NCBI GenBank assembly: GCA_963826785.1
Contig: CAWGYD010000006.1
Coordinates: 256,001 to 320,000, forward strand
Direction: 5' to 3'
From: an uncultured delta proteobacterium
GTDB taxonomy: Bacteria > Desulfobacterota > Desulfobacteria > Desulfobacterales > Desulfosalsimonadaceae
Length of the DNA: 64,000 nt
Position 1 is the stretch's first letter; the number at the start of each line of letters is the position of its first letter. Below the pieces are notes generated by a model. It ran no database searches. It was not told where the DNA came from and was given only the letters and a program-made list of their open reading frames with translations. Shown here one piece after another: positions 1-64,000 of the stretch. The position numbers were made by a program, and so were the translations under genes.

Positions 1-520
1 ATTTCCATCTGCTGAGGCGCCAGGCCGTTTACGAAATCTCAAAGCCCCTGGTGATTTTCACCCCCAAGAGTCTGCTGCGAAACCCCCTGGCAACATCCGG
101 TCTGGCGGACTTCACCCGGGAGAAGTTTTCACCGGTGATCGATGATCCGGCCCCGCCTGAAACCCCCCGAAAATGCGTGTTTGTTTCCGGCAAGCTCTAC
201 TACGACCTGATCAAGGCCGCAAACGATCAGAAAACCAAAAGAGCGGCGCTGGTGCGGGTGGAGCAGCTCTATCCCTTTCCGGAAAAAGAGATTTCGAAAA
301 TATTGAAAAAGTATACCGCCTGCAAAGAATTCATCTGGGCGCAGGAAGAGCCGGAAAACCAGGGTCCCTGGCGCTACATGGCAGCCATCGGTTCCAGCAG
401 GCGTTTTCCATGACGCCGGCATACGTCGGCCGGAATCCCGCGGCCAGCCCGGCCACGGGGTACCACCACGAATTCGTGCGGGAGCAGGAAGAGATCGTCG
501 GGAAGATAACGGGTAAATGA
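1..520 (+). CDS. sucA: 2-oxoglutarate dehydrogenase E1, C-terminal part (5' end outside window; apparent frameshift near 380)
   Basis: [38 protein letters not shown] and [10 protein letters not shown] motifs; the terminal [13 protein letters not shown] lies in another frame ending at 520; directly upstream of sucB. Confidence 0.93.
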
Positions 521-534
521 CACACGGAGGCGAT

Positions 535-1872
535 ATGACGATAGAAATCAAGATCCCCGAGGTGGGGGAATCGGTCCAGGAGGCCATCCTGGCCGAATGG
601 TACAAATCCGACGGGGATTACGTGGAAAAAGACGAGCCGGTATTTGTCCTGGAGACGGACAAGGTGACCCTGGAAGTGCCCGCAGAGGCCGCCGGCGTCC
701 TTCACATCCGGGTGGCGGCGGGCGAAACCGTATCCATCGGCCAGGTGGTGGGCGAAATCGATGCCGAAGCCGCCAAGGAAGAGGGCCAAAAAGCGCCCGA
801 AAAGGAAAAAGAGGCCGATAAGCCGGCGCCGGAACCGGAACCGGAACAGACCGGGGAAAAGCCCGCTGAAAAGAAACCGGAGACGGTAAGTAAAGAACCA
901 GCGCCGGCAAAACCCGAAGAAGGGCAAACAAAACCGGATGCGGAAAAGAAAGACCGAAAAACCGCCCCTGCGGAAAAGCCGCTTCTCTCCCCTTCCGTGC
1001 GCCGACTGGTGGCCGAGGAAAACCTGGATGTCGAAAAAATCAAGGGCACCGGTCCGGGAGGCCGCGTCACCAAAGGGGATGTGATCCTGCATCTCGAGTC
1101 CGGGGAGGGCGAAAAAAAATCCGCCCAAACCGGTCAACCCCCTTCGGAACCGGCTGCCAAGGCTGCACCCGAAGAAAAGACCACCCGCAAGGCCATGTCC
1201 CCCATCCGCAAGCGGATCGCCGCGCACCTGCTCGCCGCCCGCCAGAACACCGCCATGCTCACCACCTTCAACGATATCGACATGAGCGCCGTGATGGGCC
1301 TTCGCAAACGGTTCAAGGATGATTTTGACCAGCGCTACGGCGTCCGGCTGGGGTTCATGTCCTTTTTCATCAAGGCATCGGTCTCCGCCCTCAGGGAATT
1401 TCCCGAGGTGAACGCCTATCTCGAGGAAAACGAGATCGTCTACCACCATTATTATCATATCGGCGTGGCCATCGGTGCAGAGCGCGGCCTGGTGGTGCCG
1501 GTGATCCGGCATGCGGACGCCTTAAGCTTCGCCGATCTGGAAAAGGCGGTTTTAGAATATGCCGGAAAAGTCAAAAACAACACCTTGAAGCTTGAAGACC
1601 TGGAGGGGGGAACCTTTTCCATCACCAACGGCGGCGTCTACGGATCCCTGCTCTCCACCCCCATCCTCAACATGCCCCAAAGCGGCATCCTGGGCATGCA
1701 CCGCATCGAACAGCGGCCGGTGGCCTTCGACGGCCAGGTGGTGATCCGGCCCATGATGTATGTTGCGCTTTCCTATGACCACCGCATCGTGGACGGCAAG
1801 GATGCGGTCACCTTCCTGCGCCGCATCAAGGAGCTCATCGAAAACCCGGAACGGATGATGATGGAGATATGA
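535..1872 (+). CDS. sucB: Dihydrolipoamide succinyltransferase (ODH E2)
   Basis: Lipoyl domain [11 protein letters not shown]3-binding [12 protein letters not shown], catalytic [18 protein letters not shown] before ATG 535. Confidence 0.96.
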
Positions 1873-3302
1873 ACATGGCACAACAGACCCGATACGACCT
1901 GATCATCATCGGCGCGGGCCCCGGCGGATATGTGGCCGCGGCCCGGGCCGGGATGCTTGGCATGAAGGTGGCCTGCGTGGACAAAGAAGAGCGGCTGGGG
2001 GGCGTGTGCCTGAGGATCGGCTGCATCCCCAGCAAGGCCCTGCTCGATTCCAGTGAATACTATGCCCTTTCCCAGAATGCCTTTGCGGAGCACGGCATCA
2101 CCGCAAAAAATGTAAAAATCGATCTTAAACAGATGATGGCCCGCAAGGACGACGTGGTCAAGGTGCTCACGGACAATGTGGCCAAACTGCTGGAAGGCAA
2201 CAAGGTGACCATTCTTCGGGGGACGGCCCGGCTGCTGGATGCAAACCGGGTGGAGATTTCGCCGGCCGACGGGTCCGGCAAAAAGGGCAAAAAACTCGAG
2301 ATCGCCGCAGACCATATCCTGCTGGCCACGGGCAGTGAACCGGTCGAACTCAAAGGGCTTTCCTTCGACGGAAAAAACATCGTGACCTCCACCGAAGCGC
2401 TCTCCTTTACTGAAATCCCGAAACATCTGGTGGTGGTGGGCGGCGGCTATATCGGACTGGAACTGGGATCGGTGTGGTCGCGGCTGGGATCGAAAGTCAC
2501 CGTGCTGGAGATGACCGACCGCATCGCCGGGGTCACCGACGGCCAGATCAGCCGCACCCTGATGCGGGTGCTCAAAAAGCAGGGGCTTGACATCCAGGTA
2601 AACACCAAGGTGGTAAAAGCGGATGTGAAAAAAGGAAAGGTGTCGGTTTCCGTTTCCCGCAAGGACGGCAACGAAGAGACCATCGCGTGCGATAAAGTCC
2701 TGGTGGCGGTGGGCCGCCGGCCCATTACCGGGGGGCTGGGGCTGGAGAATGCGGGCATTTCGCCCGATGCCATGGGCGCCATACCCGTGGATGCCGCCTA
2801 CCGCACCCGCGCGTCATCCGTTTATGCCATCGGCGATCTCATCGCCGGCCCCATGCTGGCCCACAAGGCCTCGGCCGAGGGGATCGCGGCCGTGGAGAAC
2901 ATGGCGGGGAAGGCAGGGGAGGTCAATTATGACGCCATTCCATCCGTGATCTACACCTTCCCCGAGGTGGCCGCGGTGGGCCTGACGGAGGAGCAGTTAA
3001 AGGAAAGAGACATCCCCTACTGCAAGGGGACCTACCCGTTTTCCGGGGCCGGCCGGGCCCGGTGCATGGGGGAAACCGAAGGGCTGGTCAAGATCCTGTC
3101 CCACGAAAAGACCGACCGGATACTGGGGGTGCACATCATCGGCGCCCGGGCCTCGGACATGATCGCCGAAGCCACCCTGGCCATCGAGATGAACGCCTCG
3201 GCAGAAGACATCAGCCGCACCATCCACGGCCATCCCACCTTTGCCGAAGCCCTGCAGGAAGCGGCCAGCGTGGCCCGGGAATGTTCGATTTATTCTGGAT
3301 GA
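1869..3302 (+). CDS. lpdA: Dihydrolipoamide dehydrogenase (E3)
   Basis: GAGPGGY FAD motif, [13 protein letters not shown] redox disulfide, HGHPTFAE; overlaps sucB stop. Confidence 0.96.
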
Positions 3303-3342
3303 AGGAACAATGCGGGCTTGCGCCTGCTTAAATCCCTTCAGC

Positions 3343-4536
3343 CTATTTTCCTTCGGCCTGTCTTTTCTCCATGGGCACGAATGCGCACTCCTCCGGGCCG
3401 CAGTATTCTCCCACGTAATCGGATGAGGGGCGGTAGAGAACCGGTTTTCCAGAGGCGCCGCCGAACTGCTCCTCCAGGACGTGGGCCGTCCACCCGGACA
3501 CCCGGGAAATGGCGAACACCGGGGTGAACAGATCGATGGGGATTCCCATCATGTAGTAGACCGCCGCGCTGTAGAAATCGACATTGGAGTAGATTTCCAG
3601 ACCCTTTTTCTCCTTGAAGGCGCGGGTCGCCTTCTTCTCCAATTCGATGGTCATGTCGTACCACTTGGTGTCGTGGTTCCGCTCCCCCAGCTTCCGGGAG
3701 ATTTTTGCCAGGATTTTGCCCCTCGGATCGCCGGTCTTGTATATGGCATGCCCCAGCCCCATGATCTTGCCCCCCTTTTCCAGGGTGCGGTCGATGTAAT
3801 TATCGATCTGGTCCAGTGATCCGATGTTGAGCAGCATCTGCATGACCCGCTCATTGGCGCCGCCGTGCAGTTCTCCGGAGAGCGACCCCACGGCTGCGGA
3901 AATGGCCGCATAGATGTTCGCCCGGGTGGAAGCCACTTCCCTGGCCGCAAAAGTGGAGGCATTGAATGAATGCTCCGCGTGCAGGACCAGGCAGGTGTCG
4001 AACCAGCGGGCGACTTCTTCGTCGGGCGTCTCCCCGGTGAGCATGTACAGGAAATTGGCGGCATGGGAAAGATTTGAGTCCGGCGCAACCGGTTCAAGGT
4101 TGTTCCGGATCCGGTGCCACGCCGCAACCACACTGGGAAACCGGGCGATCAGCCGCAGGCCGATATCCAGCACGTTCTGCTGCTCCAGTTCGGCGGCATT
4201 GGGATCATGATTGGCCAGCATGGCCGCCGAGGCTTGAAGGATCACCATGGGCAGGGACTCACGCGGCTGGGTTTTGAGCGCATCGATCAGGTCCGGGGGC
4301 AGCTCCCGTTCGGCTTTCATGCGCCGGTCCAGTACCTGCAATTCATCTTTTGCGGGCAGCTTTTCAAACAGCAGCAGGTGGACGATTTCCTCAAAAGTGG
4401 TGTTTTCGGCCAGGTCGTTGATCAAAAATCCGCGATAGATCAGCTTTCCCGCCTGGCCGTCCACGTGGCTGATCCGGGTGGTGGCCACGGTCACTCCCCT
4501 TAATCCGGTATTTACGATTTTGCTGCTTTCCGCCAT
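3343..4536 (-). CDS. gltA: Citrate synthase (short Si-type; citrate/2-methylcitrate synthase family)
   Basis: HAEHSFNASTF, LHGGANE, GLGHAIYK, DPR and NVDFY motifs. Confidence 0.9.
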   Translation of the reverse strand: MAESSKIVNTGLRGVTVATTRISHVDGQAGKLIYRGFLINDLAENTTFEEIVHLLLFEKLPAKDELQVLDRRMKAERELPPDLIDALKTQPRESLPMVILQASAAMLANHDPNAAELEQQNVLDIGLRLIARFPSVVAAWHRIRNNLEPVAPDSNLSHAANFLYMLTGETPDEEVARWFDTCLVLHAEHSFNASTFAAREVASTRANIYAAISAAVGSLSGELHGGANERVMQMLLNIGSLDQIDNYIDRTLEKGGKIMGLGHAIYKTGDPRGKILAKISRKLGERNHDTKWYDMTIELEKKATRAFKEKKGLEIYSNVDFYSAAVYYMMGIPIDLFTPVFAISRVSGWTAHVLEEQFGGASGKPVLYRPSSDYVGEYCGPEECAFVPMEKRQAEGK

Positions 4537-4582
4537 TTCTCATCTCCTAATCGTTTTATGTCTGAATCCCAATCCGCACGAA

Positions 4583-5977
<1,395 letters not shown>

Positions 5978-6253
5978 CTCGGACCTCCACTGTTTTCCAC
6001 TGTTTGTTCAATCCACCTTCGCAGCACCTGATAATATAAATTATGGGACTTGTGTCCCGGTTTGTCCACCCCGCCGCGCTTTGCCCGTGTATGGCATCAT
6101 CCGCTTGTGCATTTTGCCGCCCCGCCGGTTTGGGTTGATCTATTCAAACGAAATGCATAAACTAATCCCGTTTGATCATTGTTCATGGAATCATTATGAT
6201 ATTCCTAATATAGCTCATTTTGACGCAACATCAAGACAAGAAAGGGAATACCA

Positions 6254-9023
<2,770 letters not shown>

Positions 9024-9042
9024 AGGGAGTCAGGCTGAGTAT

Positions 9043-9238
9043 ACTGAGGCGACCTGCCTGCGGGTTTCTCCCGCTCACTGTTCATTATTTTGATGCTTCT
9101 AAGGCTTGCTCCGCTGCATCCTGGAAACTCGCCTGTCGGCTCAGACAATCCAGGATGCGGTCGCTGTGCTTCGCCAAGAAGCATTTTCAAAATAATGAAG
9201 CAATGTTCGCCGAGAGAAACCCGCAGACAGGTCTCAGT
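9043..9238. repeat. ~200-bp long imperfect inverted repeat (MITE/REP-like hairpin) after acnA
   Basis: Nested arms: GACCTGCCTGCGGGTTTCTC/GAGAAACCCGCAGACAGGTC, TTCATTATTTTGA/TCAAAATAATGAA, ATGCTTCT/AGAAGCAT, GCATCCTGGA/TCCAGGATGC. Confidence 0.85.
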
Positions 9239-9279
9239 GCCCGTGCAAACCAATTCAACTCAGAAACCCAATGCTTGGA

Positions 9280-10537
9280 CCGGACTCCTGACGGACGCGT
9301 GGACATGGGTCTGGGGAGCGAATTGTATATTTTTGCCCTCATCGCCGGGGACGTGCGATCCTCAATTTCCACGAATGAATTCAACTGATCGGCTGCCCTG
9401 GCCGGCAAAAAGATTCTGAGCGGACCAGATTCATGTCCATGCGCCCCGTCAGCCACGGCAAAGCAAAAGATCAAAAATCCTTCAAGGAACTTGCTTCTGG
9501 AAAGGTGTTGTTTTTTTTGCAATGACCGGTTGAACACCCCCCTGGCCCCCCTCGAGGGGGGATTTAAAAGGGGAAGCACCGGCGGCATTCGCGGCATTCA
9601 TTAGGTTAGGCGTCGCAAGTTCCTTGAGGCAAAACACCGCGGCAGGGTGGAGGGCTTTCAAGAAGCTCAGGAGCCCTCCTGCTCATGATATTTCGTAAGC
9701 CGGGCTCCTGGCGGGCGCGTGGATATGGGTCTGGGGAGCGAATTGTATATTTTTGCCCTCATCGCCGGGGACGTGCGATCCTCAATTTCCTGTCACGGGT
9801 GAATCCAACTGGCCGGCTGCCCTGACCGGCAAAAAGATTCTGAGCGGACCAGATTCATGTCCATGCGCCCCGTCAGCCACGGCAAAGCAAAAGATCAAAA
9901 ATTCTTCAAGGAAGTTGCTTCTGGAAAGGTGTTGTTTTTTTTTGCAATGGCCAGGCTGAACACCCCCCTGGCCCCCCTCGAGGGGGGATTTAAAAGGGGA
10001 AGCACCGGCGGCATTCGCGGCATTCATCAGGTTAGGCGTCGCAAGTTCCTTGAGGCAAAACACCGCGCAGCGGGATGGAGGGCTTTCAAGAAGCTCAGGA
10101 GTCCTCCTGCTCATGATATTTCGTAAGCCGGGCTCCTGGCGGGCGCGTGGATATGGGTCTGGGGAGCGAATTGTATATTTTTGCCCTCATCGCCGGGGAC
10201 GTGCGATCCTCAATTTCCTGTCCGGGTGAATCCAACTGGCCGGCTGCCCTGGCCGGCAAAAAGATTCTGAGCGGACCAGATTCATGTCCATGTGCCCGTC
10301 AGCCACGGCAAAGCAAAAAATCCTTCAAGGAACTTGCTTCTGGAAAGGTGTTGTTTTTTTTTGCAATGACCGGTTCAACACCCCCCTGGCCCCCCTCGAG
10401 GGGGGATTTAAAAGGGGAGTAGGTGGCATTGCGGCATTCATCAGTTAGGCGTCGCAAGTTCCTTGCTGCAAAACACCGCGCAGCAGGAGTGGAGGTGCTT
10501 TCAAGAAGCTCAGGAGTCCTCCTTCTCGTGATACTTC
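9280..10537. repeat. Three tandem ~420-428-bp near-identical non-coding units (starts ~9280, 9700, 10128)
   Basis: GGGTCTGGGGAGCGAATTGTATATTTTTGCCCTCATCGCCGGGGACGTGCGATCCTCAATTTCC recurs three times; each unit has the palindrome CCCCCCTCGAGGGGGG; the last unit runs into the sdhB 3' end. Confidence 0.95.
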
Positions 10538-11232
10538 TCGATCCGGCGCTTGGTTTCGTTGATCAGCTTGGTCACCTTGATGCTTCTCGGGCAGGCTTTT
10601 GTGCACTCGAAAAAATTCTGGCAGGGCCATACCCCATTTTCTTCGTCCAATTCCGGCAGGCGGGCCTCAAATCCCCGGTCACGGCTGTCCTTGTTGAACC
10701 GGCTGGCCTGGACGATCACGCCGGGGCCTAAGAATTTTGGATTTTCGCCCATGACCGGACAGGCGGACATGCAGGCGGCGCATAGGATGCAATTGGTGGG
10801 GTCATCGAATGCTTTTCGCTGCTCGGGGGACTGGATCCGTTCTTTTTCCGGAGGCGGTTCGTCGTTGATCAGAAAGGGCTTTACCGAGCGGTATTTGTCC
10901 AGAAACGAATCCTGGTCTACGATCAGGTCCCGCATCACTGTAAAATGGCGCATGGGCTCAATGGTGATCACATCCCCGTCGGCTTCGGCCACGTCCTTGA
11001 CCAGGGTCTTGCAGGCCAGGCGGTCATGGCCGTTGATGCGCATGGCATCGGACCCGCAGACCCCGTGGGCGCAGCTTTTACGAAAATTCAGAGTTCCGTC
11101 CTCATCCCGTTTGATACGCATCAACACGTCTAAAACCCGGTCGGTCGGGTCGGCCGAGACTTCATAGTTTTGAAAATGGGCGGAAGCCTCGGTTTTAGGA
11201 TTGTAGCGCTGTATTTTAACTGTAATGTCCAT
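10510..11232 (-). CDS. sdhB: Succinate dehydrogenase/fumarate reductase iron-sulfur subunit
   Basis: RKSCAHGVCGSD 2Fe-2S, CILCAACMSACP 4Fe-4S, CQNFFECTKACP 3Fe-4S motifs. Confidence 0.95.
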   Translation of the reverse strand: MDITVKIQRYNPKTEASAHFQNYEVSADPTDRVLDVLMRIKRDEDGTLNFRKSCAHGVCGSDAMRINGHDRLACKTLVKDVAEADGDVITIEPMRHFTVMRDLIVDQDSFLDKYRSVKPFLINDEPPPEKERIQSPEQRKAFDDPTNCILCAACMSACPVMGENPKFLGPGVIVQASRFNKDSRDRGFEARLPELDEENGVWPCQNFFECTKACPRSIKVTKLINETKRRIEKYHEKEDS

Positions 11233-11353
11233 GCCTGCTCCTGATAATTTTTCGGCAAAATGGGTTGTTCTCCGCTTTTTCCTGACCCTGATCCTGCTCC
11301 AAACGCTTAAAAGCGGCGTTTAAGATCAAATCAGCCGCATGGCCAGATCTGCT

Positions 11354-13090
11354 TTAATACACCCGGGGCCGGGGTTCCCACCGGGAAAGATTCACATCCA
11401 GGTATTCGATGCGCACCCCATCGTTTTCCAGAAACGCCAGGGTATGCTTGAGCCATTTTTCATCATTTCGGTCCGGAAAATCCGTCCGGGAATGAGCGCC
11501 CCGGCTTTCGGTGCGGTTTCTTGCCGATACTGCGGTGATCAGCGACAAATCCAGCAGGTTTCCCAGTTCCAGAAGTTCCAGCAGATCGGAATTAAACGCA
11601 TTGCCGGTATCCCGGGCCCGGGCGGCCTTGTGCTGCTCCCGGAGCCCTGAAAGACGCTTTACGGCCCCGGCCATTTTCTCCTCGTTTCGGTATACCCCCA
11701 CGTTTGCCGTCATCTGGGCTTCCATTTCCGCCCGGATGTGTCCGTTTTCCGGTCTTTCGTTCCCTGCGGACATGGCGGCGATCTTTTCCCGGACGGGATC
11801 GGCCGCCGCCTCCGGAACACGGGGACGGTCCGAGCCTTTCACGTAGTCGGCGATATGAATGCCCGCCCGTCGTCCGAACACCACCAGGTCCAGCAGGCTG
11901 TTGGTTCCCAGGCGGTTGGCGCCATGGACCGATACGCAGGCGCATTCCCCGGCCGCATACAGCCCTGCCACCATGTTGCCGGACGCGTCGGCCCGGACCC
12001 GGCCGTTGATATCCGTCGGAATGCCGCCCATGGCATAATGGGCCGTGGGATGCACGGGGATGGGTTTTTCCGCCGGATCGACATCCAGGTAATTTTTGCA
12101 GAATCCGGTGATATCCGGAAGCTTGGCCGCCAACGTCTCTTTTCCGATTCCCGTAGCGTCCAGGTACAGGTAATCGTTCATCTGCCGGTCCCCCCGGATG
12201 CCTCTGCCTTCCAGAATTTCCGTCATCATGGCCCTGGACACCATGTCCCGGGGGGCCAGATCGAGCAGGGTGGGGGCGTATTCTTCCATGAACCGTTTGC
12301 CGTCCCGGTTGCGCAGGATTCCGCCTTCGCCCCGGACCGCCTCGGAAATGAGGATGCCCATGTCCCGGATGCCGGTGGGGTGAAACTGGAAAAATTCCAT
12401 ATCCTCCAGGGGAATCCCCCGCCGGGCCAGGATGGCCGGGCCATCGCCGGTGCTGGCATACGCGTTGGAAGTGACCTTGAACATGCGGCCGAACCCGCCG
12501 GTGGCAAAAAGGACCGCTTTGGCGGCAAACACATGGATGTCACCGGTGGCAAACTCGAGTGCCACCACTCCGGAGCATCGATGATCCTCGACAAGGATAT
12601 CTAAGATCTGATACTCGTCAAAGAAGGTGACATCGTTTTTGATGCACTGCTGATAGAGGGTCTGCAGGATCATGTGCCCGGTCCGGTCGGCCGCATAGCA
12701 GGCCCTTTTCACCGCCTTCTCCCCGAAATTGGAGGTATGCCCGCCGAACCGGCGCTGATCGATGCGTCCTTCAGGGGTACGGTTAAAAGGCAGGCCCCGG
12801 TTTTCCAGGTCGTATACCGCCCGGACCGCATCTTCGGCAAGGATCAGGGCCGCATGCTGATCCACCAGATAGTCGCCCCCCTTGACCGTATCAAAGGCAT
12901 GCCATTCCGGGCGATCCTCTTCCACGTTCCCCAGGGCGGCGCTGATACCCCCCTGGGCGGCCCCCGTGTGGCTCCGCACCGCATACACTTTTGAAAGTAC
13001 GGCAGTTTTAGCACGATGACTGGCTTCCAGGGCCGCATACAGCCCTGCCCCGCCCGAGCCGATGACAACCACATCAAATTCATGGATCAT
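11354..13090 (-). CDS. sdhA: Succinate dehydrogenase/fumarate reductase flavoprotein
   Basis: GSGGAG, covalent-FAD RSHTGAAQGG, FQFHPTG, EAVRGEGG, LAPRD, HYAMGG, HGANRLGTNSL, ESRGAH. Confidence 0.96.
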   Translation of the reverse strand: MIHEFDVVVIGSGGAGLYAALEASHRAKTAVLSKVYAVRSHTGAAQGGISAALGNVEEDRPEWHAFDTVKGGDYLVDQHAALILAEDAVRAVYDLENRGLPFNRTPEGRIDQRRFGGHTSNFGEKAVKRACYAADRTGHMILQTLYQQCIKNDVTFFDEYQILDILVEDHRCSGVVALEFATGDIHVFAAKAVLFATGGFGRMFKVTSNAYASTGDGPAILARRGIPLEDMEFFQFHPTGIRDMGILISEAVRGEGGILRNRDGKRFMEEYAPTLLDLAPRDMVSRAMMTEILEGRGIRGDRQMNDYLYLDATGIGKETLAAKLPDITGFCKNYLDVDPAEKPIPVHPTAHYAMGGIPTDINGRVRADASGNMVAGLYAAGECACVSVHGANRLGTNSLLDLVVFGRRAGIHIADYVKGSDRPRVPEAAADPVREKIAAMSAGNERPENGHIRAEMEAQMTANVGVYRNEEKMAGAVKRLSGLREQHKAARARDTGNAFNSDLLELLELGNLLDLSLITAVSARNRTESRGAHSRTDFPDRNDEKWLKHTLAFLENDGVRIEYLDVNLSRWEPRPRVY

Positions 13091-13281
13091 GTACATCTCC
13101 CTTAAGCAAATGCGTTTAAATACACTTCATACGAAAATGATAATCCGCGGATAAGGATCTGTCGAATCGATCCCTCTGTTCGGGCACGACTTCTAATTTG
13201 ACGAATTATCTGATAATCATCATATTATTGATAAATGGCCGAAGTGGATTTCTTTACCTTCAAAACAACGAGCGAGGGATG

Positions 13282-14376
13282 ATGAGCCATCATATTACGC
13301 TGATCCCGGGTGACGGGGTCGGACCGGAAATCTCCGACGTGGCGAAGCGCTGCGTTTCTGCGCTGGGCGTCGATATTCAATGGGATGTGCAGACCGCCGG
13401 CGCCGCGGTAATCGATAAAGAGAACACCCCGCTTCCGGAACGCGTGCTCGATTCCATCCGCACAAACCGGGTGGCCTTGAAAGGTCCCATCGAAACCCCC
13501 ATCGGAACCGGGTTTCGAAGCATCAACGTGCAGCTTCGCCAGATACTGGACCTGTTCGCCTGCGTCCGGCCATGCCGCTTTTATAAAGGGGTCCGCACCC
13601 GCATCACCGATCCGGAGCGCATCGATCTGGTGATTATCCGCGAAAACACCGAGGATCTCTATGCGGGTATCGAGTTCATGGAAAAATGCGGGGAGGACAA
13701 CGAACTCATCTCCTTTATCAACAAGCAGGCCGGAGTGGACCTGCACTGCGACACCGGCATCAGCATCAAGCCCATATCGCGGCGGGGTTCGACACGGATT
13801 GTCACCTTTGCCTTTGAATACGCGAAAAAGCACGGCCGCAAAAAAATCACCGCAGTGGACAAGGCCAATATCATGAAGGTCAGTGACGGGCTGTTTATGA
13901 ACGTGGCACTGGAAGTCAGCCGGAAATACCCGGACATCGCCTATGACCACAAGCTGGTGGACAACATGTGCATGCAGCTGGTGCAGTACCCGGAAAAATA
14001 TGACGTGCTGGTGCTGCCCAATCTATACGGGGATATCATTTCCGACCTGGGCGCCGGCATTACCGGCGGACTGGGGATCGCCCCCGGGGCCAATATGGGG
14101 GATGACTACGCGGTGTTCGAAGCCACCCACGGCAGCGCCCCGGACATTGCCGGGCAGAACAAGGTGAACCCCACGGGCCTTCTGCTGTCCACCGTCATGA
14201 TGTTGAGATACATCGGAGAAACCAAAGCCGCCGACCGTCTTGAACAGGCGGTCGCCACGGTGATCGGGGAAGGCAGAAATGTCACCTGGGACCTGAAAAG
14301 CAAAGATGCCCCGGATCCGCCGGTGGGCACTAAAGAAATGGGGGAGGCGATTGTGGAGAGGATTGAAAGCCTTTAG
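13282..14376 (+). CDS. icd: Isocitrate/isopropylmalate dehydrogenase family, probable isocitrate dehydrogenase
   Basis: LIPGDGVGPEI, RSINVQLRQ, RENTEDLY, KANIMK, NLYGDIISD, EATHGSAP; TCA-cluster context. Confidence 0.85.
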   Translation: MSHHITLIPGDGVGPEISDVAKRCVSALGVDIQWDVQTAGAAVIDKENTPLPERVLDSIRTNRVALKGPIETPIGTGFRSINVQLRQILDLFACVRPCRFYKGVRTRITDPERIDLVIIRENTEDLYAGIEFMEKCGEDNELISFINKQAGVDLHCDTGISIKPISRRGSTRIVTFAFEYAKKHGRKKITAVDKANIMKVSDGLFMNVALEVSRKYPDIAYDHKLVDNMCMQLVQYPEKYDVLVLPNLYGDIISDLGAGITGGLGIAPGANMGDDYAVFEATHGSAPDIAGQNKVNPTGLLLSTVMMLRYIGETKAADRLEQAVATVIGEGRNVTWDLKSKDAPDPPVGTKEMGEAIVERIESL

Positions 14377-14642
14377 CCATAGTCACTTTTGTATCCCGTC
14401 CCTCCCTTGGGCCAGGAAAAGATCACCGCTCCGGCATCGCACACGTACCAGCAGGACGCACATTCCATGCAGGTGGCCAGCGTCCGGATGGCGGCTTTCT
14501 GGTTCACCAGGTGCCAGCAGTCGCCCAGGCAGGCATTGACGCAGTTTGCGCACCCGGTGCATTTTTCCCGGTCCACCCGGATGAACTCGCCGGTGTCGCC
14601 GGACCATTTTACCCCGGGAAAATCGTTTCGGGTCAGGTTCAT
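14373..14642 (-). CDS. 2x[4Fe-4S] ferredoxin (FixX-like)
   Basis: CTGCANCVNAC and CMECASCWYVC; C-terminal WPKGGTG typical of FixX; follows the FixC-like gene. Confidence 0.85.
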   Translation of the reverse strand: MNLTRNDFPGVKWSGDTGEFIRVDREKCTGCANCVNACLGDCWHLVNQKAAIRTLATCMECASCWYVCDAGAVIFSWPKGGTGYKSDYG

Positions 14643-14661
14643 CGATCAATTCCTCCTGAAA

Positions 14662-16320
14662 TTATTCAAATAACTTCGGATTTGCCCGGCCCACGAAGTT
14701 CACCAGTCGCTGGGACAGCCATTCGCCCAGCGGATAAAGCGGCTTTCGCAGGAAGGTGTAGACGGGCCGGATCACCGGCAGCAGGACTTTTACGACCGGG
14801 TTCACCAGGCCGGAGAGGAAGCCCCCGGCAATGGCCAGCAGCTTGAACACCGGGCTGCCGATCCGCAGCAGAAAATCGAGCCCTCCCACCAGCACCCGAA
14901 AGATGATTTCCCCCGCCACCGGCCGTTTTGACGGATGGTAGGAAAGCGACTCCCGGCCGAAGAATTCATATGCGTTGTGTATATAATTCTGGTAGTACCG
15001 GAAATACATCTTGATCCAGCGGGTGATCACCCGGGGGTCCCTGCGGATGAATTCGCAGGCGGTTTTGAGCACCGGGGAGAGGGAATGGGCCAGCTGCCCC
15101 ATTCCCCAGGCGTCATGCACGCATTTTCGAAGCTGCCGAATGTCGTGTTTCTCCTGGGCATAGCGCAGATTGAACCGGTTTTTCGCCGATATGGACCACT
15201 GGATCACCGCATGGTTTTTGATCCGTCGATCGTATTCTTTCAAGAATGACCGGGTCGTATTATTGACGCGGATGGCTTCAATGGCGACGTCGGCTGCTAT
15301 ATCGGCGGAAAACCAGGCCGCGGGCACACCGTCGCACAGCTCCGTGGATTCAAGACCCGCCGCATCGCCAATGAGCAGAATGCCGTCATCATGGTTGGGC
15401 ATGTTCCGCAGCTTGGGGTCGAGGCCCACATAAATTTCGAATCCCTCCCACATGCGGGCCCGAACGCTGCTTTTGGGGGCCACTTCATCGCGCCACCAGG
15501 GAAGCTTGGTGGTGATGTTGTCGTGGTACTCCCGAAAGCGCTTCTTGAGATTGGGCACTCTGCTTCCGTCCAGGCGGAGGCAGTGGTCCTGGATATAGTG
15601 GATGCTTTCCCGATAGGGCCATACCATCAGCCCGTTTCCATGCCCCAGGGGCGGAGCGATCTTCTGCTCGTCCCAGCCCCAGCAGAAGCGCAGGGAGTAG
15701 CCGAAGAGCCGGTCTACATCCGCCTTGTCCATGACATAGTCATAGGTGTCTGAAAGGGAAATGACCTCGGGCGGGTATTTCTCCCGGATGCCGGCTTTGA
15801 CCGCCACCAGGCCCTGGGAGCCTTCCCCGTCGATGACGATCCGGCAGCGGATGCGGGTGCCGTCTTCCAGAACGACGCCGATGACGGCCTTGTTTTCCCG
15901 GATCACATCGATCACGGTGATACAGGTGCGGAGTTCCGCTCCCGCTTCCACGGCCTTTTTCGCCAGCCACTCACAAAAGGGTTTGCAGTAGGTATTGTAC
16001 CCGAAAGCCACCACAGGAGAAAAAGGTCTGGGCACCCGCAGGGTGTCGTCGATTTCGATATCCCCCGAGTCGATATCTTTGATGATGTAGTTGATGATCC
16101 CGTCCGCAGGCCGCTCGAACGGCGGGTTGCCGTCCCGGATGAAATCAGGGCCGAACAGGAATCCGTAGATGGGAATGGTCAGGCCCGAGATGACCTTTTC
16201 CCCCACATTTTCGGCGCGCTCCAGCATCAGGGTCTTCAACCCGGCCAATGCGCACTTTCGGGCTGCCACCGGGCCGCCGAAGCCCGCACCGATGACGACA
16301 ACGTCGTATGTCTGGTCCAT
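14662..16320 (-). CDS. FAD-dependent oxidoreductase, FixC/geranylgeranyl-reductase family, with hydrophobic C-terminal extension
   Basis: VVVIGAGFGG, LERAENVGEK, VIDGEG and LLIGDAAG motifs. Confidence 0.8.
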   Translation of the reverse strand: MDQTYDVVVIGAGFGGPVAARKCALAGLKTLMLERAENVGEKVISGLTIPIYGFLFGPDFIRDGNPPFERPADGIINYIIKDIDSGDIEIDDTLRVPRPFSPVVAFGYNTYCKPFCEWLAKKAVEAGAELRTCITVIDVIRENKAVIGVVLEDGTRIRCRIVIDGEGSQGLVAVKAGIREKYPPEVISLSDTYDYVMDKADVDRLFGYSLRFCWGWDEQKIAPPLGHGNGLMVWPYRESIHYIQDHCLRLDGSRVPNLKKRFREYHDNITTKLPWWRDEVAPKSSVRARMWEGFEIYVGLDPKLRNMPNHDDGILLIGDAAGLESTELCDGVPAAWFSADIAADVAIEAIRVNNTTRSFLKEYDRRIKNHAVIQWSISAKNRFNLRYAQEKHDIRQLRKCVHDAWGMGQLAHSLSPVLKTACEFIRRDPRVITRWIKMYFRYYQNYIHNAYEFFGRESLSYHPSKRPVAGEIIFRVLVGGLDFLLRIGSPVFKLLAIAGGFLSGLVNPVVKVLLPVIRPVYTFLRKPLYPLGEWLSQRLVNFVGRANPKLFE

Positions 16321-16436
16321 TGATCATCCTTTTTGCCGTGCTGTTCGAATTATTCGTCACCATACTAAACCGAACAGAATCTGGCAAGGTCTTATATTAT
16401 TTCAGGAACGGCAAAAGGATGATCGTTCCTTTGATC

Positions 16437-17204
16437 TTATACCGACGGTGAAATGTCTTCACCGGGCCGATGTGCAAACAGATCCCGGAACTGCTCCGGA
16501 ACCTCTTTTGGATTCCAGAAAGGACGCGTCCGGGATATTTCTTCCAACTCCGAAATCAGCGCCTTGAAATAATGCTGGCACTTGCTGGCATAATCTAAGT
16601 CCAGACGCCGCCGAAACATCTCGCCGGAGAATAATTGGGCGATATTTGCCAGGGGAAGGATGGCGTCCTCGGTGCCCGGGACGAACCCGGACCAGCTTCG
16701 GATATGCTCTTCCGACCGGAAGAGGTTCATGGTACTTCACGAGTAGGGGAGCCGGTCCATCCATTTGGCGAAGGGGACCGCCACGTACCCCATGATCGTG
16801 TCGGGTTTGGTGGAACGGATCTTGCCGTTGACCATTTCGATGTGAACGGGTTCGGCGCAGTCCAGGCAGGGGGCGTCGATCTCCACCCGCTGGTCCTCGA
16901 ATAGCCAGCTTACAGCCAGCGATTCGAACCCTCACTGCCCGAACCACTTCTGCTCGCCGTCCACCGTGATCCGATACTGGGTGGGAATGTTTGAAAACGG
17001 GGCAAAACTGGCGATGTAATCGGTGTCGGTGGCGGTCCAGGTTCCCGGGATTCCCAAATCCATGAGTTCATGCAGCGCCTTGCGGGCATCTTCCACCGGC
17101 AGATTCAGCACCGCCGACAACTCCGTGTAATGCGGCGCCTGGCCGGTCATTTTCATCTTTTCAATGATGGTGTGATAGGTTTTGTCCATCAGGGATGTGG
17201 CCAT
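16437..17204 (-). CDS. MerB-like (organomercurial lyase family) protein of 255 aa with two predicted selenocysteines (UGA at 16934-16932 and 16739-16737)
   Basis: AGGAG RBS and ATG at 17204; one frame through two TGA to TAA at 16437; N-terminal HTH-like region, then APFSNIPTQYRITVDGEQKWFGQ-U-GFESL, EIDAPCLDCAEPVHI and PYS-U-STMNLFRSEEH, which align with MerB motifs; hairpins follow both UGAs. Confidence 0.85.
16704..16736 (-). promoter_or_regulatory. Putative bacterial SECIS element 2
   Basis: UGA-AGUACC-AUG-AAC-CUCUUCC-[GGUC]-GGAAGAG-CAU; perfect 7-bp stem, G-initiated loop 19 nt after UGA. Confidence 0.8.
16892..16931 (-). promoter_or_regulatory. Putative bacterial SECIS element 1
   Basis: UGA-GGGU-UCGAAU-C-GCUGGC-[UGUAA]-GCUGGC-U-AUUCGA; apical loop with G starts 17 nt after UGA. 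Confidence 0.75.
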
Positions 17205-17483
17205 AAACGTTCTCCTTTCTGATTTGCAGATTGAGAGCCCGCCGGAAAGTCCTGCAAAGGCGGGAAAAGGACGCATGCGTGCCTTCGTTGTCCTTGCCGG
17301 CATATAACACCACTAATGACAGTGGGTCCGCCGTCAAGGCGCAGAGGGGCAAAACGTGCTTATGAAGCTGATATTAAAGCAGATGGGAGGAAGGAATATT
17401 TTTTTTTGGCTGCCATTTTTTTTTGCGCCTGACCTTTGCGTTCTCCTGCGGGGGAAAAGATGGAGCGGAAAGAAAATCCTCCT

Positions 17484-18611
17484 TTATGATATCAGCCCGG
17501 GGGAGGCCAGCTCAAAGGCCCGGTAAGCTTCGTATTTTTCCGGGTCCAGGGGATAATCCCAGCATCCCTGCCGGTGAACCAGGCGGCCGCCGAAGCCGGT
17601 CTTGAACCGGTACAGGCCATACATCCGGTGGCAGGGGTCCGGTGTGGGGGAGATGCCGAACAGGTCGTAGTCGCGGCAGCCGGCTTTCCTGGCCATGCAG
17701 ATGGCCTTCCACTGAAGGGCGTATGAGGCCATGAGATGGCTGTATTTCGAGGATGAAGCCCCGTACAGATAGGTGGCCCGTTTTCCGGCCAGCACGAGCA
17801 TGATTCCGGCCGCCGGCCTGCCATTTGCCTCGGCCAGCAGCAGGTGGACCTTGGCCGGGGAGTTCGTATCCGTCGAACGGACTTCTAAAGCCGCCCGGAA
17901 GTAGTCCAGATCATTTACGGCCATGCCGTGCCGGGCGGCCGTTTCACAGTAGAGGTCGTACCAGGCCCCAAGATCGGAGATTCCCCCTTCCCGGACCGAG
18001 ATCCCCTTTCGGGCCGAGACGCGAATGTTATAGCGGGTTTTGGGTTTCATATTCTTCAAGATGTGGTCCCGGTCCGCATGCAAATTGACGATTACCGTAT
18101 CGGGCGGGAGCAGGTCGGTGGGGGCCTTGCGAAGATTCCACCGTTTGGTGTCGAAATTCATGCGCATTTCCCGGACCCGGACCTTGGGTGCGCCCATCCA
18201 GTGATGATCTTTCGTGTAACGGTTTTTATCCTCGCACCAGGGAGATTTCCACGGCAGGTCATACCGGATAAACAGGCAGTTTTCCGGAAGATGGGGCCGG
18301 AGCCGTTCGGACAGCTGTTCCAGCCAGCGGCCCCGGCGTTCTTCATCCGGCAGCAGCTCGGGGCCAAAAGGAACATAGGCCATTTGCGCGGCGGCATTGA
18401 TCGGCCGCATGACCACCAGCATGTCCGTACATGGACCGATACCGTCGGCCGGCGGTTCGCCCGATTTGAGCAAAATGTCAAAGGCGATGGTTTTTCTTCC
18501 CTGCTTCTTTTTCAGGCGGTCCCAGAAGGCCGTCTGCTGGAGGATCGGCGTGGGAGCAAGGTGCCGGGATTTTTTCGGAGCGATTTTGAGATTCATGATT
18601 CCACGATTCAT
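17484..18611 (-). CDS. FemAB/FemX-family (GNAT-fold) peptidoglycan bridge aminoacyltransferase
   Basis: LQTAFW, MKPKTRYNIR, YLYGASS, LQWKAI, YDLFGI, GLYRFKTGFGG. Confidence 0.88.
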   Translation of the reverse strand: MNRGIMNLKIAPKKSRHLAPTPILQQTAFWDRLKKKQGRKTIAFDILLKSGEPPADGIGPCTDMLVVMRPINAAAQMAYVPFGPELLPDEERRGRWLEQLSERLRPHLPENCLFIRYDLPWKSPWCEDKNRYTKDHHWMGAPKVRVREMRMNFDTKRWNLRKAPTDLLPPDTVIVNLHADRDHILKNMKPKTRYNIRVSARKGISVREGGISDLGAWYDLYCETAARHGMAVNDLDYFRAALEVRSTDTNSPAKVHLLLAEANGRPAAGIMLVLAGKRATYLYGASSSKYSHLMASYALQWKAICMARKAGCRDYDLFGISPTPDPCHRMYGLYRFKTGFGGRLVHRQGCWDYPLDPEKYEAYRAFELASPGLIS

Positions 18612-18862
18612 CTGGTGCCGGGACTTGTATCATCTACCCGTCATAAACAAAAACGCAGCCGGGCGCTCAAGCTGCGTTCAAAACATGAAAAGTTGCAACA
18701 ACGGAGGTCTTCATAACAAAAAATCAAGGGACATGCAAGGGACCGGTCAATGAAAATCAAGGCAAAACATGTGCTTGACCCGCCATGCCTGTCCCGGTTA
18801 TAAAAGAAAATCGATTGTTTGCTGAAATTGACGATCATCGACCTTAATAGAAGATATCGACC

Positions 18863-19924
18863 ATGACCGTTCCCGAATCTCGATTCGTAGTGATACAGAA
18901 CCAGAACTGCCCGCTTTACAAACTCGGGGATGAGTTCAAACAGGCGGGCCGGAGCCTGTCCATGATGGGCAAATCCGCGTGCCTGACCCTGATGGATGAT
19001 ATTATCCAGGCACTGGACACATCCCAGGGCAAGGAGAACGCGGAACCCGAAACCATCGAACTGCTCACCTGCAGCGGCGACCGGGCCGGCTGCTACGGTA
19101 ATGTCAAGCTCCGGCATTACCTGGTGACGAAACCCGTGATCGACCTGGTGGAAACCGTCGAACCCCGTTATTTATCCGTGGCCCGGGAGTTGAGCCGGTT
19201 CCCCATGTTCAAAGCCCTCACCGAAACTGAGATCACCGAGGTGGTCCCCTTCTTCAAACTCAAGGAGTTTAAGGAAAAAGAAATTGTTATCCGAAAAGGG
19301 GACCCGGGGGTGAAGCTCTATGTGGTGCTGTCGGGCAGTGTCGACATTATCGGGGATTACGGGATGACCATTGCCAGTCTGGGCCAGGGGGAAGTATTCG
19401 GCGAAATGAGCCTGCTGTCCGGAAATCCGGTCAGCTCCACGGTACAGGCCGCCCAAAAATCCCGGATTCTCTACATGTTCGGCAGTTATTTCCGCATCGT
19501 CTTAAACCGTTATCCCGCCCTGCAGATGTACTTCGCCCGACTGCTGGTGGAGCGGCTCGCCAGGTCCAACATGGAGCGATCCATGGAATTTGCCTCCGGA
19601 ATGGCGGGCAGCCTCTCCGAGATATCCCCGGCCGAGCTGTTTCAGACGCTCAACATGACCCAGAAAACCGGCGTGCTGGACGTGAGCCGGGCCGATCAAA
19701 AGGGCCGGGTGCTGTTTCACACCGGTGAAGTGGTCCTGGCCGAATTTGCGGGCAAAACCGGCCAGGACGCCTTTTTCGAAATGGTCAAGCAGAGACAGGG
19801 AAATTTCAAATTCCAGCCGGGCCTTCCCGCCGGTATGGAAGACCGGCCGGTGCTGGGGGATTTCATGTATCTGCTCATGGAAGGCCTCAACCGTCTGGAC
19901 GAAGAATCCGCCACCTATGATTAA
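18863..19924 (+). CDS. Cyclic-nucleotide-binding domain plus DUF4388-like C-terminal domain protein
   Basis: IVIRKGDPGVKLYVVLSGSV..GEVFGEMSLL; C-terminal GSLSEISPAELFQTLNMTQKTGVL..LLMEGLNRLDE. Confidence 0.8.
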   Translation: MTVPESRFVVIQNQNCPLYKLGDEFKQAGRSLSMMGKSACLTLMDDIIQALDTSQGKENAEPETIELLTCSGDRAGCYGNVKLRHYLVTKPVIDLVETVEPRYLSVARELSRFPMFKALTETEITEVVPFFKLKEFKEKEIVIRKGDPGVKLYVVLSGSVDIIGDYGMTIASLGQGEVFGEMSLLSGNPVSSTVQAAQKSRILYMFGSYFRIVLNRYPALQMYFARLLVERLARSNMERSMEFASGMAGSLSEISPAELFQTLNMTQKTGVLDVSRADQKGRVLFHTGEVVLAEFAGKTGQDAFFEMVKQRQGNFKFQPGLPAGMEDRPVLGDFMYLLMEGLNRLDEESATYD

Positions 19925-20028
19925 AACAGCCGCTTATCGCTTGCTTGAAAGCCGGATCCAATATGGTGATATATTCTTGTGGTGTTCAATATATTGCTTT
20001 TCAATCCCCCTGAAGAAGGAGCCCGCCC

Positions 20029-21108
20029 GTGAACGATGCAATTTACCATGAACTGGCCAAGGTGCTCGATACACTGCCCAACGGATTTCCCGTTACCGAA
20101 AGCGGGGTGGAAATCCGGTTGCTGAAAAAAATTTTCGCCGCCGATGAAGCGGAGCTGTTCTGCCGGCTCAAGCTCAAATTCGAGACCGTGGATCAGATTG
20201 CAAAACGGACCGGCATCGCCGCTGCGGTTCTATCGGACAAACTCGACATGATGGCGGACAAGGGGCAGATCTTCAAGGTGGATATGGGCGGAGTCAGCAT
20301 CTACAAGATGCTTCCCTGGGCATTTGGCATCTATGAGATGCAGCTTCCCCACATGGACCGGGAGATGGCCGAGATGTGCGAAGAGTTCGGAAAAGTGTTC
20401 GGCAGACACTTTTTCGACAACAAGCCGCAGCTCATGCAGGTGATCCCCATTGAAGCGGAGATCGAGGGCAAGCACGAGGTTCTGGCCCATGAGCGGGTGT
20501 CGAACATCATCGAAAACAGCCAGGCCTTCATGTATTTCGACTGCATCTGCAAGAAGGAAAAGAAGCTGATGGATGATCCCTGCGACAAGCCCATGCAGGT
20601 GTGCACCGCATTTGCCCCGATTCCCGGAATCTTCGATGACCATCCCTACGGCAAGACCATGACCCGGGAGGAGGCCTACGCGCTGATGAAAAAAGCCGAA
20701 GACGCCGGCCTGGTCCACCTCACCTGGAACGTTTCCTCCGGCCATTACTTCATCTGCAACTGCTGCGGATGCTGCTGCGGTGTGCTGCGGGGGATCAACG
20801 ACCTGGGCCTCGATGCATCAAACGTGGTCCATTCGGCCTATTACGCCGTCATCGATCCGGACAGCTGCACCTCCTGCGGCCTCTGCGCGGATGAACGCTG
20901 CCAGGTGCATGCCATCAAAGAAGGCGAAGACGCCTATGAAGTGTTGCCGGAAAAATGCATCGGCTGCGGACTGTGCATCACCACCTGCCCCGGCGAGGCC
21001 ATTTCCCTGATGCGCAAAGAACATGTCGAGACCCCGCCCCGGGACGAGATGGACTGGTATGAAAAGCGGGCCCAGCTGAGGGGAGTGGATATCAGCCCGT
21101 ATAAGTAG
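20029..21108 (+). CDS. 4Fe-4S dicluster domain protein with Cys-rich central domain
   Basis: CICKK, CDKPMQVC, CNCCGCCCG, CTSCGLCADERC, CIGCGLCITTCP. Confidence 0.85.
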   Translation: MNDAIYHELAKVLDTLPNGFPVTESGVEIRLLKKIFAADEAELFCRLKLKFETVDQIAKRTGIAAAVLSDKLDMMADKGQIFKVDMGGVSIYKMLPWAFGIYEMQLPHMDREMAEMCEEFGKVFGRHFFDNKPQLMQVIPIEAEIEGKHEVLAHERVSNIIENSQAFMYFDCICKKEKKLMDDPCDKPMQVCTAFAPIPGIFDDHPYGKTMTREEAYALMKKAEDAGLVHLTWNVSSGHYFICNCCGCCCGVLRGINDLGLDASNVVHSAYYAVIDPDSCTSCGLCADERCQVHAIKEGEDAYEVLPEKCIGCGLCITTCPGEAISLMRKEHVETPPRDEMDWYEKRAQLRGVDISPYK

Positions 21109-21125
21109 CGGCTGGACGAAAAGGG

Positions 21126-22151
21126 CTATTTCGGCTCCGCCCCTTTTTTGAGTTCAATGGCCTGTTTTAACAGTTCTTCGGAGTACTGTTTGCCGGTCAG
21201 GTCCTTGCATACCTGGTTTGCGGCGGCGGCGAGTTCCGCCACGTCCTGTTCGGACCACTCTGCCGGTGCCACCCCCCGGGCTTCCATGACCCGGGTGGCC
21301 TCGATATTCTGTTTTCGCACCAGCTGGTTGAGCCGTTTGAAATGGCTTTCCGCAAGGTCCATCAGCGTCTTCTGATCTTCTTTGGATATCTTGTCGAACA
21401 CGTTTTTCTTCACTATCAGGGTGGCGGTGAAAAAACCCACCGGCGTGGTGGAATGGTACCGGGTCTTGACGTACCACTGAAACGACACCGCCCCTAAAGG
21501 TGTATTGTAAACGGTGTCCACCATTCCGGTCTGCAGCCCCATCATCACATCCACCACGGAAAGCGGCACCGGGTCGACCCCCAGCTTCTCCCAGCAGTAC
21601 TGGGCCAGAGAATCACCATCCCATACCCAGATTTTGGTCGATTTGAGCGCTTTCAGATCAGCAATGGGCGAAGCGGAGTAAAAATAGACCGATCCCAGAT
21701 CCATCCATCCCACCAGGACGTATCCCTTTTCCGCAAGCTTCTTCTTGAAATACGGGGCCAGCCCTTCCCGGATGCGGTCAAATTCGCCTTGGTCGGCCAC
21801 AAAAAACGGTAGATCCAATATCCGGATTTCCGGCAAAATTTCGCCCATGCCGTTTCCGGTAAATCCCCCGCCGTCGAGTTGTCCGATGCGGATTTTGCTC
21901 AGGACCGCTTTTTCATCGCCGGCCACCCCGCCCGGATAGATTTTAAAGCCCACCCGGTGATCGGTTTTTTGCATCAACTCCGCATTGAATTCCTGCAATA
22001 TCCGGTCCCAGGTGGACCCTTCCGGCGCAATGGTGGCGATCTTGATGGCCACATCGCATTTCTGTGCGGCTGCGGTGCCCAGTCCGCAAAAAAACCAAAC
22101 CATGGCCATAGTAAAGCCGACAAGATATCGACTACAATTGATCCGTTTCAC
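21126..22151 (-). CDS. dctP: TRAP substrate-binding protein DctP (TatP-type)
   Basis: IKIATIAPEGSTW, YPGGVAGDE, KIRIGQLDG, LQTGMVD; GAGGAGG RBS before GTG 22151. Confidence 0.88.
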   Translation of the reverse strand: MKRINCSRYLVGFTMAMVWFFCGLGTAAAQKCDVAIKIATIAPEGSTWDRILQEFNAELMQKTDHRVGFKIYPGGVAGDEKAVLSKIRIGQLDGGGFTGNGMGEILPEIRILDLPFFVADQGEFDRIREGLAPYFKKKLAEKGYVLVGWMDLGSVYFYSASPIADLKALKSTKIWVWDGDSLAQYCWEKLGVDPVPLSVVDVMMGLQTGMVDTVYNTPLGAVSFQWYVKTRYHSTTPVGFFTATLIVKKNVFDKISKEDQKTLMDLAESHFKRLNQLVRKQNIEATRVMEARGVAPAEWSEQDVAELAAAANQVCKDLTGKQYSEELLKQAIELKKGAEPK

Positions 22152-23052
22152 TGGGGACCTCCTCGGCGAAATAATCGTTTTCCTGTTCCAGCAGGCGCAC
22201 GGCACGCTCTTTGGCGATGACATTGGACAGGGTGGTTTCCGGCAGGGTCGAGCCGGTGGCCGCCATCACCTCGGCCAGCAGGGATTCAAACAGTTTCCGG
22301 TCCTGGACCTGAACAGCATAGGAGCGGGCATAGAGCACCTGGATCATGTAGGATTGCCGGTGGGTAAGGGCGAGCGCCCTCTCGAAATGCATCTTCGATA
22401 GCTCGGGCCGGCCGCCGAGGGGGACCGGGACGCTGCCGTGGTAAAACCCCAGGAAGGTCTCGGGTCCGGCAAACCAGTACGCGGGATCCAGGCTGGCGGC
22501 CTCCTCCACTATCCGGATGACAAAGGGCATGTCCGCCAGGGCCGCAGGCGATTCCCGGTCCAGCTGAATCCGGCCGCCCCAGGCAAAGGCGGTCCAGAAC
22601 AGGGCGGGCACGTCCTTTTTTTCCGCTCGGGTTAAAATAGCGCTCCACTGGTCCAGGTCAAACGGGTTTTCCGGAACCAGCCCGCTTTGTGAAAGCAGTT
22701 TGAGGCCGTACTTTTCGCCCCGGCTGTAAAGGCCCATGGCGCGAGCCGGATTCTCCGGCTCGATGAACATGAACGCATGCGCGGAAAATCCCTGGGATGC
22801 CAGCAGCAGCAGATCCGGATTGCCCGGATCATTTTCCAGAAAGGCTTCTATGAACTTGAGGTTTGCGGCCATGGAATTTCTCACCAGGACCGGATCGTCA
22901 TCTTTTAAATACGCGGCATGTCCGGTCTGCATTATATCCGTCACCTGGCTGACCGCAAGCTTTCTGACGCTGCAGGCGGATAATGCCGCAAACGTCAGAA
23001 CAACTAAAATCATAACCATCCATCTGTGACGTGTGTGAATTTTTGTGTCCAT
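22132..23052 (-). CDS. TRAP-associated TPR lipoprotein (TatT family)
   Basis: Lipobox LSAC, LFWTAFAWGG, LGGRPELSKMHFERAL, YARSYAVQVQDRKLF; directly upstream of dctP. Confidence 0.82.
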   Translation of the reverse strand: MDTKIHTRHRWMVMILVVLTFAALSACSVRKLAVSQVTDIMQTGHAAYLKDDDPVLVRNSMAANLKFIEAFLENDPGNPDLLLLASQGFSAHAFMFIEPENPARAMGLYSRGEKYGLKLLSQSGLVPENPFDLDQWSAILTRAEKKDVPALFWTAFAWGGRIQLDRESPAALADMPFVIRIVEEAASLDPAYWFAGPETFLGFYHGSVPVPLGGRPELSKMHFERALALTHRQSYMIQVLYARSYAVQVQDRKLFESLLAEVMAATGSTLPETTLSNVIAKERAVRLLEQENDYFAEEVPSETDQL

Positions 23053-23075
23053 GCCACCTCCTTTACATACAGATC

Positions 23076-25529
23076 TCATTGAATCGCCAACGGATTTTCG
23101 GTCAGCCACAGCCGCTCAAAAGGGGCCAGTTTCCGGTCCAGTCTTCCCGGGGGAGCCAGATCGATCCACCGGTTTTGCACATTATCATATACCCTGCCCA
23201 TCTCTTGGATTCCCATTTCCGGCAATACGATGCGCGTAGTTGTTTGCCGGTCCACGATATTGACCAGGGCAAGCGACCAATGCTTTCGGCAATGATTATA
23301 TACCAGGGCCGCCGTTTTTCCGGCCGAACCGGTGCGCGCCTCGTGTCCCCGAAAATTTAAGGCCGGGTCACTATCCGCCAGCGAGATCAGGCGGTTGATC
23401 CCGGCCGCGACAGCATGGTGAAAGGTGGACGGGTCCTCTATGATTCCGGACAGATCCGCATATTTAGACCGGGTGCGCTTGATGTCTCGCAGCTCGCCGG
23501 TGGCTTCCATCCGAAGAAGATCGTTGCCCAGCCCCATCAGGTCGTTGAAATAAATAGTGCGGATATTTCTTCCGGTCAGGGCAAAGGCCAGGGTGTAAAA
23601 AGCCAGATACCGGTCGACTTCCAGTTGCCGGTCCTCCAGGCGCACCATGGCATCCCGGGTGGAGACGCATAATTCATAGGGCTCGCGGCCGAAAAGCATC
23701 TTGTCGGCCAAAAATTCGATCACATCTTGAGCCGCCGCCCCGGATGCGGGCGGACCTGTTGCAGCGAAAATATCTGCCGGCGTCCTGATTTCATCTTTTA
23801 AAAAAAGCGTTTCCGATTCGGCCGCACTATCCCCAAACAGCCGCCTTATAGCCTGTCGGGCGTTGAAGCCGGCCTCCCTGCACAGGTTTTCAAATTCGCT
23901 TTTTCCGATCTGCCGGGCCGGAACAGACTTATACTTGATGCGGCCGCCGTTTTGCATGGCGACCCGGGCCGATTGAGCGCGTTCGGATACATTCAGCAGG
24001 TCCAGGCTTCCCCGGACGGATTTGCCGTCGTGGCTTTCGGCCACACTGAACCGGATGCGATCGGGGGGGATGTCGAAACGGGCGGTCATTTCCTGGATGC
24101 GATGAAGAATTTCGGCGTTTTCCAGGTTGAATACCGCCGGCAGCATGCCGGCCAGGTGAAAATCATACATCACGGGCGGGGCATCGGGCGCCGCCAGCTG
24201 GGACAAAACGTTCGACAAGGTATCGTTGACTTCCAGGTTGGCGCTGATCCGGGGGGCCGCGCATTCCATGGACAGATAGAGGATGCGCATGAGGTGCCGG
24301 ACCTCGGGCAGGCCGAAACAGGGGGTTTTCCATTTCTTGAAGGCATAATTGGCCGCATCCAGCCGGAGCAGGTTGAGATCCAGGCCGAGATACCAGGAAA
24401 AATCATCGGCCAGCAGCACAAGCCCCGCCAGGGTGGACGTGTTCACATCCACCTGGACATGGCTGAAAGTGGTCAGCGCCCGGATATATTCGCCGAAAAT
24501 CTCACCCTCCAGCTTTTCAAATGCCTGGCAAAACTGCCTTGCCTTTCCGGCCTCATACCCGACGGCGACCAGCAGGTCGGTCCGGGTCCTGATATGCGGC
24601 TTGAAGATATAGGGTGGATGGCGGGTTTCCTGGATGGAAGAGAGGGTAAAGACCGCATCGGGCGAAATGCTGTTGGCCCGCAGATACCGCCTGAACCCGC
24701 TTACGATATCGTAGTCTTCATCTAGCAGCATCTGGTCATTTTTGATTTTACTGAAAATGGAAAAAATTCTGATGACCGGCAGGGGCAGTTTAAACGGCAG
24801 CAGGTCATCCATTGCCATGATCCGTCCTTCCGGGTCGAATCCGGCGTAAGTTGAATTTCTGGGCCGGCGGCGAAACAGGGTAAACAGCGGAAAGGGCCGG
24901 GGCCTGAAGACACGGTCAAAATCCCCCCGGTCCAGGTGCTGTTGATACGCTTTTTCGGAAAAGACGTAAAAGCATTCCCCGGCAGCATCGTCGCCGTCCA
25001 GGTAGGCACGGAATTTCGGATGGGCGATATCCACATGGTTTAAGACAAAATCGGCCATGAAGCAGCACCGGCCGGCAAGGCCGGCAAACAGGTCGTTGGT
25101 GCCGAAGGCGGGATCGATGCGGTTTCTTTGGACCTGGGAAAAATAGCCGTCGTTGAACCGGTCTTTGACGACCCGGCAGGCCGGCAGGATGTGCAGCCCG
25201 CCGGCAGCCGGGAAATACTGCGACAAAAACCGGCCCAGAACCGCAAGCGTCGGCAAATCTTTCTCCCGCACACTGTCGGGATAGGCGATCACGACCGTTT
25301 TCTGCCGGAATCTGGAAAGCGGATCGGAAGGGGCAAAGCCTACATCTTCCGACTTGATGCGCACATCTTTTTCCTGCCAGACCGAATTGAGCATGTGAAG
25401 CCAGTAGTCGGTGATTTGGGCGGCCAGGCCGCCGAAATCGGACCGGGGAAACATGATTTCGAACAGGCGTCCAATTTCCGCGAGCTTTTCGGGGGCAAGG
25501 GGCATCCAGGGGTTTGCGTCCATGTTCAC
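23076..25529 (-). CDS. GH13 sucrose/glucosylglycerate phosphorylase-like protein with insertions
   Basis: GLHILP, DFVLNH, FRPRPFPL, TTFSHVQVDVN, LRLDAANY, NLEVN and SHDG motifs. Confidence 0.75.
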   Translation of the reverse strand: MNMDANPWMPLAPEKLAEIGRLFEIMFPRSDFGGLAAQITDYWLHMLNSVWQEKDVRIKSEDVGFAPSDPLSRFRQKTVVIAYPDSVREKDLPTLAVLGRFLSQYFPAAGGLHILPACRVVKDRFNDGYFSQVQRNRIDPAFGTNDLFAGLAGRCCFMADFVLNHVDIAHPKFRAYLDGDDAAGECFYVFSEKAYQQHLDRGDFDRVFRPRPFPLFTLFRRRPRNSTYAGFDPEGRIMAMDDLLPFKLPLPVIRIFSIFSKIKNDQMLLDEDYDIVSGFRRYLRANSISPDAVFTLSSIQETRHPPYIFKPHIRTRTDLLVAVGYEAGKARQFCQAFEKLEGEIFGEYIRALTTFSHVQVDVNTSTLAGLVLLADDFSWYLGLDLNLLRLDAANYAFKKWKTPCFGLPEVRHLMRILYLSMECAAPRISANLEVNDTLSNVLSQLAAPDAPPVMYDFHLAGMLPAVFNLENAEILHRIQEMTARFDIPPDRIRFSVAESHDGKSVRGSLDLLNVSERAQSARVAMQNGGRIKYKSVPARQIGKSEFENLCREAGFNARQAIRRLFGDSAAESETLFLKDEIRTPADIFAATGPPASGAAAQDVIEFLADKMLFGREPYELCVSTRDAMVRLEDRQLEVDRYLAFYTLAFALTGRNIRTIYFNDLMGLGNDLLRMEATGELRDIKRTRSKYADLSGIIEDPSTFHHAVAAGINRLISLADSDPALNFRGHEARTGSAGKTAALVYNHCRKHWSLALVNIVDRQTTTRIVLPEMGIQEMGRVYDNVQNRWIDLAPPGRLDRKLAPFERLWLTENPLAIQ

Positions 25530-25764
25530 CTTCAGACAAATTATCTGCCGATCAGCACATGATCTGATTTAACGGCAAAGGCGCGCGATCTGCAGGTTCA
25601 AGCGCATAACTGCAGCCATTGATCGCACCGTTTGAACGCTGCCAAAATCATATCCGTTTGACGCGTCCGGGTTCTTGTACTATACGACAAAAATCTGGCT
25701 TTTGCTCAAAAAGGATAATATCTTTGTTTGCAATGCGCACCTGTTAATTACTCTGGAGCCTCCC

Positions 25765-26520
25765 ATGAGAATCAGAACCAAGATCATTCTGGGATTTTTT
25801 ATCCTTGCGGCCATGCTTGCGGTGGCGGGGGCATACTCGATCTACGAATTGACGACCATCAGCACATCCGTTCAGCAACTGCTGGACGACAACTACCGGA
25901 GCATCAATGCCTCCAAGCAGATGATCGAGTCGCTGGAACGGGAAGACAGCGGATTGCTGCTGCTGCTGTCGGGAAAATGGAAAGAAGGCCGTGAAACCAT
26001 CCTCGCGGCGGATCAGAATTTCAAACAGGCCTTTACTATCGCCAGCCACAATCTGACCCTGCCCGGTGAAAAACAGAACGTCGAGCGCATATCCGCATTT
26101 TACGACCAATACCGCCGGAAATGGGACCAGCCCATCGTGGGCACGGCGCTTGAGGACAACCTGAACTGGTATTTCAGGGAGGTCCACGATGCTTTTTTAA
26201 AGGCCAAAGGGGCCGTTCAGGAGTTGATGGCCGCCAATGACCAGGCCATGTACCAGACGGCTTCACAGCTCAAAGACCGGGCACATCGCGCGGTGATGCC
26301 GGGGATCGTGGCCATCTTGAGCGCACTGGTGTTTACGCTCCTGTTCAATTTTTTCGTCAACCTGTACATCGTCAATCCCCTCCTGGCCATCACCCATGCG
26401 GTGAATCATTTCAATCAGACCAATGAATCGATCCGGCTGAACATCGACACGAGAGACGAGCTGCATGACCTGGCATCGGCGGTCATGGACATGTCCGTTC
26501 TGATCCGGACGCAAAAATGA
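25765..26520 (+). CDS. Four-helix-bundle sensor plus HAMP membrane protein with no output domain
   Basis: TM1, DDNYRSINASKQMIESLEREDS, TM2, then VNPL..RDELHDLASAV HAMP-like end. Confidence 0.75.
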   Translation: MRIRTKIILGFFILAAMLAVAGAYSIYELTTISTSVQQLLDDNYRSINASKQMIESLEREDSGLLLLLSGKWKEGRETILAADQNFKQAFTIASHNLTLPGEKQNVERISAFYDQYRRKWDQPIVGTALEDNLNWYFREVHDAFLKAKGAVQELMAANDQAMYQTASQLKDRAHRAVMPGIVAILSALVFTLLFNFFVNLYIVNPLLAITHAVNHFNQTNESIRLNIDTRDELHDLASAVMDMSVLIRTQK

Positions 26521-26578
26521 GATTTTTGCATACAGACATGGCCGAAATATCCGCACCTCCAATCCAGGTTGTCCGGCC

Positions 26579-28018
26579 ATGAGAATCCAGATCATCGCCC
26601 GCTACCTGGGGATCGTTCTGCTGTTCAACGCCCTGTTCATGTTCATTTCGGCCGCAATTTCCGCCATCGGCGGCGACGGCGGCATACTTCCGCTCCTCTT
26701 CAGCGGGTTTGTCACCGCCCTTCTGGGCATATTCCCCCTGGTCTTCGTGCCGGCCACCTATGATGTCCGCAAGGAGGAGGGGCTGGCCATCGTGGTGGCC
26801 GGGTGGCTCTTTTCCTCCCTGATCGGAACGGTGCCCTATATCCTCTGGGGAGGTGAATTCACCTTCACCAATGCCTGGTTCGAGAGCGTGTCGGGATTTA
26901 CCACCACGGGATCGACCATCCTCAACAACATCGAAGCCCTTCCGGCCGGGCTGCTGTTCTGGCGGTCCACCACCCACTGGCTGGGGGGAATCGGAATTGT
27001 CATCTTCGTCCTGGCCATCGTTCCTACCGTGGGACAGACCGCCATGGTGCTGTATAAGGCGGAAATTTCCGATCTTGCCGTGGACAACCTGCAGTACCGC
27101 ACCCAGAAGACGCTGCAGGTGCTGCTGGTGGTCTACGTGGGGCTGACCATTCTGGAAACCGTTTCTTTGATGATATGCGGCATGAGCCTGTTCGATGCGG
27201 TCACCCATTCATTTGCCACCGTGGCCACCGGCGGGTTTTCGCCGAAAAACCTGAGCGTCGCCTATTACAACAGCCCCGCCATCGAAACGGTGATCATGAT
27301 TTTCATGATCCTCTCGGGCCTGCATTTCGGCCTGATATTTGTCGCCATCAGCGGGGCCGGCGGCAAACTGTGGGAATCCACCATCGTCCGGTATTACCTG
27401 CTGGCACTGCTGATCGGGATTGTTTTGATCAGCATCAATGTGCACGGCCGGATCTATGACAGCTGGGGGGCGGCTTTCCGGTATGCCTCCTTCCAGCTGA
27501 TATCGCTTGGCACCAGCACCGGATTTGCCACCACGGACACGGCGTTATGGCCCGGATTTTCCATTCTGATCCTGATCTTTTTTTCCCTGCAATGTGCCTG
27601 TGCGGGTTCCACCTCGGGGGGGATCAAGGTGGACCGTATCGTCATCTTCTGGAAAGCAGTGGCCGCCAGGTTTAAACGGCTGCGGCATCCCCGGGCGGTA
27701 ATCGTCATGAAAGTGGATGCCTCGGTGATCGGACCGGATCTGATCGAAGCCAGCCTGCTTTACATTTCACTTTACCTGGGAATCGTGTTCATCTCGTCGC
27801 TGCTGCTGGCCCTGATGGGGATGGATATCATGTCGGCTTTTTCCGGAACGGTGGCGGCCATGGGCAATGTCGGACCCGGATTTTCGACGGTCAGCTCCAT
27901 GAGCAATTTTGCAAACGTCCCGGAAGCGGGGAAATGGGTGCTTAGCCTGGTCATGCTGCTGGGGCGGCTGGAGATATTCGGATTTTTCATGCTGATCATA
28001 TACCGGCTGACCCGATAG
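26579..28018 (+). CDS. trkH: Trk potassium uptake membrane protein
   Basis: FESVSGFTTTGST, WLGGIGI, TVATGGFS, STGFAT, GSTSGGIKV, GNVGPG, MLLGRLEI. Confidence 0.93.
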   Translation: MRIQIIARYLGIVLLFNALFMFISAAISAIGGDGGILPLLFSGFVTALLGIFPLVFVPATYDVRKEEGLAIVVAGWLFSSLIGTVPYILWGGEFTFTNAWFESVSGFTTTGSTILNNIEALPAGLLFWRSTTHWLGGIGIVIFVLAIVPTVGQTAMVLYKAEISDLAVDNLQYRTQKTLQVLLVVYVGLTILETVSLMICGMSLFDAVTHSFATVATGGFSPKNLSVAYYNSPAIETVIMIFMILSGLHFGLIFVAISGAGGKLWESTIVRYYLLALLIGIVLISINVHGRIYDSWGAAFRYASFQLISLGTSTGFATTDTALWPGFSILILIFFSLQCACAGSTSGGIKVDRIVIFWKAVAARFKRLRHPRAVIVMKVDASVIGPDLIEASLLYISLYLGIVFISSLLLALMGMDIMSAFSGTVAAMGNVGPGFSTVSSMSNFANVPEAGKWVLSLVMLLGRLEIFGFFMLIIYRLTR

Positions 28019-28046
28019 ATACAAGGTCCTGGAGAATGAGGGAATT

Positions 28047-29165
28047 TTAATTCTTGCAGGCGGGGGCGATTTCCGGTGATTCGATGACCACCCGGTTGCG
28101 GCCCAGCCGTTTGGCTTCATAAAGCGCTTCGTCCGCAGTCCGGACCAGCGATTCAGGGCCTTTGCCGGATGAGGGAATTCGGGTGGAAATGCCCACGGAA
28201 ACGGTGATCACCTCTTCTGCCGGGTTCTCCCGATGGGGGATATGAAGATCCTGGATCTGCCGGCGGACATGTTCGGCCACTGTCTTTGCACCCGCGCAGG
28301 GTGTCTCCGGCAGGATCACGGCAAACTCCTCCCCACCGTATCTCGCGGCCAGGTCCGCCGGCCGGTGAATGCAGCTGCGGATCACTTCTGACAGCCGCCG
28401 GAGGCATTCATCCCCTGAAGGGTGGCCATAGATATCATTATACCGCTTGAAGTGATCCACATCGATCATCAGCAGCGAAATCTCGCTTTTCCGGCGAAGC
28501 GCCCGTTTCCATTCTTTTTCCAGCATATCGTCAAAATGGCGGCGGTTGAACAGCATCGTGAGCCCATCGGTAATGGCCATTTTCCGCATGTCATAGCGCA
28601 GATGAATGGAGGCGATCAGGATCCGGTGGATGCGCCGGCTGTTGGCCACCAGCGCCACAATCAGAAACAGAAGCGCCGCACTGTAGGAAAAGTACTGGGC
28701 CTTGCCTTTCAACAGGAACTGGAACGCTACAGGAGAGATGACCACAGCGGTGTAGGCACAGTAAATCCGCGCAAACGGCGCCTGGCTGTGACCGGCGCCG
28801 GCCACCACCCCCGCCAGCACCGCCACCAGGTAAATCTGAAACTCCGTTTCCCCGGTAAAGAACAACAATGCGCTTGCGCCCCAGACCATGGCGGATACCA
28901 GTGTTCCCGCGGCGTAGGCCCGATACCAGAAGCGTACCGGACGGCCGCCGGCCCGGTAATACCGCCGGCTCAGCATCACCCTGAAAAGGGTCGCCACCAG
29001 GAGCGCAATCAGCCAGTACAGCAGAATCCTGCCCGGCACGGCCGGCAGGAGCAGGGCGCACATCAGCACGCCGCAGGACATGTTGGTCAGCAGAGAACCG
29101 ACAGGGTCCTGGAACACATATGCCACGCTTTCAGCAAAAAGATAGGCGCGACGGTTTTCAGGCAT
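28047..29165 (-). CDS. Membrane-bound diguanylate cyclase (GGDEF)
   Basis: Multiple TMs, DGLTMLFNRR, DVDHFKRYND, RPAD I-site, RYGGEEF. Confidence 0.92.
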   Translation of the reverse strand: MPENRRAYLFAESVAYVFQDPVGSLLTNMSCGVLMCALLLPAVPGRILLYWLIALLVATLFRVMLSRRYYRAGGRPVRFWYRAYAAGTLVSAMVWGASALLFFTGETEFQIYLVAVLAGVVAGAGHSQAPFARIYCAYTAVVISPVAFQFLLKGKAQYFSYSAALLFLIVALVANSRRIHRILIASIHLRYDMRKMAITDGLTMLFNRRHFDDMLEKEWKRALRRKSEISLLMIDVDHFKRYNDIYGHPSGDECLRRLSEVIRSCIHRPADLAARYGGEEFAVILPETPCAGAKTVAEHVRRQIQDLHIPHRENPAEEVITVSVGISTRIPSSGKGPESLVRTADEALYEAKRLGRNRVVIESPEIAPACKN

Positions 29166-29205
29166 CCATATCTCCTTTATGCCCAGCCCTTGGCGCGGGA
29201 GCCGG

Positions 29206-32200
29206 TCAATTGATGCCGGGACACGACGGGGATTCTGCCGACCCGTGATCATCCTCCGGGCAGAAGGTGTTTATGGCGCGCAGGTACTCCCCGGAGCGGT
29301 CCAGGTAAAACGCCAGGGGTTTTGAAAAATGTCTCCCCACGATGCCGTCGATGAACATCTGGCTAATTTCGCGCTCCATGGTCAGGATCTGCTGGGATTT
29401 GATCAAGGCGCTTCGCTCATCGGCGGACATCGTGCAGATGAAATTCTTGAACGCCGTTCTGGAGCGGGGCTGGTACATCCAGAAATAAAGCAGGTCCAGT
29501 GCATTGATGATCAGAATATTGATCAGTTCCCGGGACTCTTCGCCGGCATCCAGCAGCCATTGCCTGGGCTTGTCGAGAAGATACAGCACGTCTGCATCCG
29601 GATACAGGATTTCCAGCCGGGCATAGGTGTCCATGAACTGGGCCATTTTCTGCCGGTAATCGGACAGCCGGTTTTGGATATTCTTGGCCCGGTCCACCGA
29701 GCCTTCGATGAATCCGGCCACGCAGTCGGAAGCGGCTTTTGAAATCACCGCCGCCCAGCTCTGCAGGATTCCTTCAATACTGGATGCCCCCCACAGGATG
29801 AGGATCCCCCCCGCCATTTCGTTGAAGGCGAATGCCACGGGGATGGAAAACAGGCTGCGGAAAAAATTGCCGAATGCCGCTTCCCGGGGAAGCCCCCGAA
29901 ACAGGTTATGGGTGGTCAGGTAGATGCCGTTCACGGTAGCCATGATGGCATAGAGCATTACCGGGTGGGTGGTGGTATTGATGCCGAACCCATGGTTCAG
30001 CAAAAGCGTTTTCACCAGATAATCGAGCAGGGGCACGGAAAAGCCGGTATAGAGAAGCGAGTCCGTCAGCCGCTCCCAGCTGACGTAATCGTTCCACTGG
30101 AGCAGGGGGGATCGGCGGAAACCGCCGCCGCCGATGACGGATTGCAGAATATTGCGCAACCCGGTGATGCCAAACCAGATAAACGCACCGAACCAGGCCA
30201 GCACCCACCAGTCGTGGGTGATGACAAATGTCAGAAAGGCGGGGATGAATCCGACAATGACCTTCAGGGTATTTTTAACCGTGGTGTTCAGGTTGTTAAA
30301 GGAGCGCCGGTCTTCCTGAAGCCGCGGGGTTTCCGGGAGAAGCGCCAGTTGGTTGGTGGTCCCTTTCTGCTTCCCGCTCACCGTCACGATGTTGCCCCTG
30401 GGGACCATCCGGGTAAAATCTTCCAGCGCCACCCATTCCCGGGCGGGTTTCAGCCCGATCCCGGAAAGCCCTGGGATCATGCGGATCCTTCTGAGCAGCC
30501 GGTTCATCGCCCGGTTGTCTTCCGGCATGGGGGGGTAATTTAAGCGCAGGTAGGTATCCACGTGAAAGGGAAGGACCATGCGGGCGTTATCCGACTGCCG
30601 CACCGCCTCCTTCCGGGCGCGCCGCGGCAGGGACTCCATTACGGCAAGCCCCATCTCGTGCAGGCGGGGGGAATGGCCGGTGGAATCACTGCCAATTCGT
30701 GATTTGAGTGTCTTGATCCGGTACAGGTTCTTAAAAGTTTCGATATTCTCCAGGATCTTGCGAAACTTTTCGATCCGGGAGCGGGCATAGGGGCTTTCAT
30801 CTTCCTTTAATTTCTGGATCATTTCGATGATCAGCCGCTTGAGCTGAATGACATTTCCGGAGTTGATGGCCTGCTGCAGCTTGTCGATTACCGGAAGATG
30901 GCCGATCTTTCCCTCGGCATAATCCTTGAGATTGAAAATTTCAAGGCGGGTGATCCGACCCCGGCAGTCATAGAGCAGTTCCAGTACATCCTTTCCCCGC
31001 ATGTTGCTCAAATTGAGGGTGATGCGGTATCCCGAATTGAGCTGCGTCAGCTGATCGATCAATTCACATGGCGACAGGGTCATCAGCGACGGCCGGTCGT
31101 TGCTTTCCTGGGGATTGTTGATGTCCGGAACCGATGGGTTGTTCTTGGCCTTCAAAAAAAGATCATGGATCGCATCCGAGTCGAGCCGGTTCATCTGATT
31201 TACCCGTTCCTCGATGTCCAGTCGTTCTTTTTCGTCAGCCTTTTCATATTGGTGCTGCAGATCGGCCAGTTTTTCCTTCATCAGCGGAAGGAGCCCGGCA
31301 TGGATGAATTTGGCCAGATGCAGCAGCGAAGCCTGCCCGATGCCCACAAAAGACATGAACGCCGTCGGGTCCAGGGGCGGCATGTCGATTTCGAAAGTCT
31401 GATTGAGGACATGCCGGTGGCGCTGATTGAATTGCGCCAGGATGGCCAGGACATGATCCCTTTGAAAATCGGAAACCTTGCGGCCCTCTTTCATCAGCGC
31501 GCGGACCGATGGTTTGTCCAGAAAACGAAGGAAATCCCTGGCATCGGCAAATCCCCGGGGCACCCAGATGATCTGGGCGTACTGGTCATAAAAAGAAGCG
31601 AAAAACTCGATGCCGATGCGCACCATGATCCCCATGACTGCGGCGGCTTCCATGAGTTCCCCCGCGGTTTCCGGGGTGATATAGTTGTAATAGATCACCC
31701 GCAGGCGGCGGATGCCCTTGATCCAGGCATCCATGATCAGGTGGGTGGCGGATTTGCGGCCCTTGGTGTTGGCATCATGCACATGATCGTCAAACACCAG
31801 CTGGTTCCACTCCTCCGGCATCTCCAGGAGGTCGTATTTTCTGAGATAGGAGCGGACCACACGGGGTTTTCCGGATGCCACCACCCGGAAATCATGGGCC
31901 AGTCCCAGCTGGCGCTGGTAATCGCCCTTCGCCCGGACCAGGTCTTTCATGATCTCGATGAGCACCCGGGCGGTATTCATCTGCAGCTCCGTGCTGGTGG
32001 AGCACATCACCTCATCCCTGAGCGCCCGCAGGGCATTGATGCGATTTTCGATCTGGCCGCTTTCCAGTGATTCCAGCAGGTGAATCACCGCATAGGCGAT
32101 TCTCAATCCCTTGGATTCGGCCATCTCCTTTATGCCCCGGGGATGGAGAAAATGGAAGAAACGCCGCTGGGAGTGAATCTGCAGCTTGTCGCTTTCCAGC

Positions 32201-32301
32201 ATCTCATTGACCATGGTCAGCAGGAGATGATCCCGGCGGTCGAAAAAGACCTTGGGGATACGGGGCGGGGCCATTCGTTTCACGTCATGTTTTTGGGTCA
32301 T
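29206..32301 (-). CDS. Large hypothetical protein with PHP-like metal-binding motifs and C-terminal transmembrane region
   Basis: 1031-aa ORF; DDHVHD, GIEF and GSDS motifs; several hydrophobic helices in the last third. Confidence 0.7.
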   Translation of the reverse strand: MTQKHDVKRMAPPRIPKVFFDRRDHLLLTMVNEMLESDKLQIHSQRRFFHFLHPRGIKEMAESKGLRIAYAVIHLLESLESGQIENRINALRALRDEVMCSTSTELQMNTARVLIEIMKDLVRAKGDYQRQLGLAHDFRVVASGKPRVVRSYLRKYDLLEMPEEWNQLVFDDHVHDANTKGRKSATHLIMDAWIKGIRRLRVIYYNYITPETAGELMEAAAVMGIMVRIGIEFFASFYDQYAQIIWVPRGFADARDFLRFLDKPSVRALMKEGRKVSDFQRDHVLAILAQFNQRHRHVLNQTFEIDMPPLDPTAFMSFVGIGQASLLHLAKFIHAGLLPLMKEKLADLQHQYEKADEKERLDIEERVNQMNRLDSDAIHDLFLKAKNNPSVPDINNPQESNDRPSLMTLSPCELIDQLTQLNSGYRITLNLSNMRGKDVLELLYDCRGRITRLEIFNLKDYAEGKIGHLPVIDKLQQAINSGNVIQLKRLIIEMIQKLKEDESPYARSRIEKFRKILENIETFKNLYRIKTLKSRIGSDSTGHSPRLHEMGLAVMESLPRRARKEAVRQSDNARMVLPFHVDTYLRLNYPPMPEDNRAMNRLLRRIRMIPGLSGIGLKPAREWVALEDFTRMVPRGNIVTVSGKQKGTTNQLALLPETPRLQEDRRSFNNLNTTVKNTLKVIVGFIPAFLTFVITHDWWVLAWFGAFIWFGITGLRNILQSVIGGGGFRRSPLLQWNDYVSWERLTDSLLYTGFSVPLLDYLVKTLLLNHGFGINTTTHPVMLYAIMATVNGIYLTTHNLFRGLPREAAFGNFFRSLFSIPVAFAFNEMAGGILILWGASSIEGILQSWAAVISKAASDCVAGFIEGSVDRAKNIQNRLSDYRQKMAQFMDTYARLEILYPDADVLYLLDKPRQWLLDAGEESRELINILIINALDLLYFWMYQPRSRTAFKNFICTMSADERSALIKSQQILTMEREISQMFIDGIVGRHFSKPLAFYLDRSGEYLRAINTFCPEDDHGSAESPSCPGIN

Positions 32302-32484
32302 TGGCTCGCAACATTATAATAAATCTGTTAATTTGATTCATTTTACCTTTTTTGCCCGGGCGTGTCCATTTAAAAGAAGCCCGGGCCTGGAAGGCTCAAG
32401 GTGAAAAATCCCCCTTGATTTCCAATACACGGGCTGATAACAACAAGAGCCTGAATCCAAATGACAAACGAACGAAGAGCTGCC

Positions 32485-33234
32485 ATGTATAATGATAAAA
32501 CAGTGATTGTCATCATGCCCGCCTACAATGCAGCGGCGACCCTGCGCCGGACCTATGATGAGGTCATGGCCCAGGGGATTGTGGATCGGGTCATCGTGGT
32601 GGATGATGCCAGCAGCGATGAGACCGTGCAAATCGCCCGGACCCTGCCCCATGCCCTGGTCCATCCGCATCCGCAAAACCGGGGATACGGCGGAAACCAG
32701 AAAACCTGCTACCGGCTGGCCCTGGAACAGGGGGGAGATATCATCATCATGGTGCATCCCGATTACCAGTATACGCCGAAACTGATTCCGGCCATGGCCT
32801 CCCTGATTGCAAACGACCTGTATCACTGCGTGCTGGGATCGCGCATTTTAGGGGGGTATGCCCTAAAAGGCGGAATGCCGGGATGGAAGTATATCGCCAA
32901 CCGGGTGCTCACGTTTGCGGAAAACCTGCTGACCGGCGCCAAGCTGTCGGAATATCACACCGGCTACCGGGCCTTTTCACGCAGATTGCTGGAACAGCTG
33001 CCCCTGGATCAGAATTCCGATGATTTCGTCTTCGACAACCAGATGCTGCTGCAGATCCTGTGGCAGAATCACATGATCGCAGAAGTTTCCTGCCCCACCC
33101 GCTACTCCCCGGACTCCTCCTCCATCAATTTCAAGCGAAGCGTCACCTACGGATTCGGCTGCCTGTTCATGGCGTTAAAATTCCGCCTGGCCCGGATCGG
33201 GCTGATCCGCGCAAATGAATTTGCCGGCAGGTGA
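32485..33234 (+). CDS. Glycosyltransferase family 2 (polyprenol-phosphate sugar synthase-like)
   Basis: VIMPAYN, VVDDASSD, NRGYGGNQK, HPDYQY, EYHTGYRAF. Confidence 0.92.
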   Translation: MYNDKTVIVIMPAYNAAATLRRTYDEVMAQGIVDRVIVVDDASSDETVQIARTLPHALVHPHPQNRGYGGNQKTCYRLALEQGGDIIIMVHPDYQYTPKLIPAMASLIANDLYHCVLGSRILGGYALKGGMPGWKYIANRVLTFAENLLTGAKLSEYHTGYRAFSRRLLEQLPLDQNSDDFVFDNQMLLQILWQNHMIAEVSCPTRYSPDSSSINFKRSVTYGFGCLFMALKFRLARIGLIRANEFAGR

Positions 33235-33416
33235 CTCAGGGATTTTTCTCTTTTTTGAAGATTTGCCGCCTTTTTATAATTATCACTTGCAATGGCGCTT
33301 TCCGGAAATTTTTCCGCGGCTTCCCTGAAACAGTCCATGGCTTTTTCAGTCTCCCCCATCTGAAACAGCGTCACACAGAGATTATTCATGGCCTGCTCGT
33401 AATCGGGTTTTTTCAA
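33231..33416 (-). pseudogene. Isolated TPR fragment
   Basis: PDYEQAMNNLCVTLFQMGETEKAMDCFREAAEKFP is a single TPR-like repeat; no clear start context. Confidence 0.45.
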
Positions 33417-33494
33417 TCTTGATATCTTTTTCTTGGATGATCATCTCCCATGCGCATTCATATTTAAAGCAGCCACGCCGGTTATACAGCCGGG

Positions 33495-34622
33495 TCATCT
33501 GGCGGCGGTTATTCTTTCATATACGTTGACGTATTTTGCAGCCACCATATCCCAGGAAAATTTCTCTTCCAAACGCTGTCTTGCGCTCCGGCCCAGGCTG
33601 CGGCACAGATCAGGATCAGAAGCCAGTTCAATAACGGTCGCCCGCAGCCCCTGGACGTCCCCCGGATCGATCAGCCGCGCCGACTCGCCGACCGCTTCCT
33701 GGCAGCCCGTTCCCCGGGTGGTGACGATGGCCAGTCCGGCAGCCATGGCTTCCAGCAGAACCATCGGAAAATTTTCGGACATGGAGGGAAAGACAAAGAT
33801 CGAAGATGTTTCAAACAGCTGAATCAATTGTTCGCTGCTGTTTTCCAAATGGCCGTAAAATCTGATCCGTGGGCTGAGGCCAAGGCCTTTTGCCATCCGC
33901 TTGAGATCACTCAGGTACGGACCGTCTCCCACGATGTGGATTTCATGATCGAGGTTTAATCCGTCCACCGCCTCCAGAAGATGCTGAATGCCTTTGCGCT
34001 TGAACATTCGCGAGACCACCAGGATTTTCCGGGTCCTTTTCCCTTCTCCCTTAAATCGCAGCGGATCGATCCCGTTGGGGATTACTTTCACATTGGCGGA
34101 AGGCAGGGCCCGGGCAACCAGGGTTTCAAGATACCGGCTCAGGCAGATGATATTCGTACTCGACCTGACGATGATCCGCCAGAAGGGCAGCAGCAGGCGA
34201 TGAAGCATCTTGAATCGATCCGGATTGTACCCCGGAACGTCCGAACCATGAGCGGTGATGATATAGGGCAGCCCGGTCGCCTTGGAAAGCATATAGGCCA
34301 GGACCCCGTCAGGGAAAATAAAATGCGCGTGGATGAGGTCATATTTCTTTTTCGACGTCATCATCAGTGCGATGGGAAAAGCAGCGCATATATAGCTGAT
34401 CATCTCCGGGCTGTGGCTTAAAACTTTACTGGTGCGGATAGAAGGGATGCGCCGAAGGGAAAAATTGCCGGCAAATTCCGTTGCCGGCAGCCCTCGATAT
34501 TTCATAGACAGCAGGTCAACCAAATGGCCGGATTCCGCCAGTTGGCGGCACAGACCCGCCACCACATGGCCGCCGCCGCCGCCCAGGGGCGGGTATTCAT
34601 AACAGCACATGAGGATCTTCAA
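33495..34622 (-). CDS. Glycosyltransferase family 4
   Basis: YEYPPLGGGGG, HAHFIFP, TAHGSDVPG, IPNGID, ENFPMVLLEAMAAG. Confidence 0.93.
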   Translation of the reverse strand: MKILMCCYEYPPLGGGGGHVVAGLCRQLAESGHLVDLLSMKYRGLPATEFAGNFSLRRIPSIRTSKVLSHSPEMISYICAAFPIALMMTSKKKYDLIHAHFIFPDGVLAYMLSKATGLPYIITAHGSDVPGYNPDRFKMLHRLLLPFWRIIVRSSTNIICLSRYLETLVARALPSANVKVIPNGIDPLRFKGEGKRTRKILVVSRMFKRKGIQHLLEAVDGLNLDHEIHIVGDGPYLSDLKRMAKGLGLSPRIRFYGHLENSSEQLIQLFETSSIFVFPSMSENFPMVLLEAMAAGLAIVTTRGTGCQEAVGESARLIDPGDVQGLRATVIELASDPDLCRSLGRSARQRLEEKFSWDMVAAKYVNVYERITAAR

Positions 34623-34843
34623 GATTCGGCTCGTCCTTAAATTTCAATTCACTTGGCTTTTGACAATCATCATCCGGTCAACTATACTCCGGAACTTGAA
34701 ACGACGTGTTACGATAACCGAAAAATAAACGCAAATTCAACCATCATTTCATGATTGCAACCGGTCCGTGGCGGAGCCCCCCATAGCGCCAGACGCCCGT
34801 TGGCTGACCGGGTGTGCCGGAATGGATCAAAAAGTGTCCCTAA

Positions 34844-37320
34844 ATGAGCAGACGCAAAAAGAAGTGCGCACCTGCGCCATCCGATAAGACAACCGCCCCC
34901 TGCCCGATGCCCCCTGACGTTGCGCCGATCTCTGTGCCGGATCGGTTAACGGAAAAAGGTGCGTTCTTTTTGCTGTTATTTTTGATTCTCATGGTCCAGC
35001 TGTTCGTCTATTCCGATTTCATCCTGTTCAACCGGTTATACCTGTTTCTGGATATCGGGAGTGATTCATACAACCTGTTTTATCCTGGATTTGTGCACAT
35101 CGCCAGTTATCTGCGCACAGAAGGCCTTCCCACCTGGTCGTTTGCGGAAGGCATGGGCAAAAACATCTTTGCCGGGGGGATCAACAATCCGTTTCAGCTG
35201 ATCTTATACCTGATCGGTCCGGAACGGCTGGCATTCGGCATCGTGTTTGTGGAGATGCTCAAGGGGCTCATTACCGGCATCCTCTTTTTCCTCTACCTGC
35301 GCATCCGGCAGTTTTCCGGCGCGATCTGCCTCTTTGGCGGGATACTGGCAGCATTTCTGGGGTACCTGGTGCTGGGCGGCAGTGGCTGGTACGGCCATTC
35401 CACCAATGTGGTCTACTTCATGCTGCTGGTATATGCCTTTGAGCTTTGTTTCCAAAAAGGCAACTGGCTGCTGCTGCCCTTGGCCGTATTCTTTGTGGCC
35501 ACCAACCCCTTCCGGCTCTACATCTTCGGCGTCTTCATGCTGACCTACGTTCTTTTTCGCATGATGACGAAAAACGAATACGACTGGAAGAAAAGCATCT
35601 TTTTTCTGCTGCGGCTGGGTGGTTTCGGCCTGCTTGGTATCGGGCTGAGCGCCCTTTTTTCATTCGATAATCTGATGGGTATGCTCAACAGTCCGAGGGT
35701 TTCCGGAGACGTCTCCGCCGTCGGTGCGCTCTCCGCATCTCCGTGGTGGCATCTCCCCGACCGGTTGCAGGGGGCGACGGTGCTCATGCGGATGTTTTCC
35801 AACGACCTGATGGGGACCGGAAGCGATTATCGCGGCTGGTACAATTACATGGAAGCGCCGATCTTCTATGCGGGCCTGCTGCCGCTTATTCTGATTCCCC
35901 AGGCATTTTCCGTATCCGACCGGCGCAGACGGATCGCATATCTGTCGTTTCTCGCGTTGTGGTCGATTCCGCTGATCTTTCCATATGCCCGGCATGCCCT
36001 GTATGCGTTCATGGGCGATTATTACAAACATGGGCTTTCCATGTTCATCCCTTTTATCATACTGATATTTGGCATGTGGGGCCTTGAACGGGTCTGGCGC
36101 CATAAACTCCAGCCGCTTGTATTGGTTTTCACCACGGCGATTCTTCTCATCATCCTTTTTTACCCCTATTTTGACGGAACCGTTTATGAAGGGCAGACGA
36201 TAATCGACAACCACCTGAGACTTATCATCAGCCTGTTTCTGATCACATACACGGGGCTGCTTTATGCCATGCAGTACAAGGCCCTGAAACACTACATTTT
36301 CTATATGCTCTTACTTACCATCTGCATTGAAGCCGCTTTTATGTCCACCATCACCGTCAACCACCGGTCGACAATGACCCGGAAGCAATTTGAAAGCCGG
36401 GTGGGATATAACGATTATACCCTGGAGGCGATCGAGTACCTGAAAACCATCGATACGGGATTTTACAGGGTCAACAAGGATTATTCCTCCTCTCTTGCCG
36501 AGATCAACAGCTTAAATGACGCCAAAATTCAAGGGTATTTCGGAACGCCGTCCTATTCATCCTTCAACAGCCAGGATTACATCGAGTTTTTAAAAGCAAC
36601 CGAAATCATTCCCAAAGGTCAAGAGACTAAAACAAGATGGGCCATGGGTCTGCTCCAGCGCCCGCTCCTTCAGGCCCTTGCCGGGGTGAAGTATAATCTG
36701 GTAAGGACTGAAGAACTGCCAAAAAAAAGAATGGACGCGCTGTTTGACAAAACCTATACACCGATGGCGCAATTTGGGGATATCACGGTATTAAAAAACG
36801 AATTTTCGCTCCCCCCGGGCATCCCCTATGATGCCGCCATAAATTTAGCCGAGTTCAATCAATTGTCCCGGGTCCAGAAAGACATCATCCTGTTTAATGC
36901 CTGTATTCTGGAATCAGACCTGCCCGGCATCGACTTTCTATCCAGGGATGAAATCAAAACCATTCTCGGCGATGCCTCCTTGAGCCGCTTTTGGGAACTG
37001 TCAGCTCAGAAACGATCAGACGCCATGCAATTGACCCGTTTTACTCAAAAGCGATTCAAGGGTTTGATGACGCTGAAAAAGCAGAAGCTGGTCTTTTTTG
37101 CCATCCCCTTTGATGAGGGCTGGCAGGCGTTTGATAACGGCGCCCGGATTCCCTGATCAAAGCCAACATCGGTTTTACAGGTATTCTGCTTGGAAAGGGG
37201 GAACATGCCATAGAACTGAAGTATAAGGTGAAAAATCTGCCCCTGCTCATGTCTGTTTCAATGATTTCATTACTGATCTATTCTGGATTGGCGCTGATGC
37301 ATGTCCGCCGTAAAGCTTAA
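34844..37320 (+). CDS. YfhO-family membrane protein (GT-C-like), frameshift near 37152
   Basis: Multi-TM N-terminal half, GFYRV, SYSSF, IPFDEGW; C-terminus LIKANIGFTGILLGKGEHAIELKY..TAA 37320 continues in another frame after a C run. Confidence 0.82.
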
Positions 37321-38570
37321 CCGGCAAATCGCGGCCTGCAGGATATTCTGAAATAGAATTCCTTGATCAGGGTCAGTATCAGATAGGCAATCGATGTGGC
37401 ATACGCCGCACCGATATACCCCATGCGGCTCACCAGGATGAAATCGAGCCCCAGGTTGATGAGAAGTGCAAAAACAGTGGCGGACTGGAGAAATCTGAAC
37501 TGTTTCAGGGTGTCGAAAATGGGATCATAAAAGATGCCGTATAAGTTAAACATGGATCCTGCCAGCAAAATCTGCAAAACAGCCGCGCTTTCTGCGTACT
37601 GCGGCTTAAAGAACCAGGAGACCAGAATCGGAATCATCAAAAAAACAGCCCCGAAACCCGCTCCACCCAACATCAGGAGCTTAGTCCGCTTAACGTGCAG
37701 ATAATAGCGGATTTTGTCCGGATCATGGATGTGGCCGGCGATAAACGGCAGAAAATAAATCTGGAGGATGGCGGAAAGAAAAATCGTCCCCTTGAAAAAC
37801 TGGTATCCCAGATTGTAAATACCGATTTCGTTCATGCTCGAAAAGTGCCGAAGGATGATATTGTCTCCCCAGTTCAGCAGGTAGACCGCAGTGCCGCCCA
37901 GGACCATCCACTTGGTCAAATCGGCCATTTTAAAAAGCATCTTCTTGTCATATGCCGGGGGGAGAAGTTACTTGGTTTCTATTTTCGGAAGCATCAGCCC
38001 CGCTGAAAGAACTGCCGAAATCAAAAACATCATGAATGCAACCCCGATCGTGATCTCAAAAAAGAGGAAGAACAGCAGCAGGTACAGGATGGAAAACAAA
38101 GCTTTCAAAAAATGAAAGATCGACTGCAGGATCAGCCGGTCAAGGGCGATGAACAGTGAACCGATGAGCGCTTCTATTATTTTGCCGATAAAGACCAGCA
38201 TGAGAAAATAGACCTGGGACTCGGGTCAACCCGGTAAATGCCATGATCTGGTTTTGAACTGAAAGCAGGATGACCAGGAATATGCCAAGCGCCGCCGCAA
38301 GCATGACGGTTCGGGCCGTAATCGAAGCATTGATGCGTCCACTGGCCTTCAATTCCTCGCTTCCCAGAATAATCAGCGGCTTGTTGGATGAATTGACCAG
38401 CACGGCAACGAAAAAATAAGCGATCATCATGGAAAGCGAATAGATGCCGAAAACTTGGGGGAAAACCGGGTGGCCAGAAGGATGGGAACCACAAAATCAA
38501 GGCCGTACCCGAAACTGCGGATCGCGCCATAGGAGATCAGCCTTTTTCCCTCTTGCAATTCTTTTATCAA
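37317..38570 (-). CDS. Polysaccharide flippase (Wzx/MOP family), several apparent frameshifts
   Basis: Fragments 38427-38570, 38140-38430, 37968-38201 and 37317-37940 are all hydrophobic; NWGDNIIL..EIGIYNLGYQ, GYIGAAYAT. Confidence 0.72.
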
Positions 38571-38705
38571 CCAGTCAAATAGTTTAGAATTGAAAATGGC
38601 CAACAAGAACCTCTTTATTAAACCGCGACTGCCTTTAAAAATGAAGGCCGTATCCCCTGAAAAAACCAATACGTTCTTGGCCCGCCGAAAAATAACCAGG
38701 AAAAA

Positions 38706-38732
38706 TTCCCCCCGGGGGGGGGGCAAGGGGGG
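38706..38732. repeat. Degenerate REP-like C/G palindrome
   Basis: TTCCCCCCGGGGGGGGGGCAAGGGGGG resembles the reverse complement of CCCCCCTGGCCCCCCTCGAGGGGGGA in the 9.3-10.5 kb repeats. Confidence 0.5.
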
Positions 38733-38735
38733 AAA

Positions 38736-40670
38736 ATGACCGACTTGATCAGAACACCGCCCTTCAAAAGCCAGCATTTCCGGGCCGCAATCTGATCATC
38801 GCAATTATGCTGTGCCTCGGCACCTTCATGCTTTACAGCCAAGTCACCCATTTTGATTTTATCAACTATGATGACATCGATTATGTATCACAGAATCCCC
38901 ATATTCAAAACGGCATAAATATCGAATCGATCACCTGGGCGTTCACCGCCTTTCATGGGGCAACTGGCACCCCCTGACCTGGATTTCCCATATGCTCGAT
39001 TATGAGATATACGGGCTTGACCCCGGGGGACACCACCTCACCAGCCTGATCTTCCACATCCTCAACACCTTGCTGCTGTTTGCCATCCTATTTCAGATGA
39101 CCGGGCGTTCCTATGCTGCCGGCTTTGCCGCAGCCCTGTTTGCCTTGCACCCCCTGCACGTGGAATCCGTGGCCTGGGTGTCGGAGCGAAAGGATGTGTT
39201 GAGCGCCTTTTTCGGCCTGCTCACCATCCGGGCCTATATCCGGTATGTCCTAAAGCCCGCTCTAAGCCGCTACCTGATGGTAATGATTTTCTTCGCCCTG
39301 GGTCTGATGAGCAAACCCATGCTGGTGACCCTTCCCTTTCTCCTGCTGCTGCTGATTCCTGGCCTGAACCGGTTTGGGCATTCAGAAATACTTCCCCTCC
39401 AAAGCAAGAATAAAAATTCGCCCAATTCCCCCCAGAAGGCCACATCCGCCAGCCCCCCCTTGAAAACATCCCCTCCGACCGATCCTTCCGTGAGAACGAC
39501 CGTCCCCAATTCCCCATCGAGGGGCACAGTCCTTACTTCCCCCTTGAGGCCCACCCCTCCCACTCCCCCCTTGAGGGGGGAATCAAAGGGGAGATGTCCG
39601 GGTGCATGGAGGAGTGTCCGGGGTGCCATCCTCGAAAAAGTCCCCCTGATCCTCCTGGTGATCCTCTCCAGCATCATCACCCTCTATGCCCAGGAGCACG
39701 GCGGGGCCATCCGGACCCTGGAGTTCAGCCCGCTCCATTTCCGGATTGCAAACGCCCTGACGGCATACTTACTCTACCTGGTCAAGATGGTCTATCCGGT
39801 CAACCTGGCCTTTTTGTATCCCTATCCGGACCACCTCCGGCCTGGAAAATCGCTGGATCGGCCCTTTTGCTGGGAATGATCACCTTTTTTGCCTTCAGGT
39901 TCCGGAAAGACCGACCCTGGCTGGCGGTGGGATGGGGATGGTATCTGATCAGCCTGGTGCCGGTGATCGGGATCATCCAGGTGGGCATGCAGGCCATGGC
40001 GGACCGCTACACCTACCTTCCCCTGATCGGCATCTTTATGATCATTTCCTGGGGAGCGGGAGATCTTGCTGCCAAACTCAACTTGTCCAAAAAGGTGACT
40101 GCAGCTGCAGCATTCATGGTGATAGCCGTCCTGACCGCGCTTTCTTTTGCCCAGATCGGCTACTGGAAAAACAGCATCACGTTATTTGAACACGCCATCG
40201 CCGTAACCCAAAACAACTACATTGCCCATTACAACCTGGGAAATGCGATAGCGGGAAAACAGCAATACGAGAAGGCACTTGCGCATTATCTTGCAGCCGT
40301 CGAGATCCGCCCCGCGTTTGCCGATGCCCACAATAATGCCGGCAACGTCTATCTCCTGCAAAAAAATCTGGATTCCGCCATCGAGCGCTATGAGAAGACG
40401 GTAAAACTCGACCCGGGCCGCACCGGCGCGCACTATAACCTGGGAATCGCCTATGAAAAAAAGGGGTGGACGGCAGAGGCGGCAATGCATTACAAACAGG
40501 CCCTGGCGTTAAATCCGGAATGGGAAAGTGCCTGGTATAAGCTCGGCATTGCGCTCTACCATCAGGGGGATATTGAAGGGGCGGTTGAAGCTTTCCAGGA
40601 GGGATTGAAAATTAATCCGGAAAATTCAGATGCAAGGCAAAACCTGGAGAAATTGCAAAAGCTGGGATAA
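38736..40670 (+). CDS. TMTC-like membrane protein with C-terminal TPRs (putative GT-C protein glycosyltransferase), several frameshifts
   Basis: FINYDD, NWHPLTW, HPLHVESVAWVSERKDVL, SKPMLVTLP, MADRYTYLP, YWKNSITLF and TPR repeats. Confidence 0.82.
39424..39592 (+). repeat. About six degenerate 27-bp tandem units inserted in frame in the TMTC-like gene
   Basis: Units start at 39424, 39451, 39481, 39508, 39535 and 39562; the last is ACTCCCCCCTTGAGGGGGGAATCAAAGGGG. Confidence 0.7.
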
Positions 40671-40740
40671 AAAATCATTGGAAGTATCGAAGAAGTAAAA
40701 ATCAGATGCCAGAAAATTCATTTAATCAGAGATCTTGTAT

Positions 40741-41211
40741 CTATGTCGTCTTTTTACCGGTTTGAATCCGTTTAAGGTATTTTACATCAACCCTATCCTG
40801 GTCTCTGCCGGTTGCTTCTTTATTTCTGATAAGGTCTTCCCTTGAAAGATACCACACATCAACATCGCCGTATTTTCCCATCGCCCGGCGGGTCCAAGCG
40901 TTTTCAAAGCCGGTGATTCCGGCAATTCTTGCCATCAAATCGATACGAACCGGTGCAACGCCCAATTGAACAATGGACTCGGGATTGCAAAGATCATCGG
41001 CGGTTAATCCCATGTCGGATCCGCCAAAAAATTCCCGGATGGTTTTTAAAATGGCGTTTGCAGATGAGGGGATGGCTTCATGGAGAATATCGATATCCTT
41101 GGTCGCCCTCGGACGGGCATGAAAGGCAACCGCGTGAGCACCGATGATCAGGTATTTAACGTGATTTGCGTTTAATAACTCGAAAAACTCTTCGTAGTCT
41201 TTCTGTGCCAT
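40741..41211 (-). CDS. Nucleotidyltransferase-fold protein (DUF6036-like)
   Basis: YLIIGAHAVAFHARPRATKDIDI..RIDL..LIRNKEATGRDQDRVD. Confidence 0.82.
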   Translation of the reverse strand: MAQKDYEEFFELLNANHVKYLIIGAHAVAFHARPRATKDIDILHEAIPSSANAILKTIREFFGGSDMGLTADDLCNPESIVQLGVAPVRIDLMARIAGITGFENAWTRRAMGKYGDVDVWYLSREDLIRNKEATGRDQDRVDVKYLKRIQTGKKTT

Positions 41212-41389
41212 GCGCACCCTTTGTTTTCAGGCAGCCCTGCAGACATTCATCCACGGCATCGACCCGCTCTTCCGGAGAAAGGCCTTCAAACCAGAACCGA
41301 AAATCCGCTTCTTCGGCCTTATCCATGGGAACGACCCTTGCCGTCCACAGCCGGCCATATTTATCTTTTGCGCTTCCCCGTTCATCCAT
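41156..41389 (-). CDS. Small protein paired with the nucleotidyltransferase (putative TA partner)
   Basis: 77 aa, DFRFWFEGLSPEERVDAV..RLRRVFRVIKR; overlaps the NTase start; a decayed copy exists at 44.3-44.6 kb. Confidence 0.7.
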   Translation of the reverse strand: MDERGSAKDKYGRLWTARVVPMDKAEEADFRFWFEGLSPEERVDAVDECLQGCLKTKGAHGTERLRRVFRVIKRKSR

Positions 41390-41474
41390 ACTGAAATACT
41401 GCCTCAATTTTTGATCAGTTTAACCATAATACCATCATTTCTTGCAAAAAACAAAATGGATCTGCAGTAGATAG

Positions 41475-41710
41475 AACCCAAAGACGGCTGAAAAGAAGCG
41501 CTTTCGTGGAAAAGGTGATCGAGTCGTTTCCCATATATATATCCTTTTGAAGTTCCCGTCGCCAGAATATATGCACAACTATAGGCAAATCTGATCCAGC
41601 GAGGATTGCAGATCGGCGCCCATGAACTCATCATCGGCGCCACCTCCTTATCCCTCGAGTTTTCAGTCGCAACCTTCAGTAAAAGGCATTTTGAACGTAT
41701 CGAGGGGCTT
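41475..41710 (+). pseudogene. Degenerate copy of the 3' half of vapC
   Basis: High similarity to 42203-42434, with an extra ATAT and a TGG>TAG stop. Confidence 0.85.
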
Positions 41711-41718
41711 TCTGACCC

Positions 41719-41766
41719 TTGACAATTTCCAAACAATATGTAAATTTTGATTATCATATTTTACAT
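41719..41766 (+). promoter_or_regulatory. Sigma70-like promoter and palindromic operator of vapBC
   Basis: TTGACA-N16-TAAATT overlapping the inverted repeat ATGTAAA..GAT-T-ATC..TTTACAT. Confidence 0.6.
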
Positions 41767-41778
41767 GGAGGCTGAAGA

Positions 41779-42060
41779 ATGGAAAAACGTATCTCCGCTA
41801 CGCAGACGGTAAGAAAATTTTCAGAAGTGCTCAATACCGTGATTTTTAAAAAAACGCGTTACATCATCGAAAGAGGCGGTAAGCCAGTGGCCTCGATACA
41901 ACCCATTGGCGACAAACCGGACTTAAAAACATTGGATGAACTAACTGACCTGATGAAAAAACTGCCAAGGCTGGGGGATGAATTGGATGCCTTCGCCAAA
42001 GACCTTGCCGATATTGGAAAGGAGCAGCCGCCAGTGACAGCTGAGGATTTATGGGCGTAA
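41779..42060 (+). CDS. vapB: Phd/YefM-type antitoxin (VapB)
   Basis: ISATQTVRKFSEVLNTV..IIERGGKPVA; GGAGG RBS; overlaps the PIN gene. Confidence 0.82.
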   Translation: MEKRISATQTVRKFSEVLNTVIFKKTRYIIERGGKPVASIQPIGDKPDLKTLDELTDLMKKLPRLGDELDAFAKDLADIGKEQPPVTAEDLWA

Positions 42061-42458
42061 TCCTCGACACAAGCGTTCTTATCGAAGCTGAACGACAGGC
42101 CTCCGACATCCGGGTATTTATCGAAAATCGGAGAGAAGAGGTCTTCGGGTTAAGTGTGATATCGATTGCCGAACTCCTTCACGGCGTGCACCGGGCTGAT
42201 TCAACCCAAAGACGGCTGAAAAGAAGCGCTTTTGTGGAAAAGGTGATCGAATTGTTTCCAATCTATCCTTTTGAAGTCCCCGTCGCCAGAATATATGCAC
42301 AACTCTGGGCGGATCTGATCAAGAAAGGATTGCAGATCGGCGCCCATGATCTCATCATCGGCGCTACCGCCTTATCCCTCGGGTTTTCAGTCGCCACCTT
42401 CAATAAACGGCACTTTGAACATATCGAGGGGCTTAAAATTGAGATGATCAATTTGTAA
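42051..42458 (+). CDS. vapC: PIN-domain toxin VapC
   Basis: ILDTSVLI, SIAELLHG, GAHDLIIGATA, TFNKRHF. Confidence 0.92.
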   Translation: MGVILDTSVLIEAERQASDIRVFIENRREEVFGLSVISIAELLHGVHRADSTQRRLKRSAFVEKVIELFPIYPFEVPVARIYAQLWADLIKKGLQIGAHDLIIGATALSLGFSVATFNKRHFEHIEGLKIEMINL

Positions 42459-42460
42459 AT

Positions 42461-42502
42461 TTAACGCGGTTTGCGTTTAATAACTCGAAAAACGCTTCGT
42501 AG
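42461..42502 (-). pseudogene. Short remnant of the 3' end of the 41156-41389 gene
   Basis: TTAACGCGGTTTGCGTTTAATAACTCGAAAAACGCTTCGTAG is nearly identical to 41156-41197. Confidence 0.7.
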
Positions 42503-42708
42503 GTAAGTCAAGCCACTCCAGAACATGCCGAAGGGCTCGCGGTAATCTGACAATTCCGTATCAATCCATCTCACTATCAAACCCAAATGCGGAGGTGCCC
42601 GACCATGGCTTCTTATGGCCGACCGATTCCAATTTATCAATTTTAATGATTTGATCCCGCTCAGACAAGAAAGCAGTCCGCAACACCTTTCCGGAATTAC
42701 AATAACAG

Positions 42709-42818
42709 GTATACTGTCCCCCGAATTCCACTGCGGTGCTCGGCTGCGGGACAATGGGAAAGAACAAGCACTATGGCTCTCTAATGGGTATTATGTCCAT
42801 GGAATTGGGACCGGAATT
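42709..42818 (+). repeat. Left junction: GTATACTGTCCCCCGAATTCC plus a ~65-bp direct repeat ending GTATTATGTCCATGGAATT
   Basis: GCTGCGGGACAATGGG..AACAAGCA..CTAAT..GTATTATGTCC matches 43765-43837. Confidence 0.7.
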
Positions 42819-43316
42819 GAAAGATTTTATAGCCAGAAACAGTCTCTGGCCGTCATCTCTTAATGGATTAAATCCAAAACGCTCATAAAAACGCTTGGCA
42901 TTATTATTGACGGCATCCACAACCAAGGCATAAACGGCGACTTCATCACTGACAGACAAAAGGCGCTTAACTGCGTCAGCAAGCAGCATTTTGCCGACTC
43001 CCTTTCCCTGGGCGAATTGGCTGACCGCCAGCCGGCCAATCAAGACGGCGGGGACCGGGTGTTTAGGTAATTTTCGAGATAGATTTTCAGGTAATTGGCT
43101 TAACTCGATCGACAAGCTGCTCAAAGTATAATAACCAACCACTTCCTTGGGGCGGTCTTTTTCCACGGCTACAAATACACGGCTGATATGGCGTTTAATA
43201 TCCTGTGTTGCCTGTTTCTGAAGGTAGTTGTCGAATATTTCAATCCCGCAAGAAAAATTTGGCCGGTCATGAGTCGTGTTGAGCGGTTCAATGATCAAAT
43301 TATAAAAATCATTCAT
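42771..43316 (-). CDS. GNAT acetyltransferase toxin (TacT/AtaT-like)
   Basis: HDRPNFSCG, VVGYYTLS, PVPAVLIGRLAV, QGKGVG, VVDA, FYERFGF. Confidence 0.92.
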   Translation of the reverse strand: MNDFYNLIIEPLNTTHDRPNFSCGIEIFDNYLQKQATQDIKRHISRVFVAVEKDRPKEVVGYYTLSSLSIELSQLPENLSRKLPKHPVPAVLIGRLAVSQFAQGKGVGKMLLADAVKRLLSVSDEVAVYALVVDAVNNNAKRFYERFGFNPLRDDGQRLFLAIKSFNSGPNSMDIIPIREP

Positions 43317-43606
43317 TTGCTAATGACACGCTGAGAGTGTTCTTCAAGGGCGTCCGTCAGTTCGCTGTTGAAGCGACCCTTAGCTGCCAAAGCATCGAAG
43401 AAAGCCTTTGAGTTCTTGGCATTTAAAGATATAAACTCATGATCATGAACGGTTTTTTTGGCCTGCTCCAAAGCACTATGTAAAACAAATTTACTGACAC
43501 TCTTTCCTTCAAGGCCGGCAGCACGCGTTAAAAGGCTTTTAACGCTACTCTCCAACCGGATGTTAATCCGTTCTTTATTGGTTTGCGTCGAATTTTTCAA
43601 AATCAA
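43313..43606 (-). CDS. DUF1778 RHH antitoxin (TacA/AtaR-like)
   Basis: ERINIRL..LLTRAAGLEGKSVSKFVL..AFFDAL; 4-nt overlap with the GNAT gene. Confidence 0.9.
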   Translation of the reverse strand: MILKNSTQTNKERINIRLESSVKSLLTRAAGLEGKSVSKFVLHSALEQAKKTVHDHEFISLNAKNSKAFFDALAAKGRFNSELTDALEEHSQRVISK

Positions 43607-43634
43607 TGTCCTTTTATTTCAAGGTATATTGGCG

Positions 43635-43671
43635 TTGACAAAAATGTACGTCATAATGGTGCCTTTGTCAA
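43635..43671 (-). promoter_or_regulatory. Promoter/operator of the DUF1778-GNAT operon
   Basis: Minus strand TTGACA-N17-TACATT inside the inverted repeat TTGACAAA..TTTGTCAA. Confidence 0.62.
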
Positions 43672-43764
43672 CAGGGGTTTGGTCGGAGATTTTCAATCAA
43701 TATATTGTGGCCTGTTTTTCAGATTACAGTGAGATTAATTGGTTACCCACTCATACATTGCCCT

Positions 43765-43837
43765 GCTGCGGGACGATGGGAACAAGCAGGCCTTATCCCT
43801 CCTCCCTAATAATTTAGTATTATGTCCCCGGAATTCC
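43765..43837 (+). repeat. Right direct repeat ending GTATTATGTCCCCGGAATTCC
   Basis: Matches 42743-42806. Confidence 0.7.
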
Positions 43838-44139
43838 CTATCCTATTTAATCCCCGCTACGCCCAGACCGCCACTATATTTCAGATCCTGCTGGTCGGAT
43901 TATTTTTTAATTTCTACTCAATGTTCTATGACCCGATCTTCGACAGTCTCAAGCGCTACCGGTTCATCCAGACCGCCACCATCGCCTGCGTAGCTTTCAA
44001 CCTGCTGCTCGACTATATCCTGGTGATGCGCATCGGCTATACGGGCGCGGCGGTTGCCACCGCCCTGACCTATTTTCTGTTTGCGGTGATCAAGGAGGTT
44101 TACTTCAGGACCCGGTGCAAAAATGCTTTGCCGGATTGA
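43838..44139 (+). pseudogene. C-terminal fragment of a second flippase paralogue
   Basis: FYDPIFDSLKRYRFIQTAT..GYTGAAVAT..IKEVYFR aligns with the end of 37317-37940; begins exactly at the junction motif. Confidence 0.78.
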
Positions 44140-44237
44140 AAGGTGAAATTATGGCATGGTGCGGGCGGTAATCAATTTTTTCTTTTTTTCCGGACTAAAC
44201 CGGTTGGTATTCAAGATGAGGATTTCGGATTTGGGTG

Positions 44238-44562
44238 TGGCTTCACGGAGAATATCGATATCATTAGTCACCCCAGGCCGGAATGTACGGCAGCTGCATG
44301 AGTACCGATGATCAGGTTTTACGAGATTTGCGTTTTATAACTCAAAGAACGCTTCGTCGCTTTTCTTGCCATGCTCACCCTCTGTTTTCAGGCAGCCGGA
44401 CGACATTCATTTATGGCGTTTAGCCGCTCTTCCGGAGAAAGGCCTTCAAACCAGAACCAAAAATCCGCCTCTTCGGCCTTGTCCATGGGAACACCCCTTG
44501 CCCTCCACTGCCGGCTATAATGTCTTCGCGCTTCCCCGTTCTTCCATACTGAGGTATCGCCT
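44238..44562 (-). pseudogene. Decayed second copy of the small gene plus NTase 5' end
   Basis: Colinear similarity to 41073-41404 (e.g. CCGGAGAAAGGCCTTCAAACCAGAACC) with indels. Confidence 0.82.
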
Positions 44563-44701
44563 GAAATTTCAAGATTCCGTTATAATTCATCATTTCAGTG
44601 GGGAACAAAAGGATTGCGGGATAATTCGAAAAATCACGGGGACTTTTCACAAAAGATAACGACCTACGCATGGCGGCAGGTTAAAGGAGGGAAAGGCGTG
44701 C

Positions 44702-44738
44702 AAAGGAGGCGCCTATTAATTCCAGGCGCCTCCTTTTT
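44702..44738. terminator. Intrinsic terminator, possibly bidirectional
   Basis: AAAGGAGGCGCCT-ATTAATTCC-AGGCGCCTCCTTTTT, just past the end of the Ig-domain gene. Confidence 0.75.
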
Positions 44739-44758
44739 CATAATTTAACTATGATCTA

Positions 44759-47700
44759 TTAAGGCACTGTTCCACAAGGTAGCACATTAAAGGGTGATTC
44801 TGGGAACGCTTCTGCAATCACTGATTTTTCACTCGTCATGAGCGGTAGCCATTTCCGGGAATTGGTAATGTATTCCGTTCCGTATACCATACAGATGGCG
44901 GTAATCTGGTCCTCGACCCACCAAGCGTATTCCTTTTGGAAGATCAATTTGAAACTGGCCACACCGCTGTCATCGGTCATCACGGATGCTGGGATCGTGC
45001 CAGCTGCCGACTGACCTGGGGTGAGCGTGCCATTTCCCAAACCCGGCACCCGGTCACCTGAGGCCATATCCATTGAAATAATCCGGTAAATTCGGATTTC
45101 CGATATTATGCAGTCGCCGCATCTTCATCACCGTCAAGAAAAGCATTGTTATTGAGATCTTCATTGACGAAGTAAAAGGGAGGTTCCCGCGAGAGGATCT
45201 CGAGTATACAGTCGGTATTTGATTCCCGTCGCAGGGATTATCATAGCACAACATTCCACTCGTCATTCCAGTATTTCGTCCAGAACCCGTGGCATAACGC
45301 GTCGGGCATCAAGACTAAGAGATACCAAGAGTATCCCGGAACAGGATTGCCGTTAGTATCAGCGACCAAAAGAAATCGTCTGCTCATAAAGAGTATTGTC
45401 GGATTGGAGATTTGATATTGGTGGCATATCCGATGAAATATTCGCCACCCGGCCGGTGATCACTATAGAAACACCGTTATCTTCGCGATATCCCAGATCC
45501 TCACCTTGAATAATATCATTAATCGTAAAGCCAGTGCCGCCCCGATCATCACATCTGCATCCGTGACATCCCCGCAGGTTTCTATATGTAGCGTGCACTT
45601 CTTATCAGAATAATAATAAAACCGGTGGATTCCGGGCGCAGCATGGTTGGTTACAGGCCCCGCGGAAGTTACTGTAACTGTACTCCCGCTAATTGTTGCA
45701 TGAAACCCGGAATTAATTCAAGCGCATTCCACGTATTCTGAGCTATGCCCGTTGCAGATTCATTTGCGGCAATGGGAACTTGAACTCCGGTCTCCCAGGC
45801 ACAAGGGATCGTATAAGGAACATATGTCCACCAGAGACACAATACCACACATAATAATTTCGCCTGGGGTTGAAATTGTAAAATTTTACCAAGCAGACTT
45901 TCCGATAAATCAGCTTCGCATGTAATGGTGGTAATTTCCCTTTCGGTATAAGATGAATCAAATCCTGCCATAGCGTCAATGGCATTCTCTTGTTGCTGAA
46001 GTCACTTCACACTGGGATGCCCCAGAAACGATCCAACTTCAATCGGCGTTGATCCCGCCGGTGCCGGGTCAGTCCCCATCCCATCGATATTATACAAGTA
46101 ATAAGGGACATCGGGTTCGGCGGCATAGAAGCAAATAAATGGTGAAATAATCGTTATTGTCCAGTGTCGCTTCATCGACACACTGGATTCAGTGGTTTCA
46201 TTTGCACATCCCTTGGGATTCGCCCCCGGGCCCTGATCCGAACTGCGGATGCAGGATCGCTTCCGGTGCTCAATGAACGGAAGTAAACGTTGTCCTGGCG
46301 ATGCCTGCGGAATTGGTTACCGCGGAAACAGGAGAAATATACTCTCCGCCACCGGTGGTATTCTCCAGATAAAAATCAACAACCGCATCCCCAACCGGCC
46401 CCATACAAATCGATGATCTTTGCCTCAATAACAAGGCTATATTTAGATATCTCTGTACTGGGCGGAATATTGGTCTGGTTTGCATTAATCATGATATCAT
46501 GTGCCTGACTGGCCGGTGTATAAAATGAAATCTGGGTAAGATCGACCAATCAAGGATAAGTGGCTTTATCTCAGCATACGACCTGAATGGTGGCCACTCC
46601 GGCTTGCGCACTGGACAGATTCAATGTCACATTTAGATTATCATTATTGATCAGGTATTGGCTTTATGACTGTTTTTCCAGTTTCACCTTCCCATGCCCC
46701 AAAACTCGTGACAAAAACAATATTCTCTAATTGTTCATTCCGCCGGCGTGAATGGTGACCGCTACGTTTCCGCCGCAGCTGGGGCGGAATAGGGGCTGAT
46801 ACTGGGCATGGTAATATTGAATAGGTCATCTGGCTCACCAATGGTGTAAGTCCCCTCGACCGTCATATCCAGGCCTGTAGCAATGATGGTAGCTTCTCCT
46901 GTCAGGTCTCTCGCAGTTAAAACAATGCTCGATTTCGCCGTGCATAATTGGTTTTTGGATTACCGGTCGGCGGTAAGCCGGAAAGGGTAGCGTTGCTTAA
47001 ACCAGCATTAAAGGATACAACAAATTCCGCATTGTAAATGGGCATGCCATTTTCCGCATCCACTACTTTAATGATGATCTCCTGCTGTTCATAGGGCGCT
47101 GTCAGACTTGTACTGAGTTGTGCAGTGGAAGGAGTGATAGTGACTTCCGTTCCATATCGTTGAATCGGGATACTTGCGGATTTTTCGGCCAACTTGCGGT
47201 GATAGATGTATCATTGAATGGTTATCAGGTCCTGGATTTGATGATAACGGAAGCTTCGCCAGCTGCATCTGTATCCACGCTGGATGCGCTCATCTGACCA
47301 CCGGTGGTTTCAAAGCTGACGGCCACACCTTCAAGGGGGACAAAATTATCGTCCAGGATCAGCGCGGTGGTAGTCGCACTGTCTGTCCCATTGGTTTTAA
47401 TGGATGTCTTAGATGCTGATAAGGTAACGCTGTTTACAATAGGCACACCGGATGATCCACTGATGGAAACAGATCGGACTGAGTCACGTTTCCGGATTTT
47501 GCAACCACTATCTGATTGCCCGCAATGTCCCCCGCAATTAGAGAGGTATCAACTACGCCGGTATCCGTAATTAAAAGGATTGATATCAGAAAGCGTGCCA
47601 AAATCGTAAAGCAACGAAAATTCGATCAAATGTTCCTATCGGCACCGGCTTTCCATCCGTCCCCTTTCACAGACGCCGTGATCTTCGATAAACTCCTTGC

Positions 47701-50700
47701 CGTCTGCCGGAATCTCATCCCGAAAAGCTGTTAAAGTTATGGAGCTCACAATAGTCGGATTGTAAAATAAAACCTCAATGTCTGGGTGACACTTCCCGAA
47801 GTCGCTTTTACAATGGCAGTCCCCAGGAATAGCACTCGAAATCAAAGAAACGAAAACAGTACCGTCGTTTCCGGCTATGGTCGCAGAGTCAGGAACCAAG
47901 GTCCCTATTGCTCCGCCCGTACCAAAGCTAAAGATGATTTCGGTGCCCTGTGGCATCGGATCGCCGTTGGTGTCTGTAACAACGGCTTTTATGGTAGTTG
48001 AACTGATACCATTCGCAATTATAGTGTCATCAGGGGTTGATAAAGAAATCCCCCCAACGACAGCATCATTTGTTCCTTCGCCGGTAAATGTGATCAACAT
48101 GGATTGCGATTTGGATCCAGCCGTGGCTGTCACCTTGGCCACATCAGGCGAATCGGCTGCAATTAATGATGTGGTGACCGTGCCGGTGCTTCCGGTGGTA
48201 TAGAGGGTGACAGACTGCACCAGCGGCAATGTCCCAAAAGCGAAGCTGCCGCTATTGGTTGTAAAGACTACCGGGGTTCCCACGGGCACCGGATTGCCTG
48301 AAGTATTTTTAACGGTTGCGGTGATGGCGGTTGAACTTGAACCGTCAGCCGGAATGCTGGTCCTGGAAGCAGCCAGTGTAATCGAACCGACGACCACCGA
48401 ACCATCATCGATGATGATATTGAGCACCTGTGTGACGCTTCCGGAAACAGCGGTGATTTTGGCCACTCCGCCATCTTCGCCGGCCATCAGGGACGTGATG
48501 ATGGTTCCGGAATTATCGGCCGTATAAAGCGTTCTCTGGCTGGTTAAACGCTGTGCCTTCGCCATCCGGGTCGGTTCCGCCGGGGAATTCCCCCCGTGTG
48601 GTCTTGAAGGTGATGCCGGTTCCTTCCGGCATGGGGTTGCCGGTGGTATCGAATACTTTGGCGGTAATCGATGTCGAACCGGTTCCGGCCGGAATCGTGC
48701 TGGCTCCCGACGTAAGGGTCATATACCCCACAATTCCGGAAGGGATTCGGACATCAACACTGGTGGTGTCCACGATGCTGCTGTTGCTTGCGGCCCGGAC
48801 GCGGATCCGGTCGGTTCCTTCGGTAACACCGGCAATATAATTGACCGTGGCCCGGCCGTTGACGTCGGTGGTCTGTTTGACGGCGGAAAGGCTGCCGTTG
48901 GTGTTGTTGTCGTAAAGATCGAAGTAGAGCATTTCCCCTTCCACCGGCTGTCCGGCGCCGTTGTTGAGTTCGGCGATGATGGTGGACTGCGCGCCCGGCA
49001 GGACGGTTTCCGGCACGGCCTCGACATTCATGCCGCCGGCTTTTCCTGAGGTCAGCAGCACATCGACCCGGGCCTTGAATCCGTTGGCGTCTGCGGTGAC
49101 GGTGGCGGTGCCCCAGGTGGTGCCGCTGCGCAGGGTCACTTCGGCAAAGCCGTTCTGGTCCGTGGTTTTCTGGGACAGATTCAACGATCCCAGGGTGGTG
49201 GAAAAATCCACCGTGATTCCCGGCGCCGGCTGGTTGTTGTAATCCAGCACGGTGGCCCGGATGGTGGTGGTCGACCGGCCGTCCGCCTCCATTTTATCGG
49301 TACCGGCTTTGACGCTGATGGCGCCGACAATAACGGCATCGGGATCGACGGTGACGATTACCTTCTTGTTGACCCCGTTGCTGACCCGGGCCATGATCTC
49401 CAGATCAAAATTGCCGTAGACAGCGCCCAATGTCGAACGATAGACGCCGTCTTCCGCCTGGTCCGGTGTCATTTCCTTGGAATCGAGCACCTCGCCATTG
49501 CCGTAAGCCTGCCGCACCAAAAACGTCAGCCGCTGGTCATCCAGGCGATTGTTGTAATAATCCATGACGATGGCGGCGATGTTGAACTGGCCATTGGGCG
49601 GAACGATATCGGGAAGCGCATACATGACGATGTGATCGGCGGGACCGGGGATGAACTGGATATCCACCTGGGCGATAAAGCCGTCGCATTCCGCGCTGAC
49701 CGTGGCCGGTCCGGCAAATGTCGAGGAGAGCAGCATGACCTCGGCCAGGCCGATGTCACTGGAGGTGGCGCTTGCGGCTTTCAGCACCCCCGCGGTGGTT
49801 TTGAAGGTCACGGTCTTTCCGGCGGCGGGATTTCCGTCAATGTCGGTTACGGTGGCCCGGATCTTGACCTGGCTCTTGCCGTCCGCCACGATGGAAGGTG
49901 ATCCGGAGACTTACGGTAATCTCTCCCATCACAATGGCGCCCGGCTCGACCACGATGGTTGCGGTCGCTTTCATGCCGGCATCCTTTGCCAGCGATCCCT
50001 GCACCACATCGGATCCGGCATCTTTGCCGCAGGTGAAGGGCACTTCGGCCACGCCATTCATATTGGTGACAGCGGAAAGCGTATCGAGCCCGCCGCCGCT
50101 GGCGATGATCAGATTGGAAAAGTTGACGGTGACGCCCTCAATGGGGTTGTCATTGATATCGAGAACCTGTGCGTAAACGGTGGTGGCCCCCTTCGGACGG
50201 ACGGTGGATGGCGCGGCCCGCAAAGCCAAGGTGGCGGGATCGCCGGCGGTGAAGGTGACGGATGCGGCTGCAAAGAGACCGTTGGTCGAAGCGGTGATAT
50301 CGGCCGTACCGATGGATGTGCCGCTGATCAGCATTAAGGGCGCTTCACCATCCACATCGGTCACTGCCGTCTGGTTCCGGTTTAAAATACCCGGATCGAT
50401 GGGGTTTTCCTCAAAAAACTGCCCCAGGGTGGTTTTGAAATGAACGGTCACCCCGGGTTCGGGATTGCCGTTGGCATCGAGAACGGTGGCAATGACCGCC
50501 ACCTGGCTGCTGCCGTCGGCCTGAATGGCGTCGCTGCCGGTCCGCAGGGTGATGGTGCCCACCTTGTGGGGATCAAAAAAACGGACCTCGACTGCCTGGC
50601 GGGACCCATTGGCTTCCGCCGTCACCTCGGCGGTGCCGGAGGCATTGGCGGCGATCAGCTGGGCGATGGCAATTCCCGAGGCCTCAACGGTGGCCACCGC

Positions 50701-50973
50701 ATATTTCTTTTCCCCGTTGGGGAATTTTCCCAGGTTGGTCCTGAAGGTGACCTGTGTCCGTTTGTCCACCGGCTTTCCTTCAAAATCGGTCACCAGCGCC
50801 CGAATCGCGGTTGAAGATACCCCGTCGGCAGGCAGTTCAGCTTCTGCTGCAGAGAGACTGATTGACGCCGCATCATAACCAGGAGTTCCTTGATCGCTGC
50901 ACCCTATCAGTAAAAATGCAAGAAAACTTACCAGTAATAAACGAAAAGTTATCTTTGCATATGCGTTTCTCAT
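44759..50973 (-). CDS. Giant invasin/Big-like Ig-domain lipoprotein (~2,000 aa), broken by many frameshifts
   Basis: Signal peptide with lipobox LIGC from ATG 50973; repeated ADGxSxxxIxAxVxDxxGxPxxGxxVxFxTxxG units in ORFs 49837-51033, 48513-49889, 47636-48565 and 47225-47446; NEDLNNNAFLDGDED near 45150; C-terminus 44759-45073. Confidence 0.78.
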
Positions 50974-51032
50974 GGAAAAGATCCTTTCAATTTCTATTTT
51001 ACGGCGGCCTGCCTGTTTCACTTTTCGTCTCA

Positions 51033-53453
51033 TTACCGGGTCTCCACCTGAACCAGATTTTTCTGTTCAAGCTGTACAATTCGGGGGGTTATGAATATCA
51101 GCAGTTCATTCTTGGTATTTTCCTTGCTCACACTTTTAAACAGCCACCCGACGATGGGCATGTCCTTTAATACCGGGAATCCGGATTCACTTTCCTGCAG
51201 AGTGGTCTTCACCACCCCGCCGATGACGATGGTATCACCGTCATCCACCAGGAGGCGCGTCTGGGCCTCATTGGTGGAGGTGATCAGATCGCCGCTGGGG
51301 GCTTCGCCCACGATCTCATTCTTTGTGGTGGTGATATTCAATGAAATTCGGCGATCTGCGGTCACCTGGGGTGTGACTTCCAGCAGCAGGTCCACATCCT
51401 CAAACGCGATGTTGACTTCATTGTCTTCAACCGTCTGGTAAGGAACCCGCAGTCCCTGCTTGATCATGGCGGACTGATTATCCAGGGTGAGAATTTTAGG
51501 CGAGGAAATGATCTTGCCCTTGCCTTGCTGCTCCATCGCCCGCAGGGCGGCGTCAAGAACGAAGGGGGTCCCCCACGCGTCCAGTCTCTCGAAATTAAAG
51601 GCAAGCAGCCCGGTGCTGTCGTTGTTGCCTTTATAAGGCGTATTCATGACCAGATTGTATCCGTACTGGCCGCCCAGGTCATTGCTGTAGATCTCCTCGC
51701 CCGAAGCACCCCATTGAAATCCGAGTTCCCGGGTATAATCATCATTGACTTCAACGATTCTGGCCTCGATCTGGACCTGCATCGGCACCGTATCAATCTT
51801 TTCGATCACCTGTTTGGCTTTTTGAATGGCATCCTGCGTATCGGTGATGATCAATTGGTTGTTGCGCTTATCCACCGTGATTTTGCCGCGGGGGGTTTTG
51901 ATGTCGCTGAGATGGCTGACAATTTCCTTATCCGCATTCGCATAACTGATTTCGATAAATTCCGTGAACAGGGGTTCCAGTGTCTTTTCCTGCTCTTCCC
52001 GCTCCTTCATGGCCTTAATCTGCTCCTGGCGGGCTTTTTCCTCATTCTTTATCGTACTCAGGGTGGCCACCCGGATGATATCGCCTTCCGGAATGGTTCC
52101 CAGCTGATTCATCCGGCAAACCAAATCCAGCACCTGGTCCCATGGGACCGGTTTGTCCAGAGAGATGGTCACTTCCCCGTTGACATTCTTGTCAATGGCG
52201 TAATTTTTACCGCTGATCTGCTGCAGGATGCGAAATACGTTCTTGATATCGGTTTTGTAGAAATCAAGAGCGATTTTCTGACCTTTATAATCCTTCCGGG
52301 CCATCACCAGTTTCGCATAGGGGTCGTCGGAAACCGCCTGAATGTCGGTCACCTGAGCATCAGATGTCGATGCGGTTGGAATTTCATCAACTGTTTCCGC
52401 TTTATTCAGAACCTGCTGCCAATCGGGGAGATTTGCCGCCTCCAATGGCCGGGGGCCGATGGAAGACGGATCAAAATACACTGTGATATCGGTTCCGTCC
52501 TGAATGGGACGGTAGGGAACGGTTTCCCGCAGCTCGATAATAATATCGGTGATGTTTTCTTTTTCGGATGTCTGTACCGGGCTGACGCGGTCCACGGCGC
52601 TTTCAAACCGGGTGGTGATCAGGGGCCGGTTGCGCCTGAATTGCGGCAGTTTGCTGTTAAACAACCGGATCCGCAGGGTGCGATCCGAAACTTTACTGAT
52701 ATCAAACTCGACCGGTTCGGTGGTGCCGATAATCACCGCTGATTTTCCGGATTCCTGGCTGGAAAAATCAATCCGGTCGATTACCGCCGGGCGGCCGCTC
52801 TTTGCCAAGGGGGCCTGTTGTTTCTGCGGGGACTGTTGCGCCGGGATGATTTGGGCCAAAGCAACCGGTTCTTCTTCCAGCGCCAGGATCGGCTGCGCTT
52901 CAGATAACATTGCGCCGGACTGCTCATCGATCTGTTCGACGCCAATTTCATTTTCCATTATGGGATTACTGACGGATGCGGCGGCGATGGCGTTGAACAA
53001 GACCTCGAGATCCGGCCCTTTGCGCTCCACCGTGTATTCCGCATCCTTTTTCAGATCGATTTCGATCCGGGCGTTGTTCTGATCCGGCTGCTGATACGTT
53101 TTGATCGATGCGATGATATTGCTGTTCGGCTGTGTTTCAGCCTGAATATCGGCAAGCGATGTCTGCGGAAAATAAAGAACCACACCGACGGGCTGGTTCT
53201 TTTTGACGGACGTATACTGAAGTTCTGTGTTTCCGCTGATGATGAGCCGATCCAATGCGGTCGAATCCGCGCTTCGGCTGCCCGATACCATAATCCCGGT
53301 AATCTGCTTGGGAACAGCGGCCTTTTCAGCAACGGCATCTTCCTTGGCCGGCAGGGACCGGCAGCCGGCACCGCATGCCACCAGGATCAGCAAGGCACAT
53401 AAAAAATTTCCTACATGGCGCTTCGTCGACATCACATTCCTAAGATCATGCAT
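51033..53453 (-). CDS. pilQ: Type IV pilus secretin
   Basis: AMIN-like domains, YKGQKIALDF, VPWDQVLD, QVQIEARIVE, ISSPKILTLDN, ELLIFITPRI. Confidence 0.95.
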   Translation of the reverse strand: MHDLRNVMSTKRHVGNFLCALLILVACGAGCRSLPAKEDAVAEKAAVPKQITGIMVSGSRSADSTALDRLIISGNTELQYTSVKKNQPVGVVLYFPQTSLADIQAETQPNSNIIASIKTYQQPDQNNARIEIDLKKDAEYTVERKGPDLEVLFNAIAAASVSNPIMENEIGVEQIDEQSGAMLSEAQPILALEEEPVALAQIIPAQQSPQKQQAPLAKSGRPAVIDRIDFSSQESGKSAVIIGTTEPVEFDISKVSDRTLRIRLFNSKLPQFRRNRPLITTRFESAVDRVSPVQTSEKENITDIIIELRETVPYRPIQDGTDITVYFDPSSIGPRPLEAANLPDWQQVLNKAETVDEIPTASTSDAQVTDIQAVSDDPYAKLVMARKDYKGQKIALDFYKTDIKNVFRILQQISGKNYAIDKNVNGEVTISLDKPVPWDQVLDLVCRMNQLGTIPEGDIIRVATLSTIKNEEKARQEQIKAMKEREEQEKTLEPLFTEFIEISYANADKEIVSHLSDIKTPRGKITVDKRNNQLIITDTQDAIQKAKQVIEKIDTVPMQVQIEARIVEVNDDYTRELGFQWGASGEEIYSNDLGGQYGYNLVMNTPYKGNNDSTGLLAFNFERLDAWGTPFVLDAALRAMEQQGKGKIISSPKILTLDNQSAMIKQGLRVPYQTVEDNEVNIAFEDVDLLLEVTPQVTADRRISLNITTTKNEIVGEAPSGDLITSTNEAQTRLLVDDGDTIVIGGVVKTTLQESESGFPVLKDMPIVGWLFKSVSKENTKNELLIFITPRIVQLEQKNLVQVETR

Positions 53454-53469
53454 CTTTATGTTCTCCAGG

Positions 53470-54198
53470 CTAGTTCTGAAGTTTCAATTCTTTTTCTCGA
53501 ACAGCTATTTTTCCAAACATGTCCAGATACTTTTCCTCAACCACGATACGGTCCTTCAATATCTTTGATATCTGACCGCCTTTATTGCCGATATAGGTAT
53601 TTTCAGATACCACATACCCTTTCCCCGATGACTCTTCCACCAGTGCGCTGTTCTTGCTGGGGGTCCGCAACACGGCAGTCAGTCGAAGCTGGCTGAGATC
53701 GACCATTTCCAGAGGCGTCTGAGGCGGCCGGATCTGAAGCTTCTCCTTGTCGGTGGAAGTGATTTCGGGCTCCGGCTTTTTTAAAAACGGTTCAAACGGG
53801 TCAATCCGGTCTTTGCGGCTGTACAATCGCTGCTTTTTCCCGATGAGGCTTTCGATTTCCGCCTTGATGGACTGGGTTTCATCCTTCTTATCGTCACCGG
53901 TTCCATCTACCGAAACGGCCGGGTTGCTCTGACCGGGAACTTCGGAATCGACCTGCTGATCAGGTGAATTCGTGCGGTCAATGGCGGCGGTTTCAATGGG
54001 TGCAGCGGAGGGGCTCGGGGCGGCGGCCTCGGGGCTGGCGGTCGGCGTTGCTTCGACAGAGGGGGGTTCAGGCCGCTCGATTTTGATCCGATTGCTGATA
54101 AACCGCACGGATTCTGCGGCAATGGAGTCGGTGAGGCTGCCCCATAAAATCATTCCCATACAAACGAATAAACATAAATAGCGAATGATCCTGGTCAT
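53470..54198 (-). CDS. pilP: Type IV pilus assembly protein PilP with low-complexity linker
   Basis: RIDPFEP, TPLEMVDLSQLRLTAV, ALVEESSGKGYVV; operon position. Confidence 0.9.
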   Translation of the reverse strand: MTRIIRYLCLFVCMGMILWGSLTDSIAAESVRFISNRIKIERPEPPSVEATPTASPEAAAPSPSAAPIETAAIDRTNSPDQQVDSEVPGQSNPAVSVDGTGDDKKDETQSIKAEIESLIGKKQRLYSRKDRIDPFEPFLKKPEPEITSTDKEKLQIRPPQTPLEMVDLSQLRLTAVLRTPSKNSALVEESSGKGYVVSENTYIGNKGGQISKILKDRIVVEEKYLDMFGKIAVREKELKLQN

Positions 54199-54200
54199 AA

Positions 54201-54833
54201 TTATCTTCTCTTCTTTTTCTTGCCCTTGGCGGGTTTGCTCTCAGGGGCGGATTCGATGAACTTGTAAGTTTCGGCCATGCAGGATATCGAGAGGGCCGCG
54301 CCTCTTTTGGTTTTCATGTCGAAATCCTTGATGTTGACGATTCGGCTCATGCCGGCCAGCTGGTCGAAAAATTCACCCAGATCATGATATGTTCCGTCCA
54401 GCTGCATCCGGATGGGAAGCTCCGCGTAAAAATTCTGCTTTTTTTCCGCTTCCGGCTTGAACAGCAGAAACGTGAGCCCCGAGTCTTTTCCGGATTCGGA
54501 AATGCTGGTCAGCAGGGACGGAATTTCATCGGTTACCGGCAGCGCCTTTGCCACTGCATTGAATTTGGCCTGGGCTTCCTCCATCTTCTTCTTGTACATG
54601 GCATACTGGGCGGCGGTGGCTTTGGTCTTTGCCAGTAGGTCTTCCTGTTTCGAAATCTCGGCTTTGAGCTTCTTGATTTCCTCAAGCTGAGGCTTGAATG
54701 CGAACCAGCCGAACAGGCCGATAATCACCACAAAGGAGACGATGCTGATAATGATCCGCTGAACCCGGGTGAGGTCACTGATTTTCTGGATAAGCGGTTC
54801 AATCGAATTTAATGAAAAACTGATCTTCTTCAT
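54201..54833 (-). CDS. pilO: Type IV pilus assembly protein PilO
   Basis: LPVTDEIPSLL, FYAELPI, GTYHDLGEFFD, RIVNI. Confidence 0.93.
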   Translation of the reverse strand: MKKISFSLNSIEPLIQKISDLTRVQRIIISIVSFVVIIGLFGWFAFKPQLEEIKKLKAEISKQEDLLAKTKATAAQYAMYKKKMEEAQAKFNAVAKALPVTDEIPSLLTSISESGKDSGLTFLLFKPEAEKKQNFYAELPIRMQLDGTYHDLGEFFDQLAGMSRIVNIKDFDMKTKRGAALSISCMAETYKFIESAPESKPAKGKKKKRR

Positions 54834-54848
54834 TATCTTTCTGCCCTT

Positions 54849-55424
54849 TTATTTTGCGGCCAGTTTAGCGGCCGGCGGCTTGTCCTTGGCCCTTTGACAT
54901 ACGATCTGAAACTGTTTCATATTGATGCCGTATCTGGAAACCTGCTTGGCACTGGTCAGATCGACCTTGCTGAACTGCTTGGATTGTTCAAGCCGGATCA
55001 TGAACTTGGCCACCGTTTCATTGTCCAGGGCCACACCGTCGATAACGGCCCTGGCCGAATTGACATTGAGCCGGAGAAGTTCCATTCGGCCCGGAACCAC
55101 GGTCTCGGTCATTTCGGAAAGCAGGATAGGTGGTTTTTCGCGATCGGCCTTCAGCTGATTGACGATTTCAATCTGCTTTTCCAGTGTCGCCAGCTTTTTC
55201 TTGATATCCTCGACTTCCTTGGCCTTGGCCTCATAGATGGCGACTTCTTTTTTAACCTGATCCAGCCGGCCGGCAAGTTGTCCCACCTTTGATTTCAGAA
55301 AACCGAACCCGACCCCCAAGATGACGATTAAAAGGACAAGAGACAGTAAAAACACCGACACCTGTCTCCGGATATTCTCCTTGGTCCGCGCCGCCCGGTA
55401 GGGCAGTAAGTTAATGCGTATCAT
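54849..55424 (-). CDS. pilN: Type IV pilus assembly protein PilN
   Basis: MIRINLLP PilM-binding motif, TM and coiled coil. Confidence 0.93.
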   Translation of the reverse strand: MIRINLLPYRAARTKENIRRQVSVFLLSLVLLIVILGVGFGFLKSKVGQLAGRLDQVKKEVAIYEAKAKEVEDIKKKLATLEKQIEIVNQLKADREKPPILLSEMTETVVPGRMELLRLNVNSARAVIDGVALDNETVAKFMIRLEQSKQFSKVDLTSAKQVSRYGINMKQFQIVCQRAKDKPPAAKLAAK

Positions 55425-56476
55425 TTGTCGTCCACTCTTCTAATTGCAAGCCCCAGGGAGATGGCCGCCTGTGGTGCCATCTGTTTCAGAAAAGCCGCAT
55501 CCAGCTGATCATCTCCGATTTCAAATTTCTCGAAAGGATTGATCGATTTTACCTCAGCCGAGGACTGCAGCGCCAGCAGTTCACGAAATTCCTTGATGTT
55601 GGCGCCGCCGCCGCTCAACACAATCTGTTTGATTTCCTCTTCGGGATTGGTGGAATAGAAAAAATCAAGCGCCCGTCGGATTTCATCACACCAGTCGGAT
55701 ACAACCGAAGAGGTGATTTCCTTGAGTTCCTCGGGAGAGATTTTGTCGGGCTTTTCGCTGTACTTGATTTCCTCCGCTTCCGCCATCGAGCAGTTTGCAG
55801 AAGATGCGATCCGCTGGTTGATTTGATTGCAGCCCAGGGAAACATCACGCATGAATACAGATGTTTTGCCTTTCAGGATATTAACCGATGTTTTACTCGC
55901 CCCGATATCGATCAGGGCGATATTGCCGCCCATGGCTTCATAGTTGAGTTCATAAATATTCTGCAGGGCGAACGCATCGATATCGATGATGCACAGGTTC
56001 AGGTTGGCCATATCGATTAAGTTTATGTAATCGTTAACCATATCCTTTTTGGCGGCCACCAGCAGGACGTTCATCTGGTTCGGATTGCTCTCACTTTCGC
56101 CCAGTATTTGAAAATCAAGATTCACATCGTTAATGTCGAATGGAATGTACTGTTCGGCTTCGAAATTGATGGATTCAAAAAGCTGGTCTTCCGGCATGTT
56201 CTGTATGGAGATGTTTTTCACGATGACCGAATACCCGCCGATGGATATGGCCACATTGTTCTGCTTGAAATTATACATCTGAAACAGCTGCCGGATCGCA
56301 TTGGCCACGTTCTGAGGGTCTTTGACAACCCCTTCCTCGATCACGCCGGGATCGATGTCGATTGAACCGAACTTCTTCAAGGTCCAGCCTTTTTTGGATC
56401 CAACCGCTTCCGCCGCCTTGATTGTCCGGGATCCGATATCCAACCCGACCAGTTGATTTTTGGGCCCAAATACCAT
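55421..56476 (-). CDS. pilM: Type IV pilus assembly protein PilM
   Basis: VGLDIGSRTIK, EAEQYIPF, VLLVAAKK, DIGASKT, LSGGGA. Confidence 0.95.
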   Translation of the reverse strand: MVFGPKNQLVGLDIGSRTIKAAEAVGSKKGWTLKKFGSIDIDPGVIEEGVVKDPQNVANAIRQLFQMYNFKQNNVAISIGGYSVIVKNISIQNMPEDQLFESINFEAEQYIPFDINDVNLDFQILGESESNPNQMNVLLVAAKKDMVNDYINLIDMANLNLCIIDIDAFALQNIYELNYEAMGGNIALIDIGASKTSVNILKGKTSVFMRDVSLGCNQINQRIASSANCSMAEAEEIKYSEKPDKISPEELKEITSSVVSDWCDEIRRALDFFYSTNPEEEIKQIVLSGGGANIKEFRELLALQSSAEVKSINPFEKFEIGDDQLDAAFLKQMAPQAAISLGLAIRRVDDK

Positions 56477-57139
56477 AGTTTTTTCTCTATTCGTCCATGA
56501 AAGTTCGCATCTACGGACAACCTTGGAAAACAGAAGCGGATGCCCATTGACAGATCATATATCGTTGATACGCGTGTTGGTATGTGGCCGGATGAATATT
56601 CCGGTTAATGAACGGAAGGGAAAGAAAAGAAAAATGATCGGGATTGCGGGCTGTGCAGTAACGATTTTCTGAAGCTGTATCCTTCAAATCACATACCTTA
56701 CATTTAATCGGCTGCTTGGTTTCATATGCCAGTGTCCATCAATGCCCGCTTTAGGAAGCCGCCCGTCCTCATCATGCCAAACAAAACAGGGCGGGTAGTA
56801 CGTGTAGGACCGGTATAAGCTTAAATTGTTGTTATGTCAAGGAAATTATTGTAACAAATATTTCACTCCGCATTTATTCCCAATAAAAACCATTATATAT
56901 TTTTCCGTCCCCGCTACACGAAATATCAAACATTGCCGGGGCGTATTCTGGCCTGAATATGCAAGGTCGAGAATATCTTCAACTGATTTGCAGGGTCAAT
57001 ATAAATAATCCGTATGCTTTGAAAAAAATTTAAATATAATTCCACTATCGTTTGCTTCAGTATCATCTGGTGAAAAGCCCAATCTGATTCCGCAGCTCAG
57101 TTGGATAAAGAAATTCATACGACGGGATGCAGTTAAGTC

Positions 57140-57156
57140 TGCAAGTCCAATGCCAA
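57140..57156 (-). promoter_or_regulatory. Candidate sigma54 (-24/-12) promoter facing pilM
   Basis: Minus strand TTGGCATTGGACTTGCA, with GG-N10-GC spacing. Confidence 0.55.
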
Positions 57157-57467
57157 TTACGACTATTTATCTAAACAAACCGACACGGCCTCAAGGCATT
57201 TTAATCAAAAAGGCGTGCTGACTTCTTTTGGCGAACAATGTCTTGAATTCACATCCATATGATCGAGCAACTGAAAATTCATTTGTATGGCTTTGGCCGG
57301 AAATACCCGGACTTGCGCGCAAGGGTTTGGTTTTGCCGATTCTAAGGCGGGACGATGCGTGTACATTAATGCACCATAGTGATCAAATGTATACAATCAT
57401 AGTATTGGGCGATCGAACAGATATGTTGAGGGGAAAGAAAAAGCGAAAAGATTTGCAGGAAAGACAG

Positions 57468-59027
57468 CTAAAAGGCGAATGCGCCGTACACGGGTTCGAA
57501 CCGGCCGGCCCGGCACAGATCCATGAAAATATGGACGATTTCCGGATCAAACTGCGTTCCTTTTGCGGAATCGATGATCTTTAAAACTTCTCCGTGTGAC
57601 ATTTCTTTGCGGTATGCCCGATCCGAAACCATGGCATCATAGGCATCGGCAACCGAGAGAATCCTGGACAACAGGGGAATCGTGGACTCTTTTAACCCGT
57701 CGGGATAACCCGAGCCGTCATATCGCTCATGATGGTGACGGATAATTTTCTTTTCCCGGTCCCACATGCCCAGTTGACCGATAATGCTCTCGCCGATGAT
57801 GGGATGTTCCTTGATCTTCAGGTATTCCTCGCCTGACAGGCGGCCCGGTTTCAGCAGGATATCATCTCGAATTCCGATTTTTCCGATATCATGGAGACGG
57901 CCGGCGAAATTGAGAACATCCAGCTCCTCCTTGGAGCACCCCATTGCGCCGGCGATAATCATGGCGGTATCCGTTACCCGGTTGGAGTGTTCCTTGGTAT
58001 AAGCGTCCCTTGCCTCCACCGTGGTGACGAAAGCGGAAAGCGTCGAGAACAGATTGTCATAGATATTTTCGTACAGCGCGATGTTTTCGATCAGGAAAGC
58101 CGCCTGCTGGTTCATGAAGGAAAGATAATACAGGTCTTTTTCCGTCAGGGTCCGGCCTGCGGTATATGTCAGAACAATCTGCACGCCAAAGACCTTATCC
58201 CGGATTTTCAAGGGAATCCCCACCAGGGACCGAACCTCCGGCATCAGCGCCTGGCCGGCATTTTCCGAAATCAGCAGGGGCATTTCTTCTTTTGCAATGT
58301 CATGAATCAGACGATGCAGACCGTTTCGGTCTCCCCGGGCGATGAGCGCCGGTGCATTTTCCGGTTTATCATCATTTTTAAAGCGGGATATCAGCTCAAA
58401 AGGCAGTTCCACGGATTGACTGACGATGTAAAAAGAAGAAAAATCAGCCGGTGTGATGGAAATGGCCATATCGACAATGTGATTGAAAATCTCGGTGCCG
58501 GTTCGCACGGACATCAGTTCGGACATGATCTTGTTGAGCACCCGGAGTTCATCCACCTTGACCACCAGCTCACGGTTTAGCCGCTCCAATCTTTGCTTGC
58601 CCTCCAGCTCCTTGTTGAGGATGATGTTGCGGATGAACAGATCGCGTTCACGGAGCACCCGCTGAAGGCAAAGCGTCAGTTGGCTGAGGTTCACCGGCTT
58701 GATCAAATAATCGACGACGCCATTTTTTAAGGTGCGGATGGTGTTGTCCAGAGAAGGATATCCCGTCATGATCACCACGGGGATGGTGTTATCGGTTTTC
58801 CGGAGATATTCGGCCAACTCCAGGCCGTCCATCTCCGGCATATTGATATCCGTAAAACAGCAGTCAATAACGTTTTCAGGTTTTTCGATGATCTCGATGG
58901 CCTCTTTCCCGTTCCGGGCCGTCAGCACATCATATCCCATGTTCTGAAAGTGCTCGCTGGCCACTTCCAGAATGGATTCCTCATCATCGACAAACAGGAT
59001 TGATTTCTTCGATTCGCTGTCCATCAT
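57468..59027 (-). CDS. Response regulator: REC, GAF and HD-GYP phosphodiesterase domains
   Basis: FVDDE, TDINMP, KP; HSNRV, HDIGKIG, HHERYDGSGYP. Confidence 0.92.
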   Translation of the reverse strand: MMDSESKKSILFVDDEESILEVASEHFQNMGYDVLTARNGKEAIEIIEKPENVIDCCFTDINMPEMDGLELAEYLRKTDNTIPVVIMTGYPSLDNTIRTLKNGVVDYLIKPVNLSQLTLCLQRVLRERDLFIRNIILNKELEGKQRLERLNRELVVKVDELRVLNKIMSELMSVRTGTEIFNHIVDMAISITPADFSSFYIVSQSVELPFELISRFKNDDKPENAPALIARGDRNGLHRLIHDIAKEEMPLLISENAGQALMPEVRSLVGIPLKIRDKVFGVQIVLTYTAGRTLTEKDLYYLSFMNQQAAFLIENIALYENIYDNLFSTLSAFVTTVEARDAYTKEHSNRVTDTAMIIAGAMGCSKEELDVLNFAGRLHDIGKIGIRDDILLKPGRLSGEEYLKIKEHPIIGESIIGQLGMWDREKKIIRHHHERYDGSGYPDGLKESTIPLLSRILSVADAYDAMVSDRAYRKEMSHGEVLKIIDSAKGTQFDPEIVHIFMDLCRAGRFEPVYGAFAF

Positions 59028-59299
59028 GCATCCAAGTCACTTTGGGTCAAAAGAAGTCCTGCCGTGCTGCATCCATGTGGATCAACCACATAGAAAGAAA
59101 ACGTTACCATCGTTGACGCCAAGTCAACGCCCATGATTTCAAATTCCGACATATGGCCGTTTTTGTCAAGATTTATGCCGACTTGAACCGTCTTTACTTG
59201 AAAATCGAATAACCTCAGGTTATGGTGCAATCTTTCATATGAACAACCGGGCGGAAACACACATCAGGAATTTTCCGCCTTCAATAAGGAGACGTTCCC

Positions 59300-60568
59300 A
59301 TGCCCATGTCAAATGATTTCAGAAAGCGGCTGTTTCCGGTGCTGCCTGAGATCGCGGATCATTTTGGCACCCCCTTTCACCTCTATGATGAAAGGGGCAT
59401 CCTGCAAACCGGGGATGCGCTGAAAACTGCATTTGCTTCCATGGCCGGCTTTAAGGAGTATTTTGCCGTAAAAGCCCTGCCCAATCCGCAGATACTGCGG
59501 ATCATGAAAAAAATGGGATTCGGATTCGACTGCAGTTCCGGGCCGGAATTGACGTTGAGCCGCATGATCGGCGCTTCCGGTGAAGACCTGATGTTCACTT
59601 CCAACAATACCACCGAAGCAGAATTTTTGCAGGCATTTTCCAACGGCGGCAGCATCATCAATTTAGATGATGTCAATCTGATCCAAAAGCTTCCGGAAAT
59701 CCCGGACCTGATCTGCTTTCGATACAACCCGGGGCCGCGGCGGACCGGAAACGCCATCATCGGAAATCCGGTGGAAGCCAAGTACGGGGTGAGCCACGAT
59801 CAGATGCTGGATGCTTACCGGCTGATGCGGGAAAAGGGATCGACCCGGTTCGGCCTGCACACCATGCTGGTATCAAACGAACTCCACCACGAATATATGG
59901 TGGAAACCGCCGCCATGCTTCTGGACCTGGTGGAGTGGATATCGGACGAACTCGGCATTACCTTCGAATTTATCAACATTGGAGGCGGGCTGGGCATTCC
60001 CTACCGGCCGGAGGACCCGCCGCTGGATCTTGCAGCCCTGGGCGGGCAAATCGGCAAGCTGTTTGCGTCCTTTCAGGACCGGCACGGATACATGCCCAGG
60101 CTGTTCATGGAAAGCGGCCGGTATATGACCGGTCCGCACGGCATCCTGGTCACCCGGGCGATCAATGAAAAAAACGTTTACCGGAAATATATCGGGGTGG
60201 ATGCGTGCATGTCCGCCCTGATGCGGCCGGGCATGTACGGCGCTTATCATCACATCGAGGTGATCGGAAAAAATAACGATTCGCACTCCGAGGAAACCGT
60301 TGATGTGGTGGGTTCCCTGTGCGAAAACATCGATAAATTCGCGGTGCAGCGATCCTTGCCAATCATCGCGCCCGGCGACCTGCTGGTGATTCAGGACACC
60401 GGCGCCCATGGACACGCCATGGGATTCAACTACAACGCCAAGCTCAGACCCCAGGAACTGCTGCTGAAAAAAGACGGTTCGGTCGAACTGATCCGCAGGG
60501 AAGAAACCGAGGCCGATTATTTCGCCACCCTGCAGTTTCCCCAAAACAGATGGACACACAACAGCTGA
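59300..60568 (+). CDS. lysA: Diaminopimelate decarboxylase
   Basis: GTPFHLYDE, FAVKALPN, INIGGGLG, ESGRY, GSLCEN, GFNYN. Confidence 0.92.
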   Translation: MPMSNDFRKRLFPVLPEIADHFGTPFHLYDERGILQTGDALKTAFASMAGFKEYFAVKALPNPQILRIMKKMGFGFDCSSGPELTLSRMIGASGEDLMFTSNNTTEAEFLQAFSNGGSIINLDDVNLIQKLPEIPDLICFRYNPGPRRTGNAIIGNPVEAKYGVSHDQMLDAYRLMREKGSTRFGLHTMLVSNELHHEYMVETAAMLLDLVEWISDELGITFEFINIGGGLGIPYRPEDPPLDLAALGGQIGKLFASFQDRHGYMPRLFMESGRYMTGPHGILVTRAINEKNVYRKYIGVDACMSALMRPGMYGAYHHIEVIGKNNDSHSEETVDVVGSLCENIDKFAVQRSLPIIAPGDLLVIQDTGAHGHAMGFNYNAKLRPQELLLKKDGSVELIRREETEADYFATLQFPQNRWTHNS

Positions 60569-60642
60569 GGCGGCAGGAAGCCCCGCAACGCACACCCGGA
60601 GAATAAATCCGATAAAGTCTTTACGAATTAAATTTTTCCATC

Positions 60643-60678
60643 AATGAAAAGGGGCGGCCTGGGCCGCCCCTTTTCATT
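60643..60678. terminator. Bidirectional intrinsic terminator between convergent lysA and the pckA-like gene
   Basis: AATGAAAAGGGGCGGCC-TG-GGCCGCCCCTTTTCATT. Confidence 0.85.
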
Positions 60679-60701
60679 ATTTTAAATGCGCAACCAAAAA
60701 T

Positions 60702-62336
60702 TTACATGGAGAAGAAATCCTGCAGATCCATGGTATCATCGAGGGTGATGATCTTTGACATCATGGATCGCATTTCCTCGGGCACGATGTCCTCATACTG
60801 CTCAAAATTTTTCAAAAACTCGGCCACCAGCCGGGCGGCGCGGAACTCATATTCCCCCACATCCTCGGCCGATTCTCTGGGACTTAACGCACGGGGCGCC
60901 ACCGCATCTCCCGGACAGCATCTGGGGATTTCAAACTGAAATACCGGGTCGGTCTCAAATTCCACCCTGGCCAGTTCCCCGGAAATGGCCGCCCGGATCA
61001 GGGCCCGGGAGGTGGCGATGCTGATCCGTTTTCCGCGGTGGCTGGGCTCTCCGCTCCAGCCGGTGTTCACCAGCCAGCAGGTGATGTTGTGTTTGACTAT
61101 CTTTTCCAGCAGCAGCCGGCCATAGACGTAGGAGGGCTGCGCCAGCATGGTATCGCCAAAGGCGATGCTGAACAGGACATGGGGTACAAATTCGCCGGTT
61201 CCGGTCTGGGTGATGGTAGACGTGTACGCCGACATGAAGGCGTACACCGCCTGTTCCGGGGTCAGCCGGGCGATGGGCGGCAGCACGCCCATGGCGTCGC
61301 AGGTCATGAGGAACAGGTTTCGGGGATGGCCGAAAACTTCGCCCCGGTTGGCCCCGGGGATATGGGAAATCGGGTAGACCGCCCGGGTGTTTTGCGCCAG
61401 GCTGCTGTCATTTAAATCAATACGCCGGTTATTCTGGTTAATGGTGACGTTTTCCAGAATGGTGCCGAATTTCCGCGTGCACTCATAGATAAGCGGTTGG
61501 TCCTCTTTTGCCATATTCAGAAGTTTGGCATACCCGCCCCCCTCGAGATTAAAAATCCCTTCTTCGGTCCATCCGTGGGCATGATCGCCGATCAGTTTCC
61601 GTTGCTCATCCATGGCCAGCGTGGTCTTGCCCGTTTCTTCCCGGCCCAGGAAAATGGCCACATCCCCATCATGTCCCACGTTTGCCGAACATCTCATGCA
61701 AAACACCGATTCGGGCATCAGGTAATTGGCTATGGTAAACACGGCGTGCTTGATGTCCCCGCCGTAGCCGGCGCCGCCGATGAGGACCAGCTTCCGGCTT
61801 AAATTCACGATCATGAATTTCGAGGAATGGGTGCCGTCCGCCTCCGGAAGGGTGCGAAATCCCGGTATATGGATGATGGTGAACGCGGGTTCGAAGCCTT
61901 TTAATTTTTCGTCATCCTTGATCTGAACAAACATGTTCCGGGCAAAGAGGCTGTGCCATGCCGTTTCGGTGAGAATCCGGATGGGGATGCCGTAATCGGG
62001 CGCATTGCCCACCATGCAATCCTGCACGAAGGCTTCCTTGTCGTCCATATAGGACAGGAGCCGGTGGAACAGATTATCGAAATGCGCTTCGGACAGGGCG
62101 TTTTTTTCTTCGCTCCAGATAACCCTGGAATCACTCATATCGTCTTTGACGATAAATTTATCTTCCGGCGACATGGGAAACTGCTGGCCGGTGCGGATCA
62201 CGATGGGACCCAGATGGGCCATCTGGCCTTCCCGGTTGTTGACTATTTTCTCATAGAGCATCGGCGTGGGCAGATTCCGGTAAATCCGCCGCAGATGTTT
62301 TTGCCCGTAATATTCAAGATTGATGCGTTCGGTCAT
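60702..62336 (-). CDS. PEP carboxykinase (ATP) homologue with degenerate active site
   Basis: Full-length PckA-like sequence (TETAWHSLFARNMF, FGTILENV, CDAMGVLPPIARLT, WLVNTGW), but key residues are substituted. Confidence 0.85.
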   Translation of the reverse strand: MTERINLEYYGQKHLRRIYRNLPTPMLYEKIVNNREGQMAHLGPIVIRTGQQFPMSPEDKFIVKDDMSDSRVIWSEEKNALSEAHFDNLFHRLLSYMDDKEAFVQDCMVGNAPDYGIPIRILTETAWHSLFARNMFVQIKDDEKLKGFEPAFTIIHIPGFRTLPEADGTHSSKFMIVNLSRKLVLIGGAGYGGDIKHAVFTIANYLMPESVFCMRCSANVGHDGDVAIFLGREETGKTTLAMDEQRKLIGDHAHGWTEEGIFNLEGGGYAKLLNMAKEDQPLIYECTRKFGTILENVTINQNNRRIDLNDSSLAQNTRAVYPISHIPGANRGEVFGHPRNLFLMTCDAMGVLPPIARLTPEQAVYAFMSAYTSTITQTGTGEFVPHVLFSIAFGDTMLAQPSYVYGRLLLEKIVKHNITCWLVNTGWSGEPSHRGKRISIATSRALIRAAISGELARVEFETDPVFQFEIPRCCPGDAVAPRALSPRESAEDVGEYEFRAARLVAEFLKNFEQYEDIVPEEMRSMMSKIITLDDTMDLQDFFSM

Positions 62337-62368
62337 GGTATCTCCTTTCCCCTAAATTAATAACCTTC

Positions 62369-64000
62369 TCAAATGCTTCCCTGGGCGGACAGGGCGTAAA
62401 TGACCAGCTTTTGCATCATTTTTTCCTTGGCCGATTCGGGCTTATCCAACCCCAGCCGTTCCAGGTAGGGCCGGGCCGTTTCCGGAACCGTCCGGATGGT
62501 CATGGCCTTGCCCAGTCCCTTGACCTTGCTGAATCCTTCGGTCATCTGGGCCTTGAGCCATTTTAACGATTTTCCGATCACCAGTTCTTCATCGGTGAAA
62601 TCGGTGCCAAAGGGAAAGGGCGGAAAATATCCTTTTTTCTTATAGGGTGCCAGCTCATCCTCCAGCCGCTGGGGATAATTGTTTTTAAACCGGTCGGGGA
62701 TGGCAAAATCGGCCGGAACTTTCTTCGCATCCTTGACTTTTTGCAGCAGTTCATCCTGGAACCGTGAATCCGTGATCTGCAGCAGCTGCATGACCACTTC
62801 CTTGTCGGTCTTGCCCCGCAAATCCGCAATCCCGTATTCGGTGATGACAAAATCCCTCAAGTGGCGGGGGATGGTGGTGTGTCCATAATTGAACACGATA
62901 TTGGAGGCCACCTGCTTGCCGCTGGCCCGAACCCCTTTGCACATGAGGATGGAGCGCGCATCGGCCAGGGCATGTGCCTGGGATACAAAATTATACTGCC
63001 CGCCCACGCCGCTGACCACCTGTCCGTTTTCAAGGCCGTCGGACACCACGGCACCGAAAAGGGTAACCATCAGGCAGGCGTTGACGAATCTGCCGTGTCT
63101 TCTCTGCAGGATTTTCAACTCCTCGCTGCTGTATCGATTGTTCCCGTAAAGCTGATTGACATTTAAAACGCTGGTCATGAATATTTTCCGGCGCTGCTCC
63201 TCGGTCATGTCGTTGAGCATTTTATAAAACCCCTCGGGCCCGAGGAAAAACCCGCCGTGGATCAGAATATCGTTTTTCAGCACCGAACCCAGGCAGGTTT
63301 CGGCCACCTGTTTCAGGTTGGCGGCATCGGACAGGTCGGCACTGAGCTCGGCCGGCCCGTTTCGGATGACACCGTTTTCATAAGTGAGGCCGTCTTTGAA
63401 GATACCGAAATATTGCAAGAAATTAAAATCCTTCTCGGTCAACACCGGACAAACCGCCCCTTCTTCCAGCAGGCAGGAAAGGGTGTCGGGAGTGACGGTT
63501 TCGGTGATTTTTTTCTCATTGATCAGGCGCTGAATCGCCACATGATTGTAGGTCTTGCGTTTGACCACACCGCTGTTGATCAGGTGAAGGTAGCCGTCCA
63601 CCAGCATTTCCGTCGAACCGGTGATGCCTTCTTCAAACGTCCCGGTGCCGCCGATGCGATCGATCACACCGGCAAATTTCTTCGTAATCCCTGAATCTTC
63701 CAGAAACCTGCGGTATTCGGAATTATTCTGGTTTCTCCACTGCAGTCCATAGCACAGGGCATCCCCCAGGGAACCGATGCCGATCTGCAGCGTGCCGCCG
63801 TCCTTGATCAGGGTGCTGGCATGCAGCCCGATCATATAATCCGGTGTGGTGATGGACATTTTCGGGGCGCCGAACAGGCGGGTATAGTACTTGGGCGTAT
63901 CGATCACGGCATCGAATGTTTCGGGCGGGACCACCGCATCCCCGTACATGAACGGCAGGTTCTGATTCACCTGGGCGATGATGGCGATCTTGCGCCCCTC
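62369..64000 (-). CDS. Acetyl-CoA hydrolase/CoA-transferase family protein (5' end outside window)
   Basis: QVNQNLPFM, DGGTLQIGIG, EMLVDG, SGVGGQYNFV, VITEYGIADLRGK; frame open to the window edge. Confidence 0.88.
   Translation of the reverse strand, partial: EGRKIAIIAQVNQNLPFMYGDAVVPPETFDAVIDTPKYYTRLFGAPKMSITTPDYMIGLHASTLIKDGGTLQIGIGSLGDALCYGLQWRNQNNSEYRRFLEDSGITKKFAGVIDRIGGTGTFEEGITGSTEMLVDGYLHLINSGVVKRKTYNHVAIQRLINEKKITETVTPDTLSCLLEEGAVCPVLTEKDFNFLQYFGIFKDGLTYENGVIRNGPAELSADLSDAANLKQVAETCLGSVLKNDILIHGGFFLGPEGFYKMLNDMTEEQRRKIFMTSVLNVNQLYGNNRYSSEELKILQRRHGRFVNACLMVTLFGAVVSDGLENGQVVSGVGGQYNFVSQAHALADARSILMCKGVRASGKQVASNIVFNYGHTTIPRHLRDFVITEYGIADLRGKTDKEVVMQLLQITDSRFQDELLQKVKDAKKVPADFAIPDRFKNNYPQRLEDELAPYKKKGYFPPFPFGTDFTDEELVIGKSLKWLKAQMTEGFSKVKGLGKAMTIRTVPETARPYLERLGLDKPESAKEKMMQKLVIYALSAQGSI

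Follow-up and report, generated by a model that had tools for sequence, protein, structure and literature searches.

The window, the whole stretch of 64,000 nucleotides that was analysed, carries on its minus strand a gene for a predicted MerB-fold protein that is interrupted by two in-frame TGA codons. The list of open reading frames holds it as two pieces, 16932-17303 and 16437-16730, which the earlier note had assigned to one frame; reading of the frame bore this out. From ATG 17204 to the TAA at 16439-16437 there are 255 codons, and the sole interruptions are TGA codons 91 and 156, with 64 codons between them. The predicted protein contains the motifs WFGQ-U-GFE, CLDC and PYS-U-STMNLF, and the features of the locus are the following:

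16437..17204, minus strand: gene for a 255-aa MerB-fold protein with two predicted selenocysteines (frame, Pfam, model and fold search)
17212..17217, minus strand: Shine-Dalgarno sequence AAGGAG, 7 nt before ATG 17204; relatives are arranged alike
16932..16934, minus strand: UGA codon 91, predicted Sec at the MerB Cys96 position (alignment, codon counts)
16923..16925, minus strand: Glu94, at the position of the MerB proton donor Asp99 (alignment; Glu in 115 of 116 loci)
16904..16920, minus strand: putative SECIS 1 upper stem-loop, loop UGUAA; the lower stem extends to about 16928-16896
16857..16868, minus strand: CLDC, residues 113-116; C113 corresponds to the MerB structural Cys117, C116 is additional
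16737..16739, minus strand: UGA codon 156, predicted Sec at the MerB Cys159 position (alignment, codon counts)
16707..16724, minus strand: putative SECIS 2 stem-loop, loop GGUC (conservation in 80 dereplicated genes)
Protein domains: N-terminal winged helix, residues ~1-67; MerB core, ~68-203; C-terminal helix, 205-224

A start at 17303 was rejected in favour of ATG 17204, because of the AAGGAG upstream of this ATG and because the relatives begin there, with a similar site. No sequencing run was listed for window positions 15500-18500. A scan for promoters and terminators was uninformative (2 promoters and 2 terminators, where chance predicts 0.9 and 1.4), and no operator or riboswitch-like motif was found in 75 upstream regions, where only Shine-Dalgarno words recur. 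The gene is flanked by a FemAB-family gene and an FAD oxidoreductase gene, neither of which recurs beside the relatives. The FAD oxidoreductase (552 aa) is followed by an 89-aa ferredoxin-like ORF; the pair occupies window positions 14373-16320 on the same strand, 116 nt downstream of the MerB-like gene, and we take it to be FixC/FixX-like. Elsewhere in the window, the ORF translations 9187-9597, 9782-10114 and 10147-10422 are nearly identical over long stretches, which suggests that an element is repeated in the intergenic space (9187-10422) between the aconitase and succinate dehydrogenase genes.

The relationship to MerB was evident at several levels. With C in place of U, the protein scored 77 bits against the Pfam MerB model PF03243 (gathering cut-off 27), as the earlier note had led one to expect. 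The NCBIfam MerB cut-offs were missed widely (NF009710, 31.9 of 193 bits; NF033555, 23 of 200) and the SaoL model NF040728 gave 45.4 of 140 bits. Among 67 alignment members, no NCBIfam family beyond the SaoL and MerB models matched, and the best SaoL E value was only 7e-13. The AlphaFold model (pLDDT 91.9, pTM 0.87) superposed on MerB2 (5C17; Z 16.5, rmsd 3.5, 190 aligned) and on MerB (3F2F; Z 15.5, rmsd 4.0, 182 aligned). Indeed, the top 8 matches of the fold search were all MerB or MerB2 (Z 10.5-16.5), the best non-MerB entry reaching Z 4.4, although identity to MerB in the structural alignments was about 16-21%.

Aligning the family profile to solved MerB structures placed U91 at Cys96, E94 at Asp99, C113 at Cys117 and U156 at Cys159, the last being clearest against the C160S mutant MerB. 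Both motif correspondences read by eye from the letters, WFGQ-U-GFE with the Cys96/Asp99 region and PYS-U-STMNLF with the Cys159 region, are thus those of the profile alignment. Of all positions in the protein, only the two that hold the metal ligands would carry selenocysteine. Two further claims of the earlier note survive in part: Glu94 does replace Asp99, but it is not tied to the Sec form, being invariant in an alignment with Cys/Cys members among its rows; similarly, the extra CxxC is present as CLDC, yet it is not special to the Sec form, since many distant Cys/Cys relatives have a CxxC. The idea that Glu is a co-adaptation to Sec was ruled out because Cys/Cys members carry Glu too.

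We searched 401 genomes of the phylum and found a match in 47. The 55 match rows comprised 43 with two TGA codons, 1 with one TGA and a TAA, and 11 without a stop (2 partial and 9 distant); with this genome included, 39 of the 401 sampled genomes are carriers. The sediment metagenomes yielded at least 519 confirmed matches among the 600 candidates listed. Codons were read in 116 loci: the 30 best genome loci, 2 second copies, 4 loci from a scan of named genomes and 80 metagenome loci, these being the best 80 by score of the at least 519 confirmed matches. Homologues with TGA and with Cys at both sites were found, both TGAs recurring in 110 of the 116 loci. The first site was TGA in 111 and Cys in 5, and the second TGA in 113, Cys in 2 and another codon in 1; CLDC was kept in 114. 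More divergent copies likewise keep both TGAs, and the Cys/TGA combination was read directly solely in L031, L032 and L098. Extra stops mark three loci (L006, L069 and L113) as decayed copies. L006 (G325:C14:4059-4745) has a TAA at codon 22, Gln for Glu94 and no second UGA, and its SECIS 2 is intact.

Gene callers give fragments of such genes, as had been foreseen: 38 of the best 150 database representatives end just before the first UGA. Among 121 aligned database proteins, 67 have Cys at site 1 and 4 have Cys at site 2; Cys/Cys at both sites accounts for 4 proteins. In another 63, site 1 is Cys and site 2 is empty; nearly all of these end just before site 2, and we infer that they stop at the TGA. 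The remaining pattern is Trp at both Sec columns, in 53 of the 121. These entries fit translation under code 4, to which gene callers appear to have switched because of this gene; the close Trp/Trp matches (within P0003-P0070 of the protein database) sit on short contigs.

The natural forms of the family are Sec/Sec, Cys/Sec and Cys/Cys. In a quick tree of 92 rows (unrooted, with no canonical MerB or SaoL sequence among them, and excluding the broken L006, the fragment L161 and the duplicates L158 and L159), a long branch (SH-aLRT 99) sets a group of 66 rows apart from the rest. This group holds all Sec/Sec rows, the presumed Cys/Sec rows and 8 Cys/Cys rows, with interleaved labels, which suggests repeated Sec-Cys exchange in the family. 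Named relatives belong to the Syntrophales and Desulfomonilia (Cys/Sec) and to the Miltoncostaeaceae (Cys/Cys); these relatives, together with the gene content, suggest that the genome of the window belongs to the Desulfobacterota. Other MerB-fold families of the phylum (L142-L150) have Cys/Glu/Cys centres, no stops and lengths of about 225-300 aa, and several carry a long hydrophobic C-terminal tail.

If the UGAs are decoded, each should be followed by a SECIS element, and the earlier note had pointed to a hairpin with a G-containing loop after each TGA. These loops stand 17-19 nt downstream of each UGA. SECIS 1 would pair +12..+17 with +23..+28 around the loop UGUAA, and SECIS 2 +13..+19 with +24..+30 around GGUC. 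The folding energy of SECIS 1 is better than chance would give (z -2.77, equalled by 2 of 200 shuffles); that of SECIS 2 was no better than chance (z -1.09, 28 of 200). We therefore turned to conservation, reducing the 110 TGA/TGA genes to 80 below 90% DNA identity (mean 67%). All six upper-stem pairs of SECIS 1 were kept in 80 of 80 genes, and in SECIS 2 five pairs were kept in 80, one in 79 and one in 73, with a few changes on both sides. The GGUC loop recurs in 76 of the 80; the UGUAA loop of this genome is unique among them, yet its G is kept. Moreover, synonymous codons are frozen beneath both stems: Ser95 is TCG in 74 of 74 and Leu96 CTG in 71 of 78 for SECIS 1, and Leu161 is CTC in 69 of 70, Arg163 CGG in 78 of 78 and Ser164 TCG in 78 of 78 for SECIS 2. 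At 51 other conserved degenerate positions, codon entropy averages 1.9 bits, with a minimum of 1.28. Covariation is slight because most stem pairs are invariant, and the synonymous freeze is in these alignments the stronger evidence for SECIS elements. Conservation, and not energy, is thus what puts both predicted hairpins beyond chance.

The Sec machinery of this genome gave a mixed answer. The tRNA-Sec gene (selC) was found and selA scored over the cut-off but was split across two frames; no selB or selD turned up in the assembly, which is 87.8% complete. The selA gene lies at G000:C3:45278-46644, with the frame break near a G run at about 45845. Since 2 of the 26 other relative genes tested are also split by frameshifts, assembly indel errors are suggested, and gmk and other neighbours of selD in a same-family genome are missing from this assembly as well. 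Given these faults and the incompleteness, gaps and errors of the assembly are the most likely cause of the missing selB and selD and of the split selA. Motif searches showed in-frame TGA codons in five other genes, all intact: those for FdhA, HesB, two MvhD proteins and HgcA, the last with its TGA in an N-terminal CU extension. Among the 38 other carriers, 36 have selB, and a divergent two-UGA copy lies ~7 kb from selB at G169:C44:21588-31148. Co-occurrence with the Sec machinery was nevertheless rejected as proof, because selA is present in 371 of the 401 genomes of the phylum anyway. All together, codon conservation, hairpins and fold make it very probable, at the level of the family, that both UGAs are read as selenocysteine through two SECIS hairpins and that the protein has a MerB fold with a Sec/Glu/Sec centre in place of Cys96/Asp99/Cys159. 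That the copy of this genome is itself decoded seems likely.

We then asked what surrounds the gene. No conserved neighbourhood emerged: no neighbour is common to more than 9 of 104 loci, and even this most shared one looks like synteny among kin. From 77 dereplicated loci, 97 of the 130 immediate neighbours, picked mechanically as ORFs, were scanned; 62 of the 97 had a Pfam family, among them 4 redoxins, 1 ArsR-type and 1 metal-resistance family. No mer gene was found among these 97 neighbours or in the ORFs of window positions 6000-28000, in keeping with the claim that merA, merR and merT are not nearby. SaoC was found in 0 of 39 genomes, in a search without a positive control, and the gene never stands beside hgcAB in the loci read. 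A plasmid location was rejected: the search gave just 18 weak matches, to Ralstonia, and the best 10 of them reached about 26% identity. In the Miltoncostaeaceae a DUF169 gene (Pfam) follows the Cys/Cys gene, and in 5 metagenome loci the gene after the MerB-like gene presumably is a DUF169 gene too; the DUF169 loci are L034:8745-9461, and L103:4374-5171 with four related loci.

Mercury genes were searched in the same genomes. This genome has hgcA over the cut-off with hgcB alongside (388901-387879 and 387862-387539 on G000:C1). An in-frame SC-TGA, forming a CU motif, lies on the minus strand at G000:C1:388958-388956, 19 codons upstream of the called hgcA start. No MerA scored over the cut-off here (best 388 of 454 bits), and only 1 of the 38 other carriers has one (31 candidates scored per genome). 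HgcA is found in 20 of the 38 other carriers (two partial and below the cut-off) versus 101 of 362 non-carriers (Fisher p 0.003, which exaggerates the difference, since related genomes are not independent observations and carrier genomes are on the whole larger). The link to HgcA is thus a loose one, since 18 of the 38 show no HgcA and 101 HgcA genomes lack the gene, quite apart from kinship.

What may such a protein do? We consider the chances about even that it is a stand-alone metal-carbon lyase of anaerobes, or a trap acting by cleavage, with methylmercury as the likeliest substrate. By analogy to the model of the MerB mechanism and of the roles of Cys96, Cys159 and Asp99 (PMC10114901), the metal of an R-metal cation, which is most likely methylmercury, would be gripped between two selenolates and its bond to carbon weakened; a proton from Glu94 would go to the carbon, and RH (methane) would leave. 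In cells without MerA, the Hg(II) product may be stripped by sulfide or small thiols, or alternatively may stay bound, in which case the protein would act as a trap with slow or single turnover. The chalcogen/acid/chalcogen pattern kept at all three catalytic positions counts for a lyase, as do the Pfam and fold matches to MerB, the predicted Sec at just the two ligand positions, and the hgcAB genes of this genome together with the higher frequency of HgcA among the other carriers. So does the retention of Glu94 in 115 of the 116 loci, for a passive binder would not obviously need an acid. A selone mimic able to break the C-Hg bond is also described (PMC10114901). Several points count against a lyase, namely the low identity to MerB, the missed NCBIfam cut-offs, the lack of mer neighbours, the near absence of MerA from carriers, the looseness of the link to HgcA, and the split selA and missing selB and selD of this assembly. 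Of natural variants at position 99 a single one has been studied, the Ser of MerB2, and its activity is much reduced (PMC10114901). In addition, a selenol is deprotonated at neutral pH, so Sec is a poor stand-in as the proton source proposed for Cys159. Hg-Se binding is also so tight that product release is a problem.

A more specific reading, which we put forward tentatively and rate as rather doubtful, takes this protein for the enzyme that is missing from the picture of biological methylmercury demethylation by sulfate-reducer-type anaerobes. It would be a C-Hg lyase that needs no mer genes, depends on selenium at two positions and shares its cell with HgcAB. Every merB survey would have missed it, because gene callers cut at the UGA and filters demand Cys96/Asp99/Cys159. 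One organism would then both make and destroy methylmercury.

Other functions were weighed against the lyase. The best of them, unlikely as we judge it, keeps the MerB-type lyase and moves it to another organometal(loid), such as methylated As, Sb, Sn or Pb or a metabolic organometallic, as was suggested for SaoL. The non-canonical centre with Sec and Glu, the lack of mer context and the abundance of the family in ordinary sediment metagenomes would all suit it, and Haft and Gwadz (bioRxiv 10.1101/2022.07.06.499078) argue that a metal site built with Sec may accept a different range of substrates. On the other hand, the single ArsR-type and single metal-resistance families among the 97 neighbours indicate no other substrate, and HgcA is more frequent in carriers.

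It is improbable that the protein is a non-catalytic, high-affinity binder or chaperone for Hg or soft metals, buffering Hg(II) or methylmercury and possibly exchanging Hg with HgcAB. In terms of general chemistry two selenolates make an ideal soft-metal clamp, MerA is nearly always missing, and this genome's HgcA is another candidate selenoprotein, with a CU motif. The conserved acid at the proton-donor position argues against a mere binder, as do the separation from hgcAB in the loci read and the roughly half of carriers that show no HgcA.

Still less probable is a redox enzyme on a MerB scaffold, cycling a U91/U156 diselenide with the CxxC 113-116 or an adjacent redoxin as partner. Most bacterial selenoproteins are redox enzymes (PMC9312934), the CxxC is conserved, and no kind of neighbour recurs more often than redoxin genes (4 of 97). 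Three of these four come from one genome family (f46), however, and the MerB equivalent of C113, Cys117, is described as buried away from the active site (PMC10114901, PMC8261052). Moreover, the fold search returned no MerB-fold redox enzyme.

A metal-sensing regulator, binding DNA by its winged helix and metal by its Sec pair, is very improbable. Residues 3-67 do match the DNA-binding domains of LexA, DtxR and MntR (Z 3-4.4), but the structural alignment to MerB itself covers residues 3-202, so the winged helix is part of the MerB fold, and the 75 upstream regions share no motif other than the ribosome site.

Finally, that the TGAs are nonsense mutations, sequencing errors or the remnant of a gene in a lineage that lost Sec decoding is scarcely credible, despite the broken selA, the missing selB and selD and the decayed copies elsewhere, because 110 of 116 loci share the same two TGAs and their SECIS codons are frozen, this genome keeps tRNA-Sec and five other intact UGA selenoprotein genes, and the faulty assembly probably accounts for the gaps.

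A lyase acting on methylmercury would matter for mercury cycling. Net methylmercury in anoxic sediments is methylation minus demethylation. The pathways of anaerobic demethylation are described as unresolved, and that of sulfate reducers as possibly abiotic (PMC10114901). The gene makes enzymatic anaerobic demethylation directly testable, in bacteria of which many also hold methylmercury-making genes; if active, it would be a named gene to test and would tie the fate of mercury to selenium supply. Whatever the substrate, it adds a selenoprotein family with predicted Sec at both metal ligands, whose three natural forms allow testing of what Sec does at a metal site.

To place the family among known systems, we compared it with the literature on MerB and on bacterial selenoproteins. 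Metagenome screens keep only Cys96/Asp99/Cys159 proteins (PMC12484752). According to the MerB survey PMC8261052, relatives that depart from the Cys96/Asp99/Cys117/Cys159 signature exist and many MerB genomes lack MerA, yet its section 10 names no Sec or Glu99 variant. The same survey states that no MerB-only genome encodes HgcAB, whereas hgcAB and the two-Sec gene co-occur here without MerA. The family would be invisible to this survey and to the screens because so many of its database entries stop before the first UGA or read Trp/Trp. In the available parts of other sources, 'MerB' occurs only in the one-Sec SaoL row of PMC13188914 and is not mentioned in PMC12013277; the BSepDB supplement (PMC13326102) has no MerB term, but also no HgcA or SaoL, so its blank is uninformative. 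No two-Sec MerB was found in the literature searched, as far as these texts extend. The family is thus a widespread, stand-alone double-selenocysteine MerB-fold family of anaerobes, an earlier description of which was not found in that literature.

The closest precedent is SaoL (NF040728; bioRxiv 10.1101/2022.07.06.499078), which the earlier note had named correctly as a MerB-like selenoprotein, although with one Sec it is not of the same form. SaoL shares with the present family the MerB fold, the anaerobic hosts, the Sec at the Cys159-equivalent site and the truncation by gene callers. Its single Sec belongs to a CU motif, its first site retains Cys and Asp, and it is the marker of a nine-gene SAO locus; the present family, by contrast, has two Sec, Glu, S-U rather than C-U at the second site, and stands alone with no recurring neighbourhood. 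Identity with SaoL was ruled out by the differences at both sites and by the score far below the cut-off. The N-terminal CU of HgcA in this genome resembles the HgcA selenoproteins of the same preprint.

With MerB (plasmid R831b; PDB 3F0O, 3F2F, 1S6L) and Bacillus MerB2 (PDB 5C17) the family shares the fold and PF03243, and with MerB also the positions of both metal ligands, the acid and Cys117. It differs in having Sec instead of Cys at both ligands, Glu instead of Asp99, no counterpart of Cys160, an additional Cys that completes a CxxC, a C-terminal helix, and the absence of a mer operon and nearly always of MerA. A Sec/Glu/Sec centre would thus be chemically analogous, and not identical, to that built on Cys96 and Cys159 in canonical MerB.
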